Shown piece after piece: positions 1 to 64,000 of a DNA stretch of 64,000 bases. The position numbers and the translations under genes are program-made. The stretch comes from a virus. Taxonomy: Duplodnaviria; Caudoviricetes. The stretch spans positions 11,383 to 75,382 of IMG/VR virus record IMGVR_UViG_3300016472_000447; one strand, 5' to 3'. Positions within the stretch are counted from its first letter, which is position 1, and each line of letters opens with the position of its first letter. Below the pieces are notes generated by a model. The model saw only the letters and a program-made list of their open reading frames with translations. It was not told where the DNA came from and made no database searches.

Positions 1-25
1 AGACATTTATGTCTCCTAATTAGAA

Positions 26-100
26 TGGTGCGCCTACCAGGATTCGAACCTGGAATTAGGGTTTAGAAGACCCTTGTGATATCCCTTTCACCATAGACGC
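26..100 (-). tRNA. tRNA-Arg(TCT)
   Basis: Reverse complement GCGTCTA...AGGGT-CTTCTAA-ACCCT...CCAGG-TTCGAAT-CCTGG-TAGGCGC-A-CCA folds as a cloverleaf with encoded CCA. Confidence 0.93.
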
Positions 101-107
101 TTTATTC

Positions 108-115
108 TATTTATA
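108..115 (-). promoter_or_regulatory. T4-type late promoter TATAAATA upstream of tRNA-Arg
   Basis: Exact TATAAATA on the - strand, 7 nt before the tRNA 5' end; the phage encodes gp55. Confidence 0.6.
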
Positions 116-128
116 AAAACATAAATTT

Positions 129-161
129 AGACCGTTGCTCTATCCACTGAGCTACAGTCGC
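129..161 (-). pseudogene. 5' half of a tRNA (Arg-like), truncated at the anticodon loop
   Basis: GCGACTG-TA-GCTC-AGTGGATA-GAGC-A-ACGGT-CT, followed by AT-rich non-tRNA sequence; no T-arm or 3' acceptor strand. Confidence 0.7.
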
Positions 162-169
162 ATAATTAA

Positions 170-197
170 ATTATAAAGTCTAGTGAATAGAAGTCAA
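170..197 (-). promoter_or_regulatory. sigma70-like promoter
   Basis: TTGACT-16 nt-TATAAT, just upstream of the truncated tRNA. Confidence 0.65.
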
Positions 198-207
198 GCA
201 AAAAGTT

Positions 208-281
208 TGGAGCGGCGAACGGGAATCGAACCCGTGTCGTGAGCTTGGAAGGCTCTCATTCTACCATTGAACTACCGCCGC
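208..281 (-). tRNA. tRNA-Gly(TCC)
   Basis: GCGGCGG...GAGC-CTTCCAA-GCTC...CGGG-TTCGATT-CCCG...CCA. Confidence 0.93.
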
Positions 282-288
282 GATATTA

Positions 289-365
289 TGGTCGGAGATG
301 AGAGATTCGAACTCCCGACCCTCTGCTCCCAAAGCAGATGCGCTACCAGACTGCGCTAATCTCCG
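289..365 (-). tRNA. tRNA-Pro(TGG)
   Basis: CGGAGAT...TCTGC-TTTGGGA-GCAGA...TTCGAAT...ATCTCCG-A-CCA. Confidence 0.93.
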
Positions 366-368
366 AAC

Positions 369-443
369 TGGTGCATTCTGCTGGTTTCGAACCAACGACC
401 CTCTGCGTGTAAGGCAGATGCTCTACCGCTGAGCTAAGAATGC
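369..443 (-). tRNA. tRNA-Val(TAC)
   Basis: GCATTCT...TCTGC-CTTACAC-GCAGA...TTCGAAA...AGAATGC-A-CCA. Confidence 0.93.
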
Positions 444-444
444 T

Positions 445-518
445 TGGTGCCGCTTGAGAGAATCGAACTCCCATCAGAGGATTACAAATCCACTGTATTA
501 CCATTATACTAAAGCGGC
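445..518 (-). tRNA. tRNA-Thr(TGT)
   Basis: GCCGCTT...GTGGA-TTTGTAA-TCCTC...TTCGATT...AAGCGGC-A-CCA. Confidence 0.92.
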
Positions 519-522
519 GAAA

Positions 523-597
523 TGGCTCCGGATCCTGGGCTCGAACCAGGGACCAAATGATTAACAGTCATCTACTCTACCACTGAGCTAATCCGGA
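523..597 (-). tRNA. tRNA-Asn(GTT)
   Basis: TCCGGAT...GATGA-CTGTTAA-TCATT...TTCGAGC...ATCCGGA-G-CCA. Confidence 0.93.
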
Positions 598-642
598 ACA
601 GACAAATATATATTATAGTCTAGTGCACAAAGAATAAATATC

Positions 643-1248
643 ATGCAAGATCTATACGAAATTCTCGGTCTACCTAAAGATTGTACGCAAGAACAAATTA
701 AACATCAGTTTAGAATACTTGCACGGATACACCATCCCGATATGGGCGGTGATGTAGAAAAATTCAAAGAAATTAAACTTGCGTATGAAGTATTAAGTGA
801 TCCCGAACGGAGAGCAGAATACGACAAGAGTGGTGCTGTTAATCAGAGGATGGATATACTTCAAGAAGCAAGGATGAATCTTTCTAATTTATTTTTTATG
901 GTATTGCCCAATATTAATCCCGATACTGATAATATCTTGGATATATGTAAAAACGAACTAGAAAAATCCATAGAAAATCTTGAAAAAGATAAAATTAATA
1001 ATAGCATCTATATTTCTAAATTGAATCTAGTTAAATCTAAAATACGAGTAAAAGATGAGTTAGAGATAGAAGATATCTTTTCTTCTTTTCTAACTAACGC
1101 TCTAGATGCTAGGCAAAATGATCTTAACACATTTGATAGAAGAATAGAAGTTGCTAAAGAGATGTTAAAGATTATTGATAGGTACCATTATGGTTTTTTT
1201 GAGCTTCAGAATGTAATAACTGGAGGCGGGGGATTCCGTCATGAATAA
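643..1248 (+). CDS. DnaJ/J-domain co-chaperone protein
   Basis: N-terminal DLYEILGL...HHPD...FKEIKLAYEVLSDPERRAEYD with the HPD motif; helical C-terminus. Confidence 0.9.
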   Translation: MQDLYEILGLPKDCTQEQIKHQFRILARIHHPDMGGDVEKFKEIKLAYEVLSDPERRAEYDKSGAVNQRMDILQEARMNLSNLFFMVLPNINPDTDNILDICKNELEKSIENLEKDKINNSIYISKLNLVKSKIRVKDELEIEDIFSSFLTNALDARQNDLNTFDRRIEVAKEMLKIIDRYHYGFFELQNVITGGGGFRHE

Positions 1249-1249
1249 T

Positions 1250-1333
1250 TGGTGGAGAGCCAGGGACTCGAACCCCGTATGCCGAAGCGCCTGATTTACA
1301 GTCAGCTGCGGTCGCCAATGCCGCCCGTCATCC
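1250..1333 (-). tRNA. tRNA-Tyr(GTA), acceptor stem with mismatches
   Basis: CTGA-CTGTAAA-TCAG anticodon arm, long variable arm, GGGG-TTCGAGT-CCCT T-arm and CCA; acceptor GGATGAC/GCTCTCC has two mismatches. Confidence 0.8.
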
Positions 1334-1337
1334 AGAA

Positions 1338-1562
1338 ACCATATTGAAGCACACTCATCCATCTCTTTTTTAGGCACCAGACCGGAGCGACCGGGGTTTG
1401 AAATGCTTGGCGATATCCTGGGCCTCTAGATGATGGGTGCATGATACCATAGTGAAGCACACTGCTGAGTCGTCGAATGTGCAGCCTGGATGAATAATCC
1501 AGCGTGATCAGTCCTCTCCGCGGATGCTCTGTGTTGCTGAGAGCAATGTGCTTCACTATGGT
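1338..1562. repeat. 18-bp direct repeat (1338-1355, 1446-1463) plus perfect 16-bp inverted repeat (1446-1461 / 1547-1562)
   Basis: accatattgaagcacact vs accatagtgaagcacact (17/18 identical); accatagtgaagcaca is the reverse complement of tgtgcttcactatggt. Confidence 0.9.
1374..1440 (-). pseudogene. degenerate tRNA-Glu-like relic
   Basis: 5' GCACCCATCATCTAGAGGCCCAGGATATCGCC matches the tRNA-Glu D-arm signature (TCTAGAGGCCCAGGA); anticodon loop absent, T-arm decayed, ends in TGGTGC. Confidence 0.65.
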
Positions 1563-1642
1563 GCCCGGGGCCGGAATCGAACCGGCACGCCTTTTTATAG
1601 CGAGGGACTAGTCCCTCGCGTCTACCTGTTTACTACCCGGGC
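1559..1642 (-). pseudogene. tRNA-Leu-like relic with a collapsed (4-nt) anticodon loop
   Basis: Perfect acceptor GCCCGGG/CCCGGGC, GGTAGACGC D-arm end, GCCGG-TTCGATT-CCGGC T-arm, ACCA end; anticodon arm is GAGGGA-CTAG-TCCCTC. Confidence 0.75.
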
Positions 1643-1675
1643 AAAGACTTTTTAAATTTTTTAAAGAACGATACC

Positions 1676-1695
1676 AGGAGACCTTTCGGCCTCCT
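1676..1695 (-). other. GAAA-tetraloop hairpin between a CDS and the tRNA cluster
   Basis: AGGAGGCC-GAAA-GGTCTCCT with no U-tract; possibly a processing or stability hairpin. Confidence 0.45.
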
Positions 1696-1700
1696 TAATA

Positions 1701-2096
1701 TTACATCAATGCTTCTTCGAGTTCTTCGATATCGAACTCTTCCTTCTCTTCTTTCTTGATCTTATCAGCAACAGCCTTAACTTTTGCTGCGGTCTTAACT
1801 GCAGCAACATTTGCCTTCACCTTTTTAGGTTTGGCAACCTTAGCTTTCGGCGCACTATTACCTGTCTTCTTTCCCATCGTCTCGGTGATGAGATCTTTCC
1901 ACTGATCGAACACTCCTCCAACACCGAGGAGATACTGACAGGCCTCTGCCTTTGTCATTGGGACAGGGAGTTCAATAAGCTCTAGGGGAGAATGCCCACC
2001 CTTCGCAAGAAGCTTGGTACGGGAGACCAGATCATTTGCGAAACGAACCTTAGTGATACCATGCTGAGTAGAAACACCTGCAACTGTAAATGTCAT
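1701..2096 (-). CDS. hypothetical protein with Lys/Ala-rich histone-like tail
   Basis: 131-aa ORF with AAGGA RBS; tail APKAKVAKPKKVKANVAAVKTAAKVKA followed by an acidic end. Confidence 0.7.
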   Translation of the reverse strand: MTFTVAGVSTQHGITKVRFANDLVSRTKLLAKGGHSPLELIELPVPMTKAEACQYLLGVGGVFDQWKDLITETMGKKTGNSAPKAKVAKPKKVKANVAAVKTAAKVKAVADKIKKEEKEEFDIEELEEALM

Positions 2097-2140
2097 ATCT
2101 ATTCCTTAAATTAATTACGAAGAGTACTGCTCATATCAAT

Positions 2141-2169
2141 ATATTAACACCTATCGCTCACCTTGTCAA
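2141..2169 (-). promoter_or_regulatory. sigma70-like early promoter
   Basis: GTGC-TTGACA-17 nt-TAATAT with TG extension. Confidence 0.7.
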
Positions 2170-2524
2170 GCACTTTTTTAGAATGCTTACAACTTTGGCG
2201 AAACTGATAACCCAAACAATCACAGATTGCTTTACCATCCGAATAGAAAACATTATATGTCTTCTTAGATTGTTTCGAGGTTACTTTGAAGATCCTGCTT
2301 TTGGCTTGATCTTCGCTTTTCTCATATCCAATGATAAATGATTTTAATATCATGGATACGGGATAGTTCGGATTACCTGTGGCTATACTAACGTAATCTG
2401 AACTTAACCACTTGGGATTCTCTACGATTTTACCTTTATAGGTACGTATGTTGTAGTCTACACCCAAAAGATTAGATTTGGTCTTGGTAGTTATTTCTAC
2501 CGAGGATCCTATTATATAATTCAT
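2144..2524 (-). CDS. SWIM-type zinc-finger protein
   Basis: C-terminal CDCLGYQFRQSCKH (CxC...CxH). Confidence 0.7.
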   Translation of the reverse strand: MNYIIGSSVEITTKTKSNLLGVDYNIRTYKGKIVENPKWLSSDYVSIATGNPNYPVSMILKSFIIGYEKSEDQAKSRIFKVTSKQSKKTYNVFYSDGKAICDCLGYQFRQSCKHSKKVLDKVSDRC

Positions 2525-2712
2525 CGCTTTGGGAACCTTGCGGTCGGATCACTGAACACTCGACCACCCTTATTCTTCGCATTTGCTGTGCGAACCTTGG
2601 GGGGTTTGCGTTCTTTGACGCGTTCGACGGATCCGCCGGTTGATTGAAATGCTGCTAACTGTGCTTCTGCTTCTGCTCTTAGTTCTGCTTTGGTCTTCAT
2701 CTTTTTCTCCAT
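2521..2712 (-). CDS. small basic early hypothetical protein
   Basis: 63-aa ORF with GGAG RBS, directly downstream of a consensus promoter. Confidence 0.65.
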   Translation of the reverse strand: MEKKMKTKAELRAEAEAQLAAFQSTGGSVERVKERKPPKVRTANAKNKGGRVFSDPTARFPKR

Positions 2713-2719
2713 TTTTTAT

Positions 2720-2748
2720 ATTATAAAGCCAAATGGTTAGGTTGTCAA
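2720..2748 (-). promoter_or_regulatory. sigma70 consensus early promoter
   Basis: GTGC-TTGACA-17 nt-TATAAT. Confidence 0.85.
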
Positions 2749-2787
2749 GCACTCAAAAGGCATCGTAAGTCATTGATTTTTGTATAA

Positions 2788-2812
2788 CAAAAATCCCGGA
2801 TTTCTCCGGGAT
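2788..2812 (-). terminator. rho-independent terminator
   Basis: ATCCCGGA-GAAA-TCCGGGAT followed by TTTGTT. Confidence 0.75.
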
Positions 2813-2818
2813 CTGACA

Positions 2819-2989
2819 CTATGCTTTATCCTTTTCTTTATCTGTAACTTCGATCACTCCTTGTGATTCAAAGTAATTAATTGTATCTACTATCCCCCGT
2901 TGATGTCCCCATTTCCAGCATAGGTAACATGCTAATAGTTGCAAAGCAATCTGAATCATATCCATTAATGTAAAAGTTATACTTTCCAT
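2819..2989 (-). CDS. 56-aa small protein with hydrophobic N-terminus (not in ORF track)
   Basis: AGGAG RBS; MESITFTLMDMIQIALQLLACYLCWKWGHQRG...KA*; fills the gap before the terminator. Confidence 0.7.
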   Translation of the reverse strand: MESITFTLMDMIQIALQLLACYLCWKWGHQRGIVDTINYFESQGVIEVTDKEKDKA

Positions 2990-3007
2990 ACCATCTCCTT
3001 TTAGTTA

Positions 3008-3532
3008 TTATTGTGGGGCTTCTTTTTCTTGTTCCTCCTTTTTTAATTTTGCGAACCAAGTAGATGGTTTCTGTTTTAAGGTTTTATAAAGATCATGCTC
3101 TAGTAAAAATTTAGCAACTAAAGAATTTTCTAAACCATATGCTTCAATCTCCCAGGGTTGATCCCAGTAAGAAACATTATCTTCTACTAACTGCCCTTGC
3201 CATACTTTATAATATTTATTTTTAACATACTTGTCCTTCATCTCACCCTTGGCCATCTGTTTAAGATGCACCATTTCGTGTGCAAGGACTAAGAACATGA
3301 ATATTTTTTTCTTAGTCCTTCCTATCTCTACAGTAAAATCCCTAGGGGGATATGGCCAAGTTTCTTCGCAATCGCAATACCCGCCAGCCTCAAGATCATC
3401 TATTACCTGAATTTTAAGATTGATGTTTTTCTTTAGTTGTTTGGATAGTAATTTATCTGCAAAAGATTCTGCGGCAAGTTTAAGAAGATTAGTTAATTCT
3501 CTATCTTTGGCGCCTATGACAGACACATTCAT
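3008..3532 (-). CDS. zincin (HExxH) metallopeptidase-like protein
   Basis: LAHEMVHLKQ and YWDQPWEIEAY motifs. Confidence 0.75.
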   Translation of the reverse strand: MNVSVIGAKDRELTNLLKLAAESFADKLLSKQLKKNINLKIQVIDDLEAGGYCDCEETWPYPPRDFTVEIGRTKKKIFMFLVLAHEMVHLKQMAKGEMKDKYVKNKYYKVWQGQLVEDNVSYWDQPWEIEAYGLENSLVAKFLLEHDLYKTLKQKPSTWFAKLKKEEQEKEAPQ

Positions 3533-3550
3533 TTTTTATCCTTGATACAA

Positions 3551-3799
3551 TTATTTATTAAACGGATTTCTCATCGCCAATAATAGTCTTTGTAGTGCGT
3601 AGGGAATCTGTCCTTTTGGTGCAGGTTTAGGTTGGGAAACTATCTCGGGTAATACATTGTGAGAAACTTGCATATTGTTTATAGAGTTGCTAGCATATTC
3701 CGAAACTCGCAGTGGCATCGGGATATCTAATTCAGGTGTTTCATTAATTCTTTTTGATAGCATTGAGGATGATAATTTACCGCTTCCTAAAGTTTTCAT
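3551..3799 (-). CDS. hypothetical protein
   Basis: 82-aa ORF abutting the gene 41 stop. Confidence 0.55.
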   Translation of the reverse strand: MKTLGSGKLSSSMLSKRINETPELDIPMPLRVSEYASNSINNMQVSHNVLPEIVSQPKPAPKGQIPYALQRLLLAMRNPFNK

Positions 3800-3800
3800 C

Positions 3801-5198
3801 TTACACCTTTATCTTTGAAAAATCTTTTCTGTTTTTAAAAATTACTCTATTCGCATTAAATGTTTCTAAACTATCTTCTGAAATTTTCAAACCAGAATCT
3901 GACAAACCCTTCTGAGCCGATTGTTCTAGATCATATAGCCTCATCTTCGCCCTGTCAACCCCTATGACAAACCTCTTGTTTACTGTGGGGTCGTTGTATC
4001 GATTTTTAAGTTGCTTCACCATAAGTTGATTCAATTGTTCTAGATCTTCTGTAGATATCAGAGCAAACATAAAATCTACAGTTGCAGGCAATCCAAAAGA
4101 TTCAGAAGTATCGGTAAGTTCTACATCAGTATTACCGTAACCTCCCCTAGTAGTCTGAGTAGCACTAAGGATGGGAACATTTTCCTCAACCGCCAATCCT
4201 CGAAGTTCTTCTGCGATGGATTTAATTAAAGTATAGGAATTAATATTTGCTCCAGCTTTAAATCTGGAACTAGCACATATATTTAAGTAATCTACAACAA
4301 TAAGATCGGGTTTAAACTGACGCTTCAGTTGTAATTCATTTAGCAATGCTTTAAAGTGTCCGACATGTGCTCCGGTAGTAGGATATTCTTTGATGATTAA
4401 CTTACCTTGAGTTTTATCCTTGATCTTTTGAATCCTATTTTCATAAATCTGTTTTGGAACATCTTTTAATTGATCTAAAGTAATGTTCATTAGATTCGCA
4501 TCTATCCTCTCGGCGATCCTTTCTTCTGCCATCTCCAAAGTAATATATAGAACATTCTTTCCCTGAGAAAGGACAGATGATGCAACATGGCACATGAATA
4601 AGGATTTACCCACACCTGTACCTGCCAGGACAACATTTAAAGTCTTATTAGGAAGCCCACCATTAGTTATCTTATTGAAGTAATCTAAATCAAACGGTAT
4701 CCTAGTTTCTTTACGATGATAGAATTCATATCGACTATCAAAGTCATCGATATAATCATGTCCGACCTTATGATCAAAACACACCCCAAGAGCTTCTTGA
4801 AGCATCGACGGAATACCATCCTTAGACTTATTGGCATCTCTTCCGTCGAGAATAGAGATAGAATTTAGAATAGCATTGTAGATTGCTTTGTCCTTGCAGA
4901 ATTTTTCTGTTTCAGAATATAACCATTCTTTGTTATGTTCTGTAGGAACTAATTCATTTACTATCTGTACTGTTTCCTTATATTGATCCTCAGTTAAGCT
5001 CTTATCATTCTGTAAGGAAATTACCAGAGCATCCTTATTTGGATTCTCGTTATACCGTTCTACAAATTCCAGTATTTTCTTAAAAACTATCTTTTCGTTA
5101 TTGTCTACAAAATATTCTTGTTTGAGAAAGGGGCCGACCTTTCTCAAATATTCATCACTATGTATCAGATTCTGAAGTATCAGTTTTTCTATATTCAT
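3801..5198 (-). CDS. 41: gp41 replicative DNA helicase
   Basis: Walker A LAGTGVGKS, LEMAEE, IVVDYLNIC, SESFGLPATVD. Confidence 0.96.
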   Translation of the reverse strand: MNIEKLILQNLIHSDEYLRKVGPFLKQEYFVDNNEKIVFKKILEFVERYNENPNKDALVISLQNDKSLTEDQYKETVQIVNELVPTEHNKEWLYSETEKFCKDKAIYNAILNSISILDGRDANKSKDGIPSMLQEALGVCFDHKVGHDYIDDFDSRYEFYHRKETRIPFDLDYFNKITNGGLPNKTLNVVLAGTGVGKSLFMCHVASSVLSQGKNVLYITLEMAEERIAERIDANLMNITLDQLKDVPKQIYENRIQKIKDKTQGKLIIKEYPTTGAHVGHFKALLNELQLKRQFKPDLIVVDYLNICASSRFKAGANINSYTLIKSIAEELRGLAVEENVPILSATQTTRGGYGNTDVELTDTSESFGLPATVDFMFALISTEDLEQLNQLMVKQLKNRYNDPTVNKRFVIGVDRAKMRLYDLEQSAQKGLSDSGLKISEDSLETFNANRVIFKNRKDFSKIKV

Positions 5199-5484
5199 TT
5201 TCGTAATGTTCTATCGCCTTTTTTAATACATCCTCGACAACTTTTCCGACAATATTTTCAAACTCAAGACCTTCAATGTCTTTCTTATCCATACCTTCTG
5301 GTGCTTTAATAACGGTATAATCTATAGATAGATCATTGGAATCATCGTCTGCGAATTTTATTTCATTGAAACTAATTATGGTATTGGAAAATAACCCTTC
5401 CGTTATTTCTACACCCCAAAGATCCTCTACTTCATTTTTAATACCCCAGGGCCTATACTGTTCCTGCATTTTCAAACTCCTCAT
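5158..5484 (-). CDS. 40: gp40-like head vertex assembly chaperone
   Basis: Acidic ~100-aa protein at the T4 uvsX-40-41 position; the call rests mainly on synteny. Confidence 0.55.
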   Translation of the reverse strand: MRSLKMQEQYRPWGIKNEVEDLWGVEITEGLFSNTIISFNEIKFADDDSNDLSIDYTVIKAPEGMDKKDIEGLEFENIVGKVVEDVLKKAIEHYENEYRKTDTSESDT

Positions 5485-6514
5485 CTATTTCCTGAGTAGA
5501 CATTTCTTTCTGTAACATTTCTGTGCCAGCAATTCTATAATTGTCCTCAATATATTGTCTAAAAGATTTATCTGTCAATACAGGCATCCAAAAATCTCTA
5601 GTATAGGTATCCTTTAAACGATATTTCTTTTCTTCACCCTTCAAAGAATACCAACCGTTCGAAGGTTTAACAACATATCCTCCTTCAATCGCAATATCCA
5701 ATAAGCCGGACCATGTGCTGATACCTCCCTCGAATGTAACTTCAATGGGAATCTTAGATTTCTCTTTTACGAATCTAGATTTTTCAACATTGATAACAAA
5801 ATTATAACCTACAACCTCGGTGCCATCCTTTTCCTGCTGCCTACCAATGATAAAGATATTGTCTGCAGAATAATAAATACCTGTGCCACCGGAAACAATC
5901 TGTTTAGGATATAGTCCAATTTCAGCATAAGTATGGTTCACTACAACCATTGGGATATCTTTAATAGTCAAGTGAGGCGTAACCATTCTAAATAGCGATT
6001 TCATTTGCTTAGCACGAGTCATATCTGCTACAGATTTGCCTTCGAGCGCATCCTCAACCTCTTTTTTCGAAGCAAGATTACCCACCGAATCTACAATAAT
6101 GATTACTCTTTCGCCCCTCTCTATATTATTGAGTTGCGACATGATATCAAATTTTAACTGTTCAATGTCGGTAATGGGGGTGTGAAGTACTCGATCGGTA
6201 TCAATCCCGAAGTTATCAAAATAAGACTGAGGACTACCAAACTCAGAATCATAAAATAAAACAACAGCATCTTGATATTTGTCAACATAAGATTTTGCTA
6301 ATAGAAGAGAAAATGCAGTTTTAAAATGTTTAGATGGCCCGGCAAATACTGTAAGGCCGGGGGTTAGACCACCATCTAAAGTTCCTGATAGTGCTACATT
6401 CATCATTGGAACAGAAGTCTGAATCATATCTTTCTTATTAAAGAATTTAGATTTATTCAGTACTTCTGTTTCTTTGATAGTTGAATTCTTTTTCAATTTT
6501 TCAAGTAAGGACAT
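5453..6514 (-). CDS. uvsX: UvsX RecA-like recombinase
   Basis: AGPSKHFKT Walker A, YDSEFG, DSVGNLASKKE, SGGTG. Confidence 0.96.
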   Translation of the reverse strand: MSLLEKLKKNSTIKETEVLNKSKFFNKKDMIQTSVPMMNVALSGTLDGGLTPGLTVFAGPSKHFKTAFSLLLAKSYVDKYQDAVVLFYDSEFGSPQSYFDNFGIDTDRVLHTPITDIEQLKFDIMSQLNNIERGERVIIIVDSVGNLASKKEVEDALEGKSVADMTRAKQMKSLFRMVTPHLTIKDIPMVVVNHTYAEIGLYPKQIVSGGTGIYYSADNIFIIGRQQEKDGTEVVGYNFVINVEKSRFVKEKSKIPIEVTFEGGISTWSGLLDIAIEGGYVVKPSNGWYSLKGEEKKYRLKDTYTRDFWMPVLTDKSFRQYIEDNYRIAGTEMLQKEMSTQEIDEEFENAGTV

Positions 6515-6539
6515 ATAACCTCCGTATAGATATATTCAT

Positions 6540-6568
6540 ATTATAATGTATATTGCGTAAAAAGTCAA
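6540..6568 (-). promoter_or_regulatory. sigma70-like promoter for uvsX
   Basis: TTGACT-17 nt-TATAAT. Confidence 0.7.
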
Positions 6569-7047
6569 TTGCACCAGCTTTGTTTTGCCTCGCCATAATA
6601 CTCTCTAGCATGCCCATTGGTTATCAAACCTTGCCGAAGGCTTTGTCCATTAACTAAAAGGTCCCCCAATACGCGACCACCAAACTTATCCCAACCATAA
6701 AGAACAATTTTCCTATCACCTCCAGAATTTACAAAATCCTTAGTAAACTTTGATGCTGCTTGAGCCATTTGATCTTCTTTTGGGCACTGTGCTCTGTGAC
6801 CTTTCTCGGGCGTATCTACCCCAAAAACTCTTAAAGATAATTCTGGTTTAAGAGGAGCAGGCAAAAATGGTGCGGCGAAAACTACGGTATCGCCATCTTT
6901 GATTGCAAGAATCTGAGCGTCGTAGGTAACGCCTTTTGGTTGCTTTTGTGCAAATGCAGATGTTGCTAAAATTAAACCTGTTGCTATAACTAGTAATGTT
7001 TTCATCCGAATAATCCTTCTAAAGTTGCTTGTGGTTTGGCCGACCAT
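6565..7047 (-). CDS. thermonuclease (SNase-like) with N-terminal signal peptide; likely start ~7005
   Basis: IKDGDTV, RVFGVDTPE, DKFGGRVLG motifs; MKTLLVIATGLILATSAFA leader. Confidence 0.85.
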   Translation of the reverse strand: MVGQTTSNFRRIIRMKTLLVIATGLILATSAFAQKQPKGVTYDAQILAIKDGDTVVFAAPFLPAPLKPELSLRVFGVDTPEKGHRAQCPKEDQMAQAASKFTKDFVNSGGDRKIVLYGWDKFGGRVLGDLLVNGQSLRQGLITNGHAREYYGEAKQSWCN

Positions 7048-9491
7048 CCTATACCTTCCAAAATAGTATTAATTGGTTCTAGGAAGGATTTTTCAAACAT
7101 AGTATTATAATCGGCATATTTCTTAATATTCAATTCATTGGGAATAGATGAAACGAATGCTATACAATTTTCTCCAATGATATTGGGCTCTTTGAGATAT
7201 AAGAACTTGATCTTATCGCCTTCCTTAATTCTCTCATATTTCTTATCTAATTTATTTGTCACTAAATGATAGTTATAAAGCAAAGCTCCGCGGACATGCA
7301 TCGGTGTTCCTTGTTTATAGATACTTGCTCTATCCGAATATTTATCCAATCCATTTACGCTTCTAGGAAAAGAAATGGATTCTGGCGATAACTTTTTATA
7401 CTCATCCTCAAAATTTCTAACATAAGTCTGTAGATCATTTTCAGTTTGAGTTAGGATGATTTTAACTGCATTGCGTAAAGCATCTCGAACGGGTTCGGGT
7501 GTGGATGATCTAACGATCTCCAGTCCCATAACTTTCAATTTGGGTTCTGCGTATTGAACACCTTCATTATTATATACGTTTAATGCATATCTTTTCTTAG
7601 CTACCCATATGCCTCTATCTGCAATAACTTCTCGTTTAAAGGATATTCTGTTGTCAAATGCATTAGTATAATCCGCAAGCTGATCTGTAGCTGTTTGAAG
7701 AAACGATTCTATTTTCTCATCACACACTTTATCTAAAATCTTTACTAATTTTTCCTTGGGAGTATCCTTGAAGAATTTTTGCACTAAAGGTTCTAATGTA
7801 ATATAGCACGCATCTGTATCTGAATAAAAAGAATACATATAATTCTTAGTACCACATATTTTATTTAAGTTATCATTCAATGCCTTGCCGATAGTTTGAA
7901 TAATAAACTGCCCTGTTAATGTAATTCCTTCAGCTATCCTATCATCATAGAAACGAAAGTATTCGTTTGCCATTGCACCGAATAGGGAATTCATTTGAAT
8001 TTTCCTAGCCATCTGGAAGTTATTAAATTTAGATATTAATTTCTTATATTTTTGATCCTTAGTTTCTTCAAACTTTTTCTGAGCATCCAACATGGACTTC
8101 TTATACTTTTTACGATCATCAAATAATTTTTCTACAATCTCGGGAAAGATCCCTTGTTTATTTCGCATGAAGCAATATCCGTTTGCTGTCATACAATAAT
8201 CCTTCTCCTTAAGATCATCCAAATTTATTTCTTGCTCTACGATCTTACTCATACCTATATCTTTTGAAACCCCAGTTATCATTGTCTCGGGGGAGAGATT
8301 ATACTGCATAATGATACTAGGATATAGGCTTGTTGCATCAAAAGATACTACCCAATCATATTTTCCTGGTTTAGGTTCCTGAACATATGCACCGGCAATT
8401 TGCCTACCTGGTCTTTCTACTCTCTGATGCACTACAATATTTTTCTTCCATAGATGGTTATATAGTATACAGTCCCATGTCCTTACTGCAGAAAATATAT
8501 CAACATAATTACATTTGGCATCATATGCCATAGTTAGAATCAGTTCGATAAGCCGCATCTTATCTTCTAACTGATCTACAAGTTCTACATCTCGAATGTT
8601 ATAGTCTACAAACTTTTGCCAATCGCTTTGCCAAAACTCAGTAAAGGATCCATATTCATCATATGATAATTTTTCTTTACCAAGTTCTACTTTTGCAATA
8701 TGATCTAACTTATAAGATTCCTGGGCAGTATAAGTAAATTTTCTATAAAGATCAAGATAGTCGAGTATGGCAACGCCCATAAGATCGAAAGAAACATTCT
8801 CTTTCTTTAATTTAATAATATTCTTTTGTGAGACTTGTTTCCAGGGGGAAAGTAATTTTACTTGATCTTCTCCCAATACCTTAGCTATACGATTGCACAG
8901 GTATGGTATATCAAAAAATTCAACATTCCATCCTGTGATGATATGGGGATGGTTGTCTTGTAAATCTTCTAAGAATCTTTTGAGCAGAGTAGTCTCATCT
9001 TTGCATAGAATATAATGTACATCATTTCGATAATTATTATACTCTTGCAAGCCATAAGTTGTAATCTTTTTAGTATTATAATCCTGAACTGTGATAAGTA
9101 ATACTTTCTCCATCGGATTATTAATATCCGGAAATCCCAAATCTGCAGTTGTTTCAATATCTAGTGTCCAGATACTAATCTGAGAAATATCGAATTCTAT
9201 TTCATCTGGAAAGGAATCAGATATATATTGATATCCGTAATTAGTATTACCAAAGATTGGAAAGTTTTCGACTTCCTTATATTTCATTACAAAATCTTTG
9301 GCATCATTGATGCTTTCAAAATCGATCCTATCTAGATTCTCTCCAAACAAAGATTTGAATTTGGATTCTTTTTGAGTTTTTATGAAAAGAGAAGGTTTGA
9401 ATTGGACTTTATCCTGGACTCTTTTGCCATTATTGATCCCGCGGACTAGGATATTATTACCAAACTGATTGATACTAGTGTAGAATTTCAT
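7002..9491 (-). CDS. 43: gp43 family B DNA polymerase
   Basis: Exonuclease DIET/GWN/SYKLDHIA; polymerase SFDATSLYPS, KIQMNSLFG, YSDTDA. Confidence 0.97.
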   Translation of the reverse strand: MKFYTSINQFGNNILVRGINNGKRVQDKVQFKPSLFIKTQKESKFKSLFGENLDRIDFESINDAKDFVMKYKEVENFPIFGNTNYGYQYISDSFPDEIEFDISQISIWTLDIETTADLGFPDINNPMEKVLLITVQDYNTKKITTYGLQEYNNYRNDVHYILCKDETTLLKRFLEDLQDNHPHIITGWNVEFFDIPYLCNRIAKVLGEDQVKLLSPWKQVSQKNIIKLKKENVSFDLMGVAILDYLDLYRKFTYTAQESYKLDHIAKVELGKEKLSYDEYGSFTEFWQSDWQKFVDYNIRDVELVDQLEDKMRLIELILTMAYDAKCNYVDIFSAVRTWDCILYNHLWKKNIVVHQRVERPGRQIAGAYVQEPKPGKYDWVVSFDATSLYPSIIMQYNLSPETMITGVSKDIGMSKIVEQEINLDDLKEKDYCMTANGYCFMRNKQGIFPEIVEKLFDDRKKYKKSMLDAQKKFEETKDQKYKKLISKFNNFQMARKIQMNSLFGAMANEYFRFYDDRIAEGITLTGQFIIQTIGKALNDNLNKICGTKNYMYSFYSDTDACYITLEPLVQKFFKDTPKEKLVKILDKVCDEKIESFLQTATDQLADYTNAFDNRISFKREVIADRGIWVAKKRYALNVYNNEGVQYAEPKLKVMGLEIVRSSTPEPVRDALRNAVKIILTQTENDLQTYVRNFEDEYKKLSPESISFPRSVNGLDKYSDRASIYKQGTPMHVRGALLYNYHLVTNKLDKKYERIKEGDKIKFLYLKEPNIIGENCIAFVSSIPNELNIKKYADYNTMFEKSFLEPINTILEGIGWSAKPQATLEGLFG

Positions 9492-9500
9492 AATCTTTCG

Positions 9501-9514
9501 GTCATCTTGATGAC
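9501..9514 (-). promoter_or_regulatory. hairpin just upstream of the gene 43 start (candidate autogenous operator)
   Basis: GTCAT-CAAG-ATGAC, 9 nt before ATG. Confidence 0.4.
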
Positions 9515-9515
9515 T

Positions 9516-9523
9516 TATAAATA
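9516..9523 (+). promoter_or_regulatory. T4-type late promoter for the + strand operon
   Basis: Exact TATAAATA, 72 nt upstream of the CDS at 9596. Confidence 0.65.
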
Positions 9524-9595
9524 ATAATTATATAGGAAATTGAGAATAAGAACAATATAAAATTTAGTTAAATTAACCATAAAGAGAGAGGGTCT

Positions 9596-11140
9596 ATGAA
9601 GAAAAAGGCCATAAGCATTTTCTTCGTAATGGCTTCGTTATCCGCAGTTGCTCAGACCTATGATTCGACAACAAAAGTAGACACAAATAATACCAGTACT
9701 TCTACAAGTACTGTTAACTCCAATAACAATAATACAAACACTTCTACCTCGACCAGTACTTCAACGGTCAACAGTACAAATACAAACACGAACAATAACG
9801 TAAATACTAGTACATCCACTAGTACAAATACCAATAACAATGTAAATCAGAATATAAATTCTGGTGAAACTACCACTAACGTAGTGAACTCCGGAACGGT
9901 CACATATAACAATAACAACGTGAATACTGGCACGATGACCAACATCAATCAGAACACTTCAACATCCAATAGTACGAATACGAACAACAACAATAATATA
10001 AATCAAAACATTAACTCTGGGGAACAGACATTTAACAATAATAACGTCAGCACATCGACGAGCACCAATACCAACATCAATCAGAACATTAACTCTGGGA
10101 CGATGACATACAATAACAATAACAATAACAATACTACTAGCAATAATACAAATGTCAATCAGAACATCAACTCTGGAACGATGACATACAATAATAATAA
10201 TAACACCACAAGCACAAATACAAATAACAATATTAATCAGAACATTAACTCTGGCACAATGACATATAACAATAATAACGTCAATACCTCGAACTCTACA
10301 TCTGATAATACCAATCGGACTATAATGTCGGGGCAAGTCACGTATAATAATAACAATAATACTACCTCAAACAATACTAATACTAATCATAACATTAATT
10401 CTGGAACAATGACTTACAATAATAATAATGTTTCAACATCAACTAGTAACAATACGAATACCAATAATAATACCAATGTTAATATAAATTCTGGTACACA
10501 GACATTCAATAACAACAATGTGAGCACAAGCAACGCCACGAACAATAATAACAATAACAACGTGAATACTTCGACCTCTACATCGACGAACACGAACGTG
10601 AATCAGAACAATTCCGTATCTCGGAGCACCAGCAACAATGTAAACGCTAATACGAATCAGAACGTCAATGTAAACACTGGTGACATGACCAACCGCAATA
10701 TCAATACTACCGAGATCAAGCAAGAAGTCAAGACACCTCCTCCTACTGCTGTTGCACCATCCATGATGTCTGGGGGAGGTAACGATCTCTGTACCACAGG
10801 TACTTCGGGTGCAGTGCAGACTCAGATATTTGGTGTGTCAGCAGGCGGTACAGTAAGAGACATGAATTGCGAGAGATTGAAACTCTCAAAGACACTTTAT
10901 GACATGGGTATGAAGGTGGCAGCAGTTGCTACCATGTGCCAGGATCGCAGGGTATTCGACGCGATGATGGCAGCAGGAACTCCCTGCCCATATGAAGGTA
11001 AGATCGGAGCCGAGGCGATGGCTCTCTGGACATCAAATCCAGAGAAGATCCCTGCCCCTGTCGTAAAGGAAGAAGATGACACTTATAAGAAAATTGGCCT
11101 TGGTACTGTTCTCGGTGCTATGGCTTCAAGATTATTCTAA
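9596..11140 (+). CDS. secreted Asn/Thr-repeat protein with Cys-containing C-terminal domain
   Basis: Signal peptide (...SLSAVA-Q); ~8 copies of NxNINSG(T/E)xT(Y/F)NNNN; C-terminal PPPTAVAP...DLCTTG...NCERLKL...MCQD...TPCP; hydrophobic tail. Confidence 0.8.
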   Translation: MKKKAISIFFVMASLSAVAQTYDSTTKVDTNNTSTSTSTVNSNNNNTNTSTSTSTSTVNSTNTNTNNNVNTSTSTSTNTNNNVNQNINSGETTTNVVNSGTVTYNNNNVNTGTMTNINQNTSTSNSTNTNNNNNINQNINSGEQTFNNNNVSTSTSTNTNINQNINSGTMTYNNNNNNNTTSNNTNVNQNINSGTMTYNNNNNTTSTNTNNNINQNINSGTMTYNNNNVNTSNSTSDNTNRTIMSGQVTYNNNNNTTSNNTNTNHNINSGTMTYNNNNVSTSTSNNTNTNNNTNVNINSGTQTFNNNNVSTSNATNNNNNNNVNTSTSTSTNTNVNQNNSVSRSTSNNVNANTNQNVNVNTGDMTNRNINTTEIKQEVKTPPPTAVAPSMMSGGGNDLCTTGTSGAVQTQIFGVSAGGTVRDMNCERLKLSKTLYDMGMKVAAVATMCQDRRVFDAMMAAGTPCPYEGKIGAEAMALWTSNPEKIPAPVVKEEDDTYKKIGLGTVLGAMASRLF

Positions 11141-13064
11141 CGCACAAGAAGTAGTTGCTGCCCCCGTAACCACCCAAAATCATCAAATTGGTGATGATGG
11201 GTGGTCTAATGTGCCTTTGCAATTCAATTTCCCTTTCTATGGCCAAAACTTTAACAACAGTTGGCTATACAGTAATGGTGCGATTGGATTTGTGAATCCA
11301 AACCAAGGTGGTTTGGGTGGCAACAATCTATCTGTGAGAGAGTTCACCAACAACATGGGCAGCCAGTTCAACTACACCATCTATCCCATGTGGACCGATC
11401 TCATCAATCTTTCTGGCACCTTTCAAACAGAAGGATCTGCTGACTTCCAGAGATACAAATGGATAGGTATTAGTCCCTATGCTGACGGAAACAGATTCAA
11501 CACCTTCACTGTGGAAATCAAACCCAACGGACAGATCAATGTCAACTATAGTTTGGTTAATGTGAATTATGCAACCATTGGTTTAATTGGTGATGCTAGC
11601 AAGGGTGAATATGAGCAGATATACAGATTCAATGGTGGAGTGAATACTGGCATGGTTTCTGATTGGAGTAGATACACAAGCGTAGCAGTTGATCCTTGTA
11701 TAGAAAATCCTACAGCCTCTTCCAGTTGTCCTGGTTATGCTCAAGCTCTTTTGAGTCAGATAGCAAATGTACTACCTGCAGCAACCGAAGTAGCAACAAC
11801 GACCTCTCCTGCTTCCCAAGCTGAACCAGTACAAGAAAATACAGCATCTTCATCTGCATTGGCAGCTGCAGTCCAGCAATCATCTTCAGAACCTCAAGCA
11901 GCGGAACCCGTAGCAACCGCAGAACAGAAACAAGAGCAGAGCGGTGAGAAGAAAGGTGCTTCTCTATCCACTATCCTGAGTATCGTCGGCAAAGAGCAGA
12001 GCAGGATAGCAGCAGTAGAGCAGAGCGTTGTGTCGGAATCAGTATCCCAAGCGATGAAGGATGCCGACAGGATGACTGCGGATGCCGAAGCAGTCGCCCA
12101 GCAGAGTTCCAGCCAGAGCCAAGAGCAAGCATCCACAGAACCGAACAACAATCAGACGCAGACAGCAACTGTACAGCAAGCATCAGTCCAGACCACAGTA
12201 TCTGCAGCAAGCCTCGCAGCTAGATCGGGTCCTGCTGAACAGCGAGCAGAAGAGAAGAAAGAAGAGCAGACTTCTCAGCAAGATCAAGACACCTCATCTC
12301 AAGTACGACCCAATCGGCAAGATGATTCCGCCCAAGCAATCGTGCAGCAGAATCAGAACATGGAACCTCCCAAGCCGCAGGTGATAGTACAGGATAGCCA
12401 ACCGCAGCAACAGATGGATATATCTATCCTCGTACCGGTTCAGAATATGCAGACAGAATCTCAGACATCTCAAGGAGCAGTTGAGATGAAGCAACCTGAT
12501 CCAATCAAGATGGAGGAAACGCAGGCTCCTGTCCAGGTGTTAGCAGTAGAACAGAGACCAGTATCCTCTCAACCCATCGCAACGGCACCCCAGCAAGAAA
12601 CTTCAGTTCCAAGCTTGATACCCCCATCATTAGCTGATCCTCTACGCATAGAGGCGGTGATACAGGATTCATTGCCTACGAATTATTCTCTGATACCCGA
12701 GCGCAGAGTCGTAGAAGAGATCGAGATGCCCAGGATGGAAGAATATAAAGCGGTGACGACTAATCCTGCTGAGGATTTCAAAGACAGCAAACCCCCTGTG
12801 ATGGAACAGCAACAGCAATCTCAGGGACAGCAGGTCAAATCAAATGTGCAAGATAACGAAGCAGCAGGAGGAGTATCGTTGGATAGGATGGCAGTACAAC
12901 CTGCAGGTTATGCGCAGTATAGCATCGCATTGAAAGATGCCGCATTCTATGAACCCAAAGAGATTTACAAAGGACAGAAAGTAGTAGATAATGCAAGAGC
13001 ATTGAGACAGTTAGCGACGGATAAACTTCATCAAGAGATGGTAGAACAACAATACAGGAGATAA
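11076..13064 (+). CDS. secreted protein: nidogen(NIDO)-like N-domain, long Q/S/E/P/A-rich stalk, globular C-terminus
   Basis: Signal peptide; DDGWSNVPLQFNFPFYG...SNGAIGF...IYPMWTDL; CIENPTASSSC; low-complexity middle. Confidence 0.7.
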   Translation: MTLIRKLALVLFSVLWLQDYSNAQEVVAAPVTTQNHQIGDDGWSNVPLQFNFPFYGQNFNNSWLYSNGAIGFVNPNQGGLGGNNLSVREFTNNMGSQFNYTIYPMWTDLINLSGTFQTEGSADFQRYKWIGISPYADGNRFNTFTVEIKPNGQINVNYSLVNVNYATIGLIGDASKGEYEQIYRFNGGVNTGMVSDWSRYTSVAVDPCIENPTASSSCPGYAQALLSQIANVLPAATEVATTTSPASQAEPVQENTASSSALAAAVQQSSSEPQAAEPVATAEQKQEQSGEKKGASLSTILSIVGKEQSRIAAVEQSVVSESVSQAMKDADRMTADAEAVAQQSSSQSQEQASTEPNNNQTQTATVQQASVQTTVSAASLAARSGPAEQRAEEKKEEQTSQQDQDTSSQVRPNRQDDSAQAIVQQNQNMEPPKPQVIVQDSQPQQQMDISILVPVQNMQTESQTSQGAVEMKQPDPIKMEETQAPVQVLAVEQRPVSSQPIATAPQQETSVPSLIPPSLADPLRIEAVIQDSLPTNYSLIPERRVVEEIEMPRMEEYKAVTTNPAEDFKDSKPPVMEQQQQSQGQQVKSNVQDNEAAGGVSLDRMAVQPAGYAQYSIALKDAAFYEPKEIYKGQKVVDNARALRQLATDKLHQEMVEQQYRR

Positions 13065-13065
13065 A

Positions 13066-13596
13066 ATGTCTAACTTGGATGAAAAAGTAGATAAGCTAGA
13101 AGCAGCAGTAGATCCTAATACAGTAATATCAATAGGTGGAATCAATTTCACGCCTGCTAAACTTATGATCGCCGGCGGTATCCTATCATCCGTCCTCGGC
13201 GGTCTATATGGCGCATTCGAAGTATACAAAGATTACATGAGCATGAAAGAAGCCATACAGACATATGTTGCACCCGACCTCTCTGCCATCAACGAGAAGC
13301 TCTCGGTGCTAGAGAAGCAGATGGAAAATGTGAAGAGCAGTGTAGGAGAAGCAGCAGATTATACAAGTGATATAAAAAATGATCTAAAGTCAGACATTCG
13401 TAGATTAGAGAATGTAGTAGAAGGCGTAGAGAGAGGAAGTAAACAACTCCAAAGAGAGACACTGGCAGATGTTAAATCCATGAGGGATGAATTACGCGAT
13501 ACACGCAGAGAAGTCGAACGCGAGATGCGCCAGCAGAAGGCTGAACTTGAGAAGAAACTAAAAGAGAGCATAGACAATCCTCTAGCTGGAAAATAA
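13066..13596 (+). CDS. single-TM coiled-coil membrane protein
   Basis: Hydrophobic LMIAGGILSSVLGGLYGAF, followed by ~120 aa of heptad-like helix. Confidence 0.7.
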   Translation: MSNLDEKVDKLEAAVDPNTVISIGGINFTPAKLMIAGGILSSVLGGLYGAFEVYKDYMSMKEAIQTYVAPDLSAINEKLSVLEKQMENVKSSVGEAADYTSDIKNDLKSDIRRLENVVEGVERGSKQLQRETLADVKSMRDELRDTRREVEREMRQQKAELEKKLKESIDNPLAGK

Positions 13597-14115
13597 ATGG
13601 ATATCGCGGAAGTACTGAAATCCGCGAACATGGCATTTGAACAGGTGAAAAAGGTGTCGGCTTTTACCGACGATGCCAATGCTATCATGGGTAGTATCAC
13701 AGGATTTGCAGGTCAACTAGGTGAACTCAAGAAAGCGTTGGTATTGAATGATATGCAGGATCTACATCAGAAATCTACCAGTTCAAAGAAGCCGAAGAAG
13801 ACTGCTACTGGGAAAGCGATGGATGTGTATACCGCTAAGGTGCGTCTCCGGCACATGGAACAAGAACTATACCATATGTTCCTTTATGGGGATCTAAATC
13901 ATCTAGGAATGGATGGATACAAAGAATTCTGTGCCATACGTCAGAGTATCGAGGATCAAGCTCGCAAAAGTGCAGAAGCAGAACATGCATGGAAACTAAA
14001 TGAAGAAGCTGATGAACAATTCATGAAGCAACTTAAAATTATAGGCGGGGCAGCATTTGGGGGTATCGTAGCAACAGTGCAACTGGCACAACAAATTAAG
14101 GATTTACTACAATAA
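13597..14115 (+). CDS. hypothetical protein with C-terminal hydrophobic segment
   Basis: 172 aa; IIGGAAFGGIVATVQLA near the C-terminus. Confidence 0.65.
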   Translation: MDIAEVLKSANMAFEQVKKVSAFTDDANAIMGSITGFAGQLGELKKALVLNDMQDLHQKSTSSKKPKKTATGKAMDVYTAKVRLRHMEQELYHMFLYGDLNHLGMDGYKEFCAIRQSIEDQARKSAEAEHAWKLNEEADEQFMKQLKIIGGAAFGGIVATVQLAQQIKDLLQ

Positions 14116-14151
14116 TAAATACAATTGGTTTTACCGTAACTAGGAGATACT

Positions 14152-14364
14152 ATGAATAAATTATTACTAATCGTAGCAATTTCTTTGTTATTGGCGGGTT
14201 GCGAACAGCAGTATAGATATCCATGTCAGGACCCCAATAATTGGGATAATGAATCTTGTCAAAAACCCCTATGTGAAGTAAATAGGGATTGTCCCGAACA
14301 TATTTTTAAAGAAAATAAAGACGGTTCGTCTAAATCTAAATCATTCAAAGGAGAATGTAAATGA
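14152..14364 (+). CDS. small Cys-rich lipoprotein
   Basis: MNKLLLIVAISLLLAG-C lipobox; further Cys in YPCQDP, SCQKPLC, RDCPE; GGAG RBS. Confidence 0.8.
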   Translation: MNKLLLIVAISLLLAGCEQQYRYPCQDPNNWDNESCQKPLCEVNRDCPEHIFKENKDGSSKSKSFKGECK

Positions 14365-14777
14365 AAGAAGTAAAAGCATCAAATCGTTATTCTGAAGAAG
14401 AATTGATGGTTCGTCTTAAATTTTTCATAGGCATTTGCTTAGCATTAACATTAATAGGCATCGTTTTTACTGTATTATATAGCATCATGTTTATAACACA
14501 ACCATTAAACGCGATCAGTCCTATTGATTCAAAATTCTTTGAATTAATTATACCGATAGCAACATTCCTTACTGGCACATTGTCGGGTATAATGTTGGCT
14601 GGTACAGGTAAAGATGCAGCTATGTCTGGGGCAGCACAAGCAAGCAAAAGCTTCGCACCTAAACCATTAGCAAGTCCTGTTTCTAATCCAGCACCATTAA
14701 ATCCCTCACCTGTCATGAAAGAACCTACTATGTCTTTCAGTAAGGTTGAAGAAGTCAAGTTAGATTCAGAGCCCTGA
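14361..14777 (+). CDS. two-TM membrane protein
   Basis: FFIGICLALTLIGIVFTVLYSIMFI and FFELIIPIATFLTGTLSGIMLAG; Pro-rich tail. Confidence 0.75.
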   Translation: MKEVKASNRYSEEELMVRLKFFIGICLALTLIGIVFTVLYSIMFITQPLNAISPIDSKFFELIIPIATFLTGTLSGIMLAGTGKDAAMSGAAQASKSFAPKPLASPVSNPAPLNPSPVMKEPTMSFSKVEEVKLDSEP

Positions 14778-14779
14778 TT

Positions 14780-15097
14780 GTGAAAAAATCATTACAACCT
14801 AATTCTAAATATAATCGATTTGATTTGAATCGAGATGGGGAGGTCTCAGATAATGAGATGCAGGATTCCTACGATATGTTAGAATTGGAATTGAAGGAGG
14901 AAAAGGCCGATACTCAAAAACGTATGGCTTGGGCTTCCTTCATTGTAATGGTAGCGGTAACAGTTTTTCTGTTTTTGCCTGTAGTATCAGATACCCGAGT
15001 AGAGGCACTTAGTGATCTACTCGGGTTATTTTATATCTCTCAGGCGGGTATAATAGGTGCGTATATGGGAGTAACCGCTTGGATGAATAAAAAATGA
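14780..15097 (+). CDS. holin-like two-TM protein with EF-hand-like loop
   Basis: DLNRDGEVSDNE (DxDxDG-like), two hydrophobic helices, basic C-terminus; GTG start. Confidence 0.6.
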   Translation: MKKSLQPNSKYNRFDLNRDGEVSDNEMQDSYDMLELELKEEKADTQKRMAWASFIVMVAVTVFLFLPVVSDTRVEALSDLLGLFYISQAGIIGAYMGVTAWMNKK

Positions 15098-15186
15098 TGA
15101 TAGATTATTTTGTAGCTTATTGGTTGTATCTTGTATATTTGCCCTATGCACTCATACCCGAATACGGAAGGTTATTTTCTAAGTAA
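15094..15186 (+). CDS. 30-aa hydrophobic peptide (not in ORF track)
   Basis: ATGA overlap with the upstream stop; MMIDYFVAYWLYLVYLPYALIPEYGRLFSK*. Confidence 0.5.
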   Translation: MMIDYFVAYWLYLVYLPYALIPEYGRLFSK

Positions 15187-15520
15187 TACTCACTTGCGGA
15201 GTTTGTCTGCCACCGTCATTGACCGCTTTGCCCAATTGATTCGTTACTATTTGAATACCTGATCCAAAGATAGCATTATACTGATTAAATACTTCATCAT
15301 CTAAATCTGCTTCCCAAACTATACTAGATGCCTTAACTTTGATCTTATGCTCTTTAGTATATCCAGCATATGGGATAAGCCCCATAGAATGTTGATCTGG
15401 TGTAGAACGAGACCCCAATAACATAATAGCACATGGTTTATTAACCAACACATATTCATTCTGATATGTGACCTCTCCAATTACTTCTTCGCCTGTAATT
15501 AATTTCAAAAGTTTAATCAT
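15179..15520 (-). CDS. T4-like hypothetical protein (possible Sm-like fold)
   Basis: MIKLLKLITGEEVIGEV N-terminus, typical of small beta-barrel proteins in T4-like phages. Confidence 0.6.
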   Translation of the reverse strand: MIKLLKLITGEEVIGEVTYQNEYVLVNKPCAIMLLGSRSTPDQHSMGLIPYAGYTKEHKIKVKASSIVWEADLDDEVFNQYNAIFGSGIQIVTNQLGKAVNDGGRQTPQVSIT

Positions 15521-15692
15521 TTTCTGTCAGTCTCCAAATATATTCTGTTGCTTCAATTTCGTCATAAAAAATTTTAAAATTTGTTTCCAAGGATGCTTGA
15601 TTATACATAAAAATTAGTATATGGTCGGATAGGGAACTAGTTTTAATTATCCAGTCCCCGATCCTTACTGCATTTAGAAATGCTATTCCCAA
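15513..15692 (-). CDS. 59-aa hypothetical protein (TTG start; not in ORF track)
   Basis: Open frame ...DWIIKTSSLSDHILIFMYNQASLETNFKIFYDEIEATEYIWRLTEND* overlapping both neighbours; start uncertain. Confidence 0.45.
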   Translation of the reverse strand: MGIAFLNAVRIGDWIIKTSSLSDHILIFMYNQASLETNFKIFYDEIEATEYIWRLTEND

Positions 15693-15805
15693 TGGTGAAA
15701 AAAGCCTTTATTATGAAATCTCAGATGTTGCTTTGCTCTTTCCATCTGAATTTCAGTTATCACCTCAAAGATAAACTTAAAGAAATTACTTATCGTTTTC
15801 AACAT
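15683..15805 (-). CDS. 40-aa hypothetical protein (not in ORF track)
   Basis: GGAGG RBS inside the hsp20 3' end; MLKTISNFFKFIFEVITEIQMERAKQHLRFHNKGFFHHWE*. Confidence 0.6.
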   Translation of the reverse strand: MLKTISNFFKFIFEVITEIQMERAKQHLRFHNKGFFHHWE

Positions 15806-16316
15806 CATTTTCCTCCATTAGCAGTACTCTATTGTCTGCAGTGAAGGAAGATACTGTAGAAGGTTCATCCTTTACTTCTATTTTTTTAGGCTTTTTATGC
15901 TCGGGAATAATTTTCTCTAAGAAGACCTTAAGCATTCCGTTAACTAATTCCGCATTCTGCACTTCGATCTGATCGTTGAGTGCAAACATACGGGTAAATG
16001 CCCGGTTAGCGATACCTTTGAACAGATAGTCAGCAGAAGTTTCATTGTCATCGGTTGTAAAACCTTTAACGATAAGTTTGCCATCGTCCAGAGTAATATC
16101 TAGATTCGACTTAGAAAATCCTGCTACTGCGAGCTCTATGGTATAGGTATTTTCGCCGGTCTTCTTAATATTGTATGGGGGATAGTTTGGGATGTGCTTG
16201 GTAAGATCATCGTGTATCTTAGCCATGCGATTAAACTGATCATCATAACCAACGAAAAACTTATCAAAATCTTTAAATGCGTCGTAAACTGCAGGAAGTT
16301 GCTTAAGATATGTCAT
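15786..16316 (-). CDS. small heat-shock protein Hsp20 (IbpA-like)
   Basis: YPPYNI, IELAVAGF, YLFKGIANRAF, NGML; AAGGAG RBS supports ATG 16316 rather than 16361. Confidence 0.93.
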   Translation of the reverse strand: MTYLKQLPAVYDAFKDFDKFFVGYDDQFNRMAKIHDDLTKHIPNYPPYNIKKTGENTYTIELAVAGFSKSNLDITLDDGKLIVKGFTTDDNETSADYLFKGIANRAFTRMFALNDQIEVQNAELVNGMLKVFLEKIIPEHKKPKKIEVKDEPSTVSSFTADNRVLLMEENDVENDK

Positions 16317-16322
16317 GCTGTT

Positions 16323-16339
16323 CTCCTTAATTAAGCGAG
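16323..16339 (-). promoter_or_regulatory. ROSE-like RBS-sequestering hairpin (candidate RNA thermometer)
   Basis: CTC-G-CTT-AATT-AAGGAG: UCGCU motif with a bulged G pairs with the SD. Confidence 0.5.
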
Positions 16340-16454
16340 TTAAATTGAAAATGCTACCCAATTGGCATAGCGATGCTGCTTACGATTACAGCGATAGTCT
16401 AACGTTCTATCCGTTCTAGTTTTATCTAGCAGTACGTCCCATCTCGGGATATTA

Positions 16455-16889
16455 TTATTTATTAAAGTTAATGCCCTTTTTCTTGCCAATATTATACTTG
16501 GTTTCTAACTTCCAGTCATGTTTTTCTTTATGCGAGATAACTTTTATCTGCGATAAAGGAGCATAATCTTTAAAATGTTCTGAATTTAATACTGATACTA
16601 ATCCCCAATCTACCAACAGTTTAGCTATAGTATTCCTTCTTTGAAGATCATTATCTGTTAGATCAGCATTTTTACCATCCAATGCAAATAATTCTTTAAA
16701 GTGGACAATAAAATATCTTCCTTGTTTGTGTAAGATATGGCAAGATTGATAAAGAGTTTTATCTTTTCTAGACGCAACTCCTATACGAGTTAATGTTTCC
16801 CTAACCTTTAGGAAATCATCGGGTTCCAAAAGGTTAATTTCTAACGGTCTATATCCAGGAAAATCAATATGAATTAATTCATCAGTCAT
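16455..16889 (-). CDS. regA: RegA translational repressor
   Basis: DDFLKVRETLTRIGVAS...LYQSCHILHKQGRYFIVHFKELF. Confidence 0.95.
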   Translation of the reverse strand: MTDELIHIDFPGYRPLEINLLEPDDFLKVRETLTRIGVASRKDKTLYQSCHILHKQGRYFIVHFKELFALDGKNADLTDNDLQRRNTIAKLLVDWGLVSVLNSEHFKDYAPLSQIKVISHKEKHDWKLETKYNIGKKKGINFNK

Positions 16890-17323
16890 TTCTTGCCACC
16901 CTTTGTTATTCTTGTTCTAAGGTTTTCTATCATCGAGTCATCAAGAAGAGGCAAGATCTGCTTGGCTTTTTCTGTGCTATAGCCATAGTATTCTTTGACA
17001 ATCTCCAAATCATCGATTTTCTCAGCCTTGATCCATTTATTGAATCTTTTTTTAGGTCTAACTATATTTATAAGAAAATCAAATTGGAGGAGTTTGTCCA
17101 AATGAGGTCTTGAATTCATCTCATTCGCAGGAATGATAGTATCATGCCCGAAAGAAAGTCCTCGATTTACTATGAAAGGATCATACTGTTTCTCAGACCA
17201 TTCGTCAACTATCAACTTTTCTTTGGAATAATTAATGGAATTCAAAAAATCAAAGGGGGATATTTTAGGTAACTTGTAAGTTTCTTCCTCTTTTTTCTCC
17301 TGAGTTTCACTGAACAGAGACAT
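16886..17323 (-). CDS. 62: gp62 clamp loader small subunit (likely start 17323)
   Basis: SPFDFLNSIN, YDPFIVNRGLS, KEYYGYSTEKA; synteny. Confidence 0.9.
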   Translation of the reverse strand: MSLFSETQEKKEEETYKLPKISPFDFLNSINYSKEKLIVDEWSEKQYDPFIVNRGLSFGHDTIIPANEMNSRPHLDKLLQFDFLINIVRPKKRFNKWIKAEKIDDLEIVKEYYGYSTEKAKQILPLLDDSMIENLRTRITKGGKK

Positions 17324-17471
17324 CCAAATCTCCCATAATAATTTTAGCGTTGCTATACAAACCAAGTTTCATCTTTTCTTGTATAACTATTTCCGCTTCA
17401 AACGCATTGGAACATACCTCAGTTCTTATCAAAGTATTGCCTTTAAAGAAATGTACAGTTACCTTATTCAT
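17307..17471 (-). CDS. 54-aa hypothetical protein between genes 44 and 62 (not in ORF track)
   Basis: ATGA coupling to the gene 44 stop; MNKVTVHFFKGNTLIRTEVCS...VSVQ*. Confidence 0.6.
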   Translation of the reverse strand: MNKVTVHFFKGNTLIRTEVCSNAFEAEIVIQEKMKLGLYSNAKIIMGDLDVSVQ

Positions 17472-18403
17472 TTGATTTCAATAGTAGCCATAACTTCAGT
17501 CAAACATGCTACTAGATTAATCTCAGCATCTGCAACGAAAGCTGCCTTATATTGATAATCCGCCAATAGAAGTACTAACTGAGGGACTTGATCCACTTGA
17601 TCTATGAGATGATCATAGATTTTTCTAAAAAGTGTCTGAGGATCATTATCTAGATTGTTAACCACCCAAGTTCTCATCTTTTTCCAATCTTTAGTTTTCA
17701 AAGATTGAACGAGTTCTTGCATATTAACTTCACCAAGATTGACTAAGATGCCCTCGTCGATCTTACCCGATGAAGAATATTTCTGAACCTCGTTTAATAT
17801 GCGTCGATAGTCGGGGAAGTGTTTTTCGATAACCTTGGCTAGAACTTTTGGATCTGCTTCTACCTTTTCAGTTTCTAAGATATCAGATAAACGCTTGAAG
17901 AATTTTGCTGCGATCTTAGGTTTTTCTGCCTTGTCGATCTTAAATTCAATGACAGAGCACCTAGAATGTAGAGGGGGAATAATTCGATTTTTAAAGTTAC
18001 ACGTAAAGATGAATCTGCAATTCTGAGAAAATTCTTCAATGAAACCTCGAAGCGCTGGCTGGAAACTTTGCGGGTTCGTATAATCTGCCTCGTCTAGAAT
18101 CACAACCTTCGTCTTCCCCGTAAAGGATACGGTGGAGGCAAACTGACTGATCTTAGTTCTAAGGACATCGATACCATTTTCCAAAGATGCGTTAATGAAT
18201 AGGGAGTCCAATCCCATCTCATCACACAATGCTTTAGCAACAGTAGTCTTGCCGACACCGGCAGATCCGCAGAGAAGCATATTCTGCAGATCGCCTCGGT
18301 CGATCATTTCTTTAAAGATCTTCTTTTGTTTCTCGGGAAGAATGCAATCATCAATTTTCTTTGGGCGCCATTTCTCTACCCAAAGATATTCAGTGTTATC
18401 CAT
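17468..18403 (-). CDS. 44: gp44 clamp loader ATPase
   Basis: LWVEKWRP, GSAGVGKTT, ILDEAD, PLHSRC. Confidence 0.96.
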   Translation of the reverse strand: MDNTEYLWVEKWRPKKIDDCILPEKQKKIFKEMIDRGDLQNMLLCGSAGVGKTTVAKALCDEMGLDSLFINASLENGIDVLRTKISQFASTVSFTGKTKVVILDEADYTNPQSFQPALRGFIEEFSQNCRFIFTCNFKNRIIPPLHSRCSVIEFKIDKAEKPKIAAKFFKRLSDILETEKVEADPKVLAKVIEKHFPDYRRILNEVQKYSSSGKIDEGILVNLGEVNMQELVQSLKTKDWKKMRTWVVNNLDNDPQTLFRKIYDHLIDQVDQVPQLVLLLADYQYKAAFVADAEINLVACLTEVMATIEIK

Positions 18404-18420
18404 AATATAAAACTCCTAGA

Positions 18421-19077
18421 TTAAACTACAGAGTTAGGTTCCATTGCAATGAAATATTCTAGATCTTTAGTTTCATGCTTGAAATGAAATACTTTCTTTT
18501 TCGATACTGTGATAGTATAAGCATCAGGAACAATTTTAAAGTTCTCAACTGCCATGTGGCATTCAAAATCATTTTCGCTAGTACCAATAGTCTTCTTATA
18601 GGTATTAGCAGTATCATTTTTCTTATCACCTACTGTCAATGTAACAGTCTTATCTTTGCTCGATACTGAGATAGTAGGTGCGCCAGTAATTGCCGCAGCT
18701 TTAATGATCATATTAACTTGATCTGCAGTCAACTTAAACTGATAATGATTATCAATGTCGATGCTCTTATCGGGAGCGGCTACAATAACATTTGGGCTAG
18801 AATAAAAATACTCGAACTTGCCGTTATCCTTAGAGATAGTTAGGCTCTTTTCTCCGAATTCGATATTTTGATTCTCCATAAGAGTAAGGAGAGCCAAAAG
18901 AGAATTCAAATCATAAATGGCTACTTCTTCTGGGAAATCTTCAGCAACGGTTGCTTTTGCGAAGATGTTCTTTGCTGTACTGATAGTAGATAGTGTCTTA
19001 CCTTTTCGGATAAGGATATTACTATTAATAGTAGCAAAATTTTTCAATACTTGGATTGTTTCATTACTAATCTGCAT
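18421..19077 (-). CDS. 45: gp45 sliding clamp
   Basis: MQISNETIQVLKNFATINSNI...IYDLNSLL; synteny. Confidence 0.92.
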   Translation of the reverse strand: MQISNETIQVLKNFATINSNILIRKGKTLSTISTAKNIFAKATVAEDFPEEVAIYDLNSLLALLTLMENQNIEFGEKSLTISKDNGKFEYFYSSPNVIVAAPDKSIDIDNHYQFKLTADQVNMIIKAAAITGAPTISVSSKDKTVTLTVGDKKNDTANTYKKTIGTSENDFECHMAVENFKIVPDAYTITVSKKKVFHFKHETKDLEYFIAMEPNSVV

Positions 19078-19364
19078 TATTTAGACTCCTTGGTTTCAAG
19101 ATCATGCACATACAACATTATTAAAGCATAGTGTAACACCTTTAAAATATCTTGTCTATTCCTTCCAGCTTTCTTTCCATATCTTTGGGCGTATTTAATA
19201 ATATTCCCGCGGGTAAATCCAATCCCGTCTCCATTGTCTATAACGAATTCTGTTGTCTGAAACTTATTCTGAGAATAGTGTTGCCCATATGTAGTATCAA
19301 CATAACTTTTCAATTCTTTCAACAAATTTTCTTCATTATACTTATAATTTATTTTTTCCGCCAT
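19077..19364 (-). CDS. DUF3310 / T7 gp1.7-like nucleotide kinase-like protein
   Basis: HYS, GFTRGNIIKYAQRYGKK, DILKVLHY. Confidence 0.7.
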   Translation of the reverse strand: MAEKINYKYNEENLLKELKSYVDTTYGQHYSQNKFQTTEFVIDNGDGIGFTRGNIIKYAQRYGKKAGRNRQDILKVLHYALIMLYVHDLETKESK

Positions 19365-20083
19365 GGGTATTCTCCATTATATTTTTCTTCCATCATACGA
19401 TTCCCCCGTAAAAAGAATTCTGCTTGAACAGAATCTTTCCTGTTACCTACTCTATAATTCAAAGTATACATACCATTGGTATTATAATTAAATCCATATT
19501 GTAAAAGATAATGCATAATTAGGCGATCTATCTCGGGCTGATCGTCAGGGTGCCTTGCTCTTCTATACCATGCTGGTGATACTTGAATAGCTATCCTTGT
19601 AGGCAAAAAATAACATCCAACATCTACAAACTTATCTCCCAGAACACTTTCCCATTTTCCTAAGTTTTCGCAATCATCATTGCAGACATAATTACTATCA
19701 CTATTAACAATTTTACGCAATGAAAATGCCCAATCATTATTTTCACATACTTTAACTAAAGATTCTATATGTTCAGGTTCTAACCAGTTATCCTCATCTA
19801 GAAAACATATATAATCCGAATCTATTAGGTAGGAAAATGCCCCATAAATACGATGACCGTTATACCCTTCTGCCCCAGTATTATGAGGTAGAGTAATGAT
19901 AGTTTTATCTTCAAATCCCATTAGAGTTTCATTGGATTTTTTTAGATACTCGGGTCCATCTATGACAACTAAATGTTCTAAATTATCATAAGTTTGATTT
20001 GAAACTGAGGTTAAATTCTCATTCAAATATCTTGTGCCAGTTGTTGGCGTGATGATAGTTACTTTTTTACTCATAATCCACAA
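19349..20083 (-). CDS. GT2 (GT-A) glycosyltransferase
   Basis: VTIITPT, VVIDG, ICFLDEDNW (DxD). Confidence 0.85.
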   Translation of the reverse strand: MWIMSKKVTIITPTTGTRYLNENLTSVSNQTYDNLEHLVVIDGPEYLKKSNETLMGFEDKTIITLPHNTGAEGYNGHRIYGAFSYLIDSDYICFLDEDNWLEPEHIESLVKVCENNDWAFSLRKIVNSDSNYVCNDDCENLGKWESVLGDKFVDVGCYFLPTRIAIQVSPAWYRRARHPDDQPEIDRLIMHYLLQYGFNYNTNGMYTLNYRVGNRKDSVQAEFFLRGNRMMEEKYNGEYPWRKK

Positions 20084-20762
20084 CCTCGATCCCTTCAGGT
20101 ATTTTCACGGGTATGCCTCCATCTTCAACTTTCCTTGCGGCATGGAAATAAATTTTTCCTTTGGTCATCTTTTTAATAAAAAGCTGAAAAACTAAATTAT
20201 TTAAACCGCTGTTTATAACATGAACTTCTTTAGCATTACAGATGGCATCTACATAATCTAATACATCATCCGTATCCGATTTATCTACAGTATGCCTCGG
20301 TAGTTCGGTTTCTATTTTAAGATCAAAGATTTTATAACTGCTAACGTCATGTACAATTATATATTCTTCTCCAAGAGATTTCAATAATTTTTGATAGAAT
20401 AATTTAGAAGTTTCTAAGTTTTTAGGAAGAACAAAACCATAGTATTCTAACATAGGATCTAAATTATACTGCGTATAAAATGAATCTTCGAAGTTTTCAA
20501 AATCAACCTTATCAAACCCTACTCGATATAGTTCCATTTTATTATCCATACTATAACGAATAGAATCATTAAATTCCTCGTCTACCGGTAAAATTTTAAT
20601 CTTATCTGCAAAGTCCTCATAAAGATGAGATACCGTTTTAACATAATGCCTTTTGCAAACTAGATTGACCTCGTCGAAGGTATTTGCAAAAGCATGGACT
20701 AATCCATTGCAAATAAAATGATCTCCTAGACCCGTGTGATGGTGTAATACTATCTTTTTCAT
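20067..20762 (-). CDS. putative glycosyltransferase (GT-B / fucosyltransferase-like)
   Basis: HHHTGLGDHFICNG N-terminal GxGD motif; context in the glycan island. Confidence 0.5.
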   Translation of the reverse strand: MKKIVLHHHTGLGDHFICNGLVHAFANTFDEVNLVCKRHYVKTVSHLYEDFADKIKILPVDEEFNDSIRYSMDNKMELYRVGFDKVDFENFEDSFYTQYNLDPMLEYYGFVLPKNLETSKLFYQKLLKSLGEEYIIVHDVSSYKIFDLKIETELPRHTVDKSDTDDVLDYVDAICNAKEVHVINSGLNNLVFQLFIKKMTKGKIYFHAARKVEDGGIPVKIPEGIEVVDYE

Positions 20763-21391
20763 ATTGCTGGTTCGTATACTGGATTATTGTTCTCATCATA
20801 GGTCTGACCTATGAAATGCTTTCCTACAGATTGATAACTGTTTCTCATCCAAACTGTTTCTTTTAAACCATATACTGAAGATGACTGTTCATACATGGGC
20901 CACACTATTTGTCGTAAGTATATCTGATCTATGAGATAACTATGTGTAGTATTAAAAGAAGACATAGCATCCATGCATTCAGAAGATATGCCATCTCGCA
21001 TACCCCACATGCCTGCTAGTATAGGAAACTCATAGTGATTGGCATGATCCCGTATAGTACATAGTTTAGTTTTAGATAATAACCAATCGTCAACAATTTG
21101 TTTTTCTCTATAGGATAATCTCGAATCGGTATCTCTAGATAAAACAATAGTGCCTGGCACCATAGACCTAAATCTCCAAAATGCACCAAATGTACCATCT
21201 GTAACTTTAATCGTTGTCACATTGGTAAAGTTATTCAATGCTGTTACTACCAAGTTAGAAACAGAATCATCATAATAAAAATGACAGTCCCATTCCGGAA
21301 ATATCATTTTCGCTAACTGAGCATTGAGTATCGCACCGACAGTATACTTTGGATTATTGCCCCATAGGCTAAATGCTATTATCTTATTCAT
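20759..21391 (-). CDS. putative GT-A-like glycan-modifying protein
   Basis: IAFSLWG...FWRF...SRDTDSR (DxD)...ILAGMWG. Confidence 0.5.
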   Translation of the reverse strand: MNKIIAFSLWGNNPKYTVGAILNAQLAKMIFPEWDCHFYYDDSVSNLVVTALNNFTNVTTIKVTDGTFGAFWRFRSMVPGTIVLSRDTDSRLSYREKQIVDDWLLSKTKLCTIRDHANHYEFPILAGMWGMRDGISSECMDAMSSFNTTHSYLIDQIYLRQIVWPMYEQSSSVYGLKETVWMRNSYQSVGKHFIGQTYDENNNPVYEPAI

Positions 21392-22134
21392 CTGTAGTAT
21401 TTAACTAATTTAGTTCTATCGCCCTTAATATAAGCGAAGGCTTCTTTCATTTCTGCACTTAAAGAATTATAAAGTTGCCACATCTCAGTTTCTGCTTGAA
21501 TGGTATTATAGTTTGTTCCTTTGGGATGCGATATCGTATGCCCATAATCTCTTAATACCGGTTTCTGATTGATATAGCAAATCGCGGATAAAACTATATC
21601 CCAGCACCATCCCATTTTATACGGAGAAAAATCTAAACCAGATTCTTCAAACTTGGTAATAACATCTTTATGGATGAACCAACAAGTGCAGTCTGGATTA
21701 GCAACAACTTTCAACTTATCCAAATCTATATTTAGATTAATAACGTCGCTTCTAGAAGAATCATACCAGGTATAATCGACATTCGGGGCATATATACCCC
21801 ATTCAGTTCTTTCATAGTATTTTAATGCATCATCATATAGTTGTTTCCAATTATCATATGATGCATCTGCTTGTATATGAAACAATATATCTGCATCGAA
21901 TAATTCAATAGCCGTTAAGAATTGTGCAGTGAAATAACTTTCTTCACCTATATTATACCAACCATCTTCTCTATGGTTATCATCACTATTGATTATTACA
22001 GGTTCGACCCCTATCTCTTTTAACTGTATTATCTTTTGTTTAGTTTTTTCAAACTGTCCTCGCCAATTAAAAATAAAGGTCTGTATCTTCACTCTCGTGC
22101 CTCGATTTTGTTGTATACTATAGCATCGAACCAA
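21388..22134 (-). CDS. putative glycosyltransferase-like protein
   Basis: FHIQADA, YAPNVDY, GWCWD motifs; context; true start likely downstream of 22134. Confidence 0.45.
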   Translation of the reverse strand: MVRCYSIQQNRGTRVKIQTFIFNWRGQFEKTKQKIIQLKEIGVEPVIINSDDNHREDGWYNIGEESYFTAQFLTAIELFDADILFHIQADASYDNWKQLYDDALKYYERTEWGIYAPNVDYTWYDSSRSDVINLNIDLDKLKVVANPDCTCWFIHKDVITKFEESGLDFSPYKMGWCWDIVLSAICYINQKPVLRDYGHTISHPKGTNYNTIQAETEMWQLYNSLSAEMKEAFAYIKGDRTKLVKYYR

Positions 22135-22964
22135 TTAAGAAGATTATTTAATAACATATAATCCTTAGGCAATCCGTTTAGAAGCGGGGGATGTTCCAAG
22201 TATTCATTATACTTGTTCTCATCAGAATCAACTTCCATAACATACTCAGTTAACTTATCTAGATCATCAAAGTCTTGAGCATTGATAAATGCTCTACTAT
22301 TGAAGTCAGAAGTAACCAATGGATTGCCCCAGTAAATAGGTACAGTGCCTGCGTAGAAAGCATGCAAGATTTTTTCTGTGGTATAACCGGGGTAACTATA
22401 AGGTTCAAAACAAATATTAAATTTTCTCGTTGTGAGAAAATCTATTTTCGCTTTTTCTCCCTCAAGTTTAATATCCATATTATTAAATACTTTTCCGGGA
22501 CTATCCACTCGTTTGTAAGAATTAAGCTTATTGAAGAATTCATTACGTTCTTGACAATTTGGATTACCCACAACAAAAGAACAAAAATCTGTCTTTTCTT
22601 TTATTTTGCGATCCCCCAAGATATAATAATAGTTATATCCTGTTTGATGTATCTGATCTAATGCCCACATATAGACCACGAATAGAGGTAATCTATAGTG
22701 CCACGAATTGAAATTGTGATCAAAAGAAATAGCATAATGGCAGTCATAATCTTCCGGTCTTTGATTTTCCCCGGTATAAAAGATTTTAACCACATCCTTT
22801 TTAGAAAACTTTTTATTATTTTCTCCAAAGTTTCTATCACCAAAGATTAGATAGTCGGGATTTTCATTATCAACCTCAACGTCAAACCTATTAGCTAAAA
22901 GGCTATGAAAGAATCTAGCTAAATGTTCATGGGTATCAGTAAAACCTAATTTCAATTTTCTCAT
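22089..22964 (-). CDS. GT10 alpha-1,3-fucosyltransferase-like protein
   Basis: FYTGENQRP, CSFVVGN, RKFNICFEP-SYPGYTTEKILHAF-AGTVPIYWG. Confidence 0.88.
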   Translation of the reverse strand: MRKLKLGFTDTHEHLARFFHSLLANRFDVEVDNENPDYLIFGDRNFGENNKKFSKKDVVKIFYTGENQRPEDYDCHYAISFDHNFNSWHYRLPLFVVYMWALDQIHQTGYNYYYILGDRKIKEKTDFCSFVVGNPNCQERNEFFNKLNSYKRVDSPGKVFNNMDIKLEGEKAKIDFLTTRKFNICFEPYSYPGYTTEKILHAFYAGTVPIYWGNPLVTSDFNSRAFINAQDFDDLDKLTEYVMEVDSDENKYNEYLEHPPLLNGLPKDYMLLNNLLNWFDAIVYNKIEARE

Positions 22965-23938
22965 ACTGAGTTTACCGCCGTTTCCAATGCGCGGGTTATG
23001 TCTAAAACATCTTGTCCGGATAATTGATGCATAGAACCACCTACACCGGTAATGGGAACTATCTTATAATCGCATTTCAATTCTAATCCGTTAGACATAG
23101 TTTCAGTCGGGGCCTTACCTATACCCCAGCTAACATTAAACGATACGAATTTTTTTCGCTGATCCATATAGTTATTTTTAGTTTCGCAGAATACAAAGGG
23201 TCCAGAATTCTTACCAACAATGATATCGCAGTTTTCACTCAGATAAGAAATTTCTAATAGATCACAATTATTGAATTCTCTATCTTCCCAAGGAGCTCTT
23301 TTTTCCTGTATATCAGTATCCATGATAATATCATCAGTAAAGAAGATATTTTCTGTAGTTGTAGTAAATTTGTCTGTACAAATGAAACAGAAATTCGGAT
23401 ACTTGCTAGCAAGATCCTCAACAAAATCTTGCATATTAGAATTAAAAGATTGTCCGGATTTGGGCACACCATTACACAAAAGCATACGCTTTCTATCTTT
23501 TGTGAACTCTAAAAATTCATCTACACTTTTAACATTAAATCTAGAAAAATCTATAGTAGGCAAATAGAATTCTTTTTCGTCGTATAACTTTAAACTTGTC
23601 TGAAAATATGAATTAATCATCTCGAAGATTTTTTGCCACTGATGCCAGAGAGAATTCATATTAATTCCGCCGTGTTCGCAGAATATATCCCAATGACAAC
23701 CGATCCAAGTATTCACATACAATACACCTTCATCTTGATAGAAAGGAGTCTTTGCATCAAGATGAGAGGGGTCTCCCACTTTAGGAATATCGAGATCTCT
23801 AGTTAATTTAGAATGATTAAAGTGCAAATATTCAAATTTAAAATCTTTAACCTCTCTCATAATCTGTCTAACAAATTCTTTATGAGTATGAAGATCACCT
23901 CGATGATAATGATTAAAAAATACGATCTTATTAGGCAT
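22961..23938 (-). CDS. hypothetical protein, possibly GT-B
   Basis: FFNHYHRGDLH; IIVGKNSGP; island context. Confidence 0.5.
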   Translation of the reverse strand: MPNKIVFFNHYHRGDLHTHKEFVRQIMREVKDFKFEYLHFNHSKLTRDLDIPKVGDPSHLDAKTPFYQDEGVLYVNTWIGCHWDIFCEHGGINMNSLWHQWQKIFEMINSYFQTSLKLYDEKEFYLPTIDFSRFNVKSVDEFLEFTKDRKRMLLCNGVPKSGQSFNSNMQDFVEDLASKYPNFCFICTDKFTTTTENIFFTDDIIMDTDIQEKRAPWEDREFNNCDLLEISYLSENCDIIVGKNSGPFVFCETKNNYMDQRKKFVSFNVSWGIGKAPTETMSNGLELKCDYKIVPITGVGGSMHQLSGQDVLDITRALETAVNSV

Positions 23939-24281
23939 TGTCTATTCCCTTATATAGTTTCACCGAATCTTCTCTCAAAGATTTGTTATTCGCAATAGCA
24001 TCATCTACTAAAAGATTAACTGCTTGAACGAACCTTGGTCTTTTTACTTTAAAACAGATATCGCATTTCTTTTTAAGTTCTGCGATCTCTTCATCTGTTT
24101 TTGCTTCTTGTATAGCATCTTCTAACATCCACATCCTAATATGGATAATAGCAAGCTTTTCTACAATCTCACCAAGATTATCTGTTGTAATATATTCTGT
24201 GTCAGGCATCTCACCTTTAGATAAGACGCGTTCTACAGTTTCTTTAATGACTTTATCAAACGTTTCGCCGATGCTCGACAT
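23931..24281 (-). CDS. helical hypothetical protein (DUF4254-like)
   Basis: DNLGEIVEKLAIIHIRMWMLEDAI. Confidence 0.5.
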   Translation of the reverse strand: MSSIGETFDKVIKETVERVLSKGEMPDTEYITTDNLGEIVEKLAIIHIRMWMLEDAIQEAKTDEEIAELKKKCDICFKVKRPRFVQAVNLLVDDAIANNKSLREDSVKLYKGIDNA

Positions 24282-25455
24282 ATATTTCCTCCACCACTTG
24301 TTCTAAAAAATTCATATCATTATCAGTAATAAAATGATTATTACCTATATAAACACCTTGATCATGTACGAGATCAACAGTATAGGGAGCCTTACCTTCT
24401 AAAGAATATTTTTTTAAGAAAGGTTGGCGCAAAAGATTTCCGCTAACTACTGGCCGATATTCTATACCATTTTTAGCAAAAGTCTCTTTCATCTTTATCA
24501 TAATCTCTGGACTTTTGCAGATAAAGGGAAAACAGAAACTACTGTTAGTATCATCATATTCAATATTATAAAATAAGTCTTTATACTTTGCTATAATCTC
24601 AGTAAACTTTTTATAATTTCTTTTCCTAATAGCAATCATACTATCTAATCTCTTTAACTGAGAAGAACCTAGTACAGCACATATCTCATGATTTCTAAAA
24701 TTATATCCAGTAGTCATAAAAAGGAACTGTTTATCTATATGAGGATTTTGTTCGGCATGCATATTAAATATTACAGATTCTCTCGCAAATCCATGGCTAC
24801 GTTTCATTTTCATGATATCATAAAGTTCTACATTGTCTGTAGAAATCATCCCACCCTCAATCGTAGACATATGATGCCCAAAGTAAAAACTAAAGGTTGC
24901 ACCAATTGATCTAGATCCCCTTTTAATTCCTGCAGGGCTAGTGCATCCATGAGATTCACATATATCATCTATAACAATTGCCGAGGGAAACAAACGCATA
25001 AGTTTTTCGTTATCTCCGGAAAATCCCAATAGATGAGTAACGAATATCATCTTAATGTCATGCTCTTTAGAAATCTGCTCGGCTTTATCTAAATCAAAAC
25101 TAAAGTTTTGCATATTGATATCGCAAAATACTGGGGTCAATCCGCACTGGATGATCGGAGCGATATTAGTTACCCAGGTGCACGCAGGAACAAGTACTTT
25201 ATCTCCATCTTTTAAAGAATAATACTCTTTTACTGCATCTACAAGTAATAGATTTGCTGTACTACCTGAAGAAACATATAACGAGTATTTAGAACCTAAC
25301 CATTGATTCCATTCAGATTCAAATTTCTTTACCTTCTCCCCGTTCGTAAATTTCTTGGTCGTAAGTGTAAAGTAAGCCATCTTTAGACGATCCATAAAAG
25401 TGATCGTTTCTCCCATCAAGGGCCATCTTAGTTTGTTTTGTTTTTGAGATACCAT
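24256..25455 (-). CDS. colD: ColD-like PLP-dependent GDP-4-keto-6-deoxymannose 3-dehydratase (DegT family)
   Basis: VSSGSTAN, DDICESHG, TFSFYFGHHMSTIEGG with His in place of the Schiff-base Lys, GYNFR. Confidence 0.75.
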   Translation of the reverse strand: MVSQKQNKLRWPLMGETITFMDRLKMAYFTLTTKKFTNGEKVKKFESEWNQWLGSKYSLYVSSGSTANLLLVDAVKEYYSLKDGDKVLVPACTWVTNIAPIIQCGLTPVFCDINMQNFSFDLDKAEQISKEHDIKMIFVTHLLGFSGDNEKLMRLFPSAIVIDDICESHGCTSPAGIKRGSRSIGATFSFYFGHHMSTIEGGMISTDNVELYDIMKMKRSHGFARESVIFNMHAEQNPHIDKQFLFMTTGYNFRNHEICAVLGSSQLKRLDSMIAIRKRNYKKFTEIIAKYKDLFYNIEYDDTNSSFCFPFICKSPEIMIKMKETFAKNGIEYRPVVSGNLLRQPFLKKYSLEGKAPYTVDLVHDQGVYIGNNHFITDNDMNFLEQVVEEIYVEHRRNV

Positions 25456-26360
25456 TCTATAGTTCCTTTTAGGCCTTCATCAAACGAAATCTTAGGTCTC
25501 CAACCCATATTAAATAGGCGAGTGTTATCCATCTTTCTTCTCGGAGTACCGTTGGGCTTTTCAGTATTCCAGAAAATATTTCCTTCGTAGCCGATCTCTT
25601 TCTTAATTATCTCAGAAAGATCTTTGATTGTTATCTCAGTATCAGATCCAACATTAATAAACTCTTTCTCATCATAATTTTCCATAAGGAATAGACAAGC
25701 ATCTGCTAAATCGTCGCAATGTAAAAATTCTCTAGTCGGTGTACCATCGCCCCAAGTTTCAATCTGAGGTAAATTGTTTTTCTTAGCATTATAAAACTTA
25801 TGAATCATGCCCGGTATAACATGACATTTTTCGGGATCGAAATTATCGTTGGGACCATATAGATTCGCAGGCATCAAGCTTATCGCATTAAAATTAAACT
25901 GTTTACGATAATATTCGCACATACGAAGACCGGTAATCTTCGCTAAAGCATATCCTTCGTTAGTAGGTTCTAATGGTGCAGTTAAAAGATATTCTTCCTT
26001 AATAGGTTGCGGGGTAACCTTAGGATAAATGCAAGCAGAACCTAGGAACAATAATTTTTTAACACCAGATCGATATGCAGAATCAATAACATTTGTTTGA
26101 ATCATTAAGTTATCATAGATAAAATCTGCAGGGAAGTTTGCGTTATAATTTATTCCGCCCACTTTTGCTGCAGCAAGAAACACATACTCAGGTTTATATA
26201 CATTGAAAAAATCTCGAACTGCTTCTTGATTTCTCAAATCTACTTCTTGCCTTGTTCTTAAGATAAGATTTGTATATCCTTCTGCTTGTAATTTTCTTAC
26301 AATAGCAGATCCTACCAATCCTTTATGCCCTGCGACAAATATTCTACTATTTTTTTCCAT
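25428..26360 (-). CDS. fcl: GDP-L-fucose synthase / ColC-like epimerase-reductase
   Basis: AGHKGLVGSA, AAAKVGGI, LGSACIYP, EGYALAK, MPANLYGPNDNF. Confidence 0.93.
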   Translation of the reverse strand: MEKNSRIFVAGHKGLVGSAIVRKLQAEGYTNLILRTRQEVDLRNQEAVRDFFNVYKPEYVFLAAAKVGGINYNANFPADFIYDNLMIQTNVIDSAYRSGVKKLLFLGSACIYPKVTPQPIKEEYLLTAPLEPTNEGYALAKITGLRMCEYYRKQFNFNAISLMPANLYGPNDNFDPEKCHVIPGMIHKFYNAKKNNLPQIETWGDGTPTREFLHCDDLADACLFLMENYDEKEFINVGSDTEITIKDLSEIIKKEIGYEGNIFWNTEKPNGTPRRKMDNTRLFNMGWRPKISFDEGLKGTIEWYLKNKTN

Positions 26361-26362
26361 CG

Positions 26363-26980
26363 TTATTCCTTATACTTAAAAATGTAATCATGCGGTGTAG
26401 GATTTTCTACAACATCATAACAATCTTTTAAAAGTTCTTTAATTTTATCAATCTCATTCGTTTTTTCATGAGATTCTACTAGGATAATTTTAGGTTTATA
26501 CTTTTTAAAATCAAATCCTCGTAATACATTATATTCATATCCCTCAACATCTAAAGAAAAGAAATCTATCTTTTCAACCTGGCATTCTGCAAGTATCGAA
26601 TCTAAGGTCCTTGCTGGAATTTTATATGTATAATTATATCCTTCCCAAGCATCTACTTTATTGATAGGCGAATCGAAAGTACTAGTAACTAATCCCGGAT
26701 CGCCATCATACCATCGTCTAAAATACATTTCAATTTCTGCATCGGGATAATCATAATCTACTAAAGCGCAGTTAAAATTTTTAGACAATCTTCGAGCTTT
26801 AAGACATTTCTCATAGTTTTCCGGGCTAGGTTCAATTAATATACCGTTCCAACTTCTTTCTTTCTCTAAAAATAAAGTATTACTTTGAGTGGTGCCATCT
26901 GCAGCACCCGCCTCAATATAAAATCCTGAATCATAATCAAAATATTTTTTAGCTATTCTCCTAGGATCAATACTACTCAT
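26363..26980 (-). CDS. FkbM-family SAM methyltransferase
   Basis: [21 protein letters not shown]. Confidence 0.88.
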   Translation of the reverse strand: MSSIDPRRIAKKYFDYDSGFYIEAGAADGTTQSNTLFLEKERSWNGILIEPSPENYEKCLKARRLSKNFNCALVDYDYPDAEIEMYFRRWYDGDPGLVTSTFDSPINKVDAWEGYNYTYKIPARTLDSILAECQVEKIDFFSLDVEGYEYNVLRGFDFKKYKPKIILVESHEKTNEIDKIKELLKDCYDVVENPTPHDYIFKYKE

Positions 26981-27641
26981 AATTCTTATTCCGATTACTT
27001 ACTGTAAAAACGTAATCGTGTTTGGATAATTGTTCTTCTAACCTGTAGGTATCTCCTAAATAATTTTTAATTTCTGAGATGTCTGAATGCCATTCTATTA
27101 GTAAAATTTTAGGTAAATACTTTTTAATGTTAAATCCCTGCAAAACTTCTATTTCATACCCTTCAACATCTAGTGAAAAGAAATCAATTGATTCTACATT
27201 ACACTCTTCTAATATGGAATTTAAAGTCCTTGCTAGTATATTAAATTCTGTAGTGTGGTCCATATCAGTTTGTTTCGCTAACCAATCCTTATCCTTACGT
27301 ATAGGAGAATCCTCGATTGCGGACATCAACCCCGGATCACCGTGATAAACATTTCTATGTATTACTTTTATTTTTTCATCAGGATATTCTTCAGAAACTA
27401 ATGCACAATTAAATACTTTAGAATTTTTTCGTATTTCCTTGCATCTATGATAAGCTAGAATATTTGGTTCTACTAAAATACCTTTCCAGTTTTTATAGTT
27501 TTCTAGATGCCACGTATTACTTTGCGTAAATCCATCGGCGCCGCCAACCTCTATAAAAAATCCATTATCGTAGTTTAGATATTTTTCAGTAACTTTTTTA
27601 TTAACATCTTGGAAGGATGGAGGAAACAACATTAATAGCAC
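26973..27641 (-). CDS. FkbM-family SAM methyltransferase (tandem paralog)
   Basis: [21 protein letters not shown]; shares a GDPGL motif with its neighbour. Confidence 0.88.
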
Positions 27642-28636
27642 TCACACATTTCTTTTACCAATGCATCAAAATCATATTCGGGTGACCAACCTAAGGCAGT
27701 CCTTGCCTTTGTAGAATCCCCCAGTAAAGTTTCAACTTCAGCAGGTCTAAAATACTTCGGATCTACTCGAACGATTTCTTGACCCGAGATTGTATCAATA
27801 CCAATCTCATCCAATCCATCTCCTTTCCACTCGATATGCATACCGAAGTAAGGTGCACATTTTTCTACAAATTCTCTAACGGAATATTGTTTACCTGTTG
27901 ATATAACGTAATCGTCAGGATTATCCTGCTGCAACATCATCCACATGGCTCGAACATAATCTTTAGCATGACCCCAGTCCCTGAGGGCATTTAAATTACC
28001 CAAGGACAGATGTTTTTGTTTACCTTTGCTGATATTATACAAAGCATCGGTAATCTTCTTAGTTACAAAATTAAATCCTCGGCGGGGGGATTCGTGATTA
28101 AAGAGAATACCTGAGCAACAGAACATATTATAAGATTCTCTGTAATTTTTTACTATCCAAAAAGCATATAACTTTGCAACACCGTACGGTGACCTAGGAT
28201 AGAAAGGAGTAGTTTCTTTCTGCGGAATTTCTTGAACCAAGCCATATAGTTCTGAAGTAGATGCTTGATATATCTTTACTTGTTTTTCCATACCAAGTAA
28301 TCTAACTGCTTCTAATAATTTTAGTGTACCTAACCCATCAACCTGTGCAGTATATTCCGGAGTTTCAAAAGAAACCTTAACATGACTTTGTGCAGCCAGA
28401 TTATAAATCTCTGTAGGTTTATATTTTTTGATAATCCCCATTAGGGAAAGAGAATCAGTTACATCGCCATAGTGTAGTTTTAATTTTGGATTAGTATATA
28501 AATGATCTATTCTGGAAGTATTAATAGAAGAACTTCTTCTAACTACCCCATGAACTTCATACCCTTTTTCCAAAAGTAGTTCTGCTAGATAAGAACCATC
28601 TTGACCAGTAATGCCAGTAATTAAGGCAATGCTCAT
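27632..28636 (-). CDS. gmd: GDP-mannose 4,6-dehydratase
   Basis: [50 protein letters not shown]. Confidence 0.96.
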
Positions 28637-29496
28637 TATAATCTCCTAAATTTTATAGTTTCATTATAAGACAACATCTTGTGTATTGTCTCATTAGTAA
28701 TTTTCCAATCACCTCTACTAATATATTTATTACTATTTATATCCGCACATAATACCTCTACATGATTTTTTAACATCGAAGGATTCAAACTTTCATCTAA
28801 CCAAATATTAGTGCAAAAAAGTTTTCTTAAATTTTTAGAACATAAAGCCGCAGATACTGCATAGGTACCGCACCCGGATGTCGCAAGTGCTTCTGCAGAT
28901 AATAGCACTTCTAAGGTATCTTTTTCAGATAAATTTAGTATGGGTATACTTAGTTTAGTAAATAGAGGAATGAACGGATGATTATTATCTTCAGTTATAA
29001 TTATAGTATTTCCTATATACTGAGTTTTGATTATTTCTAGATAGTAGGATAAAGGATTTTGCACAAAAGAAGGGTGAGGATTCGTAAACACATCTCCAGA
29101 TCTTAAATGTATAACCAATCCATCAAAAGGTTCTTCTACTTTACTATGATCTATCTTCAATTTTGGATAGATGTATTTTTCACAGATCAGTTTACGTTGG
29201 AAATTTAGTATATCTAAATTTTCGTTCGGAAAGTTACACTCTTTACCTTCCATGAAATAAAAATATGACCATTGGTTTTCATTGCCGGGCATCTTAGTCT
29301 CACCGAAAGGCAAAACTATATCCTCTATCATGGGATGGGGTGCCATGTCAAAATGTATTTTGTATTTTTCGCAGTAATAAATTGCATTGGAAATCTGCTG
29401 TATATTATTACCAAATCGTCCAAACCATTTAGGTAAGAATGCGCCTTGCTTGTAACCGGGTGTAGTTGCCATAATGGAAAAAGGGTGCCGAAGCAC
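28636..29496 (-). CDS. GT11-like alpha-1,2-fucosyl/colitosyltransferase-like protein (likely start 29472)
   Basis: GRFGNNIQQ and VIHLRSGD resemble the GT11 GxLGNQ and HxRRGD motifs. Confidence 0.6.
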
Positions 29497-29500
29497 CCTT
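29478..29500 (-). terminator. rho-independent terminator
   Basis: AAGGGTGC-TTCG-GCACCCTT followed by TTT. Confidence 0.8.
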
Positions 29501-29517
29501 GGATTAAAAGTTAATTG

Positions 29518-30687
29518 TTAAAAAGGAGCATCATCTACGAACTGGGGAGCGACAACTTCAGGCTCCTCTTCCTTCTGTCCCATCTTATTATAGAGATCAA
29601 GGAATGCGGTCTTCGTATCAGTATCGAAACGATTGATGCAATATTCAATTGCCTCTTTCTGATCATTGAAGATACTAAATGCTTGGACAATATGTAACAA
29701 CCGACGAGTACTGATAATCTCGTCTACACCCCCTTCGTCGAAAGTCTTACGAATAATCTCTGCCCAAGTGATCAACTTAGTCGCGAACTCCTCGTCCACA
29801 ACATTCAGAGTAGACATCTTGTTCAAAATGATCTTTTTCTCAGTTGCGGACGAAGGATATTCTTGTTCTACAGTAATCGGGAATCGCTCTAGGAATGCCT
29901 CATCGAGAATTTGTGCTGCGATGAACCGACCATCCTCGGTACCTTTACCCTTAGTGTTCGCCGTAGCGATAACAGTAAATCCTGAGGTCGGATGGATAAC
30001 ATCACCATTCTTTTTATTGAAGTAAGGCTTACCTTCTAGGACACTTTGAAGACACATCAATTTGTTACTACCTCGATCGATCTCATCAATAAGCAGAACC
30101 GCACCTCGACGCATCGCAGTAATAACAGGACCTTCTCGATAAGTAATATTACCATCGATCAATGTGCTACCACCGATAAGATCATCCTCATCTGTCTCGA
30201 TACTAATATTGACTCGGATACACTCTCGTTTTAGTTTAGCACAAACTTGTTCTACCATGGTGGTCTTACCATTACCCGATAGACCGGTAATGAATACAGG
30301 ATAGAACAGTTTAGATTTTACAATTTTTTCTAACTGCTTGAAGAAACCAAAAGGAACATAATCTGAACTTTGTTGCGGGATAAGATTGTCGACCTCGGTA
30401 ATCAACTTCTTTTGCCGAAGCTGAACTACCGGTGCGATCAATGCTGGTGCCAATTCTGGTGTGCTTTCCTGCACGGTAGTATTCCTCTTATCAAGATTTA
30501 AATTGTATTGTTTGCCTACCTTAATATCTCGATTCGAGAGAAGGAAGTGCGGATTAGGAAGATTCAAAGTATTCGCATACTCTAGAATGTTCTCTTTCGA
30601 AACCAAATCACCAAATTTTTCTTTGAGGCCCTGAATGAAACTTACTCGCTGAACTTCGGAATAATAAGATTTAGACACGGTAGTCAC
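29518..30687 (-). CDS. cobS: MoxR/CobS-like AAA+ ATPase
   Basis: GLSGNGKT, LLIDEID, IATANTKGKG, LDEAFLERF. Confidence 0.88.
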   Translation of the reverse strand: MTTVSKSYYSEVQRVSFIQGLKEKFGDLVSKENILEYANTLNLPNPHFLLSNRDIKVGKQYNLNLDKRNTTVQESTPELAPALIAPVVQLRQKKLITEVDNLIPQQSSDYVPFGFFKQLEKIVKSKLFYPVFITGLSGNGKTTMVEQVCAKLKRECIRVNISIETDEDDLIGGSTLIDGNITYREGPVITAMRRGAVLLIDEIDRGSNKLMCLQSVLEGKPYFNKKNGDVIHPTSGFTVIATANTKGKGTEDGRFIAAQILDEAFLERFPITVEQEYPSSATEKKIILNKMSTLNVVDEEFATKLITWAEIIRKTFDEGGVDEIISTRRLLHIVQAFSIFNDQKEAIEYCINRFDTDTKTAFLDLYNKMGQKEEEPEVVAPQFVDDAPF

Positions 30688-30708
30688 CTTTCATCATAAT
30701 ATACTATT

Positions 30709-30737
30709 ATTATATATTCAAACACTGGGGATGTCAA
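30709..30737 (-). promoter_or_regulatory. sigma70 consensus early promoter
   Basis: TGC-TTGACA-17 nt-TATAAT. Confidence 0.85.
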
Positions 30738-33046
30738 GCAATCTGTTCAATAAACTTATTCAAAAATACCCGATTCGTCAACTTACTCTTTTGCAATTTC
30801 ATAAATGCTTTCCTTAGTTCATTCTTATTTGCATTGTCCGATACGCTCATTTCATCCTCTTCAATTTCTAGATCTTTACCTGCAGGCAGGATGAAGAATT
30901 TTTTATATCCGGGGATATTCAAAGCAGCATACTTATGCTCTCTCAAAATCTTCTGTACCTTGGTGTAGTCTTCATCGTTAATACTGCCACCGCCATTATC
31001 AGAAGAATAAGCACTAATTTGTCGAGCGCTCGGTTTATTCATTAAATAGAAACCTACAACATTTGCACCAGTAGAAGCTGTTAAGATTTGCAATAATGCT
31101 GAGATAGATTTTTCCCCCGGACGCTTCAATCCCTGTATCATTGTAGATCGATCAGTAAGTACTAGATTACTTTGATCTAAATACATGAGATATGAAACTT
31201 TCAGAGAATCTACTACCACAGTATCACACTTTTCATAATCATATGCGGTTTTTTGCTCAATACCCTGAGATACTGCCTTATTTGCAGGGCCATCTCCATC
31301 TGTAAGGAAAATCGTATTAACAATATCTAGTTTGTAATTTTTCTTAAACTGCTTGGTGATTTCTATCGAGGAAATTATTGTTGCTTCTAGAGGAGTACCA
31401 TTAAGTTCGTGAATTTTATTAAAGTGAATTTTTTCTTCATCATTGTAATAGTAAGGATTATTTCTAGTACAAGAATGACCAAAATATAATAGATCCCTGG
31501 ACATTCTAGTAAAATCAGAACTATTCATTTCGCTAGAAAGATATTCTGCCAAGTAAAAGAAAGGATCATCTAAAAGGAACTCATTGGGTTTGCAGGAAAA
31601 TTTCTTATACGTCTCATTCCTCGGATCGAGAGATTTAGAATTAACAATATCTACATTGAACCATTTTTGATATCCAAATGAATTATCCGAGAACGCCAAT
31701 ACTCGGAAAGGAATACCAACCTTTTTGCAGAATAAAGCAAGCAATAAAGTCTGCTCAATAGTTGCTTTCATATTAGTATGCATAGAACCTGAGAAGTCTA
31801 CGAACATTAGCAGACCATGGGATTTGCCATTAGGTACTGTAGTAACACGCTTGAAGATATCGTCATTAAACTTATATGAGAATGCTTTCTTAACATCCAA
31901 TTCGCCAGACTTAGAAACCATCGCCCGAGCAAACTGCTTCGCATTTCTCTTCAATTCAAACTCTTTGATCAGATATGATACATACTTTTTATTTGAATCC
32001 ATAAATTTCTTATAGATCTGATCCGACTCCTCAACTGCTCTTTCTTCGAACATAGGCTGAAGGATATCTTTATTTTCATCCGTCATACTTCGATACTGGT
32101 CGTGTGTGCAAGTATAAAAATTAAAAGTTCCTAAAAGTTTCTTATATGGAACTACAATATTTTCTAATCGTACATTTGGGATATCCGCATATAGATATGG
32201 GCAGCATTTATCGTCTAAGAAACTAGATTCTTTTTCTCGGAAAAAGTTATCTGTTACTGAGTTTAAATCTTCTTCTGTTTGAGCTCCGCTAGATGCCCCA
32301 ATCTTTTCTAACAGTTCCGAGAGAGACTGCATCTCTTCATCTTCGCCACTTTCAGATGAGTCAAATTCAGCTTCCCGATTTTGCTCTCCGTCGCTGTTAG
32401 ATTCCTCATAATCATCGTAGTCATCATAATCATAATCCGAAGAATCCAAATTATCATACTTAGATGATAAAAGATCTTCTAAAATTTTCTTTTCAGTCTT
32501 ACCATATTCAAAAAGTTCTTTAGCGATATTTACGACATCGTCCCAAGTTTCAAGTTTGTCGATTCGCTCTAGATATTTTTTCTCGTTGCTTTCGAATGTA
32601 ATATTAGCATAGGAACCAATCTTATAATGAAGATTGATTCTATCAATGAGGGGGAGATGTTCGGATTCAATAATATAATCGGGACCGAAGAATTGCTTAT
32701 TAACCAATTCTTGATATGCTTTGGAGAAGCTTGGTTTAAGTCCGGGATATTTCTGTTTAATTTTCTTTTCGATGCGAGCATCTTCTACGACATTGAGATA
32801 TGTCTTAAAACCTTTGCTGCAATCTTTTACTTGATCATGCCAACCTTCTTCGGGGGTATGCAGAGCATGACTAACCTCGTGCCCCATGAGCAGATCATAT
32901 AACTCAGGGCTCATGTCCTTCCATATCGGACAGATCAGTGTGCGAGATTTGAGATCGAAATAGGCAGTCTGTACTTTACGATGCTCTATTCGAATATTTT
33001 CTGTTGCTAATAGTTTAGCTAAGATTGATTTGGAATGCGATATCAT
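30734..33046 (-). CDS. CobT-like vWA protein with N-terminal HExxH peptidase-like domain
   Basis: GHEVSHALHT, NVVEDARIE; MIDAS DFSGS...GTP...LTDG; acidic linker. Confidence 0.82.
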   Translation of the reverse strand: MISHSKSILAKLLATENIRIEHRKVQTAYFDLKSRTLICPIWKDMSPELYDLLMGHEVSHALHTPEEGWHDQVKDCSKGFKTYLNVVEDARIEKKIKQKYPGLKPSFSKAYQELVNKQFFGPDYIIESEHLPLIDRINLHYKIGSYANITFESNEKKYLERIDKLETWDDVVNIAKELFEYGKTEKKILEDLLSSKYDNLDSSDYDYDDYDDYEESNSDGEQNREAEFDSSESGEDEEMQSLSELLEKIGASSGAQTEEDLNSVTDNFFREKESSFLDDKCCPYLYADIPNVRLENIVVPYKKLLGTFNFYTCTHDQYRSMTDENKDILQPMFEERAVEESDQIYKKFMDSNKKYVSYLIKEFELKRNAKQFARAMVSKSGELDVKKAFSYKFNDDIFKRVTTVPNGKSHGLLMFVDFSGSMHTNMKATIEQTLLLALFCKKVGIPFRVLAFSDNSFGYQKWFNVDIVNSKSLDPRNETYKKFSCKPNEFLLDDPFFYLAEYLSSEMNSSDFTRMSRDLLYFGHSCTRNNPYYYNDEEKIHFNKIHELNGTPLEATIISSIEITKQFKKNYKLDIVNTIFLTDGDGPANKAVSQGIEQKTAYDYEKCDTVVVDSLKVSYLMYLDQSNLVLTDRSTMIQGLKRPGEKSISALLQILTASTGANVVGFYLMNKPSARQISAYSSDNGGGSINDEDYTKVQKILREHKYAALNIPGYKKFFILPAGKDLEIEEDEMSVSDNANKNELRKAFMKLQKSKLTNRVFLNKFIEQIA

Positions 33047-33069
33047 GTGATCTCCTCAGGCTTTTTTAT

Positions 33070-33098
33070 ATTATAAAGTCAAAGGAGATCTGTGTCAA
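33070..33098 (-). promoter_or_regulatory. sigma70 consensus early promoter
   Basis: GTGC-TTGACA-17 nt-TATAAT. Confidence 0.85.
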
Positions 33099-33129
33099 GC
33101 ACCTAGTTTACCTACTGAAAAACAATGAC

Positions 33130-33435
33130 TTACTCAGCTCGGGTGATAGCCAAAATCTTTTCTATCTGCTTCTCGATCAAGGGTACGCGATTTGGCCAAT
33201 GTATGTATTCTTTTTCGGGATTCTTCATCAAGTTTACTAGTAAAGGAAGAACTAACTTTTCCAGAGATTGCATTTTTTGTTTTGCTTCGGTCGTAGATGA
33301 ACTTTTAACTTCGGTCACAATCGGTTCTACTACATCTGCTTCATCTACAGCAGTAAAGCCAAAATCGTTACTAAGATCTAGGTATTCTAAGGGTATTTTA
33401 GACATTTTTATTTCCAGCGAGGCCCCGTCACCCAA
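33130..33435 (-). CDS. hypothetical protein (likely start 33405)
   Basis: DFGFTAVDE...PLLVNLMKNPEKEYIHWPNR. Confidence 0.6.
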   Translation of the reverse strand: MGDGASLEIKMSKIPLEYLDLSNDFGFTAVDEADVVEPIVTEVKSSSTTEAKQKMQSLEKLVLPLLVNLMKNPEKEYIHWPNRVPLIEKQIEKILAITRAE

Positions 33436-34010
33436 CCTACTAGAGCTTTTCGTGTACCCGAAGTAACGGGTGTCACCTCATGTAAAGTATAAGATGGGAA
33501 GAATGTAATTGATCCCTTCTCCTGAGGTATAGCCCACGGCTCTTTAGCATTCCATATCATAGTTTTGCCCCCCTCATATTCCGATGGATCAGATAACTGC
33601 ATGGTGAAACTGAGTTTACGCGGATATTGTCCAGATCCCTGATAAAAATGATCTATATGTTTGTCATAAAACCCACCGTCTCTGTATACAGAATACTGCA
33701 AAGACTCTATAGTATTCAGATCAAAATTAAACCAATTATTATTTGCATTCAAAGTTGCATCAGTAAGCATTCTAAACATCCATGCATTATCCTCGGTTGC
33801 AGGTATCCAAGATATTGTAGTTTTTCTAACTTCCGCATCCACCTTACCCGGAGAACTGAAATCCCCACCTATCTGTGCATCATGCAAAAATTCTTTTTCA
33901 CCCGCATCTATAATACCTTGTATCTGATCATTATCAAATACATTATTATAGTAACAATAAGCATTAACAGTATGCGTATGTAATTCCCAACGACTAGGCG
34001 CTGTTGCCAT
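33408..34010 (-). CDS. 2OG-Fe(II) oxygenase (prolyl-hydroxylase-like)
   Basis: HID (HxD), RKLSFTMQLSDPSEYEGG, FPSYTLHEVTPVTSGTRKALVGW. Confidence 0.88.
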   Translation of the reverse strand: MATAPSRWELHTHTVNAYCYYNNVFDNDQIQGIIDAGEKEFLHDAQIGGDFSSPGKVDAEVRKTTISWIPATEDNAWMFRMLTDATLNANNNWFNFDLNTIESLQYSVYRDGGFYDKHIDHFYQGSGQYPRKLSFTMQLSDPSEYEGGKTMIWNAKEPWAIPQEKGSITFFPSYTLHEVTPVTSGTRKALVGWVTGPRWK

Positions 34011-34509
34011 TTTTTGATCTCCTTATTTTCATTTCTATTTTTCGCTTTTTACCATTAGCTACATTCCATTTGATCGCAGATACCCTCTGCCTCATAGTTA
34101 TACCTAGCATATGGTCATACTCATGTAAGAATATTCTAGCAGTCAATCCTGATAGATTAATTCTTAACTTTTCACCGGTTTCATCTTGATATTCCGCAAC
34201 TATAGATTTGGGTCTTTTTACCTTAACTATAACTAAAGGAAAAGACAAACAACCCTCCTCCATAATAACTTGTTCTTTAGATTCTTCCATTATCCTAGGA
34301 TTAAATACTGTTAATTTGTATCCTTCATGACCAAGAACAAATACTTTGTAATTTAATCCAATTTGATTTGCAGACAACCCCACCCCTTGATGTTTTTCCA
34401 TTAGTTCAAACATTGTTTCTGATAATTCTTTTGGATCCGTTGAGCCATCAAAAACAAATTCTTTCGTTGGTTCATATAGTAATGGGTGAGTCGATTCTAC
34501 TAGTTTCAT
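33994..34509 (-). CDS. def: peptide deformylase
   Basis: GVGLSANQIG, EEGCLS, HEYDH. Confidence 0.93.
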   Translation of the reverse strand: MKLVESTHPLLYEPTKEFVFDGSTDPKELSETMFELMEKHQGVGLSANQIGLNYKVFVLGHEGYKLTVFNPRIMEESKEQVIMEEGCLSFPLVIVKVKRPKSIVAEYQDETGEKLRINLSGLTARIFLHEYDHMLGITMRQRVSAIKWNVANGKKRKIEMKIRRSKNGNSA

Positions 34510-36221
34510 TTTACTATCCTAGAAAAATTTTGTTGTTTCTCAAACTTAATAACGCTCCTAAACTTGTCAAATAACAAATCTCCTTTATGAGAGATAACAA
34601 ATACATTTGTTTCTTCACCTAAAGTATTTAACAGATTCATTACATAATCTGTACCGTTAGCATCCAACGAAGAGTCAAAAACCTCATCAAGTAACAGAAG
34701 ATTTGTGCTAGCACAATTCTTCATCTTAGCAATAGTTCTCCAAGTGAAAAGCAATGCGAGATCAATCCTCTGTTTTTCCCCTTCACTAAAAGAAGCATAC
34801 GAAAATTCATCACGATGTCTAGATTTAATAACTTCATTAAATGTTTCATCTAGTTCAAAATGACAAAAGAAGTCCATTGCTGCTAGATATTTATTTACTA
34901 GTTTATTAATTACTGGTAAGTATTGTTTAATAATTTTAGTTTTAATGCCGGAATCTTTAAGTAAAATACTAACAATATCTAAGTAATGTTTATCTTGGGA
35001 GTATCCGCTTTTGGTTTCAGCCAGTGCCATTGCATCTTTCGCCAATGCTTTTAGTTTAGTCTTCTCGTCAGAAATATTACCAGTATTTAAATTGGTTTCT
35101 TCTATTTCTTTTTGTAGCTTTTGTATATAATTCTGGCATGCAATAATATTTTGATTAAATTTGATAATATCATTGGTTAAGGATGATATATGATTTTTAA
35201 TTTCATTGATAATATTTAATCTAGATTGAATATCCTTTATCTGATTTGATAGATCAGATATCGCAGTATTAATTTCTTCTATCTTCGTATTATGTTTTAC
35301 TATATGTTCCTGTTTGATATCCTCAGATATAGCTTGACTACAAGTTGGACAATTATCGTGATTGCTATAAAACTCTATTTCTTTTTTAGCGTCGGCAATC
35401 TTATTGCTAAGTTTCTTCTGCAGTTCGGTTAATTTATAATGTTTAGATTCAAAATCTCCCTCTTCTATAATCTGTTCTTCTAAGTTTTCTATTTTTATTT
35501 GAAGTTTATTAATTTTTTCTTCATACTCAGAAATCTCAACATTTGTCGAAGTTATAATATTTGCAACATCATTTACTTTCTTTGTCTTATCATTTTCAAG
35601 AGTTTTAATATAATCTTGCTGAAGTTTTATCTTTTGCTTAGCTACTTCCAATTGAGTTTCAATATCGGTTATCGCAGTTTTATTTTCTTGTAATTTTTCC
35701 TTCAGAACACCATTCATTACTGTGAATATTTGGATATCCAAGATATCTTCGATAATTTCTCTTCGATGTCCGAGCGGAAGTTGCATGAAGGGAGTAAAAG
35801 ATGCCGAACCTAGTATAACGATCTGTGTGAAAGACTTATAATTTAATTTTAGTATGCTTTCTTCTAATAGTTTCTGATAATCTCTGGAAGCAGCATCTTG
35901 ATTAATAGGTTGATTGTCCACATATATCTCAAACACGCCAGGCTTCGTTCCTCGTACTACCCTATATTCTTTTTTGCCTATGGAGAATTCTACCTGAACC
36001 TCCATATTCTTTTGATTGATAGTGTTTACAAGTTGAGGTTTGTTGATATTTCGAAAAGGCTTATTAAACAATACAAAGCATAGGGCATCCAAAATCGTAC
36101 TTTTGCCCGAACCATTCTCACCTACGATAAGCGTGGTCGATGAATGGTCTAATTTTACTTCTGTGAAGTGTGCTCCGGTTGATAGGAAGTTACGCCATTT
36201 TATAGTTTTAAATCTAATCAT
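34506..36221 (-). CDS. 46: gp46 recombination endonuclease ATPase (Rad50-like)
   Basis: GENGSGKST, CPTC zinc hook, FSEGEKQRIDL, LLLDEVFD. Confidence 0.96.
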   Translation of the reverse strand: MIRFKTIKWRNFLSTGAHFTEVKLDHSSTTLIVGENGSGKSTILDALCFVLFNKPFRNINKPQLVNTINQKNMEVQVEFSIGKKEYRVVRGTKPGVFEIYVDNQPINQDAASRDYQKLLEESILKLNYKSFTQIVILGSASFTPFMQLPLGHRREIIEDILDIQIFTVMNGVLKEKLQENKTAITDIETQLEVAKQKIKLQQDYIKTLENDKTKKVNDVANIITSTNVEISEYEEKINKLQIKIENLEEQIIEEGDFESKHYKLTELQKKLSNKIADAKKEIEFYSNHDNCPTCSQAISEDIKQEHIVKHNTKIEEINTAISDLSNQIKDIQSRLNIINEIKNHISSLTNDIIKFNQNIIACQNYIQKLQKEIEETNLNTGNISDEKTKLKALAKDAMALAETKSGYSQDKHYLDIVSILLKDSGIKTKIIKQYLPVINKLVNKYLAAMDFFCHFELDETFNEVIKSRHRDEFSYASFSEGEKQRIDLALLFTWRTIAKMKNCASTNLLLLDEVFDSSLDANGTDYVMNLLNTLGEETNVFVISHKGDLLFDKFRSVIKFEKQQNFSRIVK

Positions 36222-37273
36222 ACTTCCTCATAGTGTTGGGCTTCAACATATAATGTCTTAAGAATCGTTTTTAATTTTTCTTTATCAACATCTGTTTCGA
36301 TACTTTCAACATAATTAGATAGTAATGTCATAGTATCTTCTAAGTCAATAGTTTCATCCAATGCTTCAGTTTCAAACTCAGAAAAATCTTCAACTATCTT
36401 TAATTCTAAAGGATTTACTTTATAGATGTTGTCTATAAATTTATCGAATCTATAAAAGTCTTTCTTATTGATAACTATAACTTTAACTAACTTAGAACGA
36501 AATTCCTCAGTATCAAACTTCAGAGGATCTTCTTTCTCATCGTCATAGTAATATTTGGCAAATATAGTATTAGGATTTTTTATAAATTCTAAATCTAACG
36601 TTTCTGTATCTAGTATATGAAATCCTCGATTGTCCTCATAGTCATTCCAAAACATATGATATGGATTGCCGAGGTAATGGATATTGCCCTTAGTGCTTTT
36701 ATGGTGGAAATGTCCAGAGCCCACAAACTTAAAATTTTTAAATACTGTTGGATCCATACCATCGTGATTCTCTTGTCCTTTAAACATTGCGAATCCCGCA
36801 AGTTCTAAATGTCCAAGGCAAATATCTGCGGATGACTGTTCTATAACTTCCATGGTCTGCTTAAAATTATCAGCACATATCCAAGGAATCATACAGAAAT
36901 TGGTGTCGGCGAACACTACATTGCTTGGATCATCTAATACTTTAATGTTATTATAATCTTTTAAAAGCAAGTCCGGGGAATTTACATCATTAGTATTTTT
37001 AAAATATGTATCATGATTGCCTGCAAGCATCAGACATTTGATGTTTAATATTTTCAAACGATCAAAGAAATATTCTCTACAAGATTTCAAAGTTTGATAA
37101 TTGATATATTTTCTTCTATCAAACGTATCACCCAAATGTATAATATGGGTAATGTCCCTAGATTTTAAAGTGGGAAAAAATACTTCCTCATAGAACTTTT
37201 TGAAGTATAAATCAAATGGTTGCGAATCTGATCTAGCACCAAAGTGTGTATCAGTTATTAATGCTATTTTCAT
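36218..37273 (-). CDS. 47: gp47 recombination nuclease (Mre11-like)
   Basis: ITDTHFG, LGDTFD, AGNHD, GHFH. Confidence 0.95.
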   Translation of the reverse strand: MKIALITDTHFGARSDSQPFDLYFKKFYEEVFFPTLKSRDITHIIHLGDTFDRRKYINYQTLKSCREYFFDRLKILNIKCLMLAGNHDTYFKNTNDVNSPDLLLKDYNNIKVLDDPSNVVFADTNFCMIPWICADNFKQTMEVIEQSSADICLGHLELAGFAMFKGQENHDGMDPTVFKNFKFVGSGHFHHKSTKGNIHYLGNPYHMFWNDYEDNRGFHILDTETLDLEFIKNPNTIFAKYYYDDEKEDPLKFDTEEFRSKLVKVIVINKKDFYRFDKFIDNIYKVNPLELKIVEDFSEFETEALDETIDLEDTMTLLSNYVESIETDVDKEKLKTILKTLYVEAQHYEEV

Positions 37274-37457
37274 TACGAAATCTTTCTATTTCGTCCTTAA
37301 GGGCAAGTTTCTTTTTCTTCAAACCTGTCACTAAACTATCATCTTTATAATTTTTTATAGCATCATTTATCTGTTTGTCCAAATCATTATGTAGTTCTTG
37401 CAGATGTGATATGTGTCTTTCAAGCCTCGTAGATTGCGGAATTACCTGCATGTTCAA
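37251..37457 (-). CDS. DUF465/YdcH-like coiled-coil protein
   Basis: HNDLDKQI...LKKKKLALKDEI. Confidence 0.65.
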   Translation of the reverse strand: MNMQVIPQSTRLERHISHLQELHNDLDKQINDAIKNYKDDSLVTGLKKKKLALKDEIERFRNENSINN

Positions 37458-37884
37458 ATACCTCCATAGATTTAACTCGTACAGTCGAATTTAATGCCCT
37501 ACCGTCGGCAATATTATTTTCTAATATCTCTTTCATCTTATTGAAAGCCATCTCAGCAAATCGTTCGCAGCCGACCCCATCTACTACCCTTACATCTGCA
37601 ATATGCCTCGGAAGGCTTATCAATAGATTATACTCAGGATCATCCTTGGCAATTACTAATGTATGATCAAATGCCTCGTCAAGCCATTTTTTAAAACTTT
37701 TCAATCCTCCGAAATCCATCACCCAATTTCGTTCATCTAAAGTATCACATTCAAAAATAACTCGAAATCCGAGACTATAACCATGTAACAAAGAACAATG
37801 AGAGTGAGTGCTTCGCCACTGCCTAAAACAACAACTTAAACCTCTATCATTACCATATGTTTTTGTAGAATAAAATTTCGCCAC
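37420..37884 (-). CDS. queD: 6-carboxy-5,6,7,8-tetrahydropterin synthase
   Basis: SHCSLLHGY, WVMDFG, FDH, VFEH; T-fold; GTG start. Confidence 0.9.
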   Translation of the reverse strand: MAKFYSTKTYGNDRGLSCCFRQWRSTHSHCSLLHGYSLGFRVIFECDTLDERNWVMDFGGLKSFKKWLDEAFDHTLVIAKDDPEYNLLISLPRHIADVRVVDGVGCERFAEMAFNKMKEILENNIADGRALNSTVRVKSMEVFEHAGNSAIYEA

Positions 37885-37925
37885 CTCTTGCCTCCCTTGA
37901 GTAAGTTTGATGACATGCAGAATAT

Positions 37926-38984
37926 TTAAAGAGGGTTGAATGTCCCTAGACCTCTATAAGTTTTACACGTATACCAATAGTACAAATCTTCAACTATATC
38001 TTTCATTTCCTTTTTAGGTTTCCATGAAGTATCTTTTTGCAGCTTACTAGAATCTGCGATTAAAATTGCAGGATCTCCTTCTCTCGGATTATCTGCAATA
38101 AATTTGATTCCTGTTTCAATATCTTTTTCATATAGTAATTGTTCTTCTACTGCATAGAAAACATCGAAGTTAGAATATCCTTCTCGGGAACCTATATTAT
38201 ATATCCCTGAGATATTTTCCTCAATAGCTATTACATGGGCGTTTGCTATATCCTCAACATGAATATAGTCTCTGACACATGTCCCATCCTCAGTAGGATA
38301 ATTTATACCATTCATAACAAAGTTTGAGTTATTCAACCCTGCCTCAAAAACTCTAGCAAAGATATGGGTGGCATCAGGTTCCTGCCCATGCGAACTTAAT
38401 TGATCTGCCCCGCATGCATTAAAATATCTGAAAGAGACATAATTTAAATTATATGCCCTAGAATATGCTGCTAATACTTTTTCAATCATTAGTTTACTAT
38501 CACCATACGGTGATATGGGATTTGTAGGATGAGACTCATCTATAGTTTGAACGGGCAGCCCATATACAGATGCGCTACTACTAAATATAAACTTAGTTTC
38601 TATAGAAGTATTTTTCAATACATTCAAATAGTTTATTGTCTTTTGAACATTATTATAAAAGTATGTCTCGGGATCTTTGATGCTAGGACCAACTAAACTT
38701 GTACCAGCGCAATGTATAATAGCAACGGGTTTATGATCTCGTATCAACTTATGAGATAGATAAGAATCAAAATCATCTTTAAGGAAAATATCATGATATG
38801 GATCAAGATGAGGTCTATGCCGTTTATCTACACCGATTACAAAATAACCTTTGGATTTTAACTCAATGCAGATTTGACCGCCGATATATCCGGCGGCACC
38901 TGTTACTATTACTTTCTTAGTATTTAGCATGGGTAATGTGCTCACGGTATTTAACATAATTTCTGAAAGATCTTCCGTCATCAT
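37926..38984 (-). CDS. galE: UDP-glucose 4-epimerase (likely start 38930)
   Basis: VTGAAGYIGG, FSSSASVYG, SPYGDSK, RYFNACGA, DGTCVRDYIHV. Confidence 0.9.
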   Translation of the reverse strand: MMTEDLSEIMLNTVSTLPMLNTKKVIVTGAAGYIGGQICIELKSKGYFVIGVDKRHRPHLDPYHDIFLKDDFDSYLSHKLIRDHKPVAIIHCAGTSLVGPSIKDPETYFYNNVQKTINYLNVLKNTSIETKFIFSSSASVYGLPVQTIDESHPTNPISPYGDSKLMIEKVLAAYSRAYNLNYVSFRYFNACGADQLSSHGQEPDATHIFARVFEAGLNNSNFVMNGINYPTEDGTCVRDYIHVEDIANAHVIAIEENISGIYNIGSREGYSNFDVFYAVEEQLLYEKDIETGIKFIADNPREGDPAILIADSSKLQKDTSWKPKKEMKDIVEDLYYWYTCKTYRGLGTFNPL

Positions 38985-40086
38985 GATCCATCATAATATC
39001 TAAACACCGATCAATAGTGCCACTTGTCCAATCACTGAGCTTACCCAAATTATTATTAGGTTCAGATAATGCTTTGTTTAGTTTTTCAATAGCATCTTCT
39101 TGACTCCAAGGAACATACAGTCTAGTATGATCATTAGCAAAAGTTTCCGGAAAACTTCTATATGCGGGATATACGCAGTTAGTTCCTAATGCATCTGCTT
39201 CAGATGCAGTATTACTGACCCAATCTTGTAAAGCACAATTAAATAATACTCTACTATTAGAAAGTAAACAATAGTATTCGTTCTTCTTCAAATTCTGATA
39301 AATTTTCAACTTACCTTGTTCTTCAAGTTCTCTTGCTCGTAATAAGACTCCGTCATCATTACTCCGTAAAGGACCACCAGATACAACTGCAAATTCTGTA
39401 GGTGAAGCATAGAGCTCATGATATTTTTCAATAATATCCATGAACCAATGCGGTTGCTTTTCTTGATCAAATCTAGCAGCAAAAACAACTCGCCGAGGGC
39501 GATCAAAGAAATATGGAATATTAGTTACCCTGCTTTGAACTTCTTCTTTATCAAAAGCAAGCCCTGAGATATTATGAATAGGAGCATCCCATCCGGCAAT
39601 CCTCATATGGGCAACCATCTCCTCATTTGATGCCAATACACTTACCCAGGGTAGTAACATCTGCTCATACTTTCGCATCCAATCGTCCATACGCCAGACA
39701 TGAAGGAAATCGTCAGGATCGATAGTTTGAGCCAAACATCTAACATATACATCTGGTCTTTGTTCTAAGCATTGATTCATAATATAAGGCAAGGACTCTA
39801 TACCGGGGGTAAACATATCTTCAAAGAAAATAGCATCCTCAGAACTTACTTCGCCGTTCTTCATCTTTTGAACAAGCCTAGCCATCTGTGTCAAAGAATA
39901 ATATGATCTACCATGAGCATCCAGAACCTGCCCAGTTACAATTGCTTTAGAATTATCCAAAGTATCACCATGAATAATCTCATAATTAACACCTCGACGC
40001 TTAAATACTTTTTCGCTCCATTGCTCTAACTGAAGTGTGTATCTCCCCTCATATGGTTCTAGACCCATATACCATAATTTTCTCAT
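38917..40086 (-). CDS. GT-B glycosyltransferase in the deazaguanine cluster
   Basis: FAARFDQEKQP; QDWVSNTASEADALG (donor-binding helix region). Confidence 0.7.
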   Translation of the reverse strand: MRKLWYMGLEPYEGRYTLQLEQWSEKVFKRRGVNYEIIHGDTLDNSKAIVTGQVLDAHGRSYYSLTQMARLVQKMKNGEVSSEDAIFFEDMFTPGIESLPYIMNQCLEQRPDVYVRCLAQTIDPDDFLHVWRMDDWMRKYEQMLLPWVSVLASNEEMVAHMRIAGWDAPIHNISGLAFDKEEVQSRVTNIPYFFDRPRRVVFAARFDQEKQPHWFMDIIEKYHELYASPTEFAVVSGGPLRSNDDGVLLRARELEEQGKLKIYQNLKKNEYYCLLSNSRVLFNCALQDWVSNTASEADALGTNCVYPAYRSFPETFANDHTRLYVPWSQEDAIEKLNKALSEPNNNLGKLSDWTSGTIDRCLDIMMDHDDGRSFRNYVKYREHITHAKY

Positions 40087-40469
40087 TTCAAATCATCCTT
40101 TACATACCATGTAGGTGTAATATCCCTAGAATATTCTAGCACCGCACCGTTTTCATCATCTTCATATACTCGAACAGTTATATCTCTTGCGGGATATTCT
40201 TCAACTATATATTGAATCAATTCTTCTGCCAGCATCTCGCAAGATTTATAATCTGCGTCTAAGGTATTTTTACTATATAGGGTTTCCAATTCTCTTTTCA
40301 ACAGAATAAATTCAACATCTCTGTCATTGTGAAATACTTCCAATTTAACATAAAAATGGAAGATATGCCGATGCGGATGCTGTAAAAATTCTACCCCCGC
40401 AGGGGCATCCGGATATCTATGTATACCTTCTTTTTGAAAAGAAACTTCGATCCAACGTTTAATCTTCAT
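40083..40469 (-). CDS. QueD-like T-fold protein, DpdL-like (candidate CDG decarboxylase)
   Basis: LQHPHRHIF fits LxxxHRHxF; SCEMLAE; VYEDDENGA; a second QueD paralog in the same cluster. Confidence 0.65.
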   Translation of the reverse strand: MKIKRWIEVSFQKEGIHRYPDAPAGVEFLQHPHRHIFHFYVKLEVFHNDRDVEFILLKRELETLYSKNTLDADYKSCEMLAEELIQYIVEEYPARDITVRVYEDDENGAVLEYSRDITPTWYVKDDLK

Positions 40470-41749
40470 GCGAATAAATCCTCAAGTGAAACGGGAGCAA
40501 CATCGTTAACCGATTCCGAATCCATAAACTTACCTACGTGTTTTTCCCAGTATAAAAAGTCATCGATATTTTTAACATCAAAAAGTGTCGCATATTCGTT
40601 CTCACACTTTTTATCTCTACAGAAACGTAAAAACTCATCTTTATTAGTCATTAGAGCTTCTACATCCTTAGTAAAATTATGCACATTGGTTAGAATAAAT
40701 GCAAGTCTTGCTCGCATCACATCAATAAACTTACCGCCATTCTCAACATACTCACCCACAGAAATATTCATAAGTTTATGAAATTCTTTGGCAGTCATTT
40801 CTGTGCCACAAACAGTATTAATTTCTTCAGTAACAGTATTGTATATATTTGAAAATGGTCTACCCATCTTTACTGAGGAACCACCATATCCATTTCCGGT
40901 CTTTTTATAGTATGAAAAATAAAATAGTCCATTATCCAAAGACATGGAATGAGTAGTAGAGTCATACGAAATCGCAATATTCTCATATAGATTAGTCTGA
41001 GAGAATAAAAGATATGGAAGCATTCTTTTCAAAGCACCAACACCCAATACGTGCAAATGAAAAGGTCTTTCAAATGGTAACAGATTGACGTAAAATGCCC
41101 GTTTCACATCTTCTAATTGCCCCATGCCTAATGCTGCTGATCCCATAGCAACACCGCCGATTTTATCTTTCAGATCACCGACTTCTTCTAAAATATAATT
41201 TGTCCATGCTGCGTATGTTTCATGGCAGGCACCATGTGCGATAACAAAAGGCCTACAATTACTTTTTAACTCCACATACTTTTCAATCTGAGTTCTAACA
41301 TTCTTGCCCGTCTGTCGAGCATAATTCTCAAAGTTGTCTCGATCAAAGTATCTGCGCTTAGTATCGATCTTCGAAGAAGTTCCATCTGCACCTGTAGCCC
41401 GTACAGGTATCTCATCAAAGCACATGCCAATGTCTGCATACGTTGCTTGATTTTCAAAAACCCTGTCTCTGGTTTCCGGGGTATTTGGAAGCCCCCTAGT
41501 AATGATCTGAAGTCCCCCAGAGTCCGCGTGTATATTCTTAATTGCTGGTCGATACTTCTGCAATTTCTTACCAAAGTTCTTTTCCGTAAATCCGTTGTAT
41601 AACAATGAAAATTCATGGCTATTTTTATTGTGGACTGTCTTGAGAATCATATTATTAATCATCTCAAGTGTTTCGGGATCATTACAGGGGTCTGCACCGA
41701 GCCTAAGATATGCCGGCCCGGATATAACGTATTCTAATATTTTACTCAT
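40466..41749 (-). CDS. dpdA: TGT/DpdA-like guanine transglycosylase
   Basis: HADSGGLQ (catalytic DSGGxQ), MCFDEIP, GGVAMG, HVLGVG, ISYDST follow the TGT motif order. Confidence 0.75.
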   Translation of the reverse strand: MSKILEYVISGPAYLRLGADPCNDPETLEMINNMILKTVHNKNSHEFSLLYNGFTEKNFGKKLQKYRPAIKNIHADSGGLQIITRGLPNTPETRDRVFENQATYADIGMCFDEIPVRATGADGTSSKIDTKRRYFDRDNFENYARQTGKNVRTQIEKYVELKSNCRPFVIAHGACHETYAAWTNYILEEVGDLKDKIGGVAMGSAALGMGQLEDVKRAFYVNLLPFERPFHLHVLGVGALKRMLPYLLFSQTNLYENIAISYDSTTHSMSLDNGLFYFSYYKKTGNGYGGSSVKMGRPFSNIYNTVTEEINTVCGTEMTAKEFHKLMNISVGEYVENGGKFIDVMRARLAFILTNVHNFTKDVEALMTNKDEFLRFCRDKKCENEYATLFDVKNIDDFLYWEKHVGKFMDSESVNDVAPVSLEDLFA

Positions 41750-43104
41750 GCAAATAAGCTTTCTAAAGAGGTATCTTCTTTTTCCTCGGGTATAAAATTT
41801 TTGTCTTTTGATAGATAGGTATCAGTATCAGTATATATTGTATAGAATTTATACTTGTTTGTCAATACAGAACGGATATCATCCATAGAAATATCTTTTC
41901 GTCCCAGCGAAATTAAAAATTCTTTGTATCTTGTAGTATACTTCTCATTTATTTTCGCTCGTTCACTATTGGATTCTGCGGGTTTAAATGAATCAAAACA
42001 TTGCAACCATTTTTGAATACCATTCTCGTGCATCCTTTTTACATAATCTAAAGCGCCAGTATCATACCACTTGGATATATCAGAATTATATAGTTTAGTT
42101 ATAACATCATTTACTTTATCTTTTGATGCTGCTATATAATACTTTGAATCAAAATTTTCAATCCAAGACATACCCTTTAATACTACGGTCGGCATATGTC
42201 CCATGGTCTCATAAAAAGCTAGACCAAAACTTTCCCGGATAGCAGGATTATATGCGACTCGTGCAGAGGTTATAAAGTCCACCTTTTCCTGCCCAACAAT
42301 ACCTGTCTTTATGTAGAAATCTGCACCTATTTCTTCCATCGCCTTTTCGAATTTCTTAGCACCATTTGCATTAGTGATTATCTTCGCGGGCAACTTAGTT
42401 TCGGCAATCATCTTAACAAATGCTTCTGGATTTTTCCTAGGTTCCCATCTACCGATCCAAAGTACTCCCGATCTTTCTTTTATATGTTTATTTAATAGAT
42501 CAGCCTCGGTCATAGGCAAAGGCAAACACCTCGCAGAAGGATATCTTTTAAGTAACTCAGTTTCATTGCGCATGGTTTGTGTCCCGATATAGATGTTCGG
42601 TACATTCAATAAAGCATTGAAATATTCATTGAAGGATTCAGTAAATTCATTCTTCCACGATCTATCATCCAAAAACACCATACTTTCATTGTGTGTATAG
42701 TAAATTATTTGACAGTGCCTATGTAAATTCAAACAATACACTGCGGGAAACGATTCTAAAGTATTGCATATAACAATGTCATACAAATTCTCTTTCAATG
42801 CCCTTAGCATTGAATTACGAAAATTTATTGTCTTTTCTAAATTATAAGAATCCTCAAACATGAAGGCTTTAGTATGATCCGTATATGCCGAGACATATTC
42901 GGGATATACAAAGTTCGCTCCGAGATCTTCTAAGAGTTTTTTGTATTCAATATTAGAGGTGGGCTTGTCGGATATAATATCAATCTTATATCCCAACGGA
43001 GTAAAATTTTCTATGAAACTTTTAGCAAACTGACCAAGCCCACCGTGCGGAATAGTATGTTGATCACTTAAACAAAAAGCAATTCTTTTACTATAAGTCT
43101 TCAC
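41746..43104 (-). CDS. GT4-family glycosyltransferase
   Basis: WIGRWEPRKNP and RESFGLAFYE (E-x7-E). Confidence 0.82.
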   Translation of the reverse strand: MKTYSKRIAFCLSDQHTIPHGGLGQFAKSFIENFTPLGYKIDIISDKPTSNIEYKKLLEDLGANFVYPEYVSAYTDHTKAFMFEDSYNLEKTINFRNSMLRALKENLYDIVICNTLESFPAVYCLNLHRHCQIIYYTHNESMVFLDDRSWKNEFTESFNEYFNALLNVPNIYIGTQTMRNETELLKRYPSARCLPLPMTEADLLNKHIKERSGVLWIGRWEPRKNPEAFVKMIAETKLPAKIITNANGAKKFEKAMEEIGADFYIKTGIVGQEKVDFITSARVAYNPAIRESFGLAFYETMGHMPTVVLKGMSWIENFDSKYYIAASKDKVNDVITKLYNSDISKWYDTGALDYVKRMHENGIQKWLQCFDSFKPAESNSERAKINEKYTTRYKEFLISLGRKDISMDDIRSVLTNKYKFYTIYTDTDTYLSKDKNFIPEEKEDTSLESLFA

Positions 43105-43794
43105 TTATTTTCCCATGCGCGCAATACTTAAGAATTCATTTCTAGCTGAAGGATCAGTTTTAAATCCTCCGCCCAATTTGGAAGTTACTGTAGAACTACC
43201 AACATCTTCAACACCCCTAGATTTTACACAATAATGCTGAGCATCAATCATCACAGCAACATCTTCAGTCTCAAGGATAAAGCACAATGCGTGAAAAATT
43301 TGTTCAGTCAAACGTTCTTGAATTTGAGGACGCTTACTGAAATATTCTACAATTCTATTTATCTTAGAAAGACCAAGCACCTTTTTCTTTGGAACATATG
43401 CAACAGTCGCCTTGCCGTCAATAACAACAAAGTGATGCTCACAGTTACTTTGTACATTGATATTTCTTTCAACAACCATTTCATTATATGCCATTTTATT
43501 TTCTACAGTTGTGCATTTCGGAAATGCTTCGAAATCCAAACCCCAGAAAATTTCATTCACATACATCTTTGCTACCCGATTGGGTGTCTCTGCTAAACTA
43601 TCATCTGTCAAATCTAATCCAAGCGCACCCATAATCTCTCGGAAATAGTTTTCAATAATATTGATTTTATCCTTACGATCCAATGGATAACCGAGAGACA
43701 TAGTATTGGTGGGTGTTTCTACACCTACTTCCACTAGATATTCATGAACTTTCAAACCAAGTTCAGGGTCTGTTTTTGTTTTATTGTATGACAT
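43105..43794 (-). CDS. folE: GTP cyclohydrolase I
   Basis: ETPNRVAKMY, SNCEHHF, GLSKINRIV, RPQIQERLT, HYCVKSRGV. Confidence 0.96.
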   Translation of the reverse strand: MSYNKTKTDPELGLKVHEYLVEVGVETPTNTMSLGYPLDRKDKINIIENYFREIMGALGLDLTDDSLAETPNRVAKMYVNEIFWGLDFEAFPKCTTVENKMAYNEMVVERNINVQSNCEHHFVVIDGKATVAYVPKKKVLGLSKINRIVEYFSKRPQIQERLTEQIFHALCFILETEDVAVMIDAQHYCVKSRGVEDVGSSTVTSKLGGGFKTDPSARNEFLSIARMGK

Positions 43795-43863
43795 TTTAGA
43801 ATCCTTCCTTACGCGGATATTGAAATTGAAGTTTGCTACCGTTGTGTAGCATAGTTATTTATA
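43795..43863 (-). promoter_or_regulatory. folE leader: TATAAATA (43856-43863), hairpin, and a weak RBS-overlapping stem
   Basis: TATAAATA-AC-TA-TGCTAC-ACAACG-GTAGCA...ATCC-GCGTAAGGAA-GGAT-TCTAAAATG. Confidence 0.5.
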
Positions 43864-44283
43864 TTTTTCCCACCAGAAATCTATGTAATTAGGATTTTCC
43901 TTTCTGCTAATCTTATATCCATAATAATCAGGAATAAAACTTTGATCACCATTGTAAATTAACACTGCGGTATGAATGAAACTATTTACGAAATTTTCTT
44001 TAATCGTTTGAAGTGTTTTGCCACTATCGCATATATCATCAACTAATAATATACGGTCATCAGAGCGCATTGTCAAGTTAAATAAATCACATTCCGGATA
44101 ATCTCTAGTTGACCATTTTAGTGTATCTAAAGGGATATTTAAAGCATGAGATATACATACTCCTAGAGGCAGGCCCCCTCGCAAAATAGCAACTACCCTA
44201 TCATACTTATAATGGCCTATTTTGATTGCAGAAATAATACATTGGGCGTCCTGTTCAAAATCATAATAAGAATAATTCATCAA
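43855..44283 (-). CDS. type I (purine) phosphoribosyltransferase
   Basis: VVAILRGG and ILLVDDICDSGKTL PRPP-binding loop. Confidence 0.85.
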   Translation of the reverse strand: MMNYSYYDFEQDAQCIISAIKIGHYKYDRVVAILRGGLPLGVCISHALNIPLDTLKWSTRDYPECDLFNLTMRSDDRILLVDDICDSGKTLQTIKENFVNSFIHTAVLIYNGDQSFIPDYYGYKISRKENPNYIDFWWEKYK

Positions 44284-45134
44284 GTTCCCCAGGCATTTTT
44301 AAATAAAGGAATCTGCAATCTATCAGAATATCTCCAACCCAATTTAAGTGCTAATTCTGCAACCTGCGTCTTATTCATATTATACATATTCTCTTCACCG
44401 CCGCAAGGCATCAGATATACAGGGCCACCAAAACCTTCTCTTGTATATTCGAGTACCGCCGCTTCAGCTTCGGCAACATCATCTTTGTTTGCTACCACAA
44501 ATTTTAGATATGTATATCCTACATCTTGATACTGTCGAACAATATCGGGTTTGATAGCATCCTCCCATCTTTCACCAGATACAGACAATTTCGGAGAAAC
44601 TGAAAATGTCAATTTATCGTAATCTCGACCAAATCTTGTCCATTCCAGAAATAAGTAATCAAAAAATTCTTCAGATAACATTTGTGTGCCGTTAGTCTCG
44701 AATGTTATCTCTTTCAAAAATTGTCTATTTTTAGAATGATCCAACAATTCGGGATAAGCTTTTTGCCAACCTAATAATGGTTCTCCCCCCGTGATAACGA
44801 GATGGATGTCATCCCATCTCTTTTCGGGAAGTATATCCATAATCGCATCTGCCACTGCATCAACTTCAAGTAAAGGAGACAGATGCTTGAAACGAGGATC
44901 CCAAGAGGCATAAGAATCACAACCCGTACTAACAAGCGGAAGATCGCTATATTTTTGATAGTTTTCAATGGATTGAAAAATAATATCTCTTTCATTTGAA
45001 ACTTCTCCTTTTGGCATTCCAAAACCTGCACATTTAAAATTACAACCAAATGTTCTCAAAAAGACAGAAGGGACACCCATATAGCGCCCCTCGCCTTGTA
45101 CAGAATAAAATAATTCCGCTACTTTAAGTTTCAT
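44280..45134 (-). CDS. queE: 7-carboxy-7-deazaguanine synthase (radical SAM); start ATG 45134
   Basis: ELFYSVQGEG, RTFGCNFKC...GCDS (CxxxC with a displaced third Cys), ITGGEP, ETNGT, VSPK. Confidence 0.92.
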   Translation of the reverse strand: MKLKVAELFYSVQGEGRYMGVPSVFLRTFGCNFKCAGFGMPKGEVSNERDIIFQSIENYQKYSDLPLVSTGCDSYASWDPRFKHLSPLLEVDAVADAIMDILPEKRWDDIHLVITGGEPLLGWQKAYPELLDHSKNRQFLKEITFETNGTQMLSEEFFDYLFLEWTRFGRDYDKLTFSVSPKLSVSGERWEDAIKPDIVRQYQDVGYTYLKFVVANKDDVAEAEAAVLEYTREGFGGPVYLMPCGGEENMYNMNKTQVAELALKLGWRYSDRLQIPLFKNAWGT

Positions 45135-45270
45135 TGTCGCTCTCAAACTCACCTAAAAGATATTTTTCATATTCTTCTTCATTCATCTCATGAAGTCCAA
45201 TACAATAACCTGTTGGACTTCGACCACAACCACATGGAACTAGTTCTTCTTTCAAATCTTTTTTCTGCAT
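45124..45270 (-). CDS. 48-aa CDGSH-type Fe-S/Zn mini-protein (not in ORF track)
   Basis: AGGAG RBS; CGCGRSPTGYCIGLH = C-x-C-x2-S-x4-C-x-G-x-H; its stop overlaps the queE start region. Confidence 0.7.
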   Translation of the reverse strand: MQKKDLKEELVPCGCGRSPTGYCIGLHEMNEEEYEKYLLGEFESDNET

Positions 45271-45282
45271 ATGTGTCTCCTA

Positions 45283-45897
45283 TTATTCAACATCAATATT
45301 ATCCAGCTCTTCTGCCAATTTGGCTTTTTTATTTTTTAATTGAGCTGGAGTTAATCTTTTATCGGGGTCTATAGTATCCAATTGTTTTTTCAAGTAATCT
45401 ACAAGTTGTTGCCCTACATCAGAATTGTCGGATTCTTGCATTATAGCATCTAAATCGAGATTTTCAATTATCTTATATTTAGTCGCCTGCTGTTTCTTTT
45501 CCTTTTGTATTCGACGAATAAATGCAAAATAAATGATTTGCGTATAATATGCAAAAGGGTTAGAAGATTTAGAAGGATCAAACTTTGCTGCTGCAGTTAG
45601 ACAATTTTCTATACCATCTGAAATCATATCATCTCGGAAGGTATAATTGATAAAATTTGATTTGTAAGAAAGATGAGTAGCAATCTTAATGAAACAGTCA
45701 CCTATATAATTAGGTACCTGAGGTATCTCCTTATTTTCACTTTTTGCTTGATCTACTTTAACCTTATAATCTATAAGAGCTTCTAAGAATTTTTTATTAT
45801 CTACATAATGTGAAGATGTAGGAATATTCTTAGTGGAGGATTCTAGTACTTCTTCTATTACCTCGTCCGAGCTGTTCTTCTTGGTCACTTTCTTCAT
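45283..45897 (-). CDS. 55: gp55 late sigma factor
   Basis: HYVDNKKFL, FINYTFRDDMISDGIENC, NPFAYYTQIIYFAFIRRIQKEK. Confidence 0.95.
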   Translation of the reverse strand: MKKVTKKNSSDEVIEEVLESSTKNIPTSSHYVDNKKFLEALIDYKVKVDQAKSENKEIPQVPNYIGDCFIKIATHLSYKSNFINYTFRDDMISDGIENCLTAAAKFDPSKSSNPFAYYTQIIYFAFIRRIQKEKKQQATKYKIIENLDLDAIMQESDNSDVGQQLVDYLKKQLDTIDPDKRLTPAQLKNKKAKLAEELDNIDVE

Positions 45898-46297
45898 ACT
45901 GATCTACACTTTCTTCTAAGTTATTTATAATTTCATCTATCATTTCTTGTTCTTCTTCTGTATATTCTGAATCATAATTATCAGAATCGTCAGAACTCCT
46001 ATACATTATATAATCTTGATAATTTTTAATCAATCCTGGCTTTAAATTTAGAGCAACTATAATTCTTGTTGTTGGTATTTCTATAACCGTATCTTCAGTA
46101 AAAGACAACCAAGGATATAAAAGATATGATTCTACTATCATGTCCCCTTTTGGAAATTTCACGGCATTTAAGGTAACAGGATTCAATATAGAAATAGTTT
46201 TTCTATCATACCAATCTTCACAAGAATCATCTGTAGTACAAATAATACCTTCACCCGAAGTAAGTTTTAAAAATTTATAATGTAATTCTTCGGACAC
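45830..46297 (-). CDS. T4-like hypothetical protein between uvsW and 55
   Basis: FLKLTSGEGII N-terminus, acidic tail; GTG start. Confidence 0.65.
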   Translation of the reverse strand: MSEELHYKFLKLTSGEGIICTTDDSCEDWYDRKTISILNPVTLNAVKFPKGDMIVESYLLYPWLSFTEDTVIEIPTTRIIVALNLKPGLIKNYQDYIMYRSSDDSDNYDSEYTEEEQEMIDEIINNLEESVDQYEESDQEEQLGRGNRRSTRILH

Positions 46298-47778
46298 TAT
46301 AGATCTACCTTTATAAGTTTATAGTTAAAATGTTCGTCATTATAAATTTTAATTCTTTCTATCATATGAAGTAACGTATAATTTTTTTTAGATTTCCAAG
46401 TAAGGTCATCTGCAATATCATAAAGATTACACGAAGTTTTATTCTCACTTGTTCTTAGGCCCCTTCCTATAGATTGTAAATTTCTAATTCTTGATTTAGA
46501 AGGAGAAGCAAAAATAATATTATGCAAATTTTTAATATTTATTCCTGTAGAAAAGGTGCCATAACTTGCTACAATTATAGCATCATTTTCCCCTTCGGTG
46601 ATACGTCGAATTTCTTCCCTTTGATCTGTGTCAGTTCCACCAAATACAAAAAAGATTTTTCGATCGCCGCCCTTTTCGGATATCATATCAAATAAAATTT
46701 TACCATGCTTTTCTACATACTGAAAAAGTACAAGCGTATTGCCTTCCTGCTTTAAGGCTAAATTACGTATAAACTTATTTCTTGGTTCATGCTGAACCAG
46801 GAAGTCCATTTCTTCCTGATAAGAATTGCCCTTAACTGCCTTTTTAATTTCATCCGAATAATTTAAAATTAAATTATAGATTTGGAGGTCCGCGAGCGCC
46901 TTATCTGTTATAAGTTTTCTTGTGGTTGTTACTTTATAAACTGGACCGAATAATCCTTCTAAAACCAACTTATGGGTTTTCGTTCCATCTAAAGTTCCAG
47001 TTGTGCCGAATCTATAAGGAGTGGTTGTACACTTATTTAAAATACCGGTAAGAGATTTAGCTTTGAATAGATGAGCCTCATCTCCATAGATAACTTGAAA
47101 AGATGAAAAGAATTGCTTTGGCAATTTATATAGAGATTGCCATGTTGAAATGACAACAGGATATTCATTTGATTTTTCATGACCACCATAAATCCGATGA
47201 CAATGGTTAGATGCCTTCCAACCATTAATGGAAGAATACTCTTGAAAATCTGAATACATCTGCTCTACGAGAGAGGTTGTGGGAACTAATATCAACTGTC
47301 TACGTTTGTAAAATTCATTCCAACGAATTAAGCAATAGATTATTAAAGATTTGCCTGAACCAGTAGGAGACAGCAATAGCTTACGACCATTGGATATTGC
47401 TTGATAAACAGCATCTATCTGATAATCTCTGATTTGAATAGATTCACCCTTTGATGCTAATTCCAATCCTTCGCAAAATTGCTTCACTTCTTCATAAGTT
47501 ACAGAATCTGCAGTTAGAATGTATTCTGAGTCATCTACAATATAATCTCGTTCTTTGGCAAAATGTTCTACATAATTTTTCAATCCAACAAATAATTCTT
47601 GAGTGAACATAGAAAACAAGCGTATTTTTCCATCCCACATTCTAGATTTATAAAGTGGATGAAACTTTGCACCAGGTGCATCAAAAGAAAAATGATCATT
47701 CAATTCTTGAGCTATGGAAGGCTCAGATTGTATACGAAGATATACTTCATTTTTCTTAGTGATTTTAATATCCGCCAT
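46297..47778 (-). CDS. uvsW: UvsW SF2 helicase
   Basis: IRDYQ, SPTGSGKS, GDEAH, GTFSTGINI, QSIGRGLR. Confidence 0.96.
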   Translation of the reverse strand: MADIKITKKNEVYLRIQSEPSIAQELNDHFSFDAPGAKFHPLYKSRMWDGKIRLFSMFTQELFVGLKNYVEHFAKERDYIVDDSEYILTADSVTYEEVKQFCEGLELASKGESIQIRDYQIDAVYQAISNGRKLLLSPTGSGKSLIIYCLIRWNEFYKRRQLILVPTTSLVEQMYSDFQEYSSINGWKASNHCHRIYGGHEKSNEYPVVISTWQSLYKLPKQFFSSFQVIYGDEAHLFKAKSLTGILNKCTTTPYRFGTTGTLDGTKTHKLVLEGLFGPVYKVTTTRKLITDKALADLQIYNLILNYSDEIKKAVKGNSYQEEMDFLVQHEPRNKFIRNLALKQEGNTLVLFQYVEKHGKILFDMISEKGGDRKIFFVFGGTDTDQREEIRRITEGENDAIIVASYGTFSTGINIKNLHNIIFASPSKSRIRNLQSIGRGLRTSENKTSCNLYDIADDLTWKSKKNYTLLHMIERIKIYNDEHFNYKLIKVDL

Positions 47779-48218
47779 TACATCATACCATTAGTAAATT
47801 TAGACCATTCAATAGCATTCTTTATATCCCAGGTTCTGCTATTTAGTGATCGAAGTATTTGCTCTAATTGATATAGAATAGTTTTAAAATATTCAATCTT
47901 ATCACCATACTTAACTAGGTCAATATCAACTTGAAGAAATTCATCCATCTCGTTTTTGAGAGGCTTATTTCCTTGCCATTGTTCCCAACCCTCTTCTTCA
48001 AGTTCTTCACGGGTCATCTCTCCGCGATAATACTTATACTTTTTTCTTCTACAATTTAAATAATCTGATTCAGCTTTCCTCAGATTGAGTTTTGTAGAAG
48101 TTAAAAGATTTAAGTATTTCGCATGGAGATTAGGAGTTTTAACAGATTCCTGACCAAGATTCAACTCATTTATCTTGCAGTCTTCTGTCCACATCTCCTG
48201 CAAGTCTGTTAGTTTCAT
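47778..48218 (-). CDS. uvsY: UvsY recombination mediator
   Basis: EMWTEDCKI...PNLHAKYL...RTWDIKNAIEW. Confidence 0.93.
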   Translation of the reverse strand: MKLTDLQEMWTEDCKINELNLGQESVKTPNLHAKYLNLLTSTKLNLRKAESDYLNCRRKKYKYYRGEMTREELEEEGWEQWQGNKPLKNEMDEFLQVDIDLVKYGDKIEYFKTILYQLEQILRSLNSRTWDIKNAIEWSKFTNGMM

Positions 48219-48221
48219 ACT

Positions 48222-49118
48222 TTATTTGATTTGAATAATTTGCTGGGGATTACCTTGGAAATTAAACGAACCATAGTGATTCAGAGAAATACTGGGATCG
48301 AGCCAAATTTCTCCACCGAGTTCTTGCCAACGACGACTGAAACAATAATCCTCGGATAAATATCTCTTATCTTTGGGATCAATCATAGTGTCGAAGAAAG
48401 CATAGAAATGGGGATTTAATTCCGGGGGAGTATTAAGATCATTATTATACTTGAGATCCGGATATGCTTCAATCATTTTATCGATTGCTTCTCTCTTAAT
48501 CATCATAAAGCCTGTAGCTCCATCATGCAATCTAACCAATCCATTTTCTATAGCAATTTGCTTAGCTTCTCGATTTAGGAATTTAAAGTTAATTGCATAG
48601 TCTGAACCAAATGCTGCGATTTGACGATCATTATATCCTTCGTCATTAGTACGTACACTTTCCCGAATACGTTGCCAGTTGACACCCTTCTTCGGATAAG
48701 CACCAACAACTACATCTTTATCGTGAGCAACCAGTTTGATAACATCCTCAACCTGATATTCAATATCTGCATCAATGAACATTAATCGAGTAAAATTGCT
48801 GTGAAGGAAATAAGCAACAAGGACATTTCGTGCTCGTGTTACTAAAGATTCATTCGCGATAGTTCCAAACGCAACAGGAATTTGATGTTGGTTGCAAAAA
48901 GTAAGTAAACGAACAGTTGATCTAAAATATGCTTCAGTTAACATACCTCCATAACAAGGGGTAGCAATGAAGATTCTTTCTTTCCTAAGATCATCAAGTT
49001 TAACTTCCATCTTTTTAACATTCTCTTGCGGAGTTTGTTGCGTGCCTCCAGCCAAAGGTACCTTTGGGATGTTAGGAACAGGTGGAAGGTCCATAGGGGT
49101 AATTTTTTTATCTGCCAT
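48222..49118 (-). CDS. GT-A-fold glycosyltransferase-like protein
   Basis: IATPCYGG, ESLVTRARN, MFIDADI (DxD), ATGFMMIKR, YLSEDYCF. Confidence 0.75.
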   Translation of the reverse strand: MADKKITPMDLPPVPNIPKVPLAGGTQQTPQENVKKMEVKLDDLRKERIFIATPCYGGMLTEAYFRSTVRLLTFCNQHQIPVAFGTIANESLVTRARNVLVAYFLHSNFTRLMFIDADIEYQVEDVIKLVAHDKDVVVGAYPKKGVNWQRIRESVRTNDEGYNDRQIAAFGSDYAINFKFLNREAKQIAIENGLVRLHDGATGFMMIKREAIDKMIEAYPDLKYNNDLNTPPELNPHFYAFFDTMIDPKDKRYLSEDYCFSRRWQELGGEIWLDPSISLNHYGSFNFQGNPQQIIQIK

Positions 49119-49132
49119 AATAACTCCAAAAA

Positions 49133-49720
49133 TTATAAGGGTTCTACTTCAAAAACAGTATATCTAAAACTAGCAATTGCAGTGAAGTATTCTACGGTTT
49201 GGGAAGCAACATCAAAATCTAACGCTTCCAGGGAAATCGGAAATAAATTTTTAAATATTATATTAACTTTAGGATTGTTTGTCGAGTCAAGAATAGTTAA
49301 AGTACCATCCGAGTATGCCAAAACCTCAGATTCACCATTTGTTTTGGTTACGAATGGGAATTTACTTGGGCGATTGAATGTAAAATTCTTGAATTGACTA
49401 TAATTTTCGGGGAATCCCAATGCGATCAACCATCTATATAATTCTAGATAATTGGACATATTTTCTGCAATAATGAATCGAATAGTGAAATCCCCAAAAT
49501 TTATTTTATCACCTATAGTAGGGATGTCAACGAAAGGCGTTGGTTGAGATGCAAATCCCATCTGCAATGCGGGTAAATTCGCGGATTGACAAGTAAAAGA
49601 AGTATTAGGCAAATCCTTAATAGAAAATCTAAAGGCATTTGGCCTCAGGAAATCATAAGTAGAAGGTAAAGAAGATTTGAAATTACTTTTTACTATATCA
49701 ATATTTGCAGTATATGCCAT
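49133..49720 (-). CDS. 3: gp3 tail completion / sheath terminator
   Basis: FLRPNAFRF, CQSANLP, YLELYRW, DGTL; downstream of gene 23. Confidence 0.85.
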   Translation of the reverse strand: MAYTANIDIVKSNFKSSLPSTYDFLRPNAFRFSIKDLPNTSFTCQSANLPALQMGFASQPTPFVDIPTIGDKINFGDFTIRFIIAENMSNYLELYRWLIALGFPENYSQFKNFTFNRPSKFPFVTKTNGESEVLAYSDGTLTILDSTNNPKVNIIFKNLFPISLEALDFDVASQTVEYFTAIASFRYTVFEVEPL

Positions 49721-49742
49721 GCACTAATCCTTTCAGACTGTT

Positions 49743-49750
49743 TATTTATA
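49743..49750 (-). promoter_or_regulatory. T4-type late promoter
   Basis: TATAAATA upstream of gene 3. Confidence 0.8.
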
Positions 49751-49763
49751 GCCTAGTAAAGAT

Positions 49764-49790
49764 AAAAAAAGGGGGAATTTCTTCCCCCTT
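49764..49790 (-). terminator. rho-independent terminator after gene 23
   Basis: AAGGGGGAA-GAAA-TTCCCCCTT followed by TTTTT. Confidence 0.85.
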
Positions 49791-49814
49791 AATCCCGATC
49801 TGCGTCGGTTTTTA

Positions 49815-51134
49815 TTACATCAGATTAACAACTCTCGTCTTGCGATAGTACTGATTACGATTTGCTGTGAATGTATCAGCATCCGAAGGACCAGCAGAAC
49901 CTCCCGAAGTTGTAACATATGGGTTAGCAATCAGACCATAACGTGTCTTAAAGCCAATCTTTGGCTGGAAGCTGTTAGGATCGATCGCACGAACCATCTG
50001 GAGAGGGATATATGGGCAATAGAATAATCCTGCATCATATGGGCTAGAACCCTTATAACCAACCACATAGAACTGGTTAGAAGCACCAAGGTTCGCTGAA
50101 TATGGATCAATATAAACACGATAACGTCCATTCAGAACACCTGCAAATGTATTACCTGTATCGTCAACAGTGATGCCTGTCGAAAGAGCAGGAGTATAAT
50201 CGAGAACTCCAGACATTGCGAGAGCTGATGCTACATCTGCAGAACATACGATGATATTGCCTTTTCCTCTACGAGTATCTTGTGCAATGTGATTAGCATC
50301 GCGTTCGATATTGAACAGGAGACCCTTGAAGCGCTCAACAGACCAACGTCCATTGGAGTCAACATCCAGGTCAAATGTTCCTGCGGTTGCAGTAGCAGGC
50401 GAACCAAGCTTAGCGACACCATAGATTAAACGAACTATTTCGCGATTGATCTCAAACATAAACTCTTGCGAGAGGATATTTGAAAGCTCAGCCTCAGCAT
50501 CAAGCCCGTGAATTGCTTTTAAGTCCTGAGCAAGTTCTACCGTATACTCAGCTTTTAAAGCACGGGATTTTGCTGTAACTGTTGTCTTATCAATTGCGAA
50601 AGACATCTCAGCAAACGGTGTTCCTGTTTCACCGCGGGCTTCTGCAGCAGCAGTTGTCATGCCTGTACCTGTGGTATAACCACCAAACGGATCGGTACCT
50701 GCATGTGTTCCTGCACCCGAGAAATCGGTGTCAGCTTCGTTGTATAATGCCTCAACGCGAGTTGAAGTATTAGCACGAGGATTATTATTATATGCGTCGA
50801 GTCCACCGTAGATTGCGCGCATTGCGAAGATCAGACCTGTTGGTCCTGTCATTGGCTGAACGCCGCAGATGTCATAAGCCATGAGATTGGGCATAGCGCG
50901 ACGAACTAATCCAATAAGGATAGGATCGTATTTTTGTATGCCGTTAGGATCTGTAGCAATATTATTTACAGGAACAGTCTCGAACAGAGCTTGACGCTCT
51001 TCACGGAGAGATTTCTCTTGATTCTCTAAAAGAACTGCAGTAACAGCTTTTTTATAGTTATCTTGAATTGAGGGAAGATCGGGGTGATCAAGAACTGCTC
51101 CCCATTTCTTTTGATAATTTTCGGATAAAAACAT
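49815..51134 (-). CDS. 23: gp23 major capsid protein
   Basis: CGVQPMTGPTGLIFAMR, KSRALKAEYT-ELAQDLKAIHGLDAE, FQPKIGFKTRYG. Confidence 0.98.
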   Translation of the reverse strand: MFLSENYQKKWGAVLDHPDLPSIQDNYKKAVTAVLLENQEKSLREERQALFETVPVNNIATDPNGIQKYDPILIGLVRRAMPNLMAYDICGVQPMTGPTGLIFAMRAIYGGLDAYNNNPRANTSTRVEALYNEADTDFSGAGTHAGTDPFGGYTTGTGMTTAAAEARGETGTPFAEMSFAIDKTTVTAKSRALKAEYTVELAQDLKAIHGLDAEAELSNILSQEFMFEINREIVRLIYGVAKLGSPATATAGTFDLDVDSNGRWSVERFKGLLFNIERDANHIAQDTRRGKGNIIVCSADVASALAMSGVLDYTPALSTGITVDDTGNTFAGVLNGRYRVYIDPYSANLGASNQFYVVGYKGSSPYDAGLFYCPYIPLQMVRAIDPNSFQPKIGFKTRYGLIANPYVTTSGGSAGPSDADTFTANRNQYYRKTRVVNLM

Positions 51135-51161
51135 CTTAGTCTCCTTTTAAGAACTTATGAA

Positions 51162-51169
51162 TATTTATA
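51162..51169 (-). promoter_or_regulatory. T4-type late promoter
   Basis: TATAAATA upstream of gene 23. Confidence 0.8.
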
Positions 51170-51171
51170 AA

Positions 51172-52296
51172 TTATTGTCTTTTGATAGATCTAGATAGGG
51201 CTTGTGCATATGATGCAACGGTATCATTGCCGGAAAAAGTAGCCTGGGTATCTGTCTCTTCGATTAAAGCCTGTACAGAAACTTCCGGCTTTTTATTAGC
51301 TGGGAAGTAATTCTCTTTAATGACTCTAACCTTCTCCGTATAGATTTCCTCGTTCTCAAACTCCACACCTTCTAGCAACTTATTCAGTTTACTAATTTCA
51401 GTGTCAGCGAGATCGTCGGACATCTCTTTAATGATAAGAGACTTTCTCAATTCAGCAACCTCGGAATTTAATTCGACGTTATTGCTTACTTGATTATTTA
51501 AGCTTTCTTCCAACTCTTCTACTTTAGTTTGTAGCTCACTAATGACATCATATTTCTCCTCAGGTATTTCAATATAATGCTCTTTGAATAATACCTTAAG
51601 ACCCTCGATGAAGTCTTCGGCAATCTCTGTGCGAAGCCCATTCTCTACGGCTAATTTATTTTCATCCATCCAATTCTCAACAACATAGTTGAGATATGCA
51701 TCAATTTTTTCTACGATTGTTTCTTTATATTCTGCGACTTCTGAAGCATATTTCTCTTCTAATGCTTCAGAGATTTTTTCCATCTCATTATTTACGCGAG
51801 CAATAACCGCCGCTTCAAAAATTGAGATAGCCTTAGATTTGAATTCCTCGGAAAGATCTTCACCGAAGATTGGAGAAAGATCAATTTCTTGAGCGACAGT
51901 TTCTTCTGCCTCTTCTTCGGAAATAGTATCATCAGACTCTTCTTCGGTCTCTTCTTTCTGAACATTACCTGCAGAAGAAGCTTGATTCACTGCAGATGTA
52001 GGATCAGCAACAGTTGTGAAATTAGGAGCATCTCCGGGAGGTGCTTTCATCTGAATGTCATTCTTCTTAACATCCTTGGATACCTTAGCTCCCTGATTTG
52101 GTTCTTTTTCATCGCGCTCTTCATAGCTAGCGTCTTCAGAAGAACCTTGTCTGGGTTGACCAGAATCGCCAGAATTAGCAGGCGGTATAGAGGAATCTCT
52201 AGAAACCCCGGAAGCGCCCATCATATCGGCTTCTTCTAACGAGGCCTTAACATTAACGCGCTCTAATAATTCCTTGATTTTATTTTCTACTGACAT
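51172..52296 (-). CDS. 22: gp22 prohead core scaffold
   Basis: FEAAV, YLNYVVENWM, acidic coiled coil; synteny. Confidence 0.92.
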   Translation of the reverse strand: MSVENKIKELLERVNVKASLEEADMMGASGVSRDSSIPPANSGDSGQPRQGSSEDASYEERDEKEPNQGAKVSKDVKKNDIQMKAPPGDAPNFTTVADPTSAVNQASSAGNVQKEETEEESDDTISEEEAEETVAQEIDLSPIFGEDLSEEFKSKAISIFEAAVIARVNNEMEKISEALEEKYASEVAEYKETIVEKIDAYLNYVVENWMDENKLAVENGLRTEIAEDFIEGLKVLFKEHYIEIPEEKYDVISELQTKVEELEESLNNQVSNNVELNSEVAELRKSLIIKEMSDDLADTEISKLNKLLEGVEFENEEIYTEKVRVIKENYFPANKKPEVSVQALIEETDTQATFSGNDTVASYAQALSRSIKRQ

Positions 52297-52330
52297 TAGA
52301 GTCTCCTAATAAAATTAATGTACTCAATGA

Positions 52331-52338
52331 TATTTATA
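52331..52338 (-). promoter_or_regulatory. T4-type late promoter
   Basis: TATAAATA upstream of gene 22. Confidence 0.8.
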
Positions 52339-52345
52339 ATTTCTG

Positions 52346-53026
52346 TTATCTAGACAACTGGGACATAAACTTTTGAAAAATCTTCAACTTTTCTTCTTCC
52401 AATTCTGCAGCATTAGCATTCTTTATTTGGGCTTGTGCTTTCTCTATTTCAATAGAAGTCCAGACTCCATTATTTAGAATCCATTCTGCAGATTCGTATA
52501 TCCCTTGAACAAATGCATCTGGAGCAGAAGGATCTGCTACTATATCTACAGTTACAAGATGAAAATCATCCTGTACTTCCTGAAGACCGTTTTTACCGGG
52601 TTTAAGTGATCCCAATCCTCTGGTAGAAACACCCAAACTAATATCATTTTCAATTAAATTTTTAGCAATAAGGCCCATCGGAGTTTCTAATATCTTAGCT
52701 CTACCTATTACCTTGCCACCACCTTCCATCTTAAGATTTGTAATTAGATGGGAAACTTGATTTAGATTAATCTGAGGATTCGGGGGATGACCTAATTCAC
52801 CGAGAGAACGTTTAGCATCAATTATCTCTTGATATCGATCAACTTCTTTTTCCATGACAGGTTTGGAATAAATCCTACCGTTCCTGTTACCAGTATCATA
52901 CTGGGCAAAGATGCCCTCTATGTAGACATTCTTTTTTCCGTTAACTTCTTCTATTAAATATTGTACGTCTTCTACGGCTTCTCTAATTAACTTCATTTTA
53001 ATTCCCCGAGACGAAAGGTTGTACAC
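52346..53026 (-). CDS. 21: gp21 prohead protease
   Basis: NRNGRIY, LGELGHP, GVSTRGLGS, DIVADPSAPDA. Confidence 0.95.
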   Translation of the reverse strand: MYNLSSRGIKMKLIREAVEDVQYLIEEVNGKKNVYIEGIFAQYDTGNRNGRIYSKPVMEKEVDRYQEIIDAKRSLGELGHPPNPQINLNQVSHLITNLKMEGGGKVIGRAKILETPMGLIAKNLIENDISLGVSTRGLGSLKPGKNGLQEVQDDFHLVTVDIVADPSAPDAFVQGIYESAEWILNNGVWTSIEIEKAQAQIKNANAAELEEEKLKIFQKFMSQLSR

Positions 53027-53402
53027 CGTCGTATGTTAGCACATTTGCTTGGTAACCCGAAATTTTTGATAATCCCATAATTAGTGAACCATCAGCAGAA
53101 CCTAAGAAATTAACTGTGATATTAGAATTATTACCTTCGGACAGTACACAACCGATAAACTGAGAAAACTGATGATTGTCCTGACCATCAGTTAATTTAT
53201 ATACGTTAGAATTATTTCTCTGTACTAAAGTAATACCCGTAGTAGTAAACATTATTGAATTAATATTTACTTGTGCATTCGGTCTATCAAATATCTGCGT
53301 ATTTGTAGTTAATTCTGCAAGATCAATAGTTACGGAACCTGGACCTAAAACTTTAACTACAGCTTGCTGAGGTACTTTCTTTAATACGACGCTAGTTGCC
53401 AT
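52998..53402 (-). CDS. hypothetical virion-cluster protein
   Basis: 134-aa beta-rich ORF inside the head operon. Confidence 0.6.
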   Translation of the reverse strand: MATSVVLKKVPQQAVVKVLGPGSVTIDLAELTTNTQIFDRPNAQVNINSIMFTTTGITLVQRNNSNVYKLTDGQDNHQFSQFIGCVLSEGNNSNITVNFLGSADGSLIMGLSKISGYQANVLTYDGVQPFVSGN

Positions 53403-53405
53403 TTA

Positions 53406-54581
53406 TTATTCCTTTTCTGAGGCTAGATAATTTGCCACAGTGCTTATATAATCTTCCGATAAGGTTATTTTACTCTGAACCCATTCAGGCAAATTAGTAT
53501 CATCTTCTAACATATCATGCACTCTTTGAGCATTTGATATTATACTACGAAGATCACTTTTAGCCATATCCCCTTCTCTATCATATTCGCCCTCATCATA
53601 TGCTTCATTTCTTGCTCCGCGGTCTGCACCCAACTTAGCTGCGATCGCCATCTGTCTGCGTTTCTCTTTTGACTTACCTTTAAACTGCGGAGCATCCGAA
53701 GATTGAAAATCTTTTATAACATCGCCCATATCTGCTTTGGCAAGATTAATCTTTTCATGGATAGTCTCCATATGTTCATTCATTAAACGATTTAGTGCAT
53801 CGTTTAGATTCTCTTTTAAGAGTTTAAGTTCATTAGGAGCATACTTCATTGTCTTACCATCATTACGTTTAACAGTATAGTACTTACCCTCTTGGGGTTC
53901 ATCGAGCTTGACAACTTTACCCGTCATGCCCGATGCTAAGCATTTAACCTTGTCCCCAACCTTAAAATGAGACTCAGATATTTCTTCCTTTACCTTCACT
54001 CTTCCATAATTAATTTCACGACCACTTACAACTTTATGACCAGCTGCTTCCAGTTCGCGTTTTTTCATATTGGTTGAGTGATCTTTATAAGGATTACCTA
54101 GATGTTTGATATCACCAGTATCCTTATGAACAGAATAAAGATCATCGTCATTATAGGATTCCTGGATCTCTGCGTGCTCGGGTAGATTGGGGGTTGTATG
54201 TTTGCCCAACGAACCTTTAATTGCAGCTTTTAATCGCTTTCGTTGCGACTCTTTATCGGCATCAGTAAATTTATTCCTGCTATCTGGGCGATTTCCTGCT
54301 GGTATATTTCTCAAATCAGTTTGTCCCGGTCTTGGAGTTTTATTGATACGGCTCATACCTGTTCTTGCAAGCAACTCATCTTTCTCATCAAGCTCTTCAA
54401 CTTCCTCTTTTACAACATAAGAAACATTTTGATCACCTGTCGTTGGATGAGTGAATGTCTTCTTCATGACCTTTCCTCCATGTTTCTTAGCATGAGCAAA
54501 CGCATCTGCTTTATTTGCAAATTCGTTTTTCGGAGGCTTAATCATGGGCGAAGCCTCTTTTTCGTTTATCTTATTCTGCAT
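53406..54581 (-). CDS. mosaic prohead core / internal protein (gp67/68 region)
   Basis: Modules separated by acidic (L/I/V)xE motifs; KOW-like FKVGDKVKC...TGKVV; C-terminal EGDMAK...LPEWVQSKIT. Confidence 0.6.
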   Translation of the reverse strand: MQNKINEKEASPMIKPPKNEFANKADAFAHAKKHGGKVMKKTFTHPTTGDQNVSYVVKEEVEELDEKDELLARTGMSRINKTPRPGQTDLRNIPAGNRPDSRNKFTDADKESQRKRLKAAIKGSLGKHTTPNLPEHAEIQESYNDDDLYSVHKDTGDIKHLGNPYKDHSTNMKKRELEAAGHKVVSGREINYGRVKVKEEISESHFKVGDKVKCLASGMTGKVVKLDEPQEGKYYTVKRNDGKTMKYAPNELKLLKENLNDALNRLMNEHMETIHEKINLAKADMGDVIKDFQSSDAPQFKGKSKEKRRQMAIAAKLGADRGARNEAYDEGEYDREGDMAKSDLRSIISNAQRVHDMLEDDTNLPEWVQSKITLSEDYISTVANYLASEKE

Positions 54582-54744
54582 CTTCCTGATCTCGTTGTCC
54601 TAATGTTGATGCAATTTCTATTTTCTTAGCATCTATTGCATCAGTAACTTTTGTGGATATCACATCATTAAAATTTTGCATAGCCTCCGCATTATTACCC
54701 ATTAAAATATTATCTACCATATGTTGTATTACTGAGGATTCCAT
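54571..54744 (-). CDS. 57-aa gp67-like prohead core protein (not in ORF track)
   Basis: GGAG RBS; MESSVIQHMVDNILMGNNAEAMQNFNDVISTKVTDAIDAKKIEIA...; directly after gene 20. Confidence 0.7.
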   Translation of the reverse strand: MESSVIQHMVDNILMGNNAEAMQNFNDVISTKVTDAIDAKKIEIASTLGQRDQEDAE

Positions 54745-54756
54745 AATTATCTCCTT

Positions 54757-56286
54757 TTATTGTCCATTAATATTATTTATATCTTGATTCATGCCCATTT
54801 GAGGTGGAGGAGGTTCCTCAGATATCTCAGCTTCCATCTGCTTAACATCATTATCTGTCATACGCAAAACATTCTTCATAATATAATCTTTACTAAAATA
54901 GTAACCAACAAACGGTTGAATTTGAGTTAATAAATCTATCCTATTGCGTATATTTTCTGCAGATTTCATTTCTTCAAAATATTGATCTTGCGCATATCGA
55001 TACTGAATTTTTTCTTTTATCTGATCCCAATCATTTTCAATAATTACACCTTTTAGAATTAATTGCGTCTTCAGAAGATCATTAAATAAAGCATTAAACT
55101 TTTTTCTCATACGAGAAACAAATTTAGCAAATTTCAATTCATCTCTAGTTATCTCAGTGGCGCGACCGAAGGATATTCCTTGTTGCGGTTGTAATCTAGA
55201 AAGAGGCACATTCAAAGATTGATATAACTTAGTTTGGAAATAGTTTATATCCTCAATCTGTCCTAGATTTTCCCCGCCGGGTAAAGTATCAATTTCGGTT
55301 CCCCTGCCTCCTTCTCTTCTGGGAAGCCAAAAATCTTCAAGTATTGACATAAATTTTCTGTCATCTCGTATCTCGCCCGTGGAGGAATCGTAAACTATCT
55401 TATTACGATATCTAGCCATAATATCTTTCAAATATTGTTCAGCTTTTACTTTTGGTAGATTGCCAACATCTATATAAAATATTCTTCTTTCGGGCGCTCT
55501 GGATAATCTATAAATTACTAAAGCGTCTTCCATCATCTTTAATTGATTAACAGGTTTGATGGCTTTGTGTAAATGGCTCAATACGACATTCTTTTCAAGA
55601 TCCATAACACCAGAAGGAACATAACATATGGAATCTGTACTTATCTTAAGCCCTTGATTCTGAGTCGGGGTAGAATAAGTGGGATTATAACTTATACCCT
55701 TTTCGCTATAAATGAAAAATTCATCTATACTTTTTATAAAATCTACACCAGTCTTAGTATCTTTTTCTTTTTTGATATCTCGAACTTTGCGTATTTTTCT
55801 AGGATCTAATTGTATCAATTCCACTATACCGCGTTTCATATTTTTAGTATCAATTATTTTTTGATAATATAACCTACCATCAATATACCAACGTTTAAAG
55901 ATCTCGTGAGATCTTTCATTAAATTCTAATAATGAAAGAATTTTAGCAAATTCGTATTCAATGGTTTCTTTAATATCGTCAGGTATGTCTAACTTGTCTA
56001 AGAATATCTGCACAGGATCTTCATCGTCCACAGATGCGATGGCTTCTGTTACTATTTCATCAATAGCAACTGCACAATCAGAATACATGGATGCTTCTCT
56101 ATATCTAGTAATTAGCTCTGCCTCAGATTTAGCAGTAGCATCCATATCAAGATATGTTCCAAAATAACCGCCGCCCTGTATAGTAGCAGCACCATCGTCA
56201 GATAAGGGTGTGGCAAAAGCCTGGGATTTTAAATTCTCAGCCTCATCTTGCCTAGTAATAGTAAAACCAAATAAATTAATTGCCAT
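54757..56286 (-). CDS. 20: gp20 portal protein
   Basis: WYIDGRLYY, LHKAIKPVNQL, RAPERRIFYIDVGNLP, EDFWLPRREGGRGTEI. Confidence 0.97.
   Translation of the reverse strand: MAINLFGFTITRQDEAENLKSQAFATPLSDDGAATIQGGGYFGTYLDMDATAKSEAELITRYREASMYSDCAVAIDEIVTEAIASVDDEDPVQIFLDKLDIPDDIKETIEYEFAKILSLLEFNERSHEIFKRWYIDGRLYYQKIIDTKNMKRGIVELIQLDPRKIRKVRDIKKEKDTKTGVDFIKSIDEFFIYSEKGISYNPTYSTPTQNQGLKISTDSICYVPSGVMDLEKNVVLSHLHKAIKPVNQLKMMEDALVIYRLSRAPERRIFYIDVGNLPKVKAEQYLKDIMARYRNKIVYDSSTGEIRDDRKFMSILEDFWLPRREGGRGTEIDTLPGGENLGQIEDINYFQTKLYQSLNVPLSRLQPQQGISFGRATEITRDELKFAKFVSRMRKKFNALFNDLLKTQLILKGVIIENDWDQIKEKIQYRYAQDQYFEEMKSAENIRNRIDLLTQIQPFVGYYFSKDYIMKNVLRMTDNDVKQMEAEISEEPPPPQMGMNQDINNINGQ
54774..54781 (-). 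promoter_or_regulatory. T4-type late promoter
   Basis: TATAAATA in the 3' end of gene 20, upstream of the small core gene. Confidence 0.7.
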
Positions 56287-56306
56287 AACTAAATCACTTT
56301 AAAAAA

Positions 56307-56882
56307 TTAAGATAAACTTGTCAACGCATCTACTAATTGCTGCGCAGGATTATTGGAAAACTCAAAAGTTTGATACTGAAAAGAAACAGAAAAAGAGGAT
56401 AACGCGTCATTTGTACCAAAATCCAATGGTACGGGCCCAATATCTACAGGAAAGGCACCTATCAATTTATATTGTTTCAAAATAGCACCATTTCTATCTA
56501 ACTGGGTAATAAACATGTCTGTTTGATATTCAGATGAATTTAATCTACCAGTTTTATTTTGAAGATCATCCATACCATTCATCCACTGCTCGAGAGCTGT
56601 TCTAATTGTAAATCCTGCATCATTTAGAACAGTACATGCAAATGGTGCAAATTCTCTGTCACCCGCCATTTTAACTAATCTGCCCCTATAAAATACTGGA
56701 GCAATTCCGATAGTTTGACCTGGCAATTCTGCAGCAGTAACTAGAAAAGGTCCTTTCCTTACTGCAATTGCCCTACTAGCTACATAATTGGGAAAGGTAA
56801 GTTGAACTGCGAATTGATTCGGGCGTGCCCCGCCGTTTGTAAGTTCAGCTTTGAACCTTTCAACATTAAAAGGAATTGCCAT
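56307..56882 (-). CDS. 19: gp19 tail tube protein
   Basis: GGARPNQF, AAELPG, YRGR-VKMAGDR, FPVDIG. Confidence 0.93.
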   Translation of the reverse strand: MAIPFNVERFKAELTNGGARPNQFAVQLTFPNYVASRAIAVRKGPFLVTAAELPGQTIGIAPVFYRGRLVKMAGDREFAPFACTVLNDAGFTIRTALEQWMNGMDDLQNKTGRLNSSEYQTDMFITQLDRNGAILKQYKLIGAFPVDIGPVPLDFGTNDALSSFSVSFQYQTFEFSNNPAQQLVDALTSLS

Positions 56883-56892
56883 TTACTTTCTC

Positions 56893-59556
56893 CTATGCTC
56901 CAACTTCTTCGAATGAAACTCCGCTTCTTGTTGCGACGAAGTTCAACTGTATGAAGTTAATAGATCTTGCTGGTTTGATGAATATGTCTGCGACAAATTC
57001 GTTTCTATCTACAACTTCTGCAGTATTATTGGTATCATCGCATATCACGCGGAAATCAGTAATACCCCTGCGTCCCTGGACATCTCGTAAGAATGGTTCG
57101 ACCAGATTTCTAAACTGAGCTCTAGTGAACGCATCGTTAAATTCAAACAATTGGAACTTTGCAGCAGTAGCTATGGCCTTTTCAAGAACAATAAACAATC
57201 TACGAACATTTATTCTATCAAATGCGCTTGGTCTAGCAAGCAGAGTTTTATCTCCAAATAATAACGTTCCTTGTCCTGGGAATGTTACTACAGGATTTAC
57301 TCCTTTCTTATATAGATTGTCTCTGTCTGTCTTAGAAGGAGAGTATGCTAATTTAACAACATTCTTGATAATACCTCGATTGTAACCTGCAGGAGAGAAC
57401 CAAGGATCTGCAACATAATCTGTTCTCGCAGCTAATCCCGCAACATCTCCATTCAGAGGAACATATCTGTATTTATCGTTATATCTGTCATACTGATACT
57501 TCCAACCGGAATCCAACACTGCAAACGAAGAGCTAGTTAAGCTATCTCTATAGGTTGTAATCTTAGTTGCTTGATTTATAGTATTAACAACATCTGCGTA
57601 TGGAGGAGAAACAAATACTATGCAATCTCTTCTCGATTCAGCAATACCTATTACAGCATTGACTACCGCAACTTCTGTAGTTGGTCCTAAAGGAATCAAG
57701 CTGATATCATATAATTCGTCATTTGAGAATACTGAATATCCTGCAGATAAATTTGATATAGATACTGAAGATCCGTCATTTCCTTCTGAAAGAATAACAT
57801 TATATGCTGCAGTTAACTGATTGAATGATTTATTAGATGAGGTAGTTCCCCAGTTAGAAGTTCCGGAAGGATGATTCAACCAACGAATATATGCAGATTG
57901 ATTATTAATTACATCCTTATAATAATTTGTTGATGCATCTGAATTCTTAGCATCGTATGCCTTAGAAACAAACGAAAACTTTTCTAACACTGTGCCCGCA
58001 GTTCCGGTAATGGCCGCAGTAGAATCAAGAACTATTATATGCAGTTCATCGTTGCTGCCACCCCTAACTGACGCATGTGAAGAAGTACCAGGAGCAGCAT
58101 CGAATTGGGAAGCATATGCCCAAGAATTGAATGTATTGGCATCTGCCATAGAAACTCGAATAGCATTGCCCAAATCTCCAGGATATCTTGCAGCAAATTC
58201 TCCATACAATAATCCACCCGAAGAGAATGAGCTATCATAATTATCATCATTCAATATTAAAACAGAATTAAGATCAATTTGAACGTTAGCATTTACACTT
58301 AAATTGCCCGAAGTTATAGAGATATTAGGGGAAATTAAATATCCGGCCCCGCCGACAGTAACATTAACACTATTTACTGCGTAGGATAAAACAGCATTAG
58401 CCGTAGCATTAGAAATGGGAGAATCCGATGAATGAGGAACAATCACTACGGTAGGTTTAGAAGTATAACCAGATCCTCTTGTTCTTACTTGTATATCGCC
58501 GACGATGCCTTGAATTGTTGCAGTAGCAATAGCATCTGCACCACCTAATGCATTATTTCTATTAATAATAACATTGGGTGTATAATAATGTCCAATGCCT
58601 CTGGATACTACATTGATTGCTCGTATAGCACCATAAGCTAACGATACTGTAATGTTGGCATTGGTTCCAGCGTTGGAATCATTACGATTAATAACTACTG
58701 TAGGTAACGTAGTATATCCAGAACCAGGACTAGTAAAAGTTAAACCAGTAATAGCACCGGTAGCAGGATCTATTATTAAACTTGCGGAAGCGGATGCGCC
58801 TGAAAATATATTACCTCCGATAAATTGTATGTTGGCATTACCTGCAATATAATTAGTTCCACCATCTACTATGGCATCTAAAACCACCGAATAGGTGATT
58901 GTTAGGTTTGCAGATGATCCTGTCAATGCGGCATTTTCAATAACAACATTGGATGAGGAATTATAGTTATTGCCTACAGCTGAAACTGAAACAGAATTTA
59001 ATTCTCCGTTGATAAAAGATGCATTTGCAGTAGCACCAGTACCTCCGCCCCCAACTAATAAAACATTAGGAGCCCTAGAATAACCGAACCCTTGAGTATC
59101 TAGAGTTATTCTATCAACTACCCCGGCGGTCGACAATACTGCAGTACCTTGAGCAGTAGTACCACCAAATGGAGAAGTAGGTGCTTGAAAAGTTACAGTA
59201 ATAGCGGAGGAAGTAGTAAAATAATCTGGGCTGTTTATTATAGTAACACCGGTAACTCCGCCAGAAGGAGAAGAAACCGCATTTCTTGCGCTGCCTTTAT
59301 CCACAACTCGTATAAGCTGAAGATTGTTACCATACGATAAGAAATTAGCCGCAGTAAAGAAATATCCGGCATTTGTGTCATTGGGTTTACCAAATCTTTC
59401 TACTAAATTAATTTCCGAATCTATAGTTACGACTTCATCCACCGGTCCCCATTTAAATGCGCCAGCAAAGGCGCCTGCGGTTGTAGCAACCGACGGTACT
59501 ATAGTAGTACGGTCTTCTTCGGTTACTAAAACTCCAGGTGAAAGTTGAAATGCCAT
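56893..59556 (-). CDS. 18: gp18 tail sheath protein with ~340-aa insertion
   Basis: SPGVLVTE, FKWGP, FTAANFLSYG; PWFSPAG, RINVRRLF, KPARSINFI. Confidence 0.96.
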   Translation of the reverse strand: MAFQLSPGVLVTEEDRTTIVPSVATTAGAFAGAFKWGPVDEVVTIDSEINLVERFGKPNDTNAGYFFTAANFLSYGNNLQLIRVVDKGSARNAVSSPSGGVTGVTIINSPDYFTTSSAITVTFQAPTSPFGGTTAQGTAVLSTAGVVDRITLDTQGFGYSRAPNVLLVGGGGTGATANASFINGELNSVSVSAVGNNYNSSSNVVIENAALTGSSANLTITYSVVLDAIVDGGTNYIAGNANIQFIGGNIFSGASASASLIIDPATGAITGLTFTSPGSGYTTLPTVVINRNDSNAGTNANITVSLAYGAIRAINVVSRGIGHYYTPNVIINRNNALGGADAIATATIQGIVGDIQVRTRGSGYTSKPTVVIVPHSSDSPISNATANAVLSYAVNSVNVTVGGAGYLISPNISITSGNLSVNANVQIDLNSVLILNDDNYDSSFSSGGLLYGEFAARYPGDLGNAIRVSMADANTFNSWAYASQFDAAPGTSSHASVRGGSNDELHIIVLDSTAAITGTAGTVLEKFSFVSKAYDAKNSDASTNYYKDVINNQSAYIRWLNHPSGTSNWGTTSSNKSFNQLTAAYNVILSEGNDGSSVSISNLSAGYSVFSNDELYDISLIPLGPTTEVAVVNAVIGIAESRRDCIVFVSPPYADVVNTINQATKITTYRDSLTSSSFAVLDSGWKYQYDRYNDKYRYVPLNGDVAGLAARTDYVADPWFSPAGYNRGIIKNVVKLAYSPSKTDRDNLYKKGVNPVVTFPGQGTLLFGDKTLLARPSAFDRINVRRLFIVLEKAIATAAKFQLFEFNDAFTRAQFRNLVEPFLRDVQGRRGITDFRVICDDTNNTAEVVDRNEFVADIFIKPARSINFIQLNFVATRSGVSFEEVGA

Positions 59557-59610
59557 CTTATTCTCCTTAGATTTTATAGATAGTCGCTCTTTTTAATTAT
59601 GATGTCCATT

Positions 59611-59618
59611 TATTTATA
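59611..59618 (-). promoter_or_regulatory. T4-type late promoter
   Basis: TATAAATA upstream of gene 18. Confidence 0.75.
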
Positions 59619-59629
59619 AATATCACCTT

Positions 59630-61312
59630 TTAGACATTCCTAAGAAGCTCTAGCTGCAAATCTTGTAAAGGCTTTTCCCTTTCCTCAGTAAACCAAACTG
59701 ATCCATCTTCTATTTCTGGGGGAGGTTTTTGCTCGGGACCTCGATCTATAATACCGAATGGGGTAAGATTTTCTTCGATTTGTTTAAACTGTTCTTCAAA
59801 TAGTATTTTCCTCAGATTCGTATCGGTAAGATCCTTAAAGAAAGACTCATTAGTTGCCCAAGAATAAAGAACAAGAGTCATCACTAAATCATCATGATAT
59901 CCCTCATCCGCTTTATAATGCCCGTTGACTTCTATAAAAGTGGAGATTTCCCCGATAATATCTACATCATGTATCAATAGCTTATTGCTTTCAACTAAAC
60001 TTTTGAAGGTTGTACATCCTAATCTTTTAACCAATTTAGTTGTCCGGACCCCCAAGGTCGATCCCTGAGAGAATCCCCCAGATAAGAACTGCCCAGTTTT
60101 ACTATTTGATCCGACAAAGAATACATTTTCATATTCTAAATCCATATACAGAGAATCTGCGACCTGCTGCCCGTTATCATTTATTTCCACTAGAACGTAT
60201 GCTTTATTATAATCCTTACCAATCTTAGCAATAATATTGGGATATGCCAATGGACTGATTCTATTATTTCTATACTTAGCAACTACTTTGTGCGGATAAC
60301 CGGATATATCTATAACTGAGAAAGCGCAATAGTCTCCGCCGACTCCTCGAGAAGTATCCGCAGAAATCATATACACATGTTCTTCTTCAGGTTCCTCAAA
60401 AATATCTAATCCATCTTTACTGTAAATAGGTTGTTTCGTGGACATCCTACCAATGGTATCTGGATTAATTAATGTATTAGAAGAACCTAAGAATCTGCAA
60501 AGTACTTCTTGATTAAACTTAAGTTCGCCGAGTATCGCTCTTTGTTCTTCTGCCCATTTCTCGTCCCTGCCAGGTATTAAAGTGTGGGGAATAAACATAG
60601 GAACGAAACCATTCAACCCCTGTTCTGCTTCATTCCAGAATTTCCAAAAATGATTATATCCTAAAGGAGTAGATGTGAGTAATATCTTCGTAGTTTCACC
60701 TGCAGAAATTGTAGGATAAACCGCAGTAAAGAAATCCTCAGCAACATTATTTGGTATAATTGCTGCCTCATCAATATACAACCAGTTCACAGATTTACCT
60801 CGGATACCGCTAGAGCTAGTAGCCGCAGTAAATACTCTAGATCCATTTTCTAATTCAATATCACCTTTGTTAAATGTTTTTACCCCCTGCTGCATCCATA
60901 TAGGTAAAAGCTCATACATCAATTCATAACGATATAATACCTCGCGAGCAGCTGCAGATTTATTAGCAAGTATAGCTACGGTTTTATTTTGTTGGAAAAG
61001 AGTATACCACAATATACAAGCAGCAGATGTGATTGTTTTGCCTTGCTGTCTACCTTCCATTAATATTACTTTACGATTACCAAGAATAGTTTTAACTTTT
61101 TCTTTTTGGCAATCATATAGTTTAAAAGGTATAAGACCCTTATCCAGGGAAACTATCTGACAATAGTTTTCTATAAAATAGATAGGATCCTGAGAACATT
61201 TAATTATCTCCTTTACCTGCTCAGCAGTATAAGAGATAGCAGTACCAATCTGTTTTAGATTAGGATTTCCATTATAGGAAAGTTTTTTATTGGTTGATTG
61301 TGTTGCTGTCAT
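59630..61312 (-). CDS. 17: gp17 terminase large subunit
   Basis: GRQQGKT, YIDEAA, LTSTPLG, ADTSRG, HDDLVM. Confidence 0.96.
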   Translation of the reverse strand: MTATQSTNKKLSYNGNPNLKQIGTAISYTAEQVKEIIKCSQDPIYFIENYCQIVSLDKGLIPFKLYDCQKEKVKTILGNRKVILMEGRQQGKTITSAACILWYTLFQQNKTVAILANKSAAAREVLYRYELMYELLPIWMQQGVKTFNKGDIELENGSRVFTAATSSSGIRGKSVNWLYIDEAAIIPNNVAEDFFTAVYPTISAGETTKILLTSTPLGYNHFWKFWNEAEQGLNGFVPMFIPHTLIPGRDEKWAEEQRAILGELKFNQEVLCRFLGSSNTLINPDTIGRMSTKQPIYSKDGLDIFEEPEEEHVYMISADTSRGVGGDYCAFSVIDISGYPHKVVAKYRNNRISPLAYPNIIAKIGKDYNKAYVLVEINDNGQQVADSLYMDLEYENVFFVGSNSKTGQFLSGGFSQGSTLGVRTTKLVKRLGCTTFKSLVESNKLLIHDVDIIGEISTFIEVNGHYKADEGYHDDLVMTLVLYSWATNESFFKDLTDTNLRKILFEEQFKQIEENLTPFGIIDRGPEQKPPPEIEDGSVWFTEEREKPLQDLQLELLRNV

Positions 61313-61724
61313 CTTGTTTACCCAGTAGTTTCATTAGTTCATGGGTAGAGCCAGCGAAGACTACATTGTTTTGAGTTCCAATTTGTTGAGTACTAGTATT
61401 CACTTGCAAATCTTTTACTTGTTTTTGCAACCCCAATAAATCCTTAGAAACATCTGATAAAGTTTTTATAAATTGTCCAGCAACCTCATAGGTTCTCGGA
61501 TGTTCAGAATTTTTAGCTAGATTAGTTAATTCCTCTAAAGTATCCTCACCCTTAATTATTAACTTACGCATAGTTTGCCTAGCTAATTGATAATCGTCTT
61601 CTTGGTCAGTTTCTTTATTGCTATTGATAGATTCTGAAACTTTTTCTAATTGTTTTTGTGAAAAAGGATCTAAATCAAAAATTTCATTTAATTTAGGAAT
61701 ATCTTTCATATTAGAAATCCTCAA
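61287..61724 (-). CDS. 16: gp16 terminase small subunit
   Basis: DYQLAR, HPRTYEV, VFAGSTHELMK. Confidence 0.9.
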   Translation of the reverse strand: MRISNMKDIPKLNEIFDLDPFSQKQLEKVSESINSNKETDQEDDYQLARQTMRKLIIKGEDTLEELTNLAKNSEHPRTYEVAGQFIKTLSDVSKDLLGLQKQVKDLQVNTSTQQIGTQNNVVFAGSTHELMKLLGKQDDSNTINQ

Positions 61725-62460
61725 AATTTTCTACAAATGTATAATCGGTATAAGGAGAAGCATTTGCAGGATTTGTAGAAACAGAAATAGTTTGTTGTTT
61801 TGTTACTAATTCCAGATCATTATAGGTAGAAGCATATACTTTGCGTATGATACTTTGCGTATTAATCGGGCCATAAAAATTGAGTTTCATAGTAAAACTT
61901 AATGTCCATAATATAGATCTTCTTGATGCAATATCGCCCTCATAATCATCCTCGAAACCTATCGTATCCAATATTATGGGTAAATCATTTTTTATATCAA
62001 GCTCTGGTACAGCTTTAAATGTTAAATTATAATCAGGATTAAAATAAGGTAATATTTGTTCTATTATCTGTAAACCATCATCTTGATTTCTCGAATAAAT
62101 ATATAGATATACAGTTAAATTATACGGAGTTGGTGCATATTGCGTACTAGCAGAAGTACTATTATTTAATGATCTAGATTGTTGTAGTGGTGCAATTTTT
62201 CTATTAGGATCGTATACGATTTGCACCATTTCAAAAGACATGCGAGGGCTTTCTATTAGCACTTCTGGTTCTGTAAATTCTGGTCTTTGTTGTATACGAG
62301 CTAAAAACTTTTGTTTCGGCGCATAACTTAAAGGAACCTTTATAAGTTGTATGATGTTGCCTTCTTTATCCTTCCTTTGTATAACAATATTGTTAAAAAC
62401 ATTGCCAAAGGCAACTATAGCTTTTCTTATAGTCCCCCAATAAAATCGTTGATCCAACAT
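61711..62460 (-). CDS. 15: gp15 tail sheath stabilizer / terminator
   Basis: AFGNVFNNI, VPLSYAPKQK, QIIEQILPYFNP. Confidence 0.93.
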   Translation of the reverse strand: MLDQRFYWGTIRKAIVAFGNVFNNIVIQRKDKEGNIIQLIKVPLSYAPKQKFLARIQQRPEFTEPEVLIESPRMSFEMVQIVYDPNRKIAPLQQSRSLNNSTSASTQYAPTPYNLTVYLYIYSRNQDDGLQIIEQILPYFNPDYNLTFKAVPELDIKNDLPIILDTIGFEDDYEGDIASRRSILWTLSFTMKLNFYGPINTQSIIRKVYASTYNDLELVTKQQTISVSTNPANASPYTDYTFVENFEDF

Positions 62461-63206
62461 TATCTAAATACCTCACCGAAAGGATTTCTTTCTGAAAAAT
62501 CTAAAACCGAATCCACCTCTGAAGTAAATAGATCGTTCTTAGTATCAGTTAATTGATTATTGACAACAAAGGATTCTAATACCATAGGAGTAAGTTCTTG
62601 TGTTTCTAATAGTAAACTTTCTCCAGACTCCAACAGGAATTCAAACTTGTCAATCGTTTGATCCATTAGATTAAATAGGCTATCTATCTCATCTACACCT
62701 GTATTTACCCTCTCATTGGAAAACTGCATCATTTCGCAATAAAGCTTATATACGTATAACTTACCTAATTGAAAAAATGGTTGTTTACTCTCGGCTTTAC
62801 GTATTTCAAAAAATGATTTAGTTAATGGAAAATAAATTACATCTCCTTCCGCAGGACGAAATAAGACAGAATTGCCAGTATTTCCTACAGTTTCTTCCCA
62901 ACGTCTTCTAGAAACTATAAAGTTCGCAGTTTCTCTAAGTTCTATACCAAATTTAGTTAACAATTCGCCGTCGCCCTGAAATCCTTCCACATTTTCCATA
63001 TACATTTCTATAGGATAAGCATAATTAAACGAACTTAAAGTATCCTCAGTTAAAATCCTATCCTCGTTACCGGGTTTCCTAGGCATATAGTATACTTCTA
63101 ATCCATAAATTTTCATAGATTCTATAATCAAATCTTCGTACAGATTATGTTCAGACGATCTACCTATAGATCTACCGGATTGAAAATAATGGTTAACTGT
63201 TGCCAT
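62460..63206 (-). CDS. 14: gp14 neck protein
   Basis: LIIESMKIYG-EVYYMPR, KFG, RPAEGDVIYFP. Confidence 0.93.
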   Translation of the reverse strand: MATVNHYFQSGRSIGRSSEHNLYEDLIIESMKIYGLEVYYMPRKPGNEDRILTEDTLSSFNYAYPIEMYMENVEGFQGDGELLTKFGIELRETANFIVSRRRWEETVGNTGNSVLFRPAEGDVIYFPLTKSFFEIRKAESKQPFFQLGKLYVYKLYCEMMQFSNERVNTGVDEIDSLFNLMDQTIDKFEFLLESGESLLLETQELTPMVLESFVVNNQLTDTKNDLFTSEVDSVLDFSERNPFGEVFR

Positions 63207-63274
63207 TTTACTATAGATTTATTATAGACACGGTGTTATTATTCTCTATGAGCCTAGATGATGAATATGTTATA

Positions 63275-64000
63275 TTATCCTACAAACATATCTACAGGCA
63301 ATTCAAATTTAGATTGTATTTCTGATTCTATTTGCTGTATCTCATTCATTGCTTCCTGATATAAAGTATCTCCATTAAGTGTTACTCCTCCAGGAAGTTG
63401 AACTCCGCTAAATTTTTTGAGATTTTCTGCCCATTGCCTTTTAATTAAACAAGTTGCATATCTTTTAAGAAACATATCATCATATACGTCGGTATATGTG
63501 TCAGGATCTAGAATCCTATAGCATTCAACAATAACAAATTCGCCTGGTCTAGCATCAGCTGCCCAGTCCATATCAATATAGAGTCTGTTCATATGTCTAT
63601 TGAAACGTATTGGTTTTTGTCCTACTAGTAACTGATTTATTAATTCTAGCTGAGTTTTCACCATAGAATAATATATTAAATCTGTGGACATCAAACTATA
63701 TAGATCATTTATTAGTATTTGATAGCGTATATCAAATATATCTAAACCTCTAGATCTATTCGTAAAAGGTAGAATACGATTAACACCTACAACTAAATCA
63801 CTCATTTCTATGTATTGTTGACGCAATTCTTCTTCCGTGAATTGATGCTTCAAGTATATTAATTCTACGGCATCATAGTGATATTCTCTATAGAATTGAA
63901 ATGCATCATCTAGACGATCTTCAACCTGATCGTCATCTACGTTTATTTCTATAACAGGAGCACCTAGTCTCCTCAGGCAATATTCTTTTAGTTCTAATCT
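63275..64000 (-). CDS. 13: gp13 neck protein (5' end runs off the window)
   Basis: Frame stays open to 64000: LKEYCLRRLGAPVIEINV...QWAENLKKFSGVQLPGGVTLNG. Confidence 0.93.
   Translation of the reverse strand, partial: RLELKEYCLRRLGAPVIEINVDDDQVEDRLDDAFQFYREYHYDAVELIYLKHQFTEEELRQQYIEMSDLVVGVNRILPFTNRSRGLDIFDIRYQILINDLYSLMSTDLIYYSMVKTQLELINQLLVGQKPIRFNRHMNRLYIDMDWAADARPGEFVIVECYRILDPDTYTDVYDDMFLKRYATCLIKRQWAENLKKFSGVQLPGGVTLNGDTLYQEAMNEIQQIESEIQSKFELPVDMFVG

What the first reader, a model, noticed from the sequence alone, without database searches (positions are those of the whole stretch)
9516..15186. Eight-gene, late-promoter, opposite-strand operon made entirely of secreted or membrane proteins
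Seen: the only multi-gene + strand block. It starts at TATAAATA and is tightly packed, mostly abutting or overlapping. Every product has a signal peptide, lipobox or TM segment: Asn/Thr-repeat protein, NIDO-like stalk protein, TM coiled coil, C-terminal-TM protein, Cys-rich lipoprotein, 2-TM protein, EF-hand-like 2-TM protein and a 30-aa hydrophobic peptide. Parts look visibly GC-richer than the flanks. No endolysin is present. Inference: a trans-envelope assembly displayed on the infected cell late in infection (adhesion or aggregation, receptor occlusion, release control), or a non-canonical lysis module. I cannot match it to a described system.
Basis: partly seen in the sequence, partly recalled or inferred. 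Interest (0 to 1): 0.72.

Follow-up and report, generated by a model that had tools for sequence, protein, structure and literature searches.

The report
Exported phage module tied to lysis
A T4-like aquatic phage carries a late operon of exported and membrane proteins whose conserved core lies next to the cell-bursting genes of hundreds of other phages, including phages of the abundant ocean bacterium SAR11, so it is probably an undescribed part of how these viruses open the host envelope.

Summary
Seven real genes (P1-P7) plus one doubtful 30-aa ORF form the only multi-gene + strand block, between DNA polymerase gp43 and regA. A T4-type late-promoter core precedes it.

It is not a one-off. 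P1 (signal peptide, Asn/Thr linker, 4-Cys domain), P2 (secreted, variable beta-sandwich head, acidic stalk, conserved tail) and P3 (N-terminal membrane anchor, coiled coil, C-terminal NPL motif) keep this order in about 240 viral contigs. These include cultured Pelagibacter and Roseobacter phages. The P1 domain spans 1303 clusters and is essentially virus-only.

In smaller phages the trio abuts endolysins of four unrelated families (GH19, M15, Amidase_2, GH24), plus holins and Rz/Rz1-like spanins. A secreted S11 peptidase sits beside it in T4-like relatives.

Roseophage-type cassettes also carry a small lipoprotein paralog of the P1 domain, placed like an o-spanin.

Best reading, untested: a lysis-cassette envelope module, probably a spanin-like periplasm-spanning complex. 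It is not the pelagiphage curli system. Surface display is unsupported.

No known fold, family or paper matched.

The scan met this cassette before on other DNA. One earlier follow-up (e1-5377339) also linked it to lysis.

The parts
9516..9523 (+). T4-type late-promoter core TATAAATA in the 104-nt gp43|P1 intergenic region
   Evidence: An ATAAATA core lies 43-101 nt upstream of P1 in 13 of 14 syntenic relatives, against a 2.4% background. Promoter activity itself was not tested.
9596..11140 (+). P1, 514 aa: signal peptide, about 350 aa Asn/Thr/Ser low-complexity region, then a conserved 4-Cys domain and a C-terminal hydrophobic helix
   Evidence: PHROG phrog_20531, E 2.3e-13. More than 599 matching stretches in IMG/VR. 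1303 clusters at 50% identity.
9995..10429 (+). Tandem 78-nt (26-aa) repeats inside the P1 linker
   Evidence: Tandem Repeats Finder: period 78, 3.7-4.6 copies, 65-76% matches. P1 length ranges from 125 to 531 aa among relatives.
10700..11140 (+). P1 C-terminal domain: beta-hairpin plus four helices with two likely disulfides, then a terminal helix
   Evidence: AlphaFold2 mean pLDDT 82. Cys31, Cys57 and Pro97 are invariant, and Cys80 and Cys96 nearly so. No PDB match: Foldseek E above 0.8, VIA Z at most 2.5. It matches only uncharacterised viral proteins in BFVD.
11076..13064 (+). P2, 662 aa: signal peptide, beta-sandwich head (about residues 30-200), Cys motif, long helix 297-350, about 250 aa acidic/Gln-rich disordered stalk, and a conserved C-terminal tail of about 70 aa
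   Evidence: AlphaFold2: head pLDDT above 90, stalk below 50. Relatives mostly share only the tail (query residues about 540-661), while heads differ. The tail is homologous in marine phages: hhalign 95-97%. No Pfam or PDB hit.
13066..13596 (+). P3, 176 aa: short cytoplasmic N-terminus, one TM, strongly conserved juxtamembrane motif, coiled coil, and a C-terminal NPLAGK
   Evidence: family consensus. It follows P2 in 75 loci. The roseophage-type protein is homologous: hhalign 95%, E 4e-8. Only coiled-coil noise in Pfam, NCBIfam and PADLOC.
13597..14115 (+). P4, 172 aa: helical protein with a C-terminal hydrophobic anchor. A divergent member of a tail-anchored family of about 165 aa that follows P3 in many loci
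   Evidence: 74% identity to the L007 homolog. hhalign to the P4-like cluster: 81%, E 1.2e-5. The family is present in 37 or more loci.
14152..14364 (+). P5, 70 aa: Cys-rich lipoprotein (lipobox LLAGC) with a conserved YRYPCQDP..NW motif
   Evidence: It is the only lipobox ORF in the 64-kb window. Homologs in other phages carry an N-terminal TM instead of a lipobox. It is always paired with P6.
14361..14777 (+). P6, 138 aa: two-TM inner-membrane protein with a Pro/Ala/Ser tail
   Evidence: PHROG phrog_25359, E 2.7e-16. tblastn hits in phage records. It never occurs together with DUF4337 in the loci examined: 6 against 33 loci, no overlap.
14780..15097 (+). P7, 105 aa: N-terminal EF-hand-like loop followed by two hydrophobic helices (holin-sized)
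   Evidence: PHROG phrog_27150, E 1.1e-7. Pfam EF-hand_5 (E 0.011) and Phage_holin_3_6 (E 0.039), both below their cut-offs. The L055 homolog keeps the loop.
15094..15186 (+). P8, a 30-aa hydrophobic ORF that is probably not a gene
   Evidence: No homolog in any search. It overlaps the convergent gene 15179-15520.

Best explanation
The block is a late-transcribed envelope module that belongs to the phage's lysis apparatus.

Shown:
- It is one tightly packed + strand unit behind a conserved T4-type late-promoter core.
- P1 and P2 carry Sec signal peptides.
- P3 is an N-terminally anchored inner-membrane coiled-coil protein.
- P4, P6 and P7 are small membrane proteins, and P5 is a lipoprotein.
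- P1-P2-P3 is a conserved, virus-only gene trio.
- In smaller phages the trio lies directly beside endolysins of four unrelated families, with holins and spanin-like pairs.

Inferred:
- After Sec export, the disulfide-bonded P1 domain and the conserved tail of P2 dock on the periplasmic coiled coil and NPL tail of P3. This would make an inner-membrane-anchored complex that reaches through the cell wall. The long disordered linkers of P1 and P2 would serve as spacers. The exchangeable head of P2 would bind a host-specific envelope component.
- When the holin and endolysin act, this complex helps break or detach the outer layers. It would work like a multi-protein spanin whose outer partner is not a lipoprotein, or as an auxiliary to canonical spanins.
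- P4 and the small membrane proteins (P5/P6, P7, or DUF4337 and small peptides in relatives) are the inner-membrane accessories, possibly including the holin.

The window's endolysin lies elsewhere, as is usual in T4-like genomes.
For: 1. Synteny. P1-P2-P3 keep their order in about 75 of the 83 IMG/VR loci fetched, from backgrounds ranging from 30-kb podophage/siphophage types to 350-kb jumbo contigs. The order also holds in 160 further loci of marine and roseophage types.

2. Lysis neighbours.
- GH19 endolysin abuts P1 in L009, L015, L034, L037, L040, L044 and L047. There it is preceded by an Rz/Rz1-like pair (PHROG Rz-like spanin E 2.4e-5; Pfam LysC E 1e-3).
- In L009, L037 and L047, P4 and DUF4337 are followed by a GTA_holin_3TM holin.
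- Marine cassettes read P1..P2-P3-M15, Amidase_2-holin-like..P1, or GH24-holin-like..P1.
- Roseophage-type cassettes end in GH19+PG_binding_1.
- In the 160 marine and roseophage-type loci, 83 hold a wall hydrolase within 5 genes of the trio, and 59 within 3.
- Mosig has a GTA_holin_3TM gene just upstream of P1.
- HTVC023P has peptidase M15 right after its P3.

3. Late timing. The conserved late-promoter core is described above.

4. Spanin-like logic.
- P3 has i-spanin topology.
- In 72 of 76 roseophage-type loci, a 71-86 aa lipoprotein that is a paralog of the P1 domain (hhalign 96.7%, E 3.3e-10) sits between a small TM-coiled-coil gene and P1. That is the classic i-spanin/o-spanin layout.
- The nearly complete pelagiphage genome HTVC202P has no lipobox ORF that could be an o-spanin.

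5. Strong constraint. The P1 domain is 66-84% identical across phages whose polymerases are 54-72% identical or unrelated.
Against: - No experiment exists, and the evidence is guilt by association. Accessory 'moron' genes also gather near lysis cassettes.
- Freshwater cassettes already carry a canonical-looking Rz/Rz1 pair next to the trio. There the trio cannot simply replace spanins.
- P1 and P2 are not lipoproteins, and their order (P1-P2-P3) is not a spanin gene architecture.
- In T4-like and jumbo contigs the GH19 gene lies 27-70 kb away.
- In HTVC202P the M15 endolysin is about 20 kb from the trio.
- The exchangeable lectin-like head of P2 is the kind of feature expected of host-recognition or exclusion proteins. 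Known spanins have nothing like it.
- The physical contacts P1-P3 and P2-P3 are assumed, not modelled. No multimer prediction was possible.
Confidence: 0.45

Rival explanations
1. Lysis-timing control. The module would be a sensor or antiholin system analogous to T4 T/RI/RIII. P3 has the same topology as the T4 holin T (short cytoplasmic N-terminus, one TM, periplasmic domain). P1 and P2 would be secreted periplasmic ligands, like RI. P4 would be a cytoplasm-facing partner, like RIII. Together they would delay or trigger lysis in response to a periplasmic cue.
For: The lysis-cassette context is the same as for the best explanation. It fits the co-existence with complete holin-endolysin-spanin sets in freshwater cassettes. 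A variable P2 head could be a sensing domain.
Against: There is no sequence or fold similarity to T, RI or RIII or to any antiholin family in Pfam or PHROGs. Small genomes such as HTVC202P (32 kb) and Baldr (39 kb) keep the 2.3-kb trio, which argues for a core rather than a regulatory luxury function. The P1-domain lipoprotein paralog in an o-spanin-like position points to the outer layers rather than to the holin.
Confidence: 0.15
2. Superinfection exclusion or receptor masking. Exported P1 and P2, anchored by P3, would bind a host envelope component from the periplasm, or after release. This would block entry of competing phages, or stop progeny from adsorbing to debris, as Cor/Llp-type lipoproteins and T4 Sp/Imm do.
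For: The P2 head is swapped between lineages while its tail is kept, as in receptor-binding proteins. The very high conservation of the P1 domain suggests a conserved host target. The N-terminal lipoprotein signal of P5 gives a weak hit to the Cor PHROG (E 0.0062, signal region only). Exclusion genes often sit beside lysis genes (established knowledge).
Against: The late-promoter placement is conserved, whereas exclusion functions are usually needed early. There is no match to any defence or exclusion model in PADLOC, apart from coiled-coil noise. The trio lies between endolysin and holin rather than at cassette edges in L009, L037 and L047. It is essentially absent from bacterial genomes and prophages, where exclusion genes are common: only 14 mis-binned-looking MAG contigs among 185,579 species genomes.
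Confidence: 0.15
3. Surface-displayed adhesive or amyloid-like structure, the first reader's main idea and the curli analogy. The Asn/Thr repeats of P1 would form a beta-solenoid or amyloid fibre exported to the cell surface to aggregate cells, like the curli (type VIII secretion) cluster described in pelagiphages.
For: P1 has about nine 26-aa Asn/Thr-rich repeats. Pelagiphages are known to carry curli genes, with a proposed 'sibling capture' role (PMC7029224, PMC9599517).
Against: No CsgG is present in the record. No CsgF, CsgG or curlin-repeat Pfam hit appears in any of the eight proteins at E up to 1. The published curli cluster genes have alphaproteobacterial homologs, whereas this module is virus-only. 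No outer-membrane export component is present. The repeat region is just a variable-length linker in the family: total length 125-531 aa, and only about 40-60 aa of linker in pelagiphages. The ESM Atlas model of P1 is low-confidence (pLDDT 0.51).
Confidence: 0.05
4. Virion component. The proteins would be ordinary tail, baseplate or decoration proteins expressed late.
For: Late expression fits. The cassette lies near tail-fibre or terminase genes in some small phages.
Against: Sec signal peptides, a lipobox and membrane anchors are present throughout. There is no hit to structural PHROGs beyond coiled-coil noise. The position between gp43 and regA lies in the replication module of T4-like genomes.
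Confidence: 0.03

Closest known systems
Two-component spanins (lambda Rz/Rz1, P2 LysB/LysC, T4 PseT.3/PseT.2)
   Same: Both have an inner-membrane protein with an N-terminal TM and a periplasmic coiled coil (P3). Both have Cys-containing exported partners. Both are expressed late and reside in lysis cassettes beside endolysin and holin. In roseophage-type cassettes a small lipoprotein bearing the P1-type domain follows a small TM-coiled-coil gene, exactly like an i-/o-spanin pair.
   Different: There is no sequence relationship to any spanin family. The exported partners P1 and P2 are large, non-lipidated and carry long disordered linkers. The system has three or more components and the gene order is P1-P2-P3. 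It co-exists with a canonical Rz/Rz1-like pair in freshwater cassettes. The P2 head is exchangeable between lineages.
T4 lysis-inhibition set: holin T, antiholins RI and RIII
   Same: The topologies correspond. P3 resembles T (N-in, one TM, periplasmic domain). P1 and P2 resemble the secreted RI. P4 is a cytoplasm-facing partner like RIII. The host phage is T4-like.
   Different: No homology exists. The periplasmic part of P3 is a coiled coil, not a globular domain. The module is also present in podophage-like and siphophage-like small genomes and in jumbo phages.
Pelagiphage curli / type VIII secretion cluster (CsgG, CsgF, CsgA/B, FecR, AC; PMC7029224, PMC9599517)
   Same: Both are multi-gene exported-protein modules shared between pelagimyophages and pelagipodophages. 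Both contain Asn/Gln/Thr-rich repeat proteins. Both have an unknown role.
   Different: No CsgG or CsgF is present and there are no cellular homologs. The neighbours differ: here they are lysis genes. It is a separate module.
Cor / Llp-type exclusion lipoproteins and T4 Sp (periplasmic exclusion proteins)
   Same: Both are small exported, disulfide-containing phage proteins that act in the periplasm on conserved host or phage targets.
   Different: No homology exists. This module has late rather than early promoter placement. It is multi-component, with an inner-membrane coiled-coil anchor.
Pfam DUF4337 and GTA_holin_3TM proteins
   Same: Relatives of this cassette carry DUF4337 after P4 and a GTA_holin_3TM holin after that. 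This gives DUF4337 a lysis-cassette context.
   Different: The window itself has neither. The P5/P6 pair and P7 occupy those positions.

Membership tests
Two-component spanin | i-spanin: type II inner-membrane protein with an N-terminal TMD and a periplasmic coiled coil | tested here: met
   P3 has a TM at about residues 33-51, followed by a helical, heptad-rich region that attracts only coiled-coil families.
Two-component spanin | o-spanin: small outer-membrane lipoprotein (lipobox Cys) | tested here: not met
   P1 and P2 have Sec (SPase I) signals and no lipobox. P5 has a lipobox, but its homologs elsewhere have a TM instead. A lipoprotein paralog of the P1 domain exists only in roseophage-type cassettes.
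Two-component spanin | Gene architecture: the o-spanin gene is embedded in, overlaps, or directly follows the i-spanin gene | tested here: not met
   The order is P1-P2-P3-P4-P5. P3 is separated from P1 by P2 and from P5 by P4.
Two-component spanin | Sequence membership in a described spanin family (Pfam or PHROG) | tested here: not met
   P1-P4 give no spanin hit. P5 gives only an E 0.19 hit, on its signal peptide. As a positive control, the lipoprotein next to GH19 in L015 hits Rz-like spanin PHROGs.
Two-component spanin | Location in a lysis cassette with endolysin and holin | tested here: met
   Met in relatives. Not met in the window, where no endolysin is nearby.
Two-component spanin | Required for outer-membrane disruption at lysis | not testable with these tools
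   This needs genetics or a lambda Rz/Rz1 complementation assay.
Curli / type VIII secretion cluster of pelagiphages | CsgG channel and CsgF present | tested here: not met
   PF03783 is absent from the 75-kb record. None of the eight proteins gives a Csg or curlin-repeat Pfam hit at E up to 1.
NIDO domain (PF06119), for the P2 head | Match to the Pfam model or a NIDO-like fold | tested here: inconclusive
   No Pfam hit at E up to 1. The ESM Atlas gave a lead at 0.83 to a cluster in which 12% of members carry NIDO. The confident beta-sandwich model has no clear PDB match: best VIA Z 6.2, to sandwich domains of glycoside phosphorylases.
Class II-like holin, for P6 and P7 | Small protein with two TMDs that belongs to a holin family | tested here: inconclusive
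   Two hydrophobic helices each. P7 hits Phage_holin_3_6 at E 0.039, 14.4 bits against a 28.4 cut-off. hhalign of P7 against the GTA_holin_3TM cluster gives only 4%.
EF-hand, for the P7 N-terminus | 12-residue calcium-binding loop matching the family model | tested here: inconclusive
   EF-hand_5 at E 0.011, 15.6 bits against a 25.9 cut-off. The loop D-x-N-x-D-G-x-V-x-x-x-E is kept in the L055 homolog.
DUF4337 (PF14235) | Match to the Pfam model | tested here: not met
   Absent from the window's record. Present in relatives' cassettes at E 1.8e-29.

The most novel reading that the evidence does not exclude
P1-P2-P3 would be a third kind of outer-envelope disruption device in phage lysis, after spanins and the phiKT-type cationic peptide. 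It would be a multi-protein, inner-membrane-anchored, periplasm-spanning complex. It would be built from Sec-exported proteins with previously unseen folds, and a swappable head would aim it at a host-specific envelope component. On this reading it would be the main way the very abundant SAR11 and Roseobacter phages, and many freshwater T4-like and jumbo phages, open the outer layers of their hosts.
Probability: 0.25. Interest if true: 0.85.

Novelty: new variant of a known kind. Interest (0 to 1): 0.68.

Why it matters
Phage lysis of Gram-negative cells is taught as three steps: holin, endolysin, spanin. About one phage in seven has no recognisable spanin.

This module is a large, virus-only gene set. 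The P1 domain alone spans 1303 clusters at 50% identity. It sits in or beside the lysis genes of phages of SAR11, Roseobacter and many uncultured freshwater hosts. It is more conserved than their DNA polymerases, and it has no known fold, family or published description that I could find.

If it acts in lysis, it would add a new component class to a textbook pathway. It would also explain how the most abundant marine phages release progeny, which bears on carbon flow in the ocean. It would give Pfam DUF4337 and several PHROG families of unknown function a working context. If it does something else, such as exclusion or timing, it is still one of the most widespread uncharacterised phage modules.

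The idea can be tested directly in cultured roseophages and pelagiphages, or by complementing lambda spanin mutants.

Tried and rejected
- Family searches. Pfam, NCBIfam, PHROGs and PADLOC on all eight proteins gave no informative family for P1-P5. P3 attracts only coiled-coil noise: ZorA, SMC, tape measure and similar.

- Sequence searches against solved structures, with single proteins and with profiles A1 and A2, gave nothing. The only hits were low-complexity ones such as huntingtin.

- Fold searches.
  - P2 against PDB by Foldseek: no hit at E below 0.1. By VIA wide: best Z 6.2, with long-helix noise.
  - P1 domain against PDB: nothing.
  - P1 domain against BFVD: only uncharacterised family members.

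- ESM Atlas: only unnamed viral clusters.

- Curli reading: rejected.

- Megablast of the block, and tblastn of full-length P2, against GenBank phages: no match.

- The profile scan of genome contigs failed for lack of a conserved stretch. The single-protein scan found only 14 MAG contigs.

- hhalign found no link between P7 and the GTA_holin_3TM cluster, P5 and the small Cys peptide s5, P6 and DUF4337, P3 and the Rz-like i-spanin cluster, or the small TM-coiled-coil cc12 and P3.

- The short pelagiphage P3-position proteins share architecture and the NPL end. Their homology to P3 is not established: 8-40%.

- GenBank labels on family members were not borne out. 'OmpA family', 'tonB' and 'carbohydrate binding' gave no Pfam hit. 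CRP-810 gp51, labelled 'lysozyme', gave no PHROG hit and reads as a TM-coiled-coil protein.

- The sigma-70 promoter and terminator scan of the block showed no excess over shuffles.

- Literature searches (pelagiphage+spanin, spanin-less lysis, DUF4337, CRP-810, HTVC023P, HTVC033P) found no description of this module.

Full report
**What the window is.** The window is 64 kb of a 75-kb IMG/VR virus record that is 42% complete. It belongs to a T4-like myophage. Its DNA polymerase gp43 (7002-9491, - strand) is about 50% identical to those of cyanomyophages. A RegA homolog (recognised from memory of the T4 sequence) lies at 16455-16889. Nearly all genes are on the - strand.

**The observation.** Between gp43 and a small - strand gene lies the only multi-gene + strand block.
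- P1: 9596-11140
- P2: 11076-13064
- P3: 13066-13596
- P4: 13597-14115
- P5: 14152-14364
- P6: 14361-14777
- P7: 14780-15097
- a 30-aa ORF: 15094-15186

Genes abut or overlap. The P1/P2 overlap is 65 nt. P1 and P2 have Sec signal peptides. P3 has one N-terminal TM, and P4 has a weak C-terminal hydrophobic anchor. P5 has a lipobox, P6 has two TMs, and P7 has an EF-hand-like loop plus two hydrophobic helices. The 30-aa ORF has no homolog and overlaps the convergent gene, so I do not count it as a gene.

GC rises to 45-50% over P2 against 32-36% in the flanks. This matches the Ala/Gln/Glu/Ser-rich stalk of P2. P1 holds 78-nt tandem repeats.

**The promoter.** TATAAATA at 9516-9523 is not enriched in the window as a whole, but its placement is conserved. 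In 13 of 14 distinct relatives with the same gp43|P1 junction, an ATAAATA core lies 43-101 nt upstream of P1. Only 2.4% of random 160-nt windows of those loci hold it. The relatives are related by descent, so the binomial figure overstates the significance. Still, the motif's position varies while the polymerases are only 54-72% identical. No internal + strand terminator-like site was seen. Late transcription as one unit is therefore likely but untested.

**No known family.** Pfam, NCBIfam and PADLOC give nothing real for any of the proteins, and P3 attracts only coiled-coil noise. PHROGs places the P1 C-terminal domain, P6 and P7 in families of unknown function.

**P2 structure.** AlphaFold2 with a 77-sequence alignment gives P2 these parts:
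- a confident beta-sandwich head (residues about 30-200, pLDDT above 90);
- a long helix (297-350);
- about 250 disordered residues;
- a poorly ordered conserved tail.

The head has no clear solved relative.

**P1 structure.** The P1 C-terminal domain (91-sequence alignment, pLDDT 82) is a beta-hairpin followed by four helices, with four conserved cysteines. It matches nothing in the PDB. In BFVD it matches only uncharacterised viral proteins.

**Distribution.**
- The P1 domain has 1303 clusters at 50% identity with E of 0.001 or lower.
- It gives more than 599 matching stretches in IMG/VR.
- The ESM Atlas clusters nearest P1 and P2 are 98-100% viral.
- Among one genome for each of 185,579 prokaryote species, only 14 contigs match. 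All are MAG contigs with mutually inconsistent taxonomic labels, which I read as mis-binned phage DNA.
- In GenBank phages the domain occurs in Pelagibacter phages HTVC023P, HTVC115P, HTVC202P, HTVC033P, Baldr and the myophage Mosig. It also occurs in Roseobacter phages CRP-810 and CRP-207, Ralstonia phage RSP15 and uncultured phages. It was not found in cyanophage or enterobacterial T4-like records.

**Synteny.** In the loci fetched with P1 or P2, P1-P2-P3 keep their order almost everywhere. What P2 proteins share is mainly the C-terminal 100 or so residues, while the N-terminal heads differ between lineages. The tail is homologous in marine phages (hhalign 95-97%).

P3 is conserved from its cytoplasmic start through the TM and a juxtamembrane motif, and ends in DNPL. 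The roseophage-type P3 is homologous (95%). Short pelagiphage proteins in the same position share the architecture and the NPL end, but homology is not demonstrated.

After P3 the cassettes commonly carry:
- a small Cys-rich anchored peptide;
- a tail-anchored protein of about 165 aa;
- a 53-aa TM peptide;
- a DUF4337 protein.

The window's P4 is a divergent relative of the tail-anchored protein (hhalign 81%). The same genes also occur in the order DUF4337, peptide, P4, peptide, P1, P2, P3, which argues for functional linkage.

The window instead has the P5/P6 pair and P7. P6-family and DUF4337 proteins were never seen together (6 against 33 loci). About 25 loci have the cassette at the same gp43 junction as the window. 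Others are contigs of 300-356 kb.

**Link to lysis.** This is the main result.

Freshwater cassettes (contigs of about 80-90 kb, 78-84% complete where estimated) read as follows:
- a TM coiled-coil protein;
- a lipoprotein hitting Rz-like spanin PHROGs (E 2.4e-5) and, weakly, Pfam LysC;
- a GH19 endolysin abutting P1;
- P1, P2, P3, P4 and DUF4337;
- a GTA_holin_3TM holin.

In other loci the GH19 gene lies just downstream, on the other strand. A record-wide search confirmed that the GH19 gene of L015 and L037 is the one next to the cassette. In T4-like and jumbo contigs the GH19 gene lies 27-70 kb away.

Two further scans, seeded with the HTVC023P and CRP-810 versions of P1, gave 160 loci.
- Marine cassettes read P1 ... 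P2-P3-M15 peptidase, Amidase_2 then a holin-like protein ... P1, or GH24 lysozyme then a holin-like protein ... P1.
- Roseophage-type cassettes read small TM-coiled-coil, lipoprotein, P1, a different secreted protein, P3, often P5-P6 and a secreted nuclease, then GH19 with a PG_binding_1 domain.
- In 83 of the 160 loci a wall hydrolase lies within 5 genes of the trio, and in 59 within 3, although many contigs are cut short.
- Pfam confirms the Amidase_2, Phage_lysozyme, Peptidase_M15_3 and PG_binding_1 assignments. It also confirms that Mosig gene 00203, just upstream of its P1, is a GTA_holin_3TM protein.

Four unrelated endolysin families next to the same trio in different phage backbones is hard to explain unless the trio belongs with lysis. 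In T4-like relatives a secreted S11 DD-peptidase is the frequent neighbour.

**A spanin-like clue.** In 72 of 76 roseophage-type loci with enough upstream sequence, a lipoprotein of about 71-86 aa sits between the small TM-coiled-coil gene and P1. In CRP-810 it falls in an unannotated gap of the GenBank record. It is homologous to the helical core of the P1 domain (hhalign 96.7%, E 3.3e-10, 40 columns; a weak hit to the P1 PHROG). A P1-type domain therefore also exists as an outer-membrane-type lipoprotein, placed exactly where an o-spanin follows its i-spanin.

In contrast, the nearly complete pelagiphage genome HTVC202P has no lipobox ORF that could be an o-spanin. P5 is the only lipobox ORF in the whole window.

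**Interpretation.** I read the block as the phage's envelope and lysis module, lacking only the endolysin, which is scattered elsewhere as in T4. The most likely mechanism is inferred rather than shown. P3 anchors a periplasm-spanning complex with the P1 domain and the P2 tail. Long disordered linkers act as spacers. The swappable P2 head engages a host-specific envelope component. The complex acts when the wall is degraded, either as a lipoprotein-less multi-protein spanin or as an auxiliary to spanins. P4-P7 are inner-membrane accessories and may include the holin.

The main weaknesses are these:
- all the evidence is gene context;
- a canonical Rz/Rz1-like pair co-exists with the trio in freshwater cassettes;
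- the variable lectin-like head would suit a recognition or exclusion role as well.

Rivals are lysis-timing control on the T4 T/RI/RIII pattern, superinfection exclusion or receptor masking, a surface amyloid or adhesin, and a virion role.

The published pelagiphage curli cluster (PMC7029224, PMC9599517) is a different module. It has CsgG and CsgF and alphaproteobacterial homologs, none of which apply here.

**Novelty.** I found no paper describing this module. First readers of this scan noted look-alike cassettes in many other genomes. One earlier follow-up on another lake-water T4-like phage reached the same 'accessory of lysis' reading. I saw that note only after reaching mine. It is not independent evidence.

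I file the finding as a new variant of a known kind: an uncharacterised component set of phage lysis cassettes. There is a real chance that it is a new class of outer-envelope disruptor.

Noticed in passing
window 11076-11140: The last 21 codons of P1, which encode its C-terminal hydrophobic helix, and the first codons of P2, which encode its signal peptide, use the same 65 nt in two reading frames. The same overlap (about 65 nt) recurs in dozens of related loci, for example P1 ending at 8441 and P2 starting at 8377.
   Followed up: partly
window 14780-15097 (P7): A canonical-looking 12-residue EF-hand loop (D-x-N-x-D-G-x-V-x-x-x-E) precedes the two hydrophobic helices and is kept in the L055 homolog. 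By the positive-inside rule it would face the cytoplasm. A calcium-sensing small membrane protein in a lysis-type cassette would be unusual.
   Followed up: partly
L063:9392-10099 (- strand) and 15 other loci; L064:6719-7009: T4-like relatives carry a secreted Peptidase_S11 (PBP-like DD-peptidase, E 1.2e-34) and a small secreted partner right next to the cassette. It may be a Sec-exported wall hydrolase acting as, or alongside, the endolysin. It is absent from the window's record.
   Followed up: partly
L008, L011, L018, L022, L039 and others (clusters c24, c21, c16, c15): In jumbo-phage contigs a four-gene set sits beside the cassette in 12 loci. It comprises a periplasmic binding-protein-like gene, a 10-TM transporter-like gene, a TM protein, and a gene whose N-terminus looks like an Asp/Glu racemase. 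These identities were read by eye and not checked with Pfam.
   Followed up: no
L088:5615-5875 (Roseobacter phage CRP-810) and L088:7219-7641: The GenBank record of CRP-810 leaves a lipoprotein ORF (a P1-domain paralog) unannotated between gp54 and gp53. Its gp51, labelled 'lysozyme', is an N-terminal-TM coiled-coil protein ending in NPLGR, that is, the P3 homolog. It gave no PHROG hit.
   Followed up: partly
L004, L019, L051, L063 and others; L001:3443-3850: A secreted staphylococcal-nuclease-like protein with a signal peptide recurs near the cassette: 12 loci of the first set and 22 of the roseophage-type set. In the roseophage-type loci it often lies between P6 and the GH19 endolysin.
   Followed up: no
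Whether the P1 linker is glycosylated is an open question.
   Followed up: no
window 15786-16361: An Hsp20-type small heat-shock protein gene lies between the cassette and regA. Homologs (62-73% identical) sit near the cassette in several T4-like relatives, and more distant ones (33-40%) near it in other phage backgrounds.
   Followed up: no
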